DNA of 64,000 nt from Eledone cirrhosa (taxonomy: Eukaryota): positions 134,168,001 to 134,232,000 of the forward strand of contig OZ024742.1 of NCBI GenBank assembly GCA_964016885.1, read 5' to 3'. A program made the translations under genes and the position numbers. Below the pieces are notes generated by a model. The model did not search any database and was not told the origin of the DNA. It saw only the letters and a list, made by a program, of their open reading frames with translations. The number at the start of each line of letters is the position of its first letter. Within the stretch, counting starts at the first letter, position 1. Shown here one piece after another: positions 1-64,000 of the stretch.

Positions 1-770
1 CACTTAAGAAAATTCTTTGTCCAAACGAGTTTGTTTCCTGAATAGTTCGAAGCTAGAAATTTTATCCTTGATAGGATATTTCCGAAAGCGACGAAACCCT
101 AAGTGTAGAAACGTAATCCTGATATGCGTATAGGCATTTTTTCTTCTAATTTAAATTGTATACCTAATTGTGTATGGTTGACGGTATATTTTATCGATTT
201 CCACGTGCTATTGAAATGTTGGGTAAATATTCTATAGCGGTTAGTCACGAATAGATTGCTGTCGTTTATTTATCTACTATTTCTTCATAGGTGCCTTTTA
301 ATCTTATAGCTTGGTTTAATTGATTTTTTGTGTGGTTGATTATGCTAATTGGGAGAGGAAATGGTGTATATATATTATCAAATGATTCTATGGACTTACT
401 TTATAGTATATTGCTCTGATTATTTATTTATTAATTCATCATTAAGCCACATCGTGAATGGTTGCCGAAACATATATATTTGAGACTCTGTCTAGTGTGT
501 GTATATGTAAATCTTTATATTTAATAATCCCCCATAAGGTTGAGATGCAATTTGGGCAATATTGGGATGCGCTTTCTAGCAACCAGCCCACTCGCTGTAA
601 GCAACCAATCACATTCTTTCTGACTTAACCACTGCCACGTCACAGTTCTTAGCCACTTTGAATTCGTTTCTGGCGGGGATTATTTGAGAAAATTCTCTGT
701 CTAAATGAGTTTGTTTCCTGATGAGTTCGAAGCTCTAGATTTTATCCTTGATAGGATATTTGGACATACT
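1..770 (+). mobile_element. PLE-type terminal-repeat remnant with partial tandem duplication (about 6-81 repeated at about 687-761); related to the 27406-28850 element
   Basis: Duplicated block gaaaattct..tgt..gagtttgtttcctga..gttcgaagct..tttatccttgataggatattt; 520-720 aligns by eye with 28312-28530. Confidence 0.6.
33..112 (+). ncRNA. Type I hammerhead ribozyme, degraded at G8
   Basis: gtttc-CTGAATA-gttcg...cgac-GAAA-ccctaagt-GTA-gaaac; stem I gtttc/gaaac; the truncated duplicate at about 713 has the canonical CTGATGA. Confidence 0.65.
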
Positions 771-934
771 TTATAGTATATATATATATATATAATATAT
801 ATGTATATATATGTGTATGTGTGTGTGTATATATATATATAGTAATAATAATAATAAATTTGAAGACTAAAACCCAACGAGGGCTCGATAAGGATAAATA
901 TATATTTTTATATAAGAACCGTAGAGCAAATATT

Positions 935-1041
935 TAATAAAATAACATATTAAAGTTTAAGCAAAGTATCGCTGCTTTCACCCTTCAGAAGGTCCGTTAA
1001 GTGTAAAAGCAGCGATTCTTTGCTGAAACTTTAATCTATTA

Positions 1042-1050
<9 letters not shown>
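935..1050. repeat. Imperfect inverted repeat, about 45-bp arms
   Basis: attaaagtttaagcaaagtatcgctgcttt / aaagcagcgattctttgctgaaactttaat. Confidence 0.75.
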
Positions 1051-1102
<52 letters not shown>

Positions 1103-3611
1103 TCTGGTCATTTTTGCGTGTATATTCTGCCGTCACCGTAGTGACAGGATTTTACTAATTATATTTAAAGGTGTATTATTGCAGCTAATTTATAATAAAT
1201 ACTCAAACAGATTTATGCTACTATAATTGACTATATTTTGGCAGTCACATGAATCAATTACATTTATAATTCTTTTTATTAATTTCATTTTTTACAAATA
1301 AAATAAAACGGAAATATTTCAAATTCTGTATATGTGAAATGTGTAATTGTTAACATTAGAAAATGAAAAGAACGAAGTGAAATAAATCAAGACTTAGAGT
1401 AAAAAAACATGAGATGCGAAACAATACATTTGAAAGTATTTGAGATTGAAATTAATGGGTTGATGTGAAGAGTGTTATTGTATACCTGAGTGGGAAGATA
1501 TGAATGTAGAATCGAAGTGAAAGAGGGGTATAATAAGTGTGTAAACATTTTGTGGGCGAAGAAGAATAATGTATAGCTTTCACGTATAGTGAATGCAATA
1601 TCTACTACAATATAAACAATAAACTTACTGAAAAACGGGGGAAAACGTAATACAAAAGGGCGTAATTAACTCATAACTAAACTAAAGTTAATGTGGAGGA
1701 TTACAGTCAAAATATTTACGCGAGAAAAACAGTTTTTATTTGTTATATTCTTATAGTTGATATTTTGTTTAGGTGAGACGATTTCTGTAAAGAACAAATC
1801 TCAGTTGTGGCCTGTGTTGAATTATTTTATCTCACCATACCATCGTATTTTTAGGATACGATAAATGTCAGACTCATACAGTTTATAGATTATATCCCTA
1901 GTATGACATCTTTACCGGAATGATATAATACTGAAAGAAATGAACGTCATAGCTGTAGTTTGCATGTGGCGTTGCATTAGAAGCCAGAAATGGTCACAAA
2001 GCAAGATAGAGTAACATTAAATCTAAGTAAACCCTGTTTGATATTTCCCTATGCTTTTTGTGGAAGGCACTATGAAACCATAAAAACAACAGAAGAACAA
2101 TGAAAGGAACACACATGAAAAATACAGTAAACCTTTAAATATGCTCATCCATACCTACTGGCTCAAATATTGGGTCTGTAAATAGTGTTTGACACGTAAG
2201 AACCAACATTAGACAACCTGCTTTACCTCTTTTGTTTATCAATATCAGTTGAAGTATATGAAGGTAGGAAAGGCAGCTGGACGTTACAGTAGATTTGCCG
2301 AGATGCTCGAAACATTCGACATAATAGCGTACATGTTAGACAAGCGTATAATCTTACAGTGTTGTAAAAACCAATGACTAGCGCAGCAGTAACTTTAAAA
2401 AAAACTGCGAAGTCAAAATGGACGCACTAGAGGAGTGTATCTACAGATACATCAAGTGTATGAGCAGGTTGTAAATGTTACTGAAATGATTATTATATTA
2501 TATTCGGTCCCGTAATTCCCGATGAAGTCGTAGTGGGAACGTATTGACATACGCTTTTTCTAGGGCATCCTTTCCAGTTGATTTGAATTCAGAAATTAGA
2601 GAACCGAAACGAATGCGAAAACATAATTTTATCCGACTTTCTGACAATTCTGCAAATATGCAGCCCGAAAGGATTAATAGAACACGTAATTGGGGAGTAT
2701 TAAGTTCGATTAGACATTGTTCCTCTTTATGCCATGACGGTTTCCAAGTACTGTACACTTTTCTGACTGACAAATGCAGGAGACCCGCTTAACATAGAAT
2801 GAGCTAATATCTGCATGTCTGAAGATGAACGTTGGATGATGTCCTCTACTCTGCAATCTAGCACAGCAATATTAGACCTGTGATGCATATAAAAATGATA
2901 AAAGCAACCAATAAACTCGGAAAATTGGATGATAATAGTAAGGGCATACAGCCCCCCCAAAAAACGTACTCAATGAAAGACGCATTGCCAGATGTACCTA
3001 CTGTTCTTTTCACGAAAAATTGTTACGGATGCTCAATGAATAGTTTGGGAAAGTAAATAAGATATGGCCTGCGGTTCATCTCATATAACTATATAATGAA
3101 GTACAAACATCGGGTAATACGCACCATCCTAAATTGGCTAACAGGGAAAAGTGAAATTAAATGATGATTATTTATTATCTTGTTCCTCCTTATTTCACAC
3201 TAACACTGGAATAGATTTAAAATATTCTGTTTCCATCAGACAAACAGTTAATGGTTTCTACTTTTAAATTCTATCATTAATTTATCGTCATTTTTTGAAA
3301 GAAGGTTACAGCGTAATAATTTGTCGTACTATACTTCAAATCTTATATACGTTTACATATCTTATATGAGATTATGTTACTTTAAATTGCTTTCAATGTT
3401 GGCGTCTGTAAAAGTAAATTGCAAAGATATAAACAACAGTTAATTATGTGAGATCGCTGTTCCTGGACGAATTTTCAACACCTGAATATACATTACAAAT
3501 ATTTCTTTAAAAATTCTGCCATTAGCAGCAGTTTTAACACATATATAAATATATATATAAAAATAACAGATTTAAATCACTTCGGATTTTAGTCTTCACA
3601 TTTATTATTAT

Positions 3612-3832
<221 letters not shown>

Positions 3833-4330
3833 AGCGAGAAAAAAAAAATGTTTTCTCGCTCACATCTCACCCATGTCGGATGGTCTGAATCTATCGTCCA
3901 TGAATTCACCAAGCTTAAGCTTACAGATTTCATGTACTTGTCTCTTCATATCTTTCCGTTGCAATACGATCGTTGTTTGTTTACATGTCTCGCTCATTTC
4001 ACCCTATTTTACTTGTCCCAATAAGTTTATTTAGTTATTGCTCGCACCAACTAGAGGTATATGATTTTTAAAGCGAGGAAATACCAATGAAAGTTGGAAG
4101 ATCACTGATGAAGGACTAATTTTATTCATATGTAACCCATGTGCAACCAGGCAGCTCTCCATTTTTCTCATATATATATATATATGTATATATTAGAAAG
4201 TGAGGTTTTTTTTACAAAATGAAAAATAACCGAGGTGTCCTACACGAGTGAAAGTATAAAGAAAAAGAGATGAAATCGAAAATGTAACTGGAGTCTTATT
4301 TTTTTTAAAAATATATATCTTTATTTGGTT

Positions 4331-4368
4331 CCTTTACCGGTTTCGCAGTTCTTCTGCTTTTCAAAAGG
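4331..4368 (-). ncRNA. Minimal type I hammerhead ribozyme with U3-A8 variant core
   Basis: Minus strand: cctt-TTGAAAA-gcag-aagaa-ctgc-GAAA-ccg-GTA-aagg; all stems pair; stem III is the palindrome ACCGGT. Confidence 0.8.
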
Positions 4369-5213
4369 TGAGTTGAGATGGAGGGTCTGTGGTTTTTCTC
4401 ACATCTGGTTGGTCTCTGAATGTTACTTGTTTTATATGGAAAAAGTGGCTCGAAATGCCAGGTTTTTCGAGAAGTAATTTGATTGGTTTGTCAATAATTA
4501 TAATAAATTTCGCGCCAGTTCGCGTTACAATAGTTCTTCAAATAAGAGGGGGGAGGGCTTGTTACAGGTTGTTTTTTCATATATGAGTGTTTGAATTTCT
4601 TTTTACTTGAAAAAAGGAGGCTCACGAAGGCTTTTTTTTGGTTGGTTATAAATGAAATTATGGCTGTCACGTGAACAAATTTTCATTAAATTTTTGTGCC
4701 CTTATTTGGAAATCCATTCTCTAGCCTTTTTATAGAATTTTTTGATAAAAAGATAATGGTCAAGAGAAAGGGATGTGAGAATTGTTCTGGTTCAGTGAAT
4801 ATGGTTAGTTCGCTGGGGTGTCAGAATTCAGATTTTCTATTGAATAAAGATAGTAAAGATATGTGTGTTTATTTGTGTGCTTGTGTGTGTATGTGCGTGT
4901 GTGTGTGTGTTTGAATTTCTTTACTTTAGAGAAAGGTGGCTCAAGAAGGATTTTTTTTAATAAACGTGATTTGATTGGTTATAAATGAAATTTGGCTCTC
5001 ACGTGAACAAGTTTTCATTACATTTTTGCGCCCTTATTTTGAAAACTATTCTGTAGTCTTTATAGCGAATGTTATGACAATGGAAAGATAGTGGTCAAGA
5101 GAAAAGGGATTGTTCTGGTTCAGTTAATATGGTTAGTTCGCTGGCGTGTCAGAGTTCAGATTTTCTATTGAAGTGAAGATATGTATGTTTATTTGTGTGC
5201 TTGTGTGTGTGTA

Positions 5214-5246
<33 letters not shown>

Positions 5247-5659
5247 GTATTGGAAGATGATTCTATTAGTAGAAATGGGGGAGGGAGTTGTGTGTGTGTG
5301 TATATATATGTGTGTAGGAAAGTGGTTCTATTAGTAGAAATGGGGAGGGAGTTGTGGGTGTGGGGGTTGTTATGTGTGTGTATGGGTGTTATGTGTGTGG
5401 GAGTATAGTTAGCATGTTAAGATGAAGAGAATATATATATATATATATTGTATGTGTGTGTATGTGTGTGTGTAGGAAAGTGATTCCTTTAGTAGGAATA
5501 TTTTTTAATGAACATATTTTCCTTACTTATTCGTGTTTGCAGTTGTATTGTCAGTGCAAACGTATGTTAAGGTTTATTTAGTTCGGGTTTTTATTTTCTA
5601 AAGTAGAAGGTGTTATGTGTGTGTGTGTATGTCATATTATGGTGTTGACATAATGTATA

Positions 5660-6951
5660 TTAAACCTTATTTAATGTTGGTCTATATTTTTGAATAAACA
5701 TATTTTCCTTATTTATTCGCATTTGTTCTGTTGTATTGTTAGCGCAAAGGTAAAATGGGAAGACTTGGAATTTGGGTGTCTTATTACTTGCGCAAATGTT
5801 TAGATGTGCACTTAGTGGTATCTGTCTTGTGGTTGGATCTCGTAATTGTTGGCGATGAACTGTCATTCTGTTTCCGAGTGTGAGTTTAGTTTGTCCTATA
5901 TAATCTTCATTGCATCCTTTACATTTAATGGCATAAAGTAGATTTTTTGATGGGCAAGTGAAGTGATTTTTTACAGTAAAATTTTGTCCTGATTTAAATG
6001 TATACGTGTTGCCTTCAATGAGGTGAGTGCAGGTTCCACAATTAGAGCGACCACATTTTTTGATACTTGGTTGTGGGTTTGTGGTAGGTAATTTGGCATT
6101 GGTGAGTAATGTTTTCAGTGATTTTGGTTGTCTTTTGCTTTTGATTATTTTGTGTGTTTCAAGGGCTTTTTTCATTCTTGGGTTTTGTGAATAGTGTTGT
6201 AAGCTTCCGCATTTTTTGGGTTGTGTGTTGAGATATATGATAGAATATTGGACGTACCTTGAATTTGTTTCTGTTTCCGTAATTCATCAATGCCTATTGC
6301 TTTAGCCATTTCTATTTCATTATTTATTAGTAATAGTGGGTACTCTCTCTCGAGTAGAATTTCCTTTAATTCTTGAAGTCTTTTATTTCGCGTTTCATAA
6401 TTGGAGACAATTGTGCAAATTCTTCTTGCTAGGTTAAAAGGAATGTTCGTCTTCGTGTGCTTTGGATGGTTGGAGGTGAATAGCAGATATTGTTTGGAAT
6501 CTGTTGGTTTGTAGTGTATGTCAGTTTCGATATTTGTGTCTTTTTTTAAGATTAAGATGTCCAGAAATGGGAGTTGATCTTGGCTGTATTCCATTGTGAA
6601 TTGGATGTGGTTATTGATGCCGTTTATTAAGTTTTTGAAATCCTTCCGTTGGCCTAGTGTGTGGGACCAAAGAATGAGGCAATCATCCAAGTAGCGTTTC
6701 CTATTCCCTGATAAATATTTGTGGAAGTTCAATCCGTATTTTGATTTGGAATGTTCATATATCTGGACTTCTAAGTATGCCATGACTAAGTTGGCATAAG
6801 TTGGAGCGGCTTTTGTACCCATCGCAGTCCCCGATATTTGCTTGTAAGTATTGCCATCGAAATCAAAAAAGTTGTTTTGTAAGATACATTTTAATCCCTC
6901 GGTGATGTAGCTTTTTTCTATTCTGTCAGGTATCTCATTGGGATATTTCTC
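5660..6951 (-). pseudogene. PLE RT (C-terminal part), linker and GIY-YIG endonuclease, frameshifted near 6175
   Basis: [64 protein letters not shown]. Confidence 0.92.
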
Positions 6952-6991
6952 TATATATACATATATATACATATAAATATATGTATATATG

Positions 6992-7028
<37 letters not shown>

Positions 7029-7181
7029 GTATATATATGTGTATATATATATCTATATCTGTATATATATATATGTATATATATGTATATATGTATATAT
7101 ATGTATATATATATATATATATATATAGATATATATGTATATATATATATATATAGATATATATATGTATATATATGTATA

Positions 7182-7250
<69 letters not shown>

Positions 7251-7252
<2 letters not shown>

Positions 7253-7425
7253 CGAAGGAAATGTGGTAAGGAACCAGGTGGACCATAACGCACCAAAGTA
7301 CTCAATACTTGGGGTAGTAGAGTGGGTAATAGGAACCAGTAAGACCCCGACAGCTGAGCTCAAGCCGTTTCGACGGCTAATTCTGGACTCAGCTTGAGCT
7401 CAGCTGTCGGGGTCTTACTGGTTCC

Positions 7426-7426
<1 letters not shown>
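7251..7426. mobile_element. Minimal fold-back insertion of the Naiad-A terminus in (TA)n
   Basis: 7251-7390 matches 42103-42241; 7393-7426 is the reverse complement of about 7329-7366. Confidence 0.85.
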
Positions 7427-7460
<34 letters not shown>

Positions 7461-7518
7461 GTATATATATGTATATATATGTATATATATGTATATATAT
7501 ATGTATATATATATATAA

Positions 7519-8085
<567 letters not shown>

Positions 8086-8094
8086 TAGATAGAT

Positions 8095-11000
8095 AACGAA
8101 GGTTTTGTGGTAAGGAACCAGAGGTACCATAACGCACCAGAGTACTCAATACTTAGTGTAGTAGAGTGGGTAATAGGAAAAAGTATGACTCCGACAGCAG
8201 AGCTCAAGCCGTTTGGACGCCTATTTCTGAACTAATTATGAATTGTTAGTCTGGTACATAAACAGCCGAAAGTTTCTAGGGGTACTTCCTTATAGAGGAA
8301 GATAGTAGTTGTCAAGAGGATTGGTCAGCATCTGTTGTAAACACAAATAAGTCTATCATGGCACTGGGCGGGAGTTTGGGGTGGCTGAACTTGCCTGTAG
8401 AACAATGGGGGAGTGGGTGGAGCCGGTCAAGCGTTGAAAGTGAAATCTATACGGCACATTCTCAGGATTGTGTATGAAAGTAGGCCAGAGGAGGTATGCG
8501 AAAAAAGGTTTCTGGAGAAAATAGAGGAGGAACGTTGTAGAATGGGTAAATCAATTGATATTAGGAAACAATAAAAACATAATAAAAGAATAAGAGAAAG
8601 ATATATAAAAATATAAAACTGGATAGTGAGAATTGATAAAAAAACAGAAACTATAGAGTCTAAATTAGCTGCTATATTTAGTTGGTGTGGCTTTTTAGGC
8701 CCATCCTATAGAATGAGTTGAGAATAGAAGATACTAAATAAGAATTATTGAAATTGTAGAATTGGATAGTAAAAGGTAATACAAAATCTATGGGGCCTCA
8801 CACAGCTGCTATCATTAGTTAGTATAGCGTATTCGGCCAATGCTAACTTTAAGTTAATGGGGTGGGGGTACTGAGGCTACAGAGGCCCGATGGGCTACCT
8901 CGGTGTAGGCGAAAGGGGAAGGAATATTATTCTCCACGCCAGGAAGACAGTCCTACTTTTCGACAACTCCAAGTGGATAAAGAGAGCTCCCCTCTCCCCA
9001 TCGACGTCAGTATGGGCGCGGCCGATTCGGCCGAGGTCACCGATCTTATAGGATTATTCCTACTATTTAAACTCACCGAAATGTTTCCTGCATTCGGCGG
9101 TAGATTGTACCGAGACGATGGGCTCCTTACCCTCAAAGAGTACAACTCCAGTAGTACAGACAGGGTCCGTAAACAACTAATCAACTTCTTCCAGGACTGG
9201 GTATTTAAGATTACACTACAAACGTCACTAAACCGAGTCAATTTCCTGGACGTTACCGTCAACCTCGAAAATAATCTGTGCTACCTATACAGGACACCAA
9301 ACGACAAACTGCACTACATCCACCGCCGCTCTAACCATCCTAGAAACATCACCAATAACTTGGTTAAAAACATCTTCCTCCACATATCTCGTGTGTGCGC
9401 TAATGAGCAGATATTCGACGAACATTTGCCTCAGTACAACCAGGCCCTCAAGCGGAGTGGCTTCCGGGAGGAAATATCATTTTATCCAGCTTCCCTTAGC
9501 GGAACAAGCAGGCGACGCCGCCACTCACGCCACGTAATGTGGTTCAATCCTCCTCACAATGCCGAGGTGGCAACAACTATCGGGAAAATCTTCTTTAGGC
9601 TCCTCGAAAATCACTTTCTACTACAACACCGCTACCACAACATAATCAACAAAAACACTATGAAGCTCTCCTACAGCACCACACCTAACTTCACAGAAAA
9701 CATCGTCTCCTAAAACAACAATAAACTCAACCCCTATGGAAGAAACAAACTAGACATTAGCGGAGAGCCGACTAGGGGGTGGAACTGCTCTGATGGATCT
9801 ACGTGCCTCTTCAACAACAGATGCCGAGAACGTAACGTGAACTACAAGTGCAACGTGAGGACGGACACCTCCAAAAAGCTTATATAGGATTAACCGCTTG
9901 TGATTTTAAGACAAGGCTCTACGAACACCGACATATGTTCCGTAACCCGGTCAGGCGACATGCCACTACTCTTTCGGGCCACATCTGGGACCTCCAAGAT
10001 AATAACATAACATACAATCTTACTTGGAGCATACTGTCCAGAGTTAACTCTTACACGGGAAGACGCCGTCAATGTAACTTATGCTCACAGGAAACATTAC
10101 AAATACTGTTTACGAAGGATAAACTCCTAAACAAAAAAGACGAAGTGGTAACACATATGCAAACACATATTTCGTAAGATTTACTTCGCCCTCAAACCCC
10201 CTTACGATCCGGGTGAGTAGACAAGGGCTGAAACACCCCACTGTCGAAGAAGCTAGGGGAAATCCCAGCTTACATAGGTAGATGTACCTCTTTTCTGTTC
10301 TCCTCCTATCACCTCCTTCCACCACCTATCTCCTTCCACCACCGATCTCCTTCCACCATCCGATCTGCTTCCCCGTTCTCTTTTCCTCTTTCGCGTACCC
10401 TGAGGCAGCCCATCGGGCCTCTGTAGCCTCAGTACCCCCACCCAGTAACGTAAAGATTGCATTGGCCGAATACGCTATACTATCTAATCATAGCAGCTGT
10501 GTTACCCCAGAGATTTTGCATTACGTTTTACTACCCAATTCAACAATTTCATTCATTCTTATTTAGTATATCCTATTCTCAACTCATTCTATAGCATTGG
10601 CCTAAAAAGCCACACCAACTAAATATAGCAGTTGTTTTAGACTATAGTTTTTGTTTTTTTCACTTCTCACTATCCAATTTTATATTTTTATATATCTTTC
10701 TCTTATTTTTTTATCATTTTTTTTATTGTCTCCTAATCTCAGTTGATTTACCCATTCTACAACTTCCCTGCTCTTATTTCTCCAGAAACCATTTTTCGCC
10801 TACCACCTCTGGCCTACTTTCATACACATTCCTTATAATTTGCTGTATAGATTTCACTTTCAACACTTGACCGGCTCCGCCCGCTCCCTCGTTGTTCTAC
10901 ATGCAAGTTTAGCCACCCCCTTCTCCCACCCACTACCACGATAGACTTATTTGTGTTTACAACAAATTTTGACCAATACTCTTGACAACTCCAATCTTCC

Positions 11001-11119
11001 CATATAAGGAAGTACCTTCTGAACAGTTCGGCTATTTATCTACCAGACTAAACATTCTAATTTAGTCCAGAAATAGCCGTCGAAACGGCTTGACCTCTGC
11101 CCTCGCGGTCATACTTTTT

Positions 11120-11121
<2 letters not shown>
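8095..11121 (+). mobile_element. Naiad-type PLE (family Nai-A) copy 1: inverted terminal arm 8095-8925, 5'-truncated ORF, 3' region
   Basis: About 8172-8925 is the reverse complement of about 10370-11121; flanked by (TA)n. Confidence 0.9.
8925..10219 (+). pseudogene. Naiad-type RT and GIY-YIG, with stop codon and frameshift
   Basis: DVSMGAADSAEVTDLIGL, LYRDDGL, VNFLDVT, SNHP, WFNPP, KLSYS, AYIGLT, CNLC. Confidence 0.9.
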
Positions 11122-11195
<74 letters not shown>

Positions 11196-11233
11196 ATTAA
11201 ATAAATGGAAAACTATATTTATAAAACCATATT

Positions 11234-11299
11234 TATTTCATTATATATATTTCGGGGATATCATATTAACAATATGATATGCCTTCATCAGACAAAATA
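11234..11299 (-). ncRNA. Type I hammerhead ribozyme (mirror of 11509-11574)
   Basis: tattttgt-CTGATGA-aggc-atatcatatt-gtt-aatatgatat-cccc-GAAA-tatat-ATA-atgaaata. Confidence 0.75.
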
Positions 11300-11508
11300 C
11301 AATATAAACAGTTTTATAGATGAATATATTCGACATACCGTAATAAACATCAACTTCATTTGGAGAGGTTTACGCTAGCAGTAAACTGGAGAGGTTTACC
11401 GCTAGCAGTAAACTTGGAGAGGTTTACTGCTAGCGTAAACCACTCCAAATTAACTTGATGTTTATTACGGTATGTCGAATATATTTATCTATAAAACTGT
11501 TTATATTG

Positions 11509-11574
11509 TATTTTGTCTGATGAAGGCATAGCATATTGTTAATATGATATCCCCGAAATATATATAATGAAATA
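11509..11574 (+). ncRNA. Type I hammerhead ribozyme
   Basis: Intact CTGATGA and GAAA; 8-bp stem I with two G-U pairs; palindromic (AT)n stem III; AUA site. Confidence 0.72.
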
Positions 11575-11889
11575 AATATGGTTTTATAAATATAGTTTTC
11601 CATTTATTTAATATTGTAAATATACTCCAAATATTTGTCGAGTGCTTTTATATCAGTTATAAATATTTACTAGTTGTAACCCAACAATTTTAAATATAAC
11701 TTTACATGTATATATATATATATATATATATACATACATCATACATACCATCCACAATCTCAATTGTGAACCTAATACTAACACTGTTTGAACTGCACTC
11801 TTCGTTATTGTTTCTTTTTTTTTGTTTTTAGCTTCTATATATGTATATATATATATATACATAGTGTGTGCGTGTGACTGTCTGATTGT

Positions 11890-12427
<538 letters not shown>

Positions 12428-12484
12428 CGTGAGGGTGTGTGTATGTGTGTATGTGTGTATGTGTGTGTGTCTCTGCGCGCACGC

Positions 12485-12525
<41 letters not shown>

Positions 12526-12561
12526 GATCCGAAGGCATGGTTTAATTTCCAATCATTTTAA

Positions 12562-12635
12562 TCACGACACATGTTTTAATAAGAGATAGATCGATCGTGT
12601 AGCCATGATCGATTATCACTGACCTCGTCAAGTGA
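12562..12635 (-). ncRNA. Type I hammerhead ribozyme, degraded (mirror of 14079-14151)
   Basis: tcac-TTGACGA-ggtcagtgataatcgatcatg-gcta-cacgatcgatctatctcttatt-AAAA-catgt-GTC-gtga. Confidence 0.55.
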
Positions 12636-14078
12636 ATATGAATTGTCTTCAAATCCTTGATATGAGGGACAACATTAACGGTGTTCACTCACAGAGTTTA
12701 CTCCCTCATATGAAGATCAAGCAGTCAAAACACGGCGACTGCTATCGTCCTCAGTCAGGGTCATAAAACTATCAAGTCTCTATCTCCCAATAGCTGTAAA
12801 AGAAGCTGGACATCAATCAAATCTGTATAATTACAGTCTGCCACAGTTAATGTGAGTGGGTACACACACACTCACACACACACGACGCGAGGTGAAATAT
12901 ATATATATATATATACATATCCCCACATAGCATCAAATATGTAGAACTATAGAAGGTCACAGTTAGTGTGAGTGAGTACACACACACTCACACATACCGA
13001 CACGAGGTCAAAGAAAAAATATATATAAATATACCAACATAGTATTCACCGAAAGTTAGTTTACAAAATAACAAATGTTATATTGGTCAAATTTCAAATT
13101 GACGATGTAAATTGGAAAAATTGTGGGTCAACCGCAACCCTATACACACGCAAGAAAGTACAGTTCAATGTTCTGCTATACGTGTATAGATTGAATTGGA
13201 ACATCTATGTCTCCAAATAGTGTATGTAATGGTATATACACATCCGTATCGTCCAAAAAAGTGTATGTTTAGGTATATACACATCCATGTAAAGAGCAAG
13301 TAGTCAGCTTATATCGAACTCAGTATGTGCCATTGACCCATTGAGAATCTGATTCCCCAAATCTGTGCGTGCAAGCAACCGCTATGTAGGCAACAAAGGG
13401 CCCTGTGTAGGGTTGGGTATTTGGGATAAGGTGTCAGTATGTGCGATTTCCCAATTCTTTTGGACGATACAGATGTGTATATACCATAACATACACTATT
13501 TGGAGATACGGATGTTACAATTCAATCTATACACGTATAGCAGAACATTGAACTGTACTTACTTGCGTGTGTATAGGGTTGCGGTTGACCCATATGTTTT
13601 CAAATTTGCATCGTCAAATTGAGATTTGACCAATATAACATTTGTTGTTTTGTAAACTAAATTTCGGTGAATACTATGTTGGCATATTTATATATATTTT
13701 TTCTTTGACCTCGTGTCGGTGTGTGTGAGTGTGTGTGTACTCACTCACACTAACTTTGAGCATCTATAGTTTTTCAGATTTGATGCTATGTTGATATATG
13801 TATATACATTTTATTCTTTGACCTCGCGTCGTGTGTGTGTGAGTGTGTGTGTACCCACTCACATTAACTCTGACCGACTGTAATTCTACAGTTTTGATTG
13901 ATGTACAGCTTCTTTTACAGCTATTGGGAGATAGAGACTTGATACTTTTATGACCCTAAATGAGGACGATAGCAGTTGCCGTGTTTTGACTGCTTGATCT
14001 TCATATGAGGGACTAAACACTGTGAGTGAAAACCGTTAATTTTCTCCCTCATCTCAAGGATTTGAAGACAATTCATTT

Positions 14079-14151
14079 TCACCTGAATAGATCAGTGATA
14101 ATCGATCATGGCTACACGATCGATCTATCTCTTATTGAAACAGTGTCGTGA
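14079..14151 (+). ncRNA. Type I hammerhead ribozyme with long stem II, degraded
   Basis: tcac-CTGAATA-...-GAAA-cagt-GTC-gtga; the two arms have different lesions and together restore CTGANGA and GAAA. Confidence 0.6.
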
Positions 14152-14210
14152 CTAACATGATTGGAAATTTATACCGTGGCTTCGGATCTTTATTTTGATA
14201 CGAATACTCC

Positions 14211-14303
14211 GTGCTACCTATACAGGACACCAAACGACAAACTGCACTACATCCACCGCCGCTCTAACCATCCTAGAAACATCACCAATAACTTGGTTAA
14301 AAA
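14211..14303 (+). repeat. 93-bp exact copy of Nai-A ORF segment 9278-9370
   Basis: Identical by eye, including the copy-specific codons (CYLYRTPNDK). Confidence 0.9.
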
Positions 14304-14427
14304 TCTAGCTGTTCCCATAAATGGAATTGGAGATATAAAAAAACGTGGAGAACTTAATATTGCGAACAAACATTTATTGAACCGTTTGACACAACCAATA
14401 ATACACCTAACTATATAATAACTGAAA

Positions 14428-14458
<31 letters not shown>

Positions 14459-14459
14459 A

Positions 14460-16290
14460 AAAATGATTTAAATCGAAAATGCAACTGGTGTCTTATTTTT
14501 TTTAAATATATATATTTATTTGGTTCCTTTATCGATTTCGAAGTTCTTCTGCTTTTCAAAAGTAGAGTTGAGATGGAGAGTCTGTGGTTTTTCTGACATC
14601 TGGTTGGTCTTTGAATGTTACTTGTGGAATGTTACTTATGGAAAAAAGTGGCTCGAAACGCCAGGTTTTAAGAGAAGTAATTTGATTGGTTGGTCAATAA
14701 GTATAATAAATTTCGCGCCAGTTCGCGTTACAAAGTTCTTCAAACAAGATGGGGGGCGGGGCTCAGGTTGTTTTTTAATATATGAGTGAAGTTTGGTTGG
14801 TTGATGCAGTCACGTGAATAAGCACATCAGCTTTCGCGCCAGCTTGTTTGAATTTATTTTTACTTAAAACAAACCTTAAATTAAGACGAATTGTAGCGGG
14901 CCCACAATGTGAAACACACAGAATGAGCAACTTTATAGCCATACTACTAAAACCAATTCTCAAACACATACCAAGCCTTGTAACAGACGATCTGGACCTC
15001 TTAAACCACATCCCCAAACATGTCAACACCGAAACTATTATTGTGTCTTTCGATGTAGTGAATCTTACACAACGATCCCACACCAATAGGGACCAGAAGC
15101 AATATGATTCTGGCTAGAGAAATATCCCAATGAGATACCTGGCAGAATAGAAAAAAGCTTGATCACCGAGGGATTAAAATGTATCTTACAGAACAACTTT
15201 TTTGATTTCGATGGCAGTACTTACAAGCAAATATCGGGGCCTGCGATTGGTACAAAAGCTGCTCCAGCTTATGCCAACTTAGTCATGGCATACTTAGAAG
15301 TCCAGATATATGAACAGTCCAAATCAAAATACGGATTGAACTTCCATAAATATTTATCAGAGAACTGCAAACGCTACTTAGATGATTGTTTCATTCGTTG
15401 GTCCCACACACTCGACCAACTGAATGATTTCAAAAATTTAATTAACAGCATCAATAGCCACATCCAATTCACAATGGGATACAGCCAAGATCAACTCCCA
15501 TTTCTGGACATCTTATTCTTAAAAAAATACATAAATATTGAAACTGACATACACTACAACCAACAGATTCCAAACAATACCTGCTATTCACCTCCAACCA
15601 TCTAAACACACGAAGACGAACATTCCTTTTAACCTAGCAAGAAGAATTTGCACAATTGTCTCCAATTATGAAACGCGAAATAATAGACTTCAAGAATTAA
15701 AGGAAATTCTACTCGAAAGACAGTACCCACCATTAATAATAAATAATGGAATAGAAAGGGCTAAAGCAAAATGCATTGATGAATTACGAAAACAGAAACA
15801 AATTCAAGGGACGTCCAATATTCTATCATATATCTCAACACACAACCCAAGAAATGCGGAAGATTAAAACACTATTCACAAGAACATCCCACTATTGAAA
15901 CAAGACCCAATAATGAAAAAAGCCCTTGACACACAAAATAATCAAAAGCAAAGGACAACCGAAATCACTGAAAACATTACTCACCAATGCCAAATTACCT
16001 ACCACAAACCCACAACCAACTGACAAAAAAGGTGGTCGCTCTAATTGTGGAACCTGCACTCACCTCATTGAAGGCAATACGTATACATTTCAATCAGGAC
16101 AAAATTTTGCTGTAAAAAATCACTTCACTTGCTCATCAAAAAATCTATTTCATGCCATTTAATTTATAGGATTCAATGAAGATTATATAGGAAAAAACTA
16201 AACTCACACTCAGAAATAGAATGGCAGTTCATCGCCAACAATTAATTACGAGACCCAACCACAAGACAGATACCACTAAGTGCACATCTA
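14460..16290 (+). mobile_element. Nep-A copy 2: inverted terminal arm (14460-14870) and disrupted RT/GIY-YIG (about 14872-16290)
   Basis: LRRIVAG, FDVVNL, GPAIGTKAAPAYANL, RYLDDC, NCGTC; high similarity to 5660-6951. Confidence 0.9.
14527..14562 (-). ncRNA. U3-A8 minimal hammerhead ribozyme, Nep-A copy 2
   Basis: ctt-TTGAAAA-gcag-aagaa-cttc-GAAA-tcg-ATA-aag; stem III is still palindromic (ATCGAT). Confidence 0.65.
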
Positions 16291-17071
16291 ACTGGAAATG
16301 TTACCGTAATGAACATCAAGCTGCTACCTGCTGCCTAAGATATTGTGAATGAGCGTCCTTGCTGCACCCAAGGGGAATGCATTTTTTTTCCAGTTCCCAC
16401 TTTAGATCCTGGTAGCGGTTAATTATCTCCTCTTCTTACACTCTTGTGTTAGCGGATACGATGTGAGCCTTAGTCCCCCCCCCCCACACCCATTTCTCTC
16501 CTTCAGAGCGATTTAGCCTCTTCACTATATTCTAAAATAGTGTACAGATGAACACAATGCTGAACTTAATCTATATATGCTCATGTGTCGAAGAATTTAG
16601 AAGTGAGAAGGGTGATATTGAGGAGAAACTGGAAACATAGAAACGTGCCATGTCTCTTTAACGAGTCCACTTTTCAAGAAGCCAGGTTCCTTTAAAGGCA
16701 TTGTTGTGCTCTTTGGCATGTGAACTCAGAATACAGAGGGTCAGAATGAATACACTAGTCATTCTGTTAAACACTGTATGAATTATATAATTCATATTCA
16801 ACCATAGAATTATATTTTTATATTGTTTAGTGATTCTGAAGGATTCAATAGAGAGGAATATGAGGGTACTTCGTACTGTAGTGAAAGAAATGTTCGTTAA
16901 CGTATGAAATAATTTAATGTCATTTAATCCTGGTTATTTTTATTCACTATATACACACACATACATACACGCACTCACACACACACACACATATATACAC
17001 ACACATACACACACACAAATACATGCACACACATACACACAAACACACATCCACACACACACACACACACT

Positions 17072-17135
<64 letters not shown>

Positions 17136-20100
17136 AAGAGAGAGAGAGTGTGTGTGTGTGTACGAGTGTATATGTATGTATGGTTCTGTAACACCGTTCA
17201 TTCTTATCTCCATCGGGTAATCTGTTACCCTTATTATCCCCTAAATTATCATTATCGTTTTTCTTTCATGCTTAGTCTATCTTCTCCCACATCTCCCTCT
17301 GCATCTAATCGTATACGTAGTTATAAGTGTACACACACTGCAAGCCAACAGACAGCAATCTCTAGCTCCAACGTGTTTAAATCATGAATGCAAATCAGTT
17401 TCTGCAAACTACAGTAATTAGCTACAAGCGAGGCTTCACATTATTGCATTATGCATAATCAGTGCTCTCACCATTCATTCAAAGTGCTAATATGCAGCTT
17501 TCTTCCTTGATACTTGCTTCACACGTTTTCTACACCTTCTTCCGGACGGGTATCTGACAATTTCTGGTAGGTTTAAAACTGCAGTTCTGAAACGAATACA
17601 ATAAACACCACTACATTCCCTTTACTCCATTATCATGGCACAAACTTACATTCACATCACTAAAAGTAAAACGGCGATTACTTATACTCATATATCAAAA
17701 GTATTCTACTCGAATTCTGCACGAGTTCCTGCCCCAAGAACTACTCCGATTAGGGTAGTAGGCATGATTGTATATTATGGGATATAGCCATTGAAGCATG
17801 GAATCTTTCAAGATTTTGAGGCATAATAATATACATTTATATATAGAGAAAAAATGATTTTCATGTGGTAAAATAACTAAAATAACAACTGGCAAGTTTT
17901 CAAATGAATTCAAAACCTGATATATTAAATTATGTAATCAATCTTTATGAATTGATATTCTCCTGTTGGTGAACCATTACAAGAAACTTATCAACGTTTA
18001 GAACGGATTCAGAAACGTATTCGTAGGTCATAAATCAACAAATAATACAAAACCATTTAACTATCATGCGAAAATGAAAATTATATCTATTTGGTCGGAG
18101 CTGGGCAACCAATGCATTTTTTGTTTACATTCAACCATATTCTATTTAATAACCCCTATTGATATTACATTTTCTCTTTTTAAATAGAAACCTGTTAGAG
18201 ATATGTCAAAATTAAATGCGAGAATACTCAAAGAACAACAAGAGTTGCATAATAACATACAATAGCCATGCCGATATAAAAACAGATGTTTTACCTGAAT
18301 CTATATTGCAAAGATATGATGCATCCCAGCAGCATACAATAGGCTAAAATGCCTTAAAAATTGGTTTGTGTTAAGCGCCTCATAATATTTTCTAGTCTTT
18401 ATGTTAATCTCCTGGTGCAAAAGTGAGACTACAAAAATAATCTGGTGTTAGTGTAATGTGAAAACATTCGTACGGATTACGGTAAATAGGGGTTCGTTTC
18501 CTACTTTGTTTCGTTTTATAGGATTTATATGAAGCTCATACTTTCAAAATACAAGAATGTTTTAGGTAAAGCACTTTAAGGTTGACAGTGTTGAGTTAAC
18601 TATCCAAATACAGTAGATCAAATTCTGAAAATTTAATTATTGTGCGTAGGAAAGAAAAAGATACGGATATATATATATATATATATTGTAAGAGGTTTCT
18701 AGTAGTACAATATTAACTGACAGTTCATGAATATTTCTCAAAACGTTCAACATTCAGTACCATAGAATGAACCGTGAATAGACAGAATATCATGGATGAT
18801 CATTCAGCACAATAACATATGTACACATTAACACACGCATATATATATATATATATGGAGTCAGATTAAATAATGTGTTCACAAAACATACCAATGATTG
18901 AAGTGTGCACAATCTGTCTATGTGCATTAAGAGAATATTCACAGCATGAAAAGCGAACTGTTAGACCTAAATTAAAGATAATCGTGCAAAAGATTTATGC
19001 TACGCATAATGATATTTCCATTGATATAATTCGATTTTGAAATGAAGTGAAATTAACTGCACGATGTCTACGAAAGAAGTATGAAAGACATTTCTAAATT
19101 GGTGATTTGTTGGTAGTAGAGATATGTAGAACCTAAATTATTAGAAGAAAAAGCAGTTCTTAAGTAGTTTGGAAAACAACATTATGTTATGATGGATGGA
19201 AATATTGCTGAACATATAAAATATCTATTATCGTAATTGTAGAAAAAGATCAAGTTAGATCATGGTAAAATGCACTGAATCTTGTAGATAAACACATACA
19301 TTCCAGAGGCGACGAACCGTTAACAAATCCCAAAAGCGGAAATGAAATGATCAGTTATATTTAAAACAGAATAAAATCAAATGTGCCATATTCAACTAAA
19401 TGGCAGGAAATATACCACTCGTCGTTTCGACTGCATAACAAAATGTTAAGAAGATTGACTACAGTTATTTAACTCACAAATCGGCTTTAAGTTAGGTCAT
19501 ATAATTTAGTACCCCTACCTTTTCAATACTGTTTAGTATTAGTGCAGAGGATTAAATATTTATTGAAATTTTCAAAGAATATTAAATATGCCTGGCTATT
19601 TTTTTAATTCATATCTAACCGGTCATTTTTCCTGCTGTGAATATGCTCTTAGCAAATTGTACACACATCAATATAGTTTTTCGGACATGTCACCTCAAAT
19701 TGTCCTGATGAAAAAACTGATTTGAGGCAGATTTTTCTACTATAAGTAGTATATCATGTACCAGCATATCACCCTCAAAAGCGCCCATATCTACGTTATT
19801 ATGAAAAGAAAACATTCACGTATATAAAAGAGAATATTAAAAGATCTTCGAGCCAATATATAAAATTCTCATATCACATGTAAGCTGCGCAAGTAATTAA
19901 ATCTATTGTCATGCATTTCTTTGAAGAATATATCTTGCGATAAATTTACACACATAATAACTATATAGCAGAAATGATTAAAAAGATTCTAATCAGTATT
20001 AAATAGAAACGGTTTGTTGCAAATGAACAACATATATAAAGTTTGAAAATATGATATACCAGAATGGTTGAAATGTTTTGTAGCTACGTAAATATATCCT

Positions 20101-20999
20101 GATGTGTGGGTTAAAATGCATATAGATAGGTGTTTATGCGCATGTACAAGTATCCGTATATATATATATACTGTGTGTGTGTGTATGTATATAAATATAC
20201 ATATAATTATACAAACGGATCTAGTAGGAACGATGTTTTTGTGCGTAAATATGCATGTGTTCTCTGAATATCACTTCCATCATCCGTCTTTGGATTATAA
20301 ATATGTAGAAAAGATTTTGTTAAACATTAACATATATATATGTATATATATATATATATATACATACACATGTATATATAAATGAATGCTTGTATGCAAT
20401 ATAACATACGTATGTATGTTTTTTTGTTTCTATGTGCATATGATTACTGATAAATCCTTGTAATATGTTAATTATCTTTATGTCGAAAATGTAAGATGAA
20501 CAACTTTGCTATTTCCTCTATGAAATCTGATTATTTGATAATGAAATCATACATATCTCCATACGAAAATGGAAAATATTTTCACATATTTATTCATGAA
20601 AGACTATGTGAAGCAATTTGCATAATAAAAAGCAATTGCCACCATTATATATTACCATTAGAGCATTTTCATAATCATATGTTCGTTCTATGTAGTATTC
20701 TGTATTTCCTTAATTAATTATACCATGGAATCTTGTATTCCGATCATTAGAGTTGTTATAATGCCGCATGCTTATATTCATTATTTACATGCACATGTAA
20801 AAACATAAATATCCTGCTAGGAAACTTGCTCATAACAGAGAATGATACTCAGCATTTACGTATAAATACACAATAATACATACTCACAAACACGTACATC
20901 ACTCCACATATTTACCCCTTTCTATATATATGTATATATATATTATATATCAGATGGACTCCCCCGCCGTATATCTACGTATAATTCCACATTCATCTC

Positions 21000-21330
21000 A
21001 TTTCAACTTCTCATCGTTATGTCTTAAATGGCACTTTATTCCAGCTGATGATTTACAGTTCAAGCCACATTTAGTGTAGATGTCAGGATTCTGAGCGGAG
21101 CAGAATCGAAGGTTATATCGGATCTCGGTGTTAGATTTTCGAACAGGGACATGGACCAGACGAAACGTGTTTCAGTTCATTATACATGCTGCCAGACATG
21201 TATCCACTTCTTATAAAATACATATGAGTTTAAAACTGTGGAAGCAACACAACCGTGATGAAGATGCTGTTGAAGGCAAAAAAGAAAAGAGGGAGAGCAA
21301 CCATGAATCAGAGATGGTTCTACTTTAGTA
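21000..21330 (-). mobile_element. Decayed RTE-derived element 3' end
   Basis: Minus-strand translation TKCGLNCKSSAGIKCHLRH resembles the RTE C-terminal C2H2 finger seen at about 7830. Confidence 0.45.
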
Positions 21331-21999
21331 AAATTTATTAATCCCAAAATATTTCGCATGCACTTTTCGTTGCCATGATATCCTTTGGAAACTTTAGAAA
21401 ATAGCAGAGAGGAACCTTGTAGGATACTGTTTGGCTCGTATTCTCCAGGTTTCGCAATGAATAGTTTGAAAATCGTAGAATTAATGATTTTTCTTTCTAT
21501 ATCAGTGCATCCATACTTTGTTATATGTCTTCAATGGCATTTCATTCTATTTGTTTCGTTTCCCATGAACGTATTCAGAATAAGGTTTCGCATGAAATTA
21601 AGCATATATCTGCTATACGTCTTAAGAAGCGAAATTCGTTGTAATGCAGAAATGTTAACCAATACCAGAAGAGGAAATGTTCCACCACTAATAGATAGCA
21701 ATGCAGTAGTTTACGTTTCTGTGTTTATGATTAGCAAATAATTATTCAGTGAAATCTGTAACAAACTCTATTATGTAAATACGTTGCTTCACTGTCTCCA
21801 ACTTTATTTACACTAAATATTGTTTGCATAAATGTGAGTGAGAGGAAAAACCAAAGAATGAAGATGAGAGAAATTGTGTCTGAGTATAAGGGAATCAGGG
21901 CGATTAATAATAACTATTTACATACAAACGTAGTTTGTATGAAATATATTACGTGTTTGTTTGAATATATTTATATGTAAACAGACAAAACAAATAAAG

Positions 22000-23190
<1,191 letters not shown>

Positions 23191-23396
23191 TTTCTTACAT
23201 ATATGTTTGCTTAATAAACAAAACCATAATCAAATAAACTGCATCATTGGAATTTGATAATGCCAATTGGAGTAAATTACAATTTAAATTTTAGTACAGA
23301 CCTACAAATATGATGCAAATCTCAATGAATGTCTGGAATTTTTAGATATTCATTGAAACGATTGGCAAAAAAAGCAGGTGATATTATTATTATTCA

Positions 23397-23590
23397 TGGC
23401 GGTGGATTGGCAGTATCAGTAGACCGTAAGACATCATGCTTTGCAGCATAGAGCTATGGCCATTTAGGTTCTGAGTTCAAATCCCGCCGAGGTTTGATTT
23501 GCCTTTTATCCTTAAGGGGTCGATAAAACAAAGCACAAATAATGCACCGGAGTAATTGCAGGCCTTGTGCCAAAAGGAGAAACAATTATC
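23397..23590 (+). mobile_element. tRNA-derived SINE
   Basis: A-box-like start, B-box gagttcaaatccc, core gccttttatcc..ggggtcgataaa; relatives at about 31850 and 29472. Confidence 0.75.
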
Positions 23591-24738
23591 ATACCTTTAA
23601 ACGTGATATATCTGAGAAGACTTTCTAGGTTTCAAAGCACTTGAATATACATTATATTCCTATAGTATTGAAGAGAAGGTTCGCTTTCATTTTGGTGGGG
23701 ATTATGAAATTAATCTAGGCCATTGTATCGTTAAATGAAACACACATTTACTGTTTCCATACAAGCACTCACACACACATTATCATTTGCATTGCATAAT
23801 CTGTCATGAAGACATTGTTTTACATATCAAATAGAAATCAACAAACAGATACATTATTTTATTTCCCATGTAAACAGACCTGAACCAACTCTCAGCTGGT
23901 TAACATATATGTTTTGAATCGTGATATATAAATGATTTGGGTTATTTATCATAAAAAGAAAAATAGACCATTTGATATGAAAAGGAACAACTTGCTGACT
24001 ACAGTTAAGATTGGAAATATATAACATATAAGCAAGGATCATTGCAATATCATTACAATGAAGAGAGGTTGTGTGCCACGAAAAAAGACATTTGGAACTG
24101 TACAGAACACCGCCAAATAAACAAAAACACTGGCAATAAATTTGGCTACATATTTTCTGAATTATAACAGTAAATTGTACAACAACAACTTGATCATAAC
24201 CATATCAAAGTTAGTTTCTTAATGGATATTCTTCGTCATGTTTAATACTGAAGATGTTTCATCATGTATCTGTGCATCATGATAGCCATGGCTATAGTTT
24301 ATATTCTGCGAGCTGATTGCATTCATATATGAAGTTATAATGACGTTGAGGTCCTCGTTGCAGAATAATAAGAATGGGGCTATTCCTGAAAGACCACTAA
24401 AATTACATGCATAACGAAAACGCCCGGGAGAAAAATGAATGTTGGGCTTCTCATAATGTTTAAGATAAAATAAAAATAAAAAAAAAATGATATTGGAATC
24501 TAATGACCAATCTGTATATTACCTCCTTCAGATAATAACGTCACATTTGAATCTTAGATATTTGGATATTTGACTAGGTGATTATAGAAATGTGGTTAAA
24601 AATTGGCTCCGAGTCAATCTTTGTGATAAAGGACTTGAATATAAAAGATAAATGCCGCATTAGAAAATCACAATTACAATACATTCAGGCATACTTATAT
24701 ATTTCTACTTTTCGTTTAAATTGTACAGAAAAAACGCG

Positions 24739-24827
24739 TTCTTCTTCTTCTTCTTCTTCTTCTTCTTCTTCTTCTTCTTCTTCTTCTTCTTCTTCTTCTT
24801 CTTCTTCTTCTTCTTCTTCTTCTTCTT

Positions 24828-24857
<30 letters not shown>
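24739..24857. repeat. (TTC)n microsatellite
   Basis: Directly visible. Confidence 0.97.
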
Positions 24858-24858
<1 letters not shown>

Positions 24859-25422
24859 ATTCATACATTGGTTTCATTCTCGAACTTCGTCACCATAGAC
24901 ATCGCCAGTACTGATTACAGTTGTATCAGTTTTCCTCTTCCGTTTACTTCTCAACACCTTCCGCCTCATCATCACAATATTCGGCCTCACCCTTACTCTC
25001 ATCATCACTAACATCATCCACATTAGGCTGTCCATTTAATTATATTAAGTGATGACTATAATTGCAGCTTTCCATCCAACAAACTTCCTCTCCCCCTCTC
25101 AATGAATTTCCCTTGCAGCATTTTCTATCCAAATTCCCTCACATACAAACACAAACCTATTCCAAGTACATCACCAGCCCTAATCCAACAGGGATTTTCC
25201 TTTCTTCCTTTGGTACAATAATATTATTATCCACCCTTATCCTAAAAATCATTATGTATCATTACATTTAAAAATAATATATTCTGATATTTGAAAATGT
25301 CAAAATACACCGCCTCACACACACAAACACACACACATACACACATACATATATTTATGTGTATATATATATATTTATGTATATATATATGTATATATAT
25401 ATATAGACATATCATAATCATC

Positions 25423-25570
25423 ACTGTTTAACGCCAATCTTCCACGCTAGCATGGGTGAGACGGTTTTGTTCCATTTGATGCGGAATGGTCGGGATACCG
25501 TGTCTCGCTCGTACGGAAGTGTCTCTGGCAGGATTTCTACGGGTGGATGTTATGACTGTCCAATTCTTCT
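25423..25570 (-). mobile_element. Probable RTE-tailed short repeat fragment
   Basis: tttaacgccaatcttccacgctagcatgggtgagacgg and ggcaggatttctacgggtggatg resemble RTE-related termini. Confidence 0.4.
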
Positions 25571-26414
25571 TTCGTATGTGAAAATAATCACGGGCGACAA
25601 TATGACCGTCTTCTGTTATGAGATGGTATGCTTAGTTTGAGCACATTTAACTTTTACTTTTAGTAGGTTGTGTAAAAATGTAGATGATTTCTCCTCAACT
25701 CAGTGGCCATGTGATCCAATATGTTATTTTCTAAGATAGTGGGTAGAGTGTGGTTTAAGGAAATTTAGCTGCTAGTCTTAGCAGGTTGGGCAAATTTGTA
25801 CATATTCTGTCCCCAGTTCATATGTGTGTTAATGTTTATTTATTGTGCGATCTGAATCAACAACCTCTTAAACTAATGTTCCAGTATCTATGGGTCTTAT
25901 CTTGCTGCACCACTTACTTGTTTGTTGGCTACACATATGTGAGGATCAGAATCATCCAAGGCCTTAGCTTTGGTTTAGGTCATGTTGGGTTAAAAACAGC
26001 ACTGAGGCTATTGTTACAGCCGGATAAGGCCAGACACTCAAAATAAGATGTATTAAATGTTAAATCGATGAAAAAAATTCTTCCCCACTTTGCAGAGTAT
26101 ATCATAAAGCAGACAAATATGTGGAACATATTGCTTGTGCAATTGAATAATTAGCAAAAGGACTTTATAAAGTGCAGAATGAAATTATAGGAAAAACGTG
26201 CTATTGTGAGTTGTACAAAACATACAACATCGTGTCTGTTTACATCTGCTTCTCTTTCTTTAGTTATTGTTTCGCCCTAGGTCGAGGTATCTCGTATTTA
26301 ATGCGAAGAAATGCCTATGACGCCTAGTAGACAACTGATGATGGATAATCCTAACCTCTTATTTCTTATTTTATACTTAATTCCAACAACACAGCTCGTC
26401 ATTTTGATTCATAT

Positions 26415-26608
26415 ATATATTGTTATGCTTTGGGAGGGTCATGTTGCCAATAAGAAACACACGCACCAGCTGCTTTCACTCCAATTTATTATAAATTAAA
26501 TTTATAAATTCTTAAATGTATGAATTTAATTTATAATAAATTGGAGTGAAAGCAACTGGTGCGTGTGTTTCTTATTGGCAACATGACCCTCCCAAAGCAT
26601 AAAAATAT
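26415..26608. repeat. Fold-back of a terminal sequence (about 90-bp arms); the same terminus occurs at 29152-29183 and 55965-56010
   Basis: ttgttatgctttgggagggtcatgttgccaataagaaacacacg and its reverse complement. Confidence 0.85.
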
Positions 26609-27150
26609 CGTTTTCAAAACACGTTTTCAGATAAAAAATCTTGGTAAACAAATTCAGAAATGAAATATATATATATATATATAAGCGTAGTGTGCTCGAT
26701 GCTTGGGTTAGCAGGGTTAAATATTAAAGAGGGTTAATATTTAGCGTAAGGATTAAGCAGAGCTGGAATAAGCAAATGAATGAGTGAACGAAATAGTTAC
26801 AAGCCACTAGAACATATCTTCATATAGCTCTTACACATGTTTTGTAAAGAGGGGCTCGTCGGAGGCATATGTCCCAATGGCTAGGTCCTTAATTACAAAT
26901 CTCTGAGAGGATATTATAACATCACATCGCTACGCATCGTTTTCTATTGAGTTGACCAACCAGTTACACAGCACTTTAACCTTAACCGCCACCACCCCTA
27001 CCAACACTATTATCAGCAGTCGTATTCTGTACTTATTATTTTTTTTTACTAATTTTTTACATCTTCATCATCTTCATTCTGACTTCTTTATATTTATATT
27101 TTGATTCTCCATTGTATCTATTTATACCAATGCCATATATTAAACCCTCC

Positions 27151-27263
27151 AGTATTCCGATAATTTGATCAGAGGTAAACATTGTATTTAAGGTCGAGTG
27201 ACGCAACTTCGAGTGATTAGCGGCCTTTAGACTCATCTGATCAATGAAAAAATTGTTAATACT
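27151..27263 (+). ncRNA. Degraded type I hammerhead ribozyme with about 60-nt loop II
   Basis: agtatt-CCGATAA-tttgatcaga-[about 60 nt]-tctgatcaat-GAAA-aaatt-GTT-aatact; homologous to 49838-49948. Confidence 0.6.
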
Positions 27264-27751
27264 AGAAATAAAACCTTTTTGTACAGCCGACCATGTTATT
27301 TTTCAATCTTTCACTACACTCACACACACACACGCACACACATATAGATATATAAATATATTTATATATATAAAGGTTTACATATATATATACATACATA
27401 GATACATATACGTGTTTCGCAACGGGTCATTTTGTGGCTCAATGAAAAGTTAATAAATTAAATAATCAGAGCTATATATCATAAAACATGTCTATAGAAT
27501 CACCAGATAGCATATATACCAGTTCCTCTCCCAATTAGCGTAAGTAGCCATATAAAAAATCGAATAGACCAGTCTATAAGAATAAGGCTTCTATGAAGAA
27601 ATCTCCAACAAATAACCGAAACTAGCCCTTCCCGTCGGCTGCGACGGAATAGTTATCGAATATTTCGACAGCGTAATCGCCCAGATATACAGTCAATTAA
27701 ACAGAATTAGATGTAGAATAAACTAGGAGAAAAGAGAATACATTTATTTAC

Positions 27752-27824
27752 TTCGACCATGGTTTCGTCCGCATTTTGAGATTTCCAATAACTTCGGAAA
27801 CTCGAGCACCGGACTCTTCAGGAG
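27752..27824 (-). ncRNA. Type I hammerhead ribozyme with intact core
   Basis: ctc-CTGAAGA-gtccg...cggac-GAAA-ccatg-GTC-gaa; stem III palindrome ACCATGGT. Confidence 0.78.
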
Positions 27825-28505
27825 TTTGCTCAAATCTAGACAATAAATTTTCCAAAGTGATCCCGCCAAGAATACATTCAAAAATGGCTAAGAATCGTGA
27901 CGTAGCAGCGGTCAGGTTGGAAAGAGTGTGGTTAGTTGCTTACGGATGGTGGCTTTTTGCTAGAAAGCACAGCACAATACAGCCAAATGTATATGTTAAA
28001 CTAACGGGAGATTATTACATATAAAGGTTTACACCTATATATATATATATATATATACATATATACATACACGTGATTTGCAACCTGTCACTTTGTGGCT
28101 CAAGGTAAAGTTAATAAATTAAATAATCAGAACTATATATCATAAAACATGTCTATAGAATCACCAGATAAAATATATACCATTTCCTCTCCCAATTAGC
28201 ATAATTAACCATATAAAAAATCGAATAGAGCAGGCTATAAGAATAAGGCTTATGAAGAAATATGCAACAAATAACCGAAACTAGCCCTTCGCGTCGGCTG
28301 CGACGGAATATTTAATAATCTCCCGTTAGGTTGAGATACAAATTTGGCTGTATTCTGGTGTGCTTTCTAGCAAAAAGCCACCAGCCGTAAGCAACTAACC
28401 ACACTCTTTCCAACCTGACCGCTGCTACGTCACTATTCTTAGCCTTTTTTTAATGTATTCTTGGCGCGATCACTTTGGAAAATTTATTGTCTAGATTTGA
28501 GCAAA

Positions 28506-28578
28506 CTCCTGAAAAGTCCGGTGCTCGAGTTTCTGAAGTTATTAGAAATCTCAAAATGTGGACGAAACCATGGTCGAG
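28506..28578 (+). ncRNA. Type I hammerhead ribozyme, mirror copy with G8>A
   Basis: ctc-CTGAAAA-gtcc...ggac-GAAA-ccatg-GTC-gag. Confidence 0.7.
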
Positions 28579-28846
28579 GTAAATAAATGTATTCTCTTTT
28601 CTCGTAGTTTATTTTACACCTAATTCTGTTTAATTGACTGTATCTGGGCGATTATGCTGTCGAAATATTTGATAAATATTCTGTCGCAGCCGACGCGAAG
28701 GGCTAGTTTCGGTTATTTGTTGGAGATTTCTTCATAGAAGCCTTATTCTTATAGTCTGGTCTGTTCGATTTTTGATATGGTTAATTATCCTAATTGGGAG
28801 AGGTAATGGTATATATTGTATCTGGTGATTCTATAGACTTGTTTTA

Positions 28847-28896
<50 letters not shown>

Positions 28897-28935
28897 ATGC
28901 ATGCATACTTAAATGCATACATACATACAAATATG

Positions 28936-28982
<47 letters not shown>

Positions 28983-29057
28983 GTTATTCCGGGTTGAATC
29001 GGAGGTAACCACAGTAAGTAAGGTACTCAATACATAGAATCTCATCTATATTAAAAC

Positions 29058-29156
<99 letters not shown>

Positions 29157-29322
29157 ATACTTTGGGAGGGTCATGTTGCCAATATATATATATATATATC
29201 AATCGACCTTTAATTTAACTTTTGATAAATGCTCCGATTTATTCCTTAGAATCTTTGAGCTCCTACAGGTGCTATGCCGCATGTTTCTGATCATCTCAGG
29301 CATGATATCTTTAATTTTGATA

Positions 29323-29407
<85 letters not shown>

Positions 29408-31543
29408 TGTATGTGTGTGTGCGTGTGTGTGCGTGCGTGTGTGGGGTGGTGGTGGTGATGGGGGTGTTTTATGGCGGCGCTTTGGCAGAGTCGTTAGAAT
29501 GTCGAGAAAAAAGAACCAGTCTTCCTCTGAATCTCTCCATCATATCCTCTCTCTCTCGTTTCCTATCTTTCTCTGGAAGAAATCTGCTGTGCCCAGGATT
29601 GGAGGTAAATAAATGTGAGGCATATTCTTGAAGATACAAGATATGCATAAATATACATATGTGTGTATGGGCGTGCGTGTTTGAGTGTGTATGTTCGTTT
29701 GTGTGTCTGTGTATGCACGTGGACGTATGAGTTTGCACCTGCGTGCGTGTGTGTGTTTTTGTGTTTGTCTCCCCCTGTGTATATCAAAATGTGTATGTTA
29801 TCTTTACATGCAGAATATATATATGCGCATATTTAATGAACGCGTGTCAGTTAGTATAAAACTCTAACTCATTTGAATATTTATTCACTGGAGTGTTATA
29901 TAAAGTTGAACTACGTGTAGCATTTGGTTTGTGTCACTTATATTTGCTATTGCGTATATTTTTTTTTATTATTGCCTCTTGGCTTACTTATTTCTTTTTG
30001 ACGTTGTGGTTGTTGTTATTTTATTTGTTTTACAATCTTGTTTGTTTCAACATTTCCGCACATATTATAAATGCAAACTAGCAAATAGTGTGTATTTTTG
30101 ATGTGTGTGTGTTTGGCGGGAAGAAGATGATAATATTTGTCGTATTATTATTGTATGTTTTACTTTTCTGTTTGTTTTTCTTTCACTATATATTGTTTTG
30201 CAATCGAGAGATGTTTAAACTGTCATCTCAAATTATGTATATTGGATCATTTTAATGTTTTTTTCGTTATCTATTTTTCACATTTACCTATGTCTTAATT
30301 TTATTTTTATTTTTCGTTTTATTTTTCAAACTTGTTTTTTTTTTCTCTTCTTCTTTTACTTAGTAGATCTAGAAAACAGTTTTTGTAGTGAAATGTTATT
30401 CCCAAAAGAAATTGTAAACAGCCATCACAAAAGAGATGCAACACTCGTTTCCCTTACAAATTTCTAAGACAAAGAATCTATATTGTTTTTGAAAGAGCTA
30501 ACTTAACATTTCCATTTACAGTGGCTTATTGCTGGCATCTAGTCTATACAATGTTAAAAACGCAAAAATTATGTTTGATTATTGAATAATATATACTGAG
30601 TTACTTCATGTGTCACTGTGTTTACTCCACGAAAATCTGCGATCATCAATTATTTTTTGTTGTTATCTGACACCCAGGAATGTCACGATCGATCAATCAA
30701 TGATATTCCACTTGTAACAATTCCGATTATGTTTTATTTATTGGACGTCTTTTTTCCCATAAAATGTCGCTATTCAACAAGTATAAAATATGTACATTAT
30801 TTTTCAGGTGGCGTTTCCCTTAAGCAAATGCAAACATTTTTATTGTCGTGTTTCTTGTAATTCAAATTTTTAATTTTAGTAATGATGTTTCTGCACCTAA
30901 CAAGTCACCTAACTGATTGATGAAAACTGTAAATGTCTTCAGATTTCTCAAAATATATTGTCTTGGGTGACATTGATGTAGTATGTTGCAGATAAAAGCC
31001 AGTCCTCAAAGAACACTATGGTGGGGAATATATAAAAAAGCTATCTAATTTGAGGCATGTACGTTTACTTATCCTGCAAACTACATGTTGAAATGTACAA
31101 GTAGAAATTGTACTGAATATACTTCAGCTAATATATTATGTATAATAAAGGGAGGAGTGCGCGACTGTGTCCTTTTTTATGTTTTTCATCTCGGAAGTAA
31201 AATAAATTAGATTACTTTGAATAAATAATGAATGAATGTTATATAATTTATGTACTAAGTTTCGTAACTCTTGATTAAACGTAAAAAAATGTTTATCATT
31301 TATTACAAGATTCACTTCTTTTAAACATTTCAAATTTCAACTTCCGCTATAGAAATTTTGCGTCGGGTTTGTTAGCATAATTAGGATGTTATAAGTATCA
31401 TTATTGCGTACATCACTCATGTGCATTATATCTGTTGTTCTTCTTCATTGATTTTATAAAATTAGTATCGATAAACCTAATCACTATCAAACAAAACTAC
31501 AACCAGCACCACCACTTCAACACCCATATATATAAACAGGGTG

Positions 31544-31646
<103 letters not shown>

Positions 31647-31844
31647 GAGAGTGAGAGAGAGAGAGCGAGAGAGAGACAGGGGGGATTGTGTGAGTCTGTG
31701 AAGAGAGAGATACAGATAGATATAGGTAGTTATAAATATATCCTAGAATTTTGGTTTTCATACGCTGAAGCCTATGTCAGATAACAATCAGCAGCCACGC
31801 TTTGTGCTGCTACCACTGTTGTTACGACTATCTCATACTACTCT

Positions 31845-31968
31845 TTACGATCTCAGTTCAAATCCCGCTGAGGTTAATTTTGCCTTTCATCACTACGGAG
31901 TCGATAAAATAAAGTACCAGTAATGTACTGGGTAATTGCTGGCGTGGTGCCAAAAGTAGAAACAAATA
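31845..31968 (+). mobile_element. 5'-truncated tRNA-derived SINE
   Basis: gttcaaatcccgctgagg..gcctttcatc..gagtcgataaaataaagtaccag. Confidence 0.7.
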
Positions 31969-31985
31969 AAGAAAGATATATCATA

Positions 31986-32020
<35 letters not shown>

Positions 32021-32479
32021 AAATAGCATAGGATCATACATTTACATGTATGACTATATAAATATAATCACGTAAAAACAGACAGACTTACAAAAATACA
32101 CACTCACAGACATAAATTCACAAATTCGTAAGAGGTATGCTATATTTTTATCGCTATATCACATCGCTTTTATATCGTTATATATGTAAACGTTCATATA
32201 TTTCCCGTCTCTCAAACATACATTTATTTCCAAAATTTCGTTTCTTCGTGTCAGCGTTATTTTTTTTTTCGTTTAAACATATATTTATTTCTGAGATCTG
32301 ACCATGGAGATAATATATATATTTATACATACATGACAGAAAGTGAACATGGGACGCAGAAAACATTTATCATCTAAATTTCAAAACTTGCCAGCAGATG
32401 CACAACGACAAGGAGACGAGGGGAAATCAATGAAACAATAATGGCTCTAGAACATCTCAACACATTTCTACAAATGTGG

Positions 32480-35400
32480 TTCAGCTAATACACCAACAAC
32501 AACTTGCAATAAATACGAAACATTCAGAGTGGAAGGAACAGATCAATTGAAGATCTGGCAAAGAATCCTACAGATGAACCTATCCAGCAGCAAACTGTTC
32601 TTTCCATAATCCCACAACATAATGCAGGGAATCTCTCTGCCTCTTTTTGTCCGCACTGGAAAACTTATAGCTGGCAATATGAACCCAAATCTCTGTGCAG
32701 CTTCCAGGGAAAAGTGAAACTCCTTTATCTTCCTTCTTCCCCACCAAATATAATGATATCATTCGATATCACTCAAGCAGGAAATCTTTTACATAACAAC
32801 AATGTGCTTGCCTTAGTTTCAATTAGAGATTAGAGCGCCAGGATTTAGTCCCACATTTAAGATACAAGCTAAGGATTGTCATGTTATTGGATCACTACTT
32901 CCAAGTAATGTGTCACACAAGTTTGCACAGCTTTACTTCTAGGATACAGATCATGAGCTTCAGAATCGCATGCATCATGCCAATTTAGATCCTGCTGTCC
33001 TGCAAAACCTACAAGAAGACCTGCGCTACTGCAACACATATATAAGAAACTTCAAAGCAGCCATTGAAATGACATTCTCTTAAAATGTGAATATTGTCCA
33101 ACATGCTGACAAAGTAAAACACTCTGATGTTCATGTTGTACATATAATCATCCCATGGTATCTGAGAATGCTGTTATTCAACCTGATACAGCATCAGATC
33201 TCTTAGATGCCATTATTAATGAAAGTGATGATGGTCTTTAGAGGATTCATCAGGTGCACCGTTCTCATGATTCTCTGCATTATGTGCTACTGCTTCCTTG
33301 GGGGAAATGATGGGTTTCAGGTTGGTTTGAAAAGGATTGACAACAACCACACACTCACACGCCCGGGTTCCTTCTGTTATCGGTTTCAGGTTAGACAAGC
33401 TGACTATAACATCATGATAAGAAGCGGCTCAGACAGCAACATGCTGAAGATGCCGAGGTAAAAATAGAAAATTGTCGTCACAAATGGGCTGAAATCAATT
33501 AAACCATGATACGTGCTGAAACGTATAAGTGTTTGTATAATGCTGTGGTTGAAGAAGATTCAGGAAATGCAGGCCGGAGAATTGTTCTTCCTCCTTCAAA
33601 CTATGGTTCCCCTAGCTTCTACAGTGAGTATTTCTAGAATTCGATGACTGTGGTTCGACATATAGGAAACCCATCTTATTTCATCCCTAACTGGGAGGAA
33701 ATAAAAAAAAATAGTCTGCACCCCGGTGAAGAACCTAAGGGCCAATCATAATCTTTGTGTAAGAGTATTCAACATCAAGTCTGACAGCCTCATGGATGAC
33801 ATACTGAAGATAATATCATTCTGCTACAATAGAGTGGCAGAAACGAGGCCTCCCTCTTGCTCATATGCTGCTGATAATGGCTGAAGAAGGCAAGCCAAAA
33901 ACTGCAGATGCCATTGATCAGGTATTGTACAGTGAAATTTCCGATGAAGAGACCAATTCAATTCTGCATAAGAAGATCACATCATGAAACATTCATGGCC
34001 CATGTGGACAATATAGCATGATGTGTTCATGTATGGAAGGGCTAGGCAAACAACGCTATTGCTCAAAAGGATATACTAAGGCAGTCAGACAAACCAATCC
34101 TGTTGCCGAAAATTCCTTTCCGGAGTATAGATGGAGGGATAGACAACATAGTGGATACGCCCATACAATCCAACTTATTGAACAAGACTTTACTGTTGAT
34201 AATCGTTGGATTGTTCCATACAAACCTTTCCTCTCTTTGAGATGTCAGTGCTACATCAATTGTCCACAGTGTCAAGGCTGTTAAGTACTTATATGAGTAC
34301 ATCACAAAAGGATCAGACAAAATCACTTTCACTATTAAATATGATCAAGGAAATTGTGTCCATGCCCAAAATGAGATTGCGACCTTTATTAATGCACGGT
34401 ATATCTCTCCCATTAACGCATTCTGGAGAATCTATAAATTTCCGTTACATCATCGGAAACCCTCAGTTGAAAAGGTGGATTGCCATTTAGCTGGGGAACA
34501 AATGGTCGTGTATGATCGAGAGGAGGAAGAAAGTGATGTTTCTAGAGAAGAGCCAATGAGTAAGTTGACGGGACATTTTCACCTGAATATATTGTACATC
34601 GATATTCCTAAATATTTCACTTCGACAAACAAAAAGTGTCAAATAAGAAAAAAGGGCATATGGATGGTGATGAATTTATGGGTGAAATAATTTGACGCAT
34701 TCCAACAGTATCTCTCAGTAGACGTCAATCTGAATTATATTATCTCAGGATGATCCTACATCACATGGCTGGGTCAACTTCATACAAAGATTTGAAGACA
34801 ATTGAAGGAGTTGAATTTTCAACATTTCAAAAAGCACTTGGAAAAAGAAACCTGGTCTGTTGTATGATGACGCGCAGAAAAAGACAGAGCTACGGAAGAG
34901 GTATCATCTATTACGCTTGATCCTCAGTAACGAGATATATTATGCGCCATATTATTGTACTACATGCCGAATGACCCTCTGCAGTTTTGGGAGTAATGGA
35001 ACCAAACCGTGCAAATTGTTGTACTGAATATCCACAAAAAAATCCAATATGATGTCTTGAACATTCATGCCAACTACATACTTCCTCGGCTAGACCCAAC
35101 TATTGTTGCCATACCAAAAATCAATAGGGTTTTTAATTGATTTCAATACACCCTAATTGCAAGCGAACATAAATGAACTTCTGCCAACATTGAATCCTGA
35201 GCAACTGGTTATTTTTCACAAAGTAATCACCTCTGTAAAAGAAAATAGAGGTAGAATGTTCTCGCCGATGCAAGTGCAGGCACAGGAAATACCTATGTCA
35301 TCAAGCAAAGAAGATTGCACATGCCACTGCCATATCTGGAATAGCAGCCGCTTTGCTCCACAGAGATAGAACATTTCATTCCAAGTGCAAGATTCCTGTC

Positions 35401-35610
35401 AATGTGACTGCTGAATCAACTTGCTCCTTCACAAAGGGGGATGCGACAGATAAACTTATGCAGCAAGCTTACCTGCTTATTATTGTTGAGATAAGTATGG
35501 GACATAATCATATCTTCAAATGCATTGACAGTAGTTTCAAAGTCATTTGGTGGTTAAACAGCATTATTATCTGGTGACTGGAAGCAAATCCTTCCAGCTG
35601 TACGTCATTA
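32480..35610 (+). mobile_element. Decayed Helitron RepHel (HUH Rep and Pif1-like helicase)
   Basis: Fragments across frames: FAQLYF, RIVLPPS, EWQKRGLP, HGPCG, VDNRWIVPY, KYLYEYITKGSD, YYLRMIL, LNPEQ, ATSGIAA, RTFHS, GDWKQILP. Confidence 0.92.
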
Positions 35611-35619
35611 TTCTGCTTG

Positions 35620-35840
35620 TGACGCTAAACTCCGCCAGATGCAGACTGCGCATCAACATGAGATATGTTTCTCCACAAAGTTCGATCACCAGCAGCAGAG
35701 TTTAAACAGCAAATATCAAGTCCAGTCCATAGTTTGCCATTATCAAGCCATCGTTTTGGCTGCCGGTCTCTGCATCTCCTACCAGCCAACCTTCCTACCA
35801 GCCAACCTTCCTTCCAGGCATAATCTAGTGATACCACGAG
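35620..35840 (-). mobile_element. RTE LINE 3' fragment
   Basis: GRLAGRRCRDRQPKRWLD...AGDRTLWR C-terminal motif. Confidence 0.7.
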
Positions 35841-37842
35841 TTGATCATTTTATATCATCGAACAGTGATATTATAAATTTACTGGATGAAGCTTCCCATC
35901 GTCACTCTCAAGTGAAGATTCATTAATATTTTCCATCAACAATTTCATTGCTTTTCCATCTTCATTATTGCCTTTCTTTTAAATGTATCACGGATAACTT
36001 TACTGATTACAGAAATAAGTATAACACAGTATTTGTTCAATTCATGTGCATGTTGTCAATTTACTTTTCAATTTACGTATCATATATGTATGCATATATA
36101 TTTGCGTATGATATCAATATGTACGCTACATATGCTTGCAGAAAACTACTATGAATTTGTAATGACACTTTTCTTAAACATAATTCTACGAACACAATTA
36201 GTATAATTTATTGTTGGTGCTAACAGCAAACACAAATCCACGCGGCAGAGGATATGTATTTCAGAAAATACTTCTGCGCATTAGCATCCAAATTGGAGCA
36301 CTCGATTTTGAAGAAAATTAAGTTAGTCTGTTCTGCCCTTTTTTCAGTATTAGTTAAATTTAAAACATCTTCATTTGCAAACCACGTTTCATTCGAGTTA
36401 GGAGAACACCATACATTGATCCAGTTTTTATCAAACGTATGGCTATGTTATAAACACGAGTGCTCTATATTTATATCCCGCTAGTTTCAACAAAATGCAA
36501 TAAAGCTGCAATTACAGTTAGCTTGAAATTTATAATTACATGCCACATTAATATATTTGATTTTTATATTCAACGGCATTTACAATCTCCATCCACTTGA
36601 TATCCTATCCATTTAGAATAAATTATATCCGCACAAGTTGGATGCTTGTCAGTAGAAGAGCAGCATTTCTGCAGTCAAACTTTTTATTCTTATTCTTCAA
36701 AAAGTAAAAACGAACAACGAAAAGACATTCTCAATTCTCAACCAGCAAGCATATTTTTCCATCAAACCAAGCGCTTCTCCCGTAATACATATTATTAATT
36801 CAGATTTATACATTCGGCAGGGGTTTCATATTTAAAATCCCCATGTTAAACAATTACTAGTGTTATTTCTCTTATTTAAGTTGACGTCTGCCAATGTTTA
36901 AATGACCGCTACCACCGTTTTAGTGTTCATAAACAGAAGTGAAAATCGATGTGAGCAATCGATTATCCATTACCAAATAGAGAAGACGCAACCCTAATCA
37001 GCAGAGGAAATCGTCTTTGGACAAGTGACAATAAAGTAGAACATTATCTGTATTACTCTCATGTTCCGGGAAGTAGTCAAACAATATCTCGCGGTGTGTA
37101 GAATATTTTAACTGTATCTTATTACTAGATACAGGAAAAAAAAGAAAAAGCGAGAGGGTCTAGAGAGAAAAGGGAGAATATTGACACCTTTGTGAGTATA
37201 CTAGTACAATAATATACGATTTTCTTCTTTTTCGTTGCAGTGAACTGTCTGTGAGGCATATAAAAACAAAATAGTGTCACTGAGAATTATATATGATGAA
37301 TATTCATTGCTAATTCAAGAAAATGTTCTCAGTAAAAATAACATGTATGTTATTGTATTGTATTCCCTTACAACTATAGCCGATATTTGTTAAAGTCTTG
37401 CTTTTGAGTACACACAATACTAAAAGGAATCTGAACCGTTAAAACGTGTGAACACGGAATTTGTACAATATCTCACCTAGGAAGCAGAGCATAGAACATT
37501 ACACATTCTACATTCGTCATCAGTCAGTGTGTTTATTAAATCATAATGTTTCAAAGTAAAATCAATGAGAATCGCTTCATCATTAATGAAGGGAGCGATT
37601 ATGAAAGCATTTACTACTTTCTCCGGTCATAACAGTGAACTGCGCAGAAAGTAACACCGTATATCATGAGTGAGAGCAGTGTTAAACTACTGAATATGGG
37701 ATTACGTTAAATAAAGTTATGTAACAATAAAACTATTATGTGCTAACTTTACTTTCACAAATTCGTACTAATATTCTTTAATGTGAATATGTTTTGACAT
37801 TTTCTATTTCACCACCTGTATTTACTATCTCTCATGTCTCAT

Positions 37843-37982
<140 letters not shown>

Positions 37983-38388
37983 TTTTGCGAGTTTTTCATA
38001 TGAAATCGCGTGTCGAAACAAATATTGGTATATTTGGGGAGGGTCATATTTGTGTAATAATATTGCCAGAATTAATTATACAGAACACACTCACTGTTTC
38101 GTTGGTTTTCGCGTCTGTATCTTTTATATCGGTTAATTTAATTTCTTCGGTCCTCAATGTTACCATTGACTGACCAACGATCAACAATACAGATACAATA
38201 TAGACACAAACACATATATATATAGTCGAAAAAAGTTATTTCGTTGCACATCTGCAACATCGTCAGTGGTGCTATTATGTCTCCTCCCGTTATATTGTAT
38301 GCTTACGCCATCTTTATTTAGTCTGTTTATTTATTTATTTATTTGTAAATTTGTTGGTCTTCTCTGAGCATGCGTTTGCATGTGTGTA

Positions 38389-40727
38389 TAGTATGGGCGC
38401 GACGGATTCGGCTGAGGTCACAGATCTTATAGGATGATTCCTACTATTTAAACTCACCGAAATGTTTCCTGCATTCGGCGGTGGATTGTATCTTGATGAT
38501 GGGCTCCTTACCCTCAAATGGATAGAACCCCAGTAGTACAGACCGGGTCCGGAAACAATTAATAAGCATCTTTCGCGACTGGGGATTTTAAATAACCCTA
38601 CAACCGTCCCTAACCTGAGTAAACATCCTGGACGTTACCCTTAACCTCGATAATGATCTGTAGTACCCTTACAGGAAACCAAACGATAACCTGCATTACA
38701 TCCACCGCCGGTCGAACCATCCTAGAAACACCAACAATAACCTGGTTTAAAATATCTCCCTCCGCATATCACGTTTGTCCGCTAATGAACAGATAATCGA
38801 CGAACATGCGCCTTATTACAACCAGGCCCTCAAGCGGAGTGGCTTCCGGGAGGAAATATCCTATTGTCCAGTTTCTATTAGCGGAATCAGCAGGCGACAC
38901 CGCCGCTTACGCAACGTACCGTGGTTCAATCCTCCCCACAATGCCGAGGTGACAACACCTATCGGGAATATCTTCTTTAGGCTCATCGAAAAACACTTCC
39001 CACTACAACACCGCTACCACAACATAATCAACAAAAACACCATCAAACTCTCCTTAAGCACCACACCTATCTTCGCACAAAACATCGTCTCCTCTAACAA
39101 CAAACAAATCAATCCATATGGAAGAAATAACCTAGAGAGCAGTCGACGTGTAACTGTCCTGAAAGATCCCTTTGCCCCTCAACAACAGATGTCGAGATCG
39201 TAATGTAATCTACCAGTGCAACGTGAAGACGGACACCTCCAACAAATCTTATATAGGATTAAACGCTTGGGACTTCAAGACCCGGCTCTACCTACACAGA
39301 CGTACTTTCTGAAACCCGGACCGGCGTCATGCCACTACTCTTTCGGGCCACATCTATGAGCTCAAAGAATATAATATAACCTACAATCTCACTTGGAGCT
39401 TACTCTCCAGAACTAACTCTTACACAGGAGGACGATGTCCGTGTAACCTATGCTCGGAGGAAACACACATATGTTGTTTTCCAAGGACCAACTCCTAAAC
39501 AAGTAAGACGAACTGGTAACTGCATGCAAACACAGATTGCGTAGGACTTACCTCGCCCTCAAACCCCATAATGACCGGGGAGGGGGGTAGACAAGGGCTG
39601 AAACACCCCACTTGCCGAATTTGTAAGGGGTAAGCTTACAAAGGTAGACATAACTTTTTTATCTTTTCATCTATATTTATTTCTCCCCCCATCTCTTCGT
39701 AGTCCTTCTACCCCATATCTCCTTGTCTTTGTTTCACCTTTACGCCCACCCCGATGCAGCCCATCGGTCCTCTGTAGCCTCAGTACCCCCCCCCCCTAAT
39801 TTTAAGATATAATTGGCCGATTACGCTTTTTATAGCAGATGTGTTAGACCCCAGTAAATTGTTTTCTTTCTGGATGCTGCTCCATTTCTGCGATTTCTAA
39901 ATTTCTTAGTGGTATTTTTGTATTAGTATCCTTGTATTAGTATTTATGTATTAGTATTCTGAATTAATATTTCGTATTAGTATGTTTGTAGTAGTATTTT
40001 AGTATGTTTGTCCTCAACTTATTAACCTGTCATTGTAAGATAGCATTGGCTGATTACTACTAACTATAGCAGTGGTGTTTGACCCCCTGCAAAGCCGGCT
40101 TTATAAAATTCTTTCACTACAATTTCGTATTTAGTAATTTTCTCCACCTATTAAACTTTTCTATAGCTTAGCAATACCAATGATAGATTTAGTGATTGTG
40201 GGGATGGAGCAGTAACCAGAAATTATTTTAATAATATATTTATCTCCACATTTTTATAATTATTTTTTTGTTTACTCCCTTTCGATTCACCTATTCTGTC
40301 AAATACCCCCCCCCCTCTTCTCCACAACACATTTTTCGAACTTCTATACACTATCCTTAGAATCTGTTGTATAGATTTCACTTTCAATGCTTGAATGGGT
40401 TTCCCCCCTTCCTCTTTGCTCTACCGGCAAGTTCAGCTACCCCTATCCCCCACTAAATGCCATGATAGTATCATCTGTCTTGACAACAAATGTTTGACCA
40501 ATCCTTTTGACAATTACTATCTTCCCATATAAGGAATTAACCCCTGAGAAGTTCGGATATTTATTTACCAGGTTAAACATTCTTATTTAGTCCAGAATTA
40601 GCCATCAAAACGGCTTGAGCTCTGCCGTTGGGGTCATACTTGTTCCTATTACCCACTCTACTACCCTAAGTATTGAGTACTTTGGTGCGTTATGGTCCAT
40701 CTGTTTCCTTACCACATTTCCTTCGTT
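38389..40727 (+). mobile_element. Nai-A copy 2, 5'-truncated, disrupted ORF at about 38389-39590, 3' region ending with the tail
   Basis: MGATDSAEVTDL, LDDGL, WFNPP, SYIGL, CNLC; terminus matches 42103. Confidence 0.9.
40539..40634 (+). ncRNA. Degraded Nai-A hammerhead ribozyme
   Basis: acccc-TGAGAA-gttcggata...tagccatc-AAAA-cggcttgagctctgcc-GTT-ggggt. Confidence 0.55.
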
Positions 40728-40744
40728 ATATATATATATAGAAA

Positions 40745-40770
40745 TATATATATTTCGTTTCATTCTTTCC

Positions 40771-40828
<58 letters not shown>

Positions 40829-41430
40829 GAAAATTAGAGTTAAAACTCAATTGGAACCCTGTAACTATTAGGCTCAAAGTATAAATACTGAGCCGATTAA
40901 TAATATATAGTAAGAAACACAGTAAACCGTGTGTCTAAAATTACAAGGGTTGAAAAACCACATTTGTTTGAAATATTTAACCAAGGAGCAGACAGAATGA
41001 TAGAATATACAAACCGCCTCAATAACCATTATATCTCTCGGACAGATTATCCTTAATCTGTTTCGCCCTGAGTGTGTTTGTAACAGATAATCCTGGGCTT
41101 CATCAGCGAGAGAATCTGATTAAATGCCACAAACACTATTTGCCAACGTTCACACAGAAAGATGAATTTGTCACCTCGTGCGCCGCTAGTCAAACGTGGT
41201 AAGCGTGTATCGAATAGAAATAACAGTCCAACACACACAACGTGTTTCTTACTATATATTATTAATCGGCTCAGTGTTTATACTTTGAGCGTAATAGTTA
41301 CAGGGTTCCAATTTTCATATATATTTCTGCTCACTCACAAGTTGAGCTTATTAAGTTGTGTGTGTTGGACTCTTATTTCCATTCGATACACGCTTACCAC
41401 GTAAATATATACGGACAAAATGAAACGAAA
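40745..41430. mobile_element. Multi-inverted-repeat ORF-less element with a central HHR
   Basis: 40830-40920 vs 41240-41320 and 41193-41240 vs 41356-41402 are inverted pairs. Confidence 0.75.
41035..41112 (-). ncRNA. Intact type I hammerhead ribozyme, predicted able to fold as a monomer
   Basis: ctctcg-CTGATGA-a-gccc-[26 nt]-gggc-GAAA-cagatta-agga-taatct-GTC-cgagag; 6-bp stem I, 4-bp stem II, 8-bp stem III. Confidence 0.9.
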
Positions 41431-41652
41431 AGTCATCTCTCACTCTTAGTACGGCTGTTGCTTAAATATAAGTATGTATACGTACAGTAGTATGTATATA
41501 TAGACATACATGCACACATATATATACATATACGTATGGATTTACCGAACATTTGTTATAATGCTCGGTGTGTTTGTAAACAGACATCCCCAATTAAACC
41601 GTACAGTTTTTAGCAACAATCTTTGCCTTTTTGCTCAACACTGTCAAAGGAA

Positions 41653-41693
41653 CGATTTAGTAGTTTCAAGCTTATTAGCTATCGTTAGCACCG
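41653..41693 (-). ncRNA. Minimal hammerhead ribozyme, degraded mirror copy
   Basis: cggtg-CTAACGA-tagctaataagctt-GAAA-ctacta-aatcg. Confidence 0.55.
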
Positions 41694-41780
41694 TATACCT
41701 TCCTGCCAGATGATTGAACGTCTGAAAGTATAAGGAAAGTATATACTTTTAAACGTTCAATCATCTGGCAGGAATGTATA

Positions 41781-41821
41781 CAGAGCTGACGATAGCTAAT
41801 AAGCTTGAAACTAGTACATCG
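41781..41821 (+). ncRNA. Minimal type I hammerhead ribozyme
   Basis: cagag-CTGACGA-t-agct-aata-agct-t-GAAA-cta-GTA-catcg; stem III palindrome ACTAGT; combining the arms gives stem I cggtg/catcg. Confidence 0.7.
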
Positions 41822-42023
41822 TTCCTTTGTCAGTGTTGAACAAAAGGGCAAAGATGTTTGTTAAACACTGTACGGCTTAATTCGGTATGTTTGTTTACAA
41901 ACACACCGAGCATTATAATAATTGTTCGGTAAATCCATACGTACATGTATACATGTGTGCATGCCTGTATATATATACATACTACTGTACGTCTGTAGAC
42001 ATATATGTATGTACGTATACATA

Positions 42024-42099
<76 letters not shown>

Positions 42100-42195
42100 T
42101 ATAACGAAGGAAATGCGGTAAGGAACCAGGTGGACCATAACGCACCAAAGTACTCAATACTTGGGGTAGTAGAGTGGGTAATAGGAACCAGTAAG

Positions 42196-42289
42196 ACCCC
42201 GACAGCTGAGCTCAAGCCGTTTCGACGGCTAGTTCTGGACTAAATGAAAATTTATCCTGGTATTTAAATAGCCGATCTTCTCAAGGGGT
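42196..42289 (-). ncRNA. Type I hammerhead ribozyme with U3-A8 core (Nai-A, sense arm)
   Basis: acccc-TTGAGAA-gatcggcta...tagccgtc-GAAA-cggcttgagctcagct-GTC-ggggt. Confidence 0.8.
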
Positions 42290-43405
42290 AATTCCATAAA
42301 TGGTCAAAGTGATTGTCAAAAATCAGTAGTAATTCTGTGATTGCAAATTAGTAGGGGAGATGGTGGCTAAACCTGCCAGTAGGCGAAAGAGGGGAGGGGG
42401 TGGAGTAGACCCAATCAAGCGTTGGTAGTGCCAGCTACAGCTGGGCATGAGGTCAAAGAAGATACTGGGGAGGGGGAGGGGGAGGAAGTCGGAACGGTAG
42501 GTAGAACAATGGGGGCAAAAATATATATGAAAGAAAAAATACTGAGAGTGAAGAAAAGCGAATAAGTGTAAAGAAAAAAAAAAAAGTAAAGCAAGTTCTA
42601 CGACCTAGGTCTCTAGCTATTGTTAGGCTAGAATAAATAAATAAAGAAAGAAAGAAAGAAGTAAAGAAAGAAATAAAGAAATAACGAAATAAGTAAAAGA
42701 ACTAGGTGGGACGGATAAGGCAAGGACCCTTTTAAGAGGTATAAGTACGTAAATGATACGGTGACGGGTCAACAAAAGGGGCCAAAATACTAAAGAGACT
42801 ACCACGAAATAAATAATAAAGGTTTCTATCCCGGGCACAATGCCAGCAACCACCCAGTGCAGCAAAGTGAACTAGTACGAGATAATAATTCTGAGTCCCG
42901 AAAAAAATATATACTAATGCTAACTCTAAAAGATCTAAAACAAGCTACATGAAAGTTCGTACGAAGTAAAGGTAGAATACGGAAAAATAAATTCAGAATC
43001 CACCCCGCCCAAAAGAAAAGCGAAGAAAGAAATACTTAAACGAAAAAATAAGGCATAAGTGCCACTAAGAAATATAGAAGGCACGGAGAATAGTGGGAGC
43101 GGTCGGAAAAAGAGGGCAAGTATCCGGGGTCTAAACCAACTGCTATAAAAGGCGGAGTCCGCCAAATCTATCATAGACTAGGGGAGGGGGTGGGGGTACT
43201 AAGGCTACAAGGGCCAAAGGGCAGCCTCGGGTGGGCGAGAAAAGACGCCGACAAAGGAGAAGAGCTGGGGTAGAAGGACTAAGGAGAGATGGGGGGATGG
43301 AAATAAAGGGAGCGATAAAAGAATAAAAAGAAGATCTTACGTCTCCCTTGGCAAGCAGGGGTTACCCATTGCAAAATCGGCAAGTGGGGGTGTTATAGCC
43401 CTAGT

Positions 43406-44545
43406 CTACTCCCCCGGGTCATTATGGGGTTTGAGGGCGAGGTAAGTCCTACGCAATCTATGTTTACATGCAGTAACCAGTTCATCGTTCTTGTTTAGGA
43501 GTTGGTCCGTCGAAAACAACATTTGTAAAGTTTCCTCCGAGCATAAATTGCACGGACGGCGTCTTCCCATGTAAGAATTGGCTCTGGACAGTAATCTCCA
43601 AGTGAGATCATAGGTGATGTTGTTGTCCTTGAGGTCCCATATGTGGCCCGAAAGTGTAGTGGCGTGACGCCGGGCCGGGTTTCGGAAGGTATGTCTATGT
43701 TGGTATAGCCGGGTCTTGAAGTCACATGCGGTAAGTCCTATATAGGCTTTGTTGGAGGTATCCGTCCTCACGTTGTACTGGTAGATCACATTACGGTCTC
43801 TGCATCTATTGTCGAGTGGGCAAATGGATCTATCCGGACAGTTACACCTCCTGGTCGGTTCTCCACTGCTATTTAGGTTATTTCTGCCATCGGGGTTGAG
43901 TTTTTTGTTGTTAGAGGAGACGATGTTTTGTGCGAAGTTTGGTGTAATGCTGTAAGAGAGTTTGATGGTATTTTTGTTAATTATGTTGTGGTAGCGGTGT
44001 TGTAATGGGAAGTGTTTTTCAATGAGCCTAAAGAATAGTTTCCCGATGGGAGTTGTCACCTCTGCGTTGTGGGGAGGATTGAACCATGTTACATTGCGTG
44101 AGCGGCGGTGTCTCCTGCTGGTTCCGCTAATGGGAGCTGGACAGTAGGATATTTCCTCCCGGAAACCACTCCGCTTGAGGGCCTGGTTGTAATAAGGCGC
44201 ATGTTCATCGAATATCCGCTCATTAGCTGACAAACGGGATATGCGGAGGGAGATGTTTTTGACCAGGTTGTTTGTGATGTTCCTAGGATGGTTTGATCGG
44301 CGGTGGATGTAGTGCAGATTGTCATTAGGTTTCCTGTATGGGTAGTACAGGTCGTTTTCGAGGTCGAGGGTCACGTCCAGGAAGTTTACTCGGGTCAGGG
44401 ACGTTTGTAGGGTTATTTTAAATCCCCAGTCGCGGAAGAATCTGATTAATTGTTTCCGGACCCGATCTGTACTACTGGGGTTGTACCCTTTAAGGGTAAG
44501 CAGCCCATCATCACGGTACAATCCAGCACCGAATGCAGGAAACAT
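43406..44545 (-). CDS. Naiad-type PLE polyprotein, 5'-truncated: RT C-terminal half, CCHH-type linker, GIY-YIG endonuclease
   Basis: 379-aa uninterrupted ORF: GLYRDDGL, VNFLDVTLDL, PYRKPN, SNHP, WFNPP, CNC..CPLD..C, VIYQ..AYIGLT..FKTRLYQH, CNLC. Confidence 0.9.
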   Translation of the reverse strand: MFPAFGAGLYRDDGLLTLKGYNPSSTDRVRKQLIRFFRDWGFKITLQTSLTRVNFLDVTLDLENDLYYPYRKPNDNLHYIHRRSNHPRNITNNLVKNISLRISRLSANERIFDEHAPYYNQALKRSGFREEISYCPAPISGTSRRHRRSRNVTWFNPPHNAEVTTPIGKLFFRLIEKHFPLQHRYHNIINKNTIKLSYSITPNFAQNIVSSNNKKLNPDGRNNLNSSGEPTRRCNCPDRSICPLDNRCRDRNVIYQYNVRTDTSNKAYIGLTACDFKTRLYQHRHTFRNPARRHATTLSGHIWDLKDNNITYDLTWRLLSRANSYMGRRRPCNLCSEETLQMLFSTDQLLNKNDELVTACKHRLRRTYLALKPHNDPGE

Positions 44546-44888
44546 ATCAGTGAGTTTGGCTATTAGGACCCTAGGTCGTAGAACTTGCTTTACTTTTTTT
44601 TTTCTTTACACTTATTCGCTTTTCTTCACTCTCAGTATTTTTTCTTTCATATATATTTTTACCCCCCATTGTTCTACCTACTGTTCCGACTTCCTCCCCC
44701 TCCCCCTCCCCAGTATCTTCTTTGACCTCATGCCCAGCTGTAGCTGGCACTACCAACGCTTGATTGGGTCTACTCCACCCCCTCCCCTCTTTCTCCTACT
44801 GGCAGGTTTAGCCACCATCTCCCCTACTAATTTGCAATCACAGAATTACTACTGATTTTTGACAATCACTTTGACCATTTATGGAATT

Positions 44889-44982
44889 ACCCCTTGAGAA
44901 GATCGGCTATTTAAATACCAGGATAAATTTTCATTTAGTCCAGAATTAGCCGTCGAAACGGCTTGAGCTCAGCTGTCGGGGT
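44889..44982 (+). ncRNA. Type I hammerhead ribozyme with U3-A8 core (Nai-A, inverted arm)
   Basis: Same motif as 42196-42289; predicted cleavage after C44977. Confidence 0.8.
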
Positions 44983-45021
44983 CTTACTGGTTCCTATATA
45001 TATATATATATATATATATAT

Positions 45022-48000
45022 AACAGCAATAACAACAACAGCCAGAAAACCAGGAGCAAGCACTACTGAATTCAAGCATATTAGCTGAATTACTGAATGA
45101 CAGTATCACCCAGCCACTCACTCAGCCATCAATATCGCCATCACCATCATCATCGCCACTATCTTCTGCTACATCAACATCTTCTGCCACATCAACTGCT
45201 AGTAATGGACCACTGTTCTCTCACCCACCACAGTTGTCATTATCATCATCACACCTAATGGTTTCTTCCCCCACATCACCACCACAGGCATGCCATAGTC
45301 AAAAGAACTTTAACAAAAAAAGATCTATGGAGCTGTATGCCCCCCCCCCCCACTACACATAGTAGAAATACCCAAAATATGCCGCTACTCAGTACGTCAG
45401 AGGCTATACACGCGTACCAACTGTATATTTACCCATTTACCGGGTACTAGGCGCACTAACATTACCAGTCAACACCAAAGCACGCTGCCCACACGTATAG
45501 GTCGCAGTCCCAAAATCTGCCAACATTCCGTACGTGAGAGGCTATTTTTGCTGACTGACTGTCCCTTCACTCATCTTCCTGGGGCACAACGCACGAAGAG
45601 AAAAGGGGCTTCATGCCAACCCACAAACCACAATAAAGCCACTCCCTGTTGCGGTAATGATGCTCCTCTCTCCTCGCAAAGACATGATTATAACAACAAA
45701 AACAACAAAAGTAATGCTGCTCCAGTCTTTTCACAAAGACACGATCACAACAACAACAAATACAACAACAACAAAAATAACGCTGATCCAGTCTTTTCAC
45801 AAATACACAATTACAAATACAACAACAACAACAAAATATGGAACTGCAAACCCTATCCAATGTTGTAACCATAAATCCAATCAAAAACTGCTCCCTGAAC
45901 AAAAAAAAAAATATTTCTTTTTTAGCCATGAACCTGGCAAAAGAGGTAGAGAAAAACATTTTAGCCATCACCCAACACCATCCTTGCTGTCACTAACACA
46001 CAATCACAAAACAAGCCCCCTGTAACAGTCAAAACCAGCCACCACTCTGGCCTCCACATTCTTACTCAATGCACAGAAATGGGAGATCCAATTCATTGAG
46101 GATTGGGTTGGTAACCATCCATTTCACATCCCCTTCTTCATTCTTACTGAGACCCAGATTGACAACTCCCACTTGGAGGCCGAAGTAAGAGTGAGAAATT
46201 TCACAACCATTCCTGTGGATCGTGTTTGCAGAAGGAAGGGCGGAACTGCTATGTTCGTGCATGATTCCTTTACGGTAGATGGCAACACAACATTCTCTAA
46301 TGGATACTGTGAATCAGTCACTGTGCATAATAAAGCCAAAGACCTGACATTAGTTGGGCTTTTTAGGCCACCACAAGCACCCATGATCTGCTTCAAAGAA
46401 TGCCTCAACAGTATTAAATGCTTTATTAAAAAGTGCCATTCTAGCAACATACTTCTGATGGGACACTTTAATCTACCTTGTGTCGATTGGTCTACATGTA
46501 GTTTGAAACCAGGCTCCACAGCCTCAACCACGGACAAAGAGGCTGTCGAGTCAATTCTTGACTTCATGAATGAGTGTTTCTTGTCCCAAATAGTCCTTGC
46601 ACCAACGAAGCATCAGAAGAACATTCTGGATCTAGTATTTAGTAACCGCACTAACACTATACATAATATTACAGTGGAAAAAACCCTTCTCTCAGACCAT
46701 GACATGGTTCTTTGTAACCTGAGATTCCACCAGCGGAAAGCTAATCACAGAGTCCTCTCTCCAGCCCACTAATTTGATAACATGGATCTCTACAATGCCA
46801 ACAGGGATGTAATTATGAACGAACTATCACATGTCGACTGGTCTTTTACACACGCACACCACATCAAAACATCTTGGCAGGTCTTTGTAGACACTGTCAC
46901 AAATATATCTACAAAACACACACCCCCCAAAACCTGTGAACAAAACCAAGTGCAGTATCCCCCAAATCAGAAAAGTAAGATCAAACAAAAGAAATTAACA
47001 CTCTAAAATACTGCCAACAGCAACACACCCATTCAATGGCTATCACCCTGCTTGAGTCAAAAAATTATAACCTACAGTAATGCATGATGACCATCATCAA
47101 TAACCAGAGAATAACTGAAGAGAGGTGGGCCATTGAGAAAATCAAGGTCAACCCCAAAGTGTTCTTTTCATTTGCTAAAAAAGCACAAGGTCACCGTCTC
47201 CACTGTTGGCTCCCTAGTTGATGAAAATGGCACACTCCAGGACAATGCCAAAACGATGGTCGAGATACTGCAAAAACAATACTGCTCTGTTTTCAGCATC
47301 CTGATATGGCCGATCTGGGCCGTATCAGTGATATTAACCCCCAACACACTATATCAGACATAACGTTTGGCGACCCTGATGTCGTAGCGGCAATAAACAA
47401 AATTAAACACAATTCAGCAGTAGGCCCTGACAAGTTCCCTGCTTGTGTCCTGAAGGTGTGTCGACACCAACTTGCAACTCCTCTTGCTAATCTGTGGAGG
47501 AACTAGCTGGACACTGGCTATATTCCTGAAAACTTTCTGTCCCAGTCCGTTGTCCCAGTCTTCAAAAAGGGAAATAAGTCCCTTGCAGTGAACTACCGTC
47601 CGATCTCACTCACCTCTCATATTATCAAGGTATTTGATTCGGTGGTGAGATCACGAATAACCCACTTTCTTGAAAGCAACGGCCTGCTAAACTCCAACCA
47701 ACATGGGTTCTGTAATGGAAGGGACTGCCTAACGCAGCTCCTGCATCACTTTGGCGATGTTTTGAGAGCCTTGGGAGAGGGCTCCGACACTGATGTCATC
47801 TACCTTGATTTCAGCAAGGCCTTCGACAGAGTTCATCATAAGATTCTACTGAATAAACTATCCAATGTTGGTGTATCTGGAAGGTTACTACAGTGGATCA
47901 AATATTTCCTGACAGGCAGAACCCAGCATGTTGGAGTCGAAGGAGTAAAATCAAGCCCTGCCAAAGCCAGCAGTGGCGTCACACAAGGCAATGTGTTGGG

Positions 48001-49040
48001 CCCACTTCTTTTCATCATCTACATTAATGACATAACTGACATCATCAAGCACAGCGATATCAGAATCTTCACAGATGATTCCAAGGTACAAAGGGTCATC
48101 AATGAGGTGGGTGACCGGACTTGCCTTCAGTCAGACCTCCTGGCTGTTATCTAATGGGCAGAAATGAGTAATATACTGCTGAATGAGGATAAATTTGAAC
48201 TAATCCAATTTGGAAGAAAGGATGCCTGAAACTACCATACTCTCTTCCTTCAGGTGAAATTCTAGTGGCTTCCAATAACATCAGAGACCTGGCGGTAATT
48301 GTGGGCAACAATATAAGCTGGGCCACTCATATAAACAGCGAAATTGATATGGCCCGCAGAATGTGTTCCTGGATTCTCAGAACTTTCCAGTCGAGAAATA
48401 TCCACACTGTTATTCTTCTCTTCTCCACTTTTGCCCGACCCCACCTTGAATACTGCTGTCCACTGTGGTCACCCCACACGAAACAAAGTATCATGAAAGT
48501 TGAAGCACCCCAAATGTCAATTACAAAAAAAGATAGATGGCATGACAGGCCTTGACTATTGGAGTCGATTAGAAAAGCTCAAACTTTATTCTCTTCAACG
48601 TCGCCGTGAGCGCTACATTATCTGTATGATGTAGAAAATATTCCATCAGCTCTTCCCAAATGATGCTATCATCAACTTTAGAGTACATCCAAGGCTTGGG
48701 CTCCGTGCTATCCGCCCACGACAAAAATCTCGTTTGCATCACATAAAAACAATACGGCACAATTATTTCACCTCAATTGGCCCTGCACTCTTTAACATTA
48801 CACCAAAACACATCAAAGCCGAGACAGATCCCATCAAGTTCGAGAAGTCTTTGGATAAATTCCTACAAGAAATGCCGGATAAGCCTCCCACTCTTGGATA
48901 TGCCGCTGTAAACAATAACTCTCTGCTCGAGTGGGCCATGGTGCCCAAACACTAATTTGTAAGATTTCGGCTGTTGGTGCTATCAAGTTAGACATGGCCT
49001 GGGCCAATACTGGCCGAAACCTATCAAAGTTGTTAAAGTT
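45022..49040 (+). mobile_element. CR1-group LINE, decayed: ORF1 remnant and APE-RT ORF2 (about 46050-48955)
   Basis: GGTAMFV, MGHFNLP, NILDLVF, SDH, NYRPISLTS, YLDFSKAFDRV, SGVTQGNVLGPLLF, FTDDSK, RPHLEYCCPLWSPH. Confidence 0.92.
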
Positions 49041-49837
49041 ATATATATATATATATATTCAATAGTTAAGATTGTCATTAAAAAAATGTCAACATAGATT
49101 CAGTTTAATGTAAGCAATGTAAATAATAATAATAATAACACTAATAATGTCCGTTTACAACTGTTTCGCTACTCTATATAATGTTTCTGGATCAAATGAT
49201 TATAAAATTATAGATCATTATTGATCTGGTTCAGTTACCATACATGCTTTATTATTGGAGTTATTGTTTTAATTATACGCTGCCCTATTATTGATGTTAT
49301 TGTTTTGTTTTACGCTACTCCTCTATATAAGTCTTGTTTCGAGTGAAATATTTTCATATCTACATGCTCTGATGTGTTGAAAAGTGGTAAATAATGTATT
49401 TGAGGTCGTTTGACGCAATCTCAAGCGATTAGCGAACTATGTAAAATTGGAGCAGTTTACCTAGCTGCCTTCCACTGCACATTGCACATTGAGCACATGC
49501 CTTTACACTTTGGCTTCTATCTAATTCACCAATCTCTCTCTCCTCTCCTATCTCGATCTCTCTCTTTAAGATTAGTTACTCTTGAACTGTGTAAATATAT
49601 ATGTATATTTTCATTTCCTCCTTTTCTTCTTCTTCTTATTATTATTTTTTAAGGTACCCTGCATGGTATCTTACTTGTCACTTTCTACATCTGTAACTGC
49701 TCTATCTATTTACCATACATGTTTTATTATTGAATTTATTGTTTTAATTATACGCTGCTCTATTATTAATGTTATTGTTTTGTTTTACGCTACTCCTCTA
49801 TATAAGTCTTGCTTCGAGTGAAATAATTTCATATCTA

Positions 49838-49948
49838 TGTGCTCTGATGTGTTTAAAAGTGGTAAACAATGTATTTGAGATCGATTGACGCAATTTCAAA
49901 CGATTAGCGAACTCGAGACACCTGATCAACGAAACAATTGTCAGTACT
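49838..49948 (+). ncRNA. Degraded long-loop-II hammerhead ribozyme (partial duplicate at about 49363-49440)
   Basis: gtgct-CTGATGT-gtt...ctgatcaac-GAAA-caatt-GTC-agtac; stem III palindrome ACAATTGT. Confidence 0.6.
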
Positions 49949-50177
49949 TTAAATAAAGCCCTTATTGTACAGCCAACCATGTTACCCTTCTTTCCTTAAC
50001 TTTTATTACTCCAAGTATAACTTGCATAGAAATTACCGCGAACTCGCTGCATAACTATGGAAACATCTTGCTGAGTCAAATAAAGCCGTACGTTAAAACC
50101 ATCCATGACGTGGAGTACTCTAACCGGATTACCTCTAACTGGATTATCTATAACGAAAACTTGTTATCCCATATATT

Positions 50178-50312
<135 letters not shown>

Positions 50313-50520
50313 CTCTTTTTACAACACGGTGTTTTTTCCGCTTCAGGTAGACGCGCGCCATCATCCACTTTTCCAAAAAAAACAAATCATACACAAAACG
50401 CCAGCACCAACATTTTTGCAAGAGATGTCAACATGAATGGACCTATTATTTTTATCTAAAGACAATTTTTTTCCAATTCCATCCCGTCCGTCCCCTTAAT
50501 CTATTTTATTTCTCATTATT

Positions 50521-50556
50521 TCTTCTGATGAAGGACTAGCGTCCAAGACGTTAAGA
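50521..50556 (+). ncRNA. Minimal hammerhead ribozyme in the 5' pLTR (GAAA mutated)
   Basis: tctt-CTGATGA-a-ggac-tagc-gtcc-AAGA-c-GTT-aaga. Confidence 0.7.
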
Positions 50557-53500
50557 CCCTCTTCCTACTATATCAAGCGTTAACCTAATATATACGTTCC
50601 ATATCCAATTGTGTTGTTATTTCTGTTTACATTTTACATACACATATATATATATCAACGCTTACATGGACCTCTCAAAATTCGTTGGCTTTCCTGATTG
50701 GATCTCGAAACTGGATACCAACCCGGAGTACACCTGAACTTCCACCAGGAAATCTTTCGTATCTTTGAAATTTTCTTTGCTTCTTGCATTTAAATATTCC
50801 ACGACTCTCTACCACTTTTCCTCTACTACATTTTCTCAGCCGTTTATTTTTCACTCCCAACCTAGTACCTTCAATATGCCCAATCTCAAATCCTTTCTCC
50901 GCCAGCTCCATTCTACTCTCAAGCGCTTCCTCCAACCTCTCCCCCCTAACATATATGCATCTAAACCTCCCTGCATCTCTCCAACCTAATCTTTACCAAA
51001 ACACGATACAACAGTCACATCAGATTTTTAAGTCGCTGTCTCCAACACCATCTCATTCGCACCGGTGTCCGCCTCAAGTGTCACGCCAGCTCTTACTCTG
51101 CTGCCACCACTGAGCCCATCCTGACCCACTCCTCTAGCCAGCTCATGCGGGCGACCATTCGATCAACTCCCGCACAAATCCGTTCTCTCGACCGGGATCT
51201 CCCCAAGGCCTACATCCATCTCTCCTCCACTTACCACCCTTTCCTCGCCCAATCCCTTATACAATTCATCCTTTACCTCAATCGCCTCCTTCTCAATTTC
51301 CTCACATCCGCAAAAAAACATAAACTCGACTCTGTCCGCTCCTTGCCTGCCGTCACCACCCATACTCATATCACTTCCAACCCTAACCCCTCTATCCCGT
51401 CACCTACCACTGTATCTGCACACGCTTTGCACAACCACCTTGACACCTCGCCTCCGCCACTTTCACTCCCTCACGCACCTGCACTGTAGTTACCTTACCC
51501 CAGGACCTACCACTCTCCGAAGCTGAACGCTCCCTCCTCGCCCGTGCATTTCGTTTTATACCAACCACATCTACCTGCAACGAGTTCCGCACTTGTGCCA
51601 AGATTGAAGGGTTCTTCCGTTGTTTAAAGCTGAAAGCTTTTTTTCACGACACGCCATCATCAACACAGACGGATGACTTCACTCGTCTCAGTTGCCGGCA
51701 ATCACATTGGACGCCGAGCTCTGGCCAGTTCAGCACCCACGACTCTTTTGTCAATACTTGCCGGAGTACCGTGAATCGGTTCCGTTTCCACAAGCATTCT
51801 CGTCGCTCTAACATCACGCGAACTTAGCTCTCCGCTCTTCGCAGCCTTCGGTGTTGTGATGACATTGTCACAAACCCGCTGACAAAGGTGGCGCTGTGGT
51901 GGTTTGGAGTGCTGACCTCTATAGGGCTGAGGCTCTCCGCCAGCTTCACAATAACCTTTTTTTACCACCCTTTATCATCCAACCCCACTCCTTGGTACCA
52001 ACAACTCCTGTCCTCCACCAACCACGAGCCCATCTCCACCTCTCACCTAACCCCCACACCCACCAACATTATTGTATGCACACCTCGCACACCACCCATC
52101 TACTTCCTCCCCAAAATACACAAAATAATCCGGGCCGTCCTATCGTTTATGCGTGCAACTGCCCCACCGAGATAATTTCTGAATATTTAGACACCATCCT
52201 CGCTCGTTGGTCGCCTATCTCCCCTCCAACATCCACGATACACATCATGCCCTTAGACTTTTCTATTCTTTCTCCTTCCCGCCTGGTCCCTCCCGCCTAC
52301 TCTTTATCTTGGACATGACTTTTCTCTATACCGTCAACCCTAATGATGACGGCTACCGCGCACTCCAGCATTTTTTAGATGTACGCCCTACCCCTTACCC
52401 CAGCACTACCACTCTTCTCCTTCTGGCTGAGCTTCTTCTCACCCTTAATGGATTTTCTTTTTCGCGTGAATTTTACTATCAGGTCTCTCGGGTAACGATG
52501 GGAATCAGAATGGGTCCAATCAATGCCAACTCGCTTGTTGGCTACGTCGAAGCCCAGGTCTTCTCCCAGTACGCTGGACCAACTGCCTAGCTATACGTTC
52601 GTTATATCGACGACTGTATCGGCGCCACCTCTCTATCACGAGAACAGCTCGACTGTTTTCTTTCTTTTGTCAAATCTTTCCATCCTGCTCTCAATTTCAC
52701 TGCCTCGGTCTTCGATTCTGCTGCCGCTTTTCTAGATATCTCTCCATCTATTAATCATTATTACCCCACCGTCTCTACTTCCATCTACACTGAAACCAAC
52801 AAAATCCCAATCTTATCTCGACTTCACCTCCTGCCATCCAACCCACACCAAACACTCCATAGCATATTCCCAGTTCCTCCGTCTTCGTCAACTCTGTAGC
52901 CAGGACGACGATTTCGAAACCCATTCCGTTCGCATGGCTTCCTGCTTCATCCAGCGTGGATATCCCCCCCACATCCATCCAAGCTGATCTCACCCGCGCC
53001 CGTGAAACATACCCCACCACAGCCTCCTCACCTCAATCCCGCCCTTCCAATAACTGTGTTCCTTTCCCTCTTCCCTACCACCCCAGCACTCTACCACTGC
53101 GGCGACATATCCTCCGTTCCTTCCATATCCTCTCTTCTGACCCCGTCACTTCTCGCTTTTTTCCAAAGCCACCCATTATGGCTTTTAAGCGCGCCCGATA
53201 CCTCGACGACCTCCTGGTTCGCATTTCTTCTTCGTCCACTCCCACCACTCCACCTGGGTATCCTTATACATCATCGATCACAGGCCTCGCACACTGGGAC
53301 TGAACAAAGTCTGATTCATCGTCTTGGGTCCTATTCCCCTCTTAGACTAAACTCACCTCCCCAATTCTCTAATACCCCGTCCATTATCACACCCCTAGAT
53401 TCCTATCGCTTTTTCTTTGCTCATAGCTTCGTACCGACATGTACACACACTCTTTTACTCACATATACACACATATCTCTACTTAGCTTCGTACGGACCT

Positions 53501-53568
53501 ATAATAACACACACACACACACATACTCACGTGCACATGCACACACACACACACACACACGCACACAC

Positions 53569-53599
<31 letters not shown>

Positions 53600-53830
53600 T
53601 GATGCTTACGCACGTGCTCAAGTATAGCTCTTTTTACAAAACAGATTTTTTTCCATTTCAGGTAGACGCGCGCCTTCATCGAATTTCTAAAGAACAAATC
53701 ATACACAAAACGCCAGCACCAATATTTTTGCAAGAGAAGTCAACATGAATGGACCCATTATTTCTATCTAAAGACATTTTTTCCAATTCCATCTAGCCCG
53801 TCCCGTTAATCTATTTTATTTCTCATTCTT

Positions 53831-53866
53831 TCTTCTCATGAAAGACTAGCGTCCGAAAATTTAAGA
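53831..53866 (+). ncRNA. Minimal hammerhead ribozyme in the 3' pLTR (G5 mutated)
   Basis: tctt-CTCATGA-a-agac-tagc-gtcc-GAAA-attt-aaga; lesions differ from those of the 5' copy. Confidence 0.65.
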
Positions 53867-53967
53867 GCCTCTTCCTGCTATATCAAGCGTTAACCAAATA
53901 TATACCTTCCGACTGAGTTGTTATTTGCGTTTACCTTTTACATACATACTTACACACACACACACAC

Positions 53968-54044
<77 letters not shown>

Positions 54045-54153
54045 TGCATACATAAATATACATACCTAGATATGTATATATACTTAAGGTAAACATTGAT
54101 GCAATTTTATTCAAGCACTCAACATACGTATTCCACATAGGAGTGAGGGTGTA

Positions 54154-55887
54154 AATATCGAATAAGGAAAAGCGAAGTAGTTTCAGATGTTCAAGTCCTT
54201 TAATTATAATGCTGTGATATAAATTTTAATGACGACAGTGGCTACACTGTTGCGTGCGTCAGTGCCGCGACATCGTCAGACACCTTGTTACATAATAAGG
54301 TTATGTTTCCGAGGCAATCCAAATTGAATCGACATGGGAACGGATGAAGTGTGTGCTCTTGGATTCTTCATCAGTTCCCTTGTGAATACCAAGTCACCCC
54401 CCTTGCGGTCTGCGCAGACGCAGGTCCGAAGGAGGTTGACCATTAGCTACCACAGAGTTCAACGAGATTCGCCTTGGTAGGCAGTTCCCCCTCTCAACCA
54501 AACAATGGCCTATTCAGGCCTGTAATATATACCTTCTGCTAGCCACCTCGTCAGTGGCAGTCAGCCTACTGGTGGTGGGAGAGTATGAGTATCCATAGGT
54601 CTCAATACTACCCCCACATTAAGCATGGACAGTGTAATTGACCATCGACCTCTGAGAGAAAATATACTTAATTTTAGGTATTATGGTTTCACAGTGAAAA
54701 TTATGAATGAGAGTTGGAAATTAAAACTAAAAAGTAAAAATCGAAAATCAGAAATCAAAAATTAAAATAAAAAAAATAAAAAAATGTACAAGTGAGAATC
54801 TAGATTGAAGTGAGTAAAAAAATATGTGCACCTATACTACGTAGGGAGATGTTAAAGTAAGAAGTTTTGAAAGGGGTATTAATGTTACATATATATTATC
54901 TACATACTGAACGATAGTACCGTACAGTAGAACGGAGGGTAAATTAATGTATGAAAGGCAGTAGTTAGGCGGGTACATAGTTAGAATTTCCATCACATGG
55001 AACATCCGAAAAAAAACACAGATATAAAATACACAAAAACACACACAAAAAATATCCAATAAATACAAAAATTACATACAGTATATATATTCAAAATGAG
55101 ATAGGAGATACATGATTAATATGATTGTCAATTTGACCATATATAGATTGAATTGAGGGGGCTTCTGTTCAAATGCAATCCCTACGTAGTAGAGAGTATA
55201 GGTGCACATATTTTTTTGCTCACTTCAATCTATATTTGTTTCTCACTTCAAGCGAGATTCTCACTTGTAATTTTTTTTTAATTTAAAATTTTAATTTTTG
55301 ATTTCTGATTTTCGATTTTTAATTTTTAGTTTTTATTTCCAACCCTCATTCATAATTTCCACTGTGAAACCATAATACCTAGAATTAAGTATAGCCTCTC
55401 TTAGAGGCTGATGGTCAATTATACTGTCCATGCTTAATGTGGGATAGTATTGAGAGATATTGATACTCATACTCTCCCACCTTCACTAGCTTTCGGCTGA
55501 GTGTAATATATAGCAGTAAGCTATATATTACATGTCTGAATAGGTCAATGTTTAGTTGAGAGGGGGAACTGCCTAGGCGAATTTCGTTGAAATATGTGGT
55601 TCTAATGGACAACTTCCTTCGGACCTGCGCCTGCGCAGACCGGAGGGGGTGAATAGTTATTCACAAGGGAACTGATGAAGAACCCAAGAACACACACTTC
55701 GTCCGTTCTCATGTCGATTAAATTTGGATTGCCTCGGAAACATAACCTTATTATGTAACAAGCTGCCTGACGATGTCGCGGCACTGGCGCACACAACAGT
55801 GTGGCCACTGTCGCCATTGCATTATATGTCACTGCATTATTATTAAAGGACTTGAATATCTGAAACTACTTCGCTTTTCCTTATTCG

Positions 55888-55890
<3 letters not shown>
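54154..55890. mobile_element. Large ORF-less fold-back element (about 700-bp arms, about 330-bp spacer)
   Basis: 54154-54850 is the reverse complement of about 55180-55890. Confidence 0.9.
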
Positions 55891-55925
<35 letters not shown>

Positions 55926-56003
55926 CGTTTCTGAATTTGTTTAGCAAGATTCTTTATCTGAGATCGTGTGTTTCTTATTGGCAACATGACCCTCCCAAAG
56001 TAT

Positions 56004-56032
<29 letters not shown>

Positions 56033-56034
<2 letters not shown>

Positions 56035-56290
56035 GGGCGGGTAAAATTCCCGAGATCCATGGACGAATTCTCTCCAGCTGTCTCTGTCCCTCATTATCGC
56101 TGCCATGTCCTGCGTCTCCAACAGACAAGTGTCTGTCCTTAGAACATCAACATATGTTAATCTTCGTCTTCCTCTTCCAGTGTGTCCATGTAGGGGCTCC
56201 CACACAAAAATTTTGCCGCTGATCGTGGCCATTGGCGAGTAGTAACTGCTCAATGCGCTGAACGGCGGGGTAGAATCTAAGACTAAGACT
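56033..56290 (-). mobile_element. RTE-type LINE 3' fragment
   Basis: WEPLHGHTGRGRRRLTYVDVL...DRDSWR. Confidence 0.7.
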
Positions 56291-56291
56291 A

Positions 56292-56335
<44 letters not shown>

Positions 56336-56337
<2 letters not shown>

Positions 56338-56495
56338 AGGAAAGTGTTTGAACCCGACGGCAGAGCTCCAGCCGTTTCGAAAAGCCTTGCGCTCTGCCGT
56401 CGGTGTCAAACATTTTCCTATTACCCACTCTACTACCCTAAATATAGAGTACTCTGGCGTTATGGTCTATCTGGTTCCTTACAACACCTCCTTCG

Positions 56496-56498
<3 letters not shown>
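56336..56498. mobile_element. Minimal fold-back of a Nai-A-like terminus
   Basis: Palindrome centred at gtttcgaaaa (about 56378) followed by the about 80-nt tail; in (TA)n. Confidence 0.8.
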
Positions 56499-56555
<57 letters not shown>

Positions 56556-56753
56556 AGCAAGTATCACACCATGAACAGTATAGTCTTCAGCAAGAAAGAG
56601 GAGTATGAATATGTTGTCCTTCACATAATTTTCTGTGCCTTTTCTAATAGTCTACATATGCTGACTGCAAAATATATTGTCCGATCATATGCAATACTTA
56701 ATTATTGTTTACATCTCTCTCTCTACGTCGCTCCCTTTCTCTCTCTCTCTCTG

Positions 56754-56858
<105 letters not shown>

Positions 56859-56938
56859 GTACATATATATATATATATATATATTTGAAAGACGTAAAAT
56901 AAGAAAATTTTAAAATTAACTTACTTACTAAAATTTTC

Positions 56939-57020
56939 ACTCCAACTAATTAGTTTCTGGAAGGGAATAAATATAGTTACGGAACGCAACTATAGAGAAG
57001 TCCTTACGTCATCAGGGAGT
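56939..57020 (-). ncRNA. Type I hammerhead ribozyme inside an element bounded by about 32-bp direct repeats (about 56886 and 57417)
   Basis: actcc-CTGATGA-cgtaagga..tatagttgcg-ttc-cgtaactata..cccttcca-GAAA-ctaatta-GTT-ggagt; stem III palindrome ACTAATTAGT. Confidence 0.72.
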
Positions 57021-57448
57021 CTATTCTCAGCTAAGTTCCCAGGCAATGCGCGGACACTAGGAACCCATATAAAAATAATAATTCAGTGGATGGAAAAAAG
57101 CTAGCGGGGACAAGATTCCAGGGTACTGAACAAATTCACTGCCTACTTGGTCAGTGGCAAATTCTAAAGAATCAATCACGTGACACTGAGGTTAATCAGT
57201 GATAGTGGAGTGAAATTTAGACAAGAGCCTAACTACTACCATGAACCATAGCAGTAAATTTCGGCAAGTTTTGCTCAACAAATAATTTGGAGATAAATAT
57301 AGAGAATTAGTATATCTACCAACATATGTATACAGATGTAAACCCATGCTAGCAAATATATATGTTATGTCTTAGTAACTTTGTGGTTCTATGCAGGGGG
57401 ATGCAGAACAATTATATGAAAGACGTAAAATAAGAACATTTTAAAATT

Positions 57449-57648
57449 ACAGACCCTCCATCTCAACTCTACTTTTGAAAAGCAGAAGAACTGCGAAACC
57501 GGTAAAGGAACCAAATAAATATATATATTTAAAAAAAAAATAAGACTCCAGTTGCATTTTCGATTTCATCTCTTTTCTTTATACTTTCACTCGTGTAGGA
57601 CACCTCGGTTATTTTTTCAATTTGTAAAAAAAACCTCACTTTCTAATA
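57449..57648 (+). mobile_element. Solo Nep-A terminus
   Basis: Reverse complement of about 4192-4390. Confidence 0.85.
57472..57507 (+). ncRNA. U3-A8 minimal hammerhead ribozyme (Nep-A)
   Basis: ctt-TTGAAAA-gcag-aagaa-ctgc-GAAA-ccg-GTA-aag. Confidence 0.78.
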
Positions 57649-58829
57649 TATATATATAATGCGATTGCCTGCATTATTAGATGTTGGGGTCTGTCTGTTT
57701 TTTTTGTCTATGTCTGTGTGTATGTGTGTGCATCGATATTTGTTATGCGTGTGTACGTGTGTGGCTCGTAAATCACTTGTAGCTAGTTTCATCTCTGAAG
57801 TAGTCATTGTTTCTTGTTAAAAATGTAACATATAAACATTATATTTTGTTCCCTCCTCGTATGTTAAGTGTCCTCTTGAACGTATGTTTCTTTATTATCA
57901 ACAGATTGTGCCATTGTTTATTGGTTAGGATAGAGAGTACCGTTCTTGTTTGTATTTTGTCGCAAATTGGAAAAGAAACGAACGAAATTGCAATAATTAT
58001 GATAGTTTCAATTAGATATGAATCTAGCATATTTAGTTGTGATGAACTATTTTTCACCCATGTTGATTCGATGTTCATGTACAGCTTCTAGACAGTGTTG
58101 TATATGTGACAATATTTGAACATATTCCGGCTGTCAGGAATAACATCTGCAGTTAATTCTCCCTATGTGTGGAGAGATAGTGTTTGAAATGTCACTTTGG
58201 CGGAAAATTCAAATTCGGGTTACCGTGAAATTTCGAAATTTAAAAAGCATTGAACTGGCAAAGGCAGAATGCATCTTATTGACTGTCAATTTTGATCAAT
58301 CAGCAGTGTGACTTACAGTATGAACATCCATAATGTACACAAATTTTCTGTATTTATGCATTGTTAGTGTGTATGCGTACGTCAATCTGTCATTATCACG
58401 ATGACTAAAATATAAACGTGATAATAATACATATGAACATACGTATATTATATACACTTGAGATATATGTGAGATTTTAGGAGAATCACATTTTAACAAT
58501 GGGGCATCAGTGTTTGTTTACTGCATACATACTGATCGTAAATGAAAATGTTTTCAAACCTACGTGAAATGTCTGTTACATATTTATTTCTCAAAAGAAA
58601 CTTAATGGTGAAAGGAGACGATCGCAAACAGTGAACAGCCTTAAAATGATTCGCATCTGCAGAGTGAACAACAAACACAGGTGTAGCTAACGTGGTTCAT
58701 TCGCTGACTATTCCCTACTGAAAACTTGGAAGAGAATGGCGACAACATGTACTATAATTAACATATATTTGCCGGAATACATGAAATCATTAGTAGGTTT
58801 CATCCGGGAATTGTGTGGTACTGGTAACA

Positions 58830-59202
58830 TGTATCAAAGGACAAACTTTGCGGTGTGGGTCGTCGGATACTAAATTGGCAACCCCACCAAGGTTGCTTGA
58901 TGAGTAGTGTGATTTTGGAAACCATGCTGGATGATAAGCAAAACCCGTCATATGACCAGCCAATAAAGTTTATTTTTTGCGTGGAGTAAGAGGTTCAAAG
59001 TCTTCATGAAAACATCTTTCTCGGAGAGGGTCACTCTGAAACAAAGCCTGTGAGATCGGCGCAGGTTTTACACGTGGCATTTTTGCGATCCATGCTATTG
59101 CTGGCCATAGGTAATTCACTAGCAGGACTAAAAAGCCACATCCGTGATGCTCATGCTTCAGTATTAAATGATGACATTACTCGAAAACGAGTTGCCAACA
59201 TT
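58830..59202 (+). mobile_element. RTE-derived non-autonomous element
   Basis: [13 protein letters not shown] and terminal ctcgaaaacgagttg shared with 7519-7960. Confidence 0.55.
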
Positions 59203-59219
59203 ATATATATATATATATA

Positions 59220-60835
59220 GAAGATACAGAAATAGAAACTACTTATGGTTTAATCCAATGTTTAACTCCTCTATTAAAACTAAGCTTCTTCTCAATTTCT
59301 TTAAATTAGTTGACAAACACTTACCTAAAATACATAAATATCATAACATCATTAATAGAAAAACTATCAAACTATCATACTCCACTGCTAACAACATAGA
59401 ATCGCACATTCTCAAAATTAACTACATAAGCATTCATAATCAAAGTAGCCCCCATACAAGTTCCATATCACCAAATACACAACACACACATATTACATCA
59501 TCGCAACAAAATACACGTTAAAGAAGACCACCACAATACACCAACCAACCTAATTCGCAGCCCATACAGAACAACCTACAAAATCATGTAGTAGAACCGG
59601 CGCATATGAAGGCATTTCTATGCAATTGTCACTTACCCGACAATTGCCCTCTACTAAACAAATGCCTTGAGAAAAAAACGTAGTATACTTGTGTCCAATC
59701 AACTCAGGTAGCTTGGTATGGTATTATATTGGTTCCACAGCTGATGTTTTCAAAAAACGGTGGTACGTGCACAGACATTCTATGATTAATAAGAACCAAT
59801 CAAATACAACAACTCTTGCCAATAATATATGGCAACTCAAAAATGCAGGCACTAAATACAAGATCAGCGGGAAAATACTGTCATCTGCTAAAGCCTATCA
59901 AACTGGTATGTCCCATTGTAGACTCTGTAATATGGAGCTCTTCCAATTTTTCTATTTTAGTAAAACCCTTCTTAACAGTAGTATTGAGCGAACTATATTT
60001 TGCCGGCATAAATCAGCAACGAAGTTCCTGAACTTTATTTCAACTTAACTCCATTTTCTTCTCCTTTTTCCTTTTTATATGTTTATACTTTTACCACTTA
60101 TTACGATATCAAATGATCACAAACATCATAATTACGTAGGAATAACCTAAAAAATTTGTATTAACAAAATTATTTTTATTTTTATTTTTATTTGTATTTA
60201 CATCATTTATTATCTTATATATATACATCTTTCACCATTTGTCTTTGTATATCTCCACTTCAACATATTTTGTCTGGATCATTTTATCTTATAATATAAT
60301 ATATCTCAAACTAGCTATTTTACATAGTAATGTATATTCGTCCATATGTTTATTTTATTTTCTCTCTTCATCATATCCTCATATTCATGATTAATTTATT
60401 TCCCCCTCTACTCCCTCATCCCCCTTAATCTTCCTCTATTTCTTTCTCATCTTCCTTATTTATCCTTCCTCTTTGCCTATGCTATATCCCCCCTTCTCTC
60501 CTTCTCTACAAATATCTTTATTATTATTAATATAAAATTTATTTTAATGATTGATTTCGTAACATTGCCGGTTATACATTTAACTATATCTTCGTTCCTT
60601 CTTTCATTCTTTCTCTCCCATTTCCATCTGTCTCCCTTCCTTTATTTTTTTATCATTAACAATATTATTGATGTAGTAATGTGAATTTTTAAGTTTACGG
60701 TTACGCATATATTTTATATTTCTTAATGATTTCTGATGAAATGATTAAACTTAAATTGAGTTAGACTGTCTCCAATATTTAGCAATTTATAGACAATTCT
60801 ATCAGGGAAAAATGTCAACCATGTTATTCTTAACT
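59220..60835 (+). mobile_element. Second Naiad-type PLE family (Nai-B), 5'-truncated, GIY-YIG half plus 3' region
   Basis: WFNP, KTIKLSYS, CNC..CPL..C, YYIGST..FKKRW..H, CRLC, CRHK. Confidence 0.85.
60726..60822 (+). ncRNA. Probable hammerhead ribozyme at the Nai-B 3' end
   Basis: atgattt-CTGATGA-aatgat...atcagg-GAAA-aat-GTC-aaccat; stems imperfect. Confidence 0.5.
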
Positions 60836-60857
60836 TTATATATATATATATATGTGT

Positions 60858-61362
<505 letters not shown>

Positions 61363-63541
61363 TGTGTGTGTTTGTGTGTGCGTGAATATATATATATATA
61401 TATATATGTATTAAGATATATACAAAAATATGTATGAGCGTAAGTAGTAAGGCGTAAGTACAAGGTTGTGTATGGGTATATACGTATAAACACAGTCTTG
61501 TGATACTAATGACTAAAATATAAAATAACAATATCAAGACACATACACAAACATAGTATGAGGGAATGAAAAATTATTAGATGAAGCGAAATGAAACTTG
61601 CAAGACAAATGAAATAATACATACAACGACGACCTGCATATTATATATTTATTGCTTCACTGATCTAAAGACAATTTGGCTCCAGTATAACTTTCAACAA
61701 TTCACAAATATCATCGACTGGATTGATAAAATTATAAGATACAACGCCTAGATTGATGTTCTCCGTTGCTCTATGTTCTAGATCAACGGCTTTAGATTTT
61801 TACCGATATATATTCATTTACGTCGAAGAGATAGGCACACATACACACAAAATACATGTATATATATATAGATATATACTCATACACAAACATGCGTATG
61901 GATAAGTATAAATATGTATGGGCTCAGAGATATATAGATACACACATACGTTTATATATATATATATGTATATAATTATATGTGTGCGGGGGGGGGGGGG
62001 GGGTATATGTATGTATTGAATGATAGAAGAACGTACAGCATTGCTTATAAACATGTATCAGTATAGGTTTCGATTATTATAGTGAGAAAATATTGCTAAT
62101 GAAAAAGTTTGTGTTTTGCATGAAAAGTTTCTCTGCATTGTATTTCTGATCTTCAGAAGACTAAAGTTCAAATGAGTTGAGAGAAACTACAAGACATAAA
62201 AAAAGATGAAATATTTGTAGGTATTGAACGTAAAATATTATACAAAAACAAAAGAAAAATGTATAGAGGAAAACAAAGAGATCTATTAATAAATATTGCT
62301 GTTCGTATTCCTGAGCTTTAACAAGAAATTATTATATTTATGCATAAACCACATGTGTTAATTTAAGATTGCCACCAGAATGAATCTATAAGTTATTTTG
62401 ACGCATTAAACTTTTCCACGCCTTGAGCAAAGAATTGCAACTTTATATATTTAGAGTTATATTCGTTGTAGTCGTACATATGTTTCTTTATCTTCTTACA
62501 TGTGTCTATCTTTCAATTTTGATGACGGACTAATATCCAAAGATTTGTGTCAATTTTCCATCTATATAAAGTGTAATTGTGTGTATGGGCCTATACGAAA
62601 CGAGACGAGAGATATTTCCAGAATTTGCATTTGGGAATCTAAGTAGTGGCATTTCACAATGTGAGTTGAAAAAAGTGTTAATGAGTGGTGGACATCATTA
62701 GTACAAACACAGTCACAAAACCACACACCTGCTCACACACGCACACAGATGACACGCCGAACCACGCGAGAAGCTATCCATACACGCACTAGGAAATATA
62801 GCCAAATTCATTTGACATGCATAGAAAGCAAATAGGGTGTAACATTATATGGATTCTAATACAAGAGTTTCTTATGATATTTGTATATATCTCATTATTG
62901 ATTTGTATTTTCTACTAAAAAAAAAAACATACATGTTTCTAGAAATCTTCCAAGTAAACAATGAAGTCCACGTATATGTTTTCATGATCAATTTAGGTTA
63001 TATGGGTATATCTCAAATAGAACACAGCCCTAAACTTTCAAAACCAAATAGCGTCCCTCTATATCAAAATGCGAAAGTCCTAGGGTTATGATGAAACATG
63101 AATTGCACTGAGCCGTCTCACATTTGAGACAGAACGGGGCCTGTTCCTCATCCACTTAGTTATATCCCCAACGAGTCTTTCATACATCGAATACTATCAA
63201 GAGAATCAGAATTTCCTTCACTTGATAAAGAGGTTCTAAACTCAAAATAGGAAATATAGGGTAAAGCATTATTCTTTCATGTCATCGTTTTTACTAAATG
63301 CTAGTCATGTTACTCTATTATATTTCCGATGCACATTGTAAAGCCTTTCGCAATAGATTCATAATTATATATCTCACAATACGTTATATAAATTATATAA
63401 ATACACATTCAGCTGATTATTGTCTACTTTAGAAAATGATTTACTGCAAATAAATCTTCGATCAAATGGATCACTGAAACAATCGCCAGCTGAATGTTAC
63501 ATATCACATATTGCAACGCTTTATATTGCAAATTGGGTTGG

Positions 63542-63577
<36 letters not shown>

Positions 63578-64000
63578 TATAGTATAAGCAACATTTCATA
63601 CATTTTACATATATAATACTACCATTGCTCTTGGGGTCAAGTTATATCCATCACTGTACATTGGAGTAAGCAATTTTAAAATGGCCCTTTATTTCTGCAC
63701 GTACACAAGCATGGGAAATATGACGAATTATTCCTCTAAGTCATGGAAATTCAAGTCGGGGAGATATTTGAAACAGAGTAAGTAAATCTGCCTCGAAATC
63801 TGTCTGTAGTTTAAAATCTCAACATTCTATGTTGTTTTCTTTTTGTGTTTTGTCTACTAGAGAGGCTATGAGAGTCGACTCTTGAAATTATCAGTTACTT
63901 TGTAAATAGCAAAAATGATTAAAGTAGTTATAATTAATTGTGTCTACATACAAATACAGAAACACGCCCACATATGTATACATTTGCGCCCATCCATACG

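Follow-up and report, generated by a model that had tools for sequence, protein, structure and literature searches.

A minimal hammerhead motif with a family-wide U3-A8 core in a Neptune-like Penelope element of Eledone cirrhosa

Background

Hammerhead motifs of Penelope elements were described by Cervera and De la Pena (2014; PMC4209133), among them those of Drosophila, rotifer, shrimp and mosquito elements, whose helix III is small, palindromic and apt for dimer formation, and those of the Cercyon elements of Schistosoma mansoni, which carry a U3-A8 core and were given a descriptor of their own (ca. 1,300 matches). Minimal motifs are stated there to cleave weakly and in a dimer-dependent manner. 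For natural hammerheads, Perreault et al. (2011; PMC3088659) had reported that C3-G8 covaries to U3-A8 and that 3-8 covariants are active in vitro, although the variants are not linked to Penelope elements in the portions of that paper available to us. The core swap is therefore already published, in 2011 for natural hammerheads and in 2014 for Penelope elements; the motif described here adds another instance of it, and the novelty implied in an earlier note on this DNA does not hold. Nothing further on a U3-A8 core was found in the accessible parts of a 2026 retrozyme preprint and of PMC7151607, PMC6431247, PMC3846280 and PMC5718144.

The motif analysed here lies in a 64-kb window (the whole stretch of DNA that was analysed) and shares with the Cercyon hammerheads the core covariation, the minimal type I fold and the site in a pseudo-LTR, as well as the occurrence mainly as single truncated copies and also as close inverted pairs. 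It differs from them in its 4-bp stem II, in having no additional nucleotide to separate position 9 from 10.1, in a 4-nt palindromic stem III insert, and in the great uniformity of its copies. Assignment to the Cercyon subtype was rejected: that subtype needs a helix II of 7-8 bp whose 5' end bears an unpaired base, while here stem II follows directly after A9. With the Drosophila, rotifer, shrimp and mosquito motifs it shares the small palindromic helix III and differs by its U3-A8 core together with A17. A third point of comparison is PAc, a Poseidon element of Anolis (PMC11167929), for which a tail with two 3' ends from internal initiation of reverse transcription, a protein-assisted hammerhead, and uncut RNA as the main substrate were described; the two 3' ends that define the tail, the AT-rich targets and, as it appears, the uncut main template are common to PAc and the present family.

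The hammerhead motif in the window

Copy 1 (4331-4368, minus strand) is a minimal type I hammerhead with no part missing; it spans 38 nt, its parts can be read in order (Table 1), and the predicted cut lies between 4335 and 4334. Its core follows the pattern N3-U-G-A-N-N8-A, G-A-A-A and U-H with a Watson-Crick pair at 3-8, and in the isolated motif stems I and II (with G10.1-C11.1) reach pair probabilities of 0.76-0.81 and 0.94, respectively. The earlier note had reported TTGAAAA in place of CUGANGA in three copies, and this is what copies 1, 2 and 3 read. Its further statement that stems, GAAA, palindrome and NUH site are all in place needs two corrections: stem II of copy 2 is mismatched, and stem I of copies 2 and 3 has only 3 bp. 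Copy 2 is decayed, with stem II broken and a hammerhead shape not reached in folding. A broad descriptor yielded six motifs from the window, while the average over 20 shuffles was 0.05 per shuffled window; the motif is real and beyond chance.

Rfam gave no hammerhead match at E<=1 for positions 3900-4800, nor any at the gathering score for the window and three related loci (L138, L140, L149). The earlier note held that searches based on CUGANGA would overlook the motif. Rfam does miss it, but the U3-A8 core is not the sole cause, because at the gathering score Rfam also passes over motifs with C3-G8, both those of the window and those of the same three loci.

All three copies lie in insertions of one element family. 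The insertion that carries copy 1 is dead and 5'-truncated; its tail stops 147 nt past the cut site, in a TA repeat. The RT-EN gene fragment is on the same strand, with its stop at 5660 and the motif about 1.3 kb beyond, which places copy 1 in the ORF's sense orientation, as had been noted. Copy 2 belongs to a second insertion, in whose inverted 5' pseudo-LTR it sits, and copy 3 to a short copy of 210 nt. Other decayed retroelement frames on the plus strand of the window are an RT-bearing Penelope-like frame (50965-53300) and a GIY-YIG fragment (59671-60048). A further decayed frame (46026-48154, plus strand) we take to be a LINE-like endonuclease/RT; the labels of these three frames are based in part on motifs.

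Table 1. Positions of the hammerhead motifs and of the elements that carry them (window coordinates, except for the rows of locus L105)
Feature	Position	Strand	Remarks
Copy 1, stem I, 5' strand	4368-4365	-	sequence read
Copy 1, core TTGAAAA	4364-4358	-	U3 at 4364, A8 at 4359
Copy 1, stem II	4357-4345	-	4 bp + 5-nt loop
Copy 1, GAAA	4344-4341	-
Copy 1, CCGG palindrome (stem III)	4340-4337	-
Copy 1, TA of GUA triplet	4336-4335	-	A17 at 4335
Copy 1, stem I, 3' strand	4334-4331	-	4-bp stem
Hammerhead copy 2	14526-14563	-	core 14559; stem II mismatch, TCGA loop, AUA triplet, 3-bp stem I
Hammerhead copy 3	57471-57508	+	core 57475; 3-bp stem I
5'-truncated Neptune-like element copy	4186-6953	-	BLAST to natural full-length L105; RT-EN fragment, 3' region with internal duplication, hammerhead, tail
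Broken RT + CX4CX2C linker + GIY-YIG (CCHH) gene fragment	5660-6953	-	premature stop 6172-6174
RT-EN fragment, same family	14869-16290	+	head-to-head with copy 2
Short family copy holding hammerhead copy 3	57443-57652	+	210 nt; ca. 62 nt before to 147 nt after cut site
Hydra-type Penelope element, gene	43406-44605	-	single ORF, CxCX5C linker
Hydra-type motif	42284	-
Hydra-type motif	44894	+
L105, cut site	after 2590
L105, ORF1	2759-3961		400 aa
L105, RT-EN	3871-6198
L105, next motif	7240

Family-wide state of the core

A pattern with positions 3, 7 and 8 left free gave 12,643 exact matches in the genome and none when reversed. The core reads U3-A8 in 12,484 of these, C3-A8 in 49, U3-G8 in 22 and C3-G8 in none, with other letters in 88; since only exact matches were tallied, these counts are lower bounds. 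A17 is equally fixed (12,484 copies, against 94 with another base). The double change is thus fixed in the family, as the earlier note had supposed, and the genome-wide consensus is U3-A8 and not CTGANGA. Fixation over copies reflects the state of the master element and is not a sign of selection on each copy. Among the first 100 copies listed, stem I has 4 bp in 53 and 3 bp in 41. Loci with a long open RT-EN frame have the motif in 15 of 16 cases, and all of these have the 4-bp stem I. We considered the TCGA loop of copy 2 as the mark of a compensating subfamily and dropped it: in only eight genome copies are both outer bases of stem III changed, and four of these are palindromic.

The element and its two reading frames

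The endonuclease region has 24,096 candidates in the genome; the 150 that were scored are 96-100% identical to the query, many of them in open frames of 775 aa. Judged by sequence, the family is a young, intact, Neptune-like Penelope element of about 4.7 kb. Head-to-tail units of 4,679-4,712 nt (L103, L105, L109) have the motif at each end, located in the pseudo-LTR and in sense with the ORF. The cut site of L105 lies 168 nt upstream of the start of ORF1 and about 1.05 kb downstream of the RT-EN stop, whereas PAc (PMC11167929) has a C3-G8 core, a single ORF and its cut site within that ORF.

Craig et al. (2021; PMC8557442 and bioRxiv) define Neptune by a CX2-5CxxC linker and CCHH, both of which occur in the 775-aa translation; Pfam recognizes GIY-YIG above the cut-off and RVT_1 below it (E 4.9e-6). 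In common with the Neptune clade as presented there are the RT, the linker, a C-terminal GIY-YIG with CCHH, the pseudo-LTRs, the inverted 5' copies and the tail. Canonical EN+ elements are, however, described as having a single ORF (PMC8557442), while here a 400-aa ORF1 lies upstream and overlaps RT-EN in the -1 frame with a slippery heptamer. The assignment to Neptune made in the earlier note is accordingly kept for its linker, CCHH and GIY-YIG motifs and softened to 'Neptune-like', because of the extra ORF1 and because the placement was made by motifs and not by a tree with named Neptune or Nematis references; the 120 homologues listed include no named reference protein.

An in-frame U UUU UUR heptamer occurs in the -1 overlap of ORF1 and RT-EN in all seven elements checked (L105, L137, L138, L139, L145, L146, L217), which would likely make this an EN+ Penelope-like lineage with programmed -1 frameshifting. 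In 7 of 16 loci of the same genome the frame of ORF1 is intact from the start on, and the ORF1 products of L105 and L138 are homologous (29%, E 2e-37). ORF1 of this family has no Pfam match, those of three relatives have only sub-threshold ones, and no convincing pseudoknot was found downstream of the L105 slippery site. In the literature, to the extent of the text available, we found no account of an overlapping ORF1 and -1 slippery site for Neptune; the legend to Fig. 1 of Craig et al. (2021) does, however, name a frameshift-separated ORF1, so that the layout may already have been described. If it is undescribed, the conserved ORF1 frameshift signal may interest transposon specialists more than the hammerhead does.

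Relatives and the 3-8 pair

Related loci were taken from metagenome and genome contigs (the best 80 of 409 confirmed, plus six loci); these most likely represent animal DNA within those assemblies. Some records labelled bacterial contain Penelope-like genes (L217-L222; P0012, P0037, P0041, P0056), and these are probably host DNA. Before counting we dropped two matches within the gene (L140:55, L221:1545) and alternative starts of one motif (L145:3039, L146:808), and the twin motif of L138 was counted once. A motif near the gene was then present in 11 of 23 close loci, ten with C3-G8 and one (L222) with U3-A8, all being Watson-Crick at 3-8; the C3-G8 relatives hold the core pair in the same frame as the U3-A8 family. 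The 11 motifs comprise seven different 4-nt palindromes, in a scan that required a palindrome. With this filter lifted, five loci had motifs outside the gene, all palindromic, and one non-palindromic match lay within the L138 gene. A U-U apposition at 10.1-11.1 ahead of stem II was seen in the related motifs of L141, L145, L218 and L220.

A tree of 12 rows joins L222 to the C3-G8 locus L220 (100/100), and the AU test rejects a grouping of the two U3-A8 rows as one clade (p-AU 0.00016); two distant loci, L153 and L193, also have U3-A8. As close relatives carry C3-G8 and the U3-A8 rows do not group, the swap is compensatory, as had been claimed, and recurrent, and does not represent decay: on the loci compared, the 3-8 pair has switched several times while Watson-Crick pairing was kept. 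The C-to-T and G-to-A changes also seem to follow the direction of AT drift.

Insertion ends

We mapped the ends of 100 U3-A8 copies, the first ones listed on contig C1, with inverted pairs counting twice. Their 3' ends lie at +147 from the cut site in 48 and at +79 in 33, and we infer from the parallel with PAc that these are the tail signature of internal initiation of reverse transcription. Their 5' ends lie between -61 and -73 in 59, of which 41 fall within -69 to -73; none lies between -74 and -91. The hard edge at about -73, equivalent to L105:2518-2530, would be a run-off at a transcript start within the pseudo-LTR, where the start of Penelope also lies. Contigs from four public runs, which carry no information on RNA ends, show loose ends in TA repeats at the +79 and +147 places and further ones near -70. 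A G before -72 was considered as a cap signature and dropped, as the inverted arms bear a templated -73 base.

The 59 copies with ends from -61 to -73 cross the cut site and have it intact. Because such copies dominate, uncut RNA appears to be the main template, as it is for PAc in vitro, and it is likely that uncleaved RNA dominates transposition. No sharp peak of insertions beginning at the cut site was found among 277 matches over six positions (reversed control 87). The tally by hand for the first 100 listed rows was 21 at -2, 16 at -1, 24 at +1, 15 at +2, 12 at +3 and 12 at +4, figures that are blurred by TA microhomology, include a few internal mutations and come from a pattern that misses some junctions. 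A run-on into ORF1 was found in none of 12 loci examined that start near the cut site. There may be a small cleaved fraction, and cleaved RNA may simply integrate poorly.

Folding and predicted activity

Two copies co-fold to a double-hammerhead topology at -22.5 versus 2 x -7.5 kcal/mol, a gain of 7.5 kcal/mol over separate monomers, and the pairs of stem III reach probabilities of 0.92-1.0; the palindromic stem III region thus permits a dimer. In both the isolated monomer and the dimer, U3 pairs with A17 with a probability of about 0.6, and the dimer is 1.4 kcal/mol less stable without this pair. The stems are weaker when wider sequence context is included, and stem I then forms poorly (0.06 and 0.24). 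A G17-C3 pair was proposed as the trap behind the inactivity of G17 variants in minimal hammerheads (PMC3884650), and the folding models predict that pairing of U3 with A17 at the cleavage site mimics this inactive C3-G17 state. The other U3-A8 motifs, of a Hydra-type family in the window and of L153, L193 and L222, have C17 or U17 in all four. Self-cleavage activity is probably low, a prediction drawn from the U3-A17 mispair and from the origin of most copies in RNA uncut at the site.

The reading that we favour, and hold to be quite probable, is that of a minimal hammerhead in the pseudo-LTR of a young Neptune-like element, with U3-A8 family-wide, whose self-cleavage would be weak and would depend on the pairing of two copies by their palindromic stem III or on help from the element's protein. 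Transcripts would start about 73 nt ahead of the cut site, reverse transcription would begin internally at +79 or +147, and copying mostly of uncut RNA would yield the many copies of 150-220 nt; cleavage would be a minor or regulatory step, damped further by U3-A17 pairing. The motif might instead be a catalytically dead or near-dead relic, whose master element gained U3, A8 and A17, covered its cut site by U3-A17 as C3-G17 does, and spread without cleavage. This agrees with the fixed A17, the U3-A17 pair in the lowest-energy folds, the proposed G17-C3 trap, the other pyrimidine-17 motifs and the 59 copies that cross an intact site, and hammerhead mutants of PAc still insert in vitro (PMC11167929). 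We nevertheless regard it as rather unlikely, for the remaining core positions and the stems are all intact, nearly all loci with a long open RT-EN frame retain the motif with its 4-bp stem I, and the 3-8 pair has stayed Watson-Crick over repeated origins; moreover, G17 variants of tertiary-stabilised hammerheads remain active (PMC3884650), and apparent junctions in the tally are most frequent at +1, which might reflect a small fraction of cleaved RNA.

That the fold persists chiefly for its role as a structural signal, for protein binding, RNA dimerisation or the placing of priming at +79 and +147, with catalysis incidental, seems to us improbable. The 3' ends do cluster just downstream of the motif, the folds are most stable at stem II and at the palindrome, and Cervera and De la Pena (PMC4209133) leave non-cleavage roles open. 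But the catalytically active fold includes the 3-8 pair (PMC3884650), whose repeated compensation therefore fits selection on catalysis better. A further reading is put forward only tentatively: a self-damped hammerhead, in which U3-A8 permits the active fold and U3-A17 traps it off, may let most transcripts escape cutting, to be copied from a constant start 73 nt upstream. The lineage, Neptune-like and with two ORFs, would express its RT-endonuclease by a conserved -1 ribosomal frameshift. With the core swap itself known, the value of the family is that of a clean test case. Its thousands of near-identical copies are a genomic readout on the cutting of Penelope RNA before insertion, which points to mostly uncut RNA, and the combination of U3 and A17 yields a simple prediction on ribozyme tuning.

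Other hammerheads in the window

In the Hydra-type Penelope element (Table 1) the type I motif is larger, with stem I of 5 bp, a stable stem III of 6 bp, a GUC triplet and U3-A8, and it may work as a monomer. It has 2,208 matches in the genome, and the first 100 listed all read TTGAGAA (U3-A8). The type I hammerhead at 41106 (minus strand) of the window is canonical, with C3-G8, 7 bp in stem I and a long stem III. An inverted repeat (27687-28022 and 28308-28643) contains a hammerhead with a 6-nt palindrome, of which one arm has C3-G8 and the other C3-A8, a case of decay at a single site.

Follow-up and report, generated by a model that had tools for sequence, protein, structure and literature searches.

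The role of hammerhead ribozymes in Penelope-like elements (PLEs) is an open question. Cervera and de la Pena 2014 describe U3-A8 cores in Cercyon PLEs of Schistosoma mansoni, with about 1,300 matches (PMC4209133). In the accessible part of that paper, Fig. S3 has 56 rows, of which 53 are C3-G8, two are U3-A8, one (PLE-linked, from Saccoglossus) is U3·G8 and none is C3·A8. The initial annotation of the locus presented here took U3-A8 to be undescribed as a PLE family trait, but it had already been published for Cercyon of Schistosoma. A natural U3-A8 covariation was also reported to be active by Perreault et al. 2011 (PMC3088659). In Craig et al. 2021, each of the 26 Hydra entries in File S2 is C3-G8 with a short stem II, and Naiads are characterized, in the part of the source available, by an N-terminal endonuclease, a CxC domain, the motif DKA and a lack of canonical hammerheads (PMC8557442). 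In PAc, a Poseidon element of the green anole, two internal reverse transcriptase (RT) start sites make the "tail", ribozyme mutants leave in vitro insertion unchanged and cleavage requires protein (Frangieh et al. 2024, PMC11167929). A pairwise scan of a type III hammerhead, which is another scaffold than that of the Eledone element, found variants at positions 3 and 8 to have low activity except for the G-C swap (PMC9901934). Because only this swap rescues the pair in the type III scaffold, slow cleavage is to be expected of U3-A8, U3·G8 and C3·A8 alike. The U3-A8 core variant is known already. What looks new is a succession of 3/8 states within one Hydra lineage, as the literature covered, which was limited, describes neither C3·A8 subfamilies nor changes of state within a PLE lineage.

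The window analysed here is a 64,000-nucleotide stretch of the Eledone cirrhosa genome (features in Table 1). The element that carries the ribozyme is assigned to the Hydra clade on the basis of its motifs; the protein trees were built with database relatives that are 38-43% identical. The ORF encodes an RT core (YRDDG), a thumb, a CxCx5C linker and, at its C-terminal end, a GIY-YIG-type endonuclease. The linker, CNCPDRSIC, has the spacing that marks Hydra elements (compared by eye with the material of Craig et al.). The protein has the motifs SDKTGNLY (DKT) and RLRWRT (RWR where Hydra has an RWK-like motif). The endonuclease segment CNLCSEE...LLNK...CKH has CxxC and CxH around the conserved E and N and is without the CCHH set, and the endonuclease motif VIYQ...AYIGLT lies near the C-terminus of the 717-aa protein. 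Both (TA)n targets and a 3' hammerhead, two further Hydra-clade characters, are present. Since the window Hydra fragments have no Pfam match at E <= 0.1, the call of ORF architecture rests on these motifs. In two full-length natural copies (L059 and L061) there is a single ORF of 717 aa, counted from Met, with the RT first and the endonuclease C-terminal. The label "Naiad-type" given to the element in the initial annotation is wrong, since Naiads carry their endonuclease at the N-terminus and lack a canonical hammerhead; here GIY-YIG is C-terminal, the motif is DKT and not DKA, and a complete type I hammerhead is present.

Table 1. Positions of the PLE and ribozyme features in the window
Feature	Position	Strand	Detail
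5'-truncated Hydra-clade ORF	43406..44566	-	residues 332-717 of the 717-aa protein, 98% identical
Long 3' untranslated region, ORF to ribozyme	42290..43405	-	
Type I hammerhead at the sense 3' end (pseudo-LTR) of the element	42196..42289	-	same hammerhead as in the inverted arm; predicted cleavage after C42201
PLE "tail" past the shorter 3' end	42100..42180	-	about 80 nt
Inverted 5'-truncated copy of the element 3' end	44564..44997	+	98% identical to 42181-42615
Type I hammerhead, inverted arm	44889..44982	+	predicted cleavage after C44977
Older same-lineage copy	38450..40689	+	C3·A8 core CTGAGAA at 40544
Older same-lineage copy	8133..11137	.	a pair of decayed ribozyme arms in inverted orientation (about 8270 and 11019)
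Neptune-type PLE, minimal U3-A8 hammerhead (UUGAAAA)	4330..4369	-	core 4364-4358

The intact 717-aa protein occurs in tandem arrays elsewhere in the genome (period 3,531 bp). A query with the C-terminal 164 aa gives 63,881 first-look candidates, a total to which other relatives contribute, and all 150 matches that were scored are 98-100% identical, which indicates that this Hydra family is young and large. One public RNA run contains a single 140-nt piece, located away from the ribozyme (contigs only, which do not inform on cleavage or expression).

Both arms of the element have the layout acccc-TTGAGAA-54-nt stem II-GAAA-stem III-GUC-ggggt, as the initial annotation had stated. Stem I is ACCCC/GGGGU, and the core UUGAGAA is U3-A8 in both. 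In the plus-strand arm, the core is at 44894-44900, GAAA at 44955-44958, C17 at 44977 and the stem III palindrome (GAGCUC), TGAGCTCA, at 44964-44971; in the minus-strand arm, the core is at 42284-42278 and C17 at 42201. The inverted copy stops in (TA)n, 20 nt beyond the cleavage site. With 98% identity between them, the arms represent one insertion event and not two observations. Apart from the replacement of C3-G8 by U3-A8, the three stems of a type I hammerhead around CUGANGA/GAAA/NUH are all found.

The minimum-energy fold of 44886-44986 is a three-way junction, the energy of which is not unusual relative to shuffled sequences (z -0.55). With 10-nt flanks, the three stems are jointly formed in 70% of the ensemble for the right arm and 34% for the left arm. 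Stems II and III have near-identical 3' strands (window 44947-44963), so a perfect hairpin around CGAA can bury GAAA. This competing hairpin dominates the ensemble once the flanks are 100 nt. Its share is flank-dependent, at 23-97% in young copies and more than 80% in one C3·A8 copy, and one base that differs between the arms moves it from 24% to 63%. Such a hairpin could serve to switch the ribozyme off. In the 64-kb window, the bare YTGANRA word occurs about as often as expected by chance (198 occurrences versus 179 +/- 14), and an Rfam scan gave no hammerhead family at E <= 1, only low-complexity miRNA-like matches. Support for the hammerhead comes from conservation across subfamilies, not from the YTGANRA word. 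At this level, the motif in the two arms is confirmed as real, and self-cleavage is predicted.

This conservation was assessed in nine classes from 277 copies, a sample that is enriched by the search and in which the stems and GAAA are partly fixed by anchors. The commonest state is unchanged in all nine classes at U4, G5, A6, A9, G10.1, G12-A15.1 and the GUC triplet, and switches among them at positions 3, 7 and 8. In 15 hand-picked copies, 90.8% of cells are paired versus 26-47% in slid controls, and three pairs of stem II have changed on both sides (few independent events). The chance of invariance at the average rate is 0.16-0.30 for the four freely searched core sites and 0.01-0.05 for ten core sites, some of which are fixed by search anchors. 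Alone, the invariance of the four freely searched sites is weak evidence of selection.

A genome-wide exact search, with the flanks fixed, the seven core bases free and both arms of one insertion counted, gave 5,902 matches: 4,085 U3-A8 (69%), 1,440 C3·A8 (24%), 25 G8 and 352 otherwise changed. The 3-8 pair is a Watson-Crick U-A in the window copy and a mismatch in 1,440 of the family's 5,902 matches. In the first 100 matches listed, all four bases occur at position 7, while TGA is unchanged in 99 and A9 in all 100. G8 matches with a pyrimidine at position 3 have C3 in 8 of 24 cases, which is at background (24%, p = 0.34), so the 25 young-family G8 cores are scattered late mutations. The initial annotation held that a lack of 3/8 covariation in alignments would count against it, and within the family, given these C3·A8 and G8 counts, covariation as a fixed pair is indeed absent. 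Positions 3 and 8 stay pyrimidine and purine, respectively, and both arms of single insertions carry the same state.

The order of the states can be followed on a DNA tree of 58 endonuclease-coding stretches from which the ribozyme was left out. Within a clade supported at 100/99, 11 C3 rows branch off as a grade, and eight young U3 rows are nested among them, also at 100/99. Tip length increases up this ladder (rho 0.71) and outgroup proteins root outside the C3/U3 part of the tree; together, these results make the order U3-A8 to C3·A8 to U3-A8 well supported. A bridging subfamily with UUGAAGA (U3·G8) and linked loop and tail variants comprises nine insertions, plus three related ones. An older sister subfamily has UUGAGGA and CUGAGGA, with G8 in 17 of 50 rows, three of these C3. 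A ribozyme-region tree (233 columns, positions 3, 7 and 8 masked) places the G8 group first, followed by the U3-A8 sister, the U3·G8 bridge, U3-A8, and then C3·A8 with young U3-A8, although this short alignment does not cleanly separate the last two. When the oldest subfamilies are to be rooted, the outgroup proteins fall into a polytomy, polarised sites are divided 1:1 and no trend in tip length is seen within the sister family (rho -0.14). C3-G8 in these subfamilies may be either a relic or a reversion. As judged from these copies, the 3-8 pair has changed among four forms, U-A, C·A, U·G and C-G, across distinct subfamilies that were amplified. Four sister-family copies (L228, L231, L366 and L474) have G at core position 9 (TTGATAG) and are possibly a minor subfamily.

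Other copies are present in the window. The older same-lineage arms read TAGAAAC (8270), CTGAACA (11019) and CTGAGAA (40545). The earlier claim that they never have G8 holds for all three, but none is an intact U3-A8 core and two of the three have C3. Relatives of the 8133..11137 subfamily have the cores TTGAAAA and TTGACAA. Tiny insertions at 7289-7441 (inside the Neptune ORF) and 56300-56500 consist solely of the Hydra element's final 100-150 nt together with an inverted piece. An older sister family is represented by 2,088 exact matches, and in 30 loci read almost all of these are mini hairpins of this kind. A second, older Hydra family, with about 35% protein identity and 52,764 first-look candidates, is present at 59219-60830 (+). 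It groups with the U3-A8 Hydra lineage on protein trees and has CUGAUGA or CUGAGGA (C3-G8) and a stem II of about 70 nt; a tendency to long stems II may run through the whole host genome. A different family is represented at 41480-41960 by a long fold-back repeat, which has close copies in several further genomic loci and a minimal hammerhead-like CUGACGA (C3-G8) at 41786 (+). A fourth hammerhead family with a 47-nt stem II is found at 14083-14147 (+), where the core is a decayed CTGAATA, and at L215:3264-3329, where it is the canonical CTGATGA. The regions 46026-48154 and 50965-53750 contain a decayed LINE with an APE endonuclease and the remnant of yet another, different PLE-like ORF.

The window also contains a Neptune-type PLE (4330-6950), which serves as a comparison element. 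Its endonuclease lies at 5660-6283 (Pfam GIY-YIG, E-value: 2.8e-6), and its protein has the series CGRSNCGTC...C...CKGC...H...H, that is, the CX4CxxC linker (CX2-5CxxC in Neptune), long spacer and C-terminal CCHH endonuclease expected of Neptune from the alignment rows of Craig et al. Its minimal UUGAAAA hammerhead has 13,692 exact genomic matches, and 97 of the first 100 listed are intact U3-A8. Two of these loci were fetched: L347 has a Neptune ORF with the hammerhead about 1 kb downstream on the same strand, and L348 has no Neptune ORF. The stems are unrelated to those of the Hydra ribozyme, in agreement with the initial annotation. Its proposal that two PLE clades share U3-A8 is correct in that the clades are distant and the scaffolds unrelated, but the second clade is Hydra, not Naiad.

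Insertion ends bear on which RNA is copied. Of 145 distinct copies that carry the ribozyme, 73 stop about 20 nt past the cleavage site and a further 70 continue through the tail to about 100 nt; two fit neither end. Because 143 of 145 copies run past the site, the inserted DNA derives from uncut or re-joined RNA, which bears out the idea of a full-length RNA template with the addition that the RNA may have been re-joined. Cut and re-joined circular templates would give the same genomic ends as uncut RNA. No 5' junction was at the cleavage site in the 13 copies with a junction inside the stretch (from 21 ORF-complete copies, 20 of them mapped), a test biased by the choice of 9 of the 21 through a frame length that forces an upstream 5' end.

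The presence of four 3-8 states in separate amplified subfamilies suggests that the ribozyme is likely slow or protein-helped and that cutting is likely not needed for each insertion. The explanation that we consider probable is accordingly a weak ribozyme, slow or protein-assisted, whose cutting is dispensable per insertion and whose 3-8 pair is under relaxed constraint. It is favoured over both convergent attenuation and a dead structural landmark. Under this explanation, the motif, which in tandem arrays precedes the next start codon by about 190 nt, would sometimes trim read-through transcripts or circularise them. Reverse transcription would begin about 20 or about 100 nt downstream of the motif, on uncut or re-joined RNA. 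Selection would preserve the fold and most catalytic bases and would tolerate any pyrimidine-purine combination at 3-8, with U3-A8 as the commonest resting state of the pair. That the lineage regains U3-A8 more than once is a hint that a Watson-Crick pair is still favoured. U3-A8 is best read as the commonest state and not as a proven convergent attenuator.

In the form of the idea that does invoke convergence, selection pushed both clades to U3-A8, creating a slower ribozyme that spares full-length template RNA. Such tuning would fit the 97 U3-A8 cores in the first 100 listed of the 13,692 Neptune matches, the 69% share in Hydra (regained after a C3·A8 phase), two more U3-A8 cores among 48 ribozyme-bearing metagenomic Hydra loci and the reported activity of the natural covariation (PMC3088659). 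It is unlikely, however, as C3·A8 and U3·G8 subfamilies were likewise amplified, and C3-G8 is kept in the same genome by the second Hydra family and by an unassigned third repeat. In addition, C-to-U and G-to-A are ordinary transitions toward A+T, and one Hydra origin of U3-A8 is not rejected (AU p = 0.23). A catalytically dead ribozyme, the fold of which is retained as a binding or start-site landmark for the RT of the element, would account for the amplification of a mismatch state to 1,440 matches, for 3' ends at two fixed distances downstream of the motif and for the prevalence of the GAAA-burying hairpin in young copies (23-97%) and in one C3·A8 copy (>80%). Against this, U4, G5, A6, A9, G12-A14, A15.1 and GUC are kept in nine classes with position 7 free, which is the pattern of a catalytic core, and positions 3 and 8 never depart from pyrimidine/purine; we regard a dead ribozyme as quite improbable.

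It might also be argued that C3·A8 and G8 are post-insertion mutations, C-run slippage or assembly errors and not states of active elements. Position 3 does come after a C run, and such an origin holds for the 25 scattered young-family G8 matches and for window copy 11019. C3·A8, however, makes up 24% of matches and occupies a supported grade when the tree leaves the ribozyme out, the bridge subfamily's G8 goes together with other diagnostic sites, and the state is common to both arms of single insertions. The C3·A8 counts, the endonuclease tree and the linked bridge diagnostics largely refute this origin, which is very improbable as a general account. A more tentative extension of the weak-ribozyme explanation, which we think possible but doubtful, is that the 3-8 pair walked through all four pyrimidine-purine states, every one of them amplified as a subfamily, with protein or wobble sustaining cleavage and so bridging the supposed fitness valleys, and is an evolvable rheostat of the transposition rate. 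C·A can form a protonated wobble that resembles U·G. If the rheostat exists, the wobble would be A+·C or U·G in a long-stemmed scaffold, the pair would set the shares of cut, circular and intact RNA and thereby the rate of transposition, and the copies would be a dated fossil record of a catalytic pair.

This lineage provides naturally occurring allelic variants of a single scaffold, and its intact 717-aa ORFs and its dated copies, which number in the thousands, let cleavage rate be compared with historical amplification. It offers a rare direct view of the intermediates in a compensatory base-pair change. Descriptor searches that demand C3-G8 overlook thousands of such sites (about 5,900 and 13,700 exact matches in the two families).

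Comparison with other Hydra elements was extended to 78 metagenomic loci, of which 69 have at least 150 nt after the endonuclease and 48 have a downstream hammerhead. These 48 hammerheads comprise 44 C3-G8 (many redundant), two U3-A8 and two doubtful; antisense strands gave three matches in all. Although the best trees set L059, L278 and L293 apart, one origin of U3-A8 within Hydra is not rejected by AU tests (p 0.23-0.55). On present sampling, U3-A8 recurs among Hydra elements. A weak candidate for a natural G3-C8 swap, with a score at threshold, lies downstream of a Hydra-type ORF (L274:2601-2630).

Of the systems described, Cercyon resembles the Eledone element in having a U3-A8 core fixed in a PLE family. 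Its hammerheads are minimal and of dimer type, whereas the Eledone Hydra motif can fold as a monomer, and the accessible part of the Cercyon paper has no succession of states inside one lineage (PMC4209133). Naiads share the (TA)n insertion, inverted arms and tail, but their N-terminal endonuclease, CxC domain, DKA and hammerhead absence are all untrue of the Eledone element. PAc likewise has two RT start sites downstream of the ribozyme and an uncut RNA template, but it belongs to the Poseidon clade and has a canonical C3-G8 minimal core that overlaps the start codon (PMC11167929). In the Eledone element, the tail measures about 80 nt, and about 190 nt separate the ribozyme from the start codon downstream of it. 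With the published Hydra clade, the element shares the C-terminal GIY-YIG endonuclease without the CCHH set, the CxCx5C linker, CxxC/CxH around E and N, an RWK-like motif and DKT, the inverted arm with its 5' truncation, (TA)n targets and a 3' type I hammerhead with a real stem III (PMC8557442). Relative to those elements, which are mostly under 3 kb, the Eledone lineage has a 3.5-kb unit, U3-A8, C3·A8 or U3·G8 cores, a 54-nt stem II and a 19-nt stem III region (PMC8557442).
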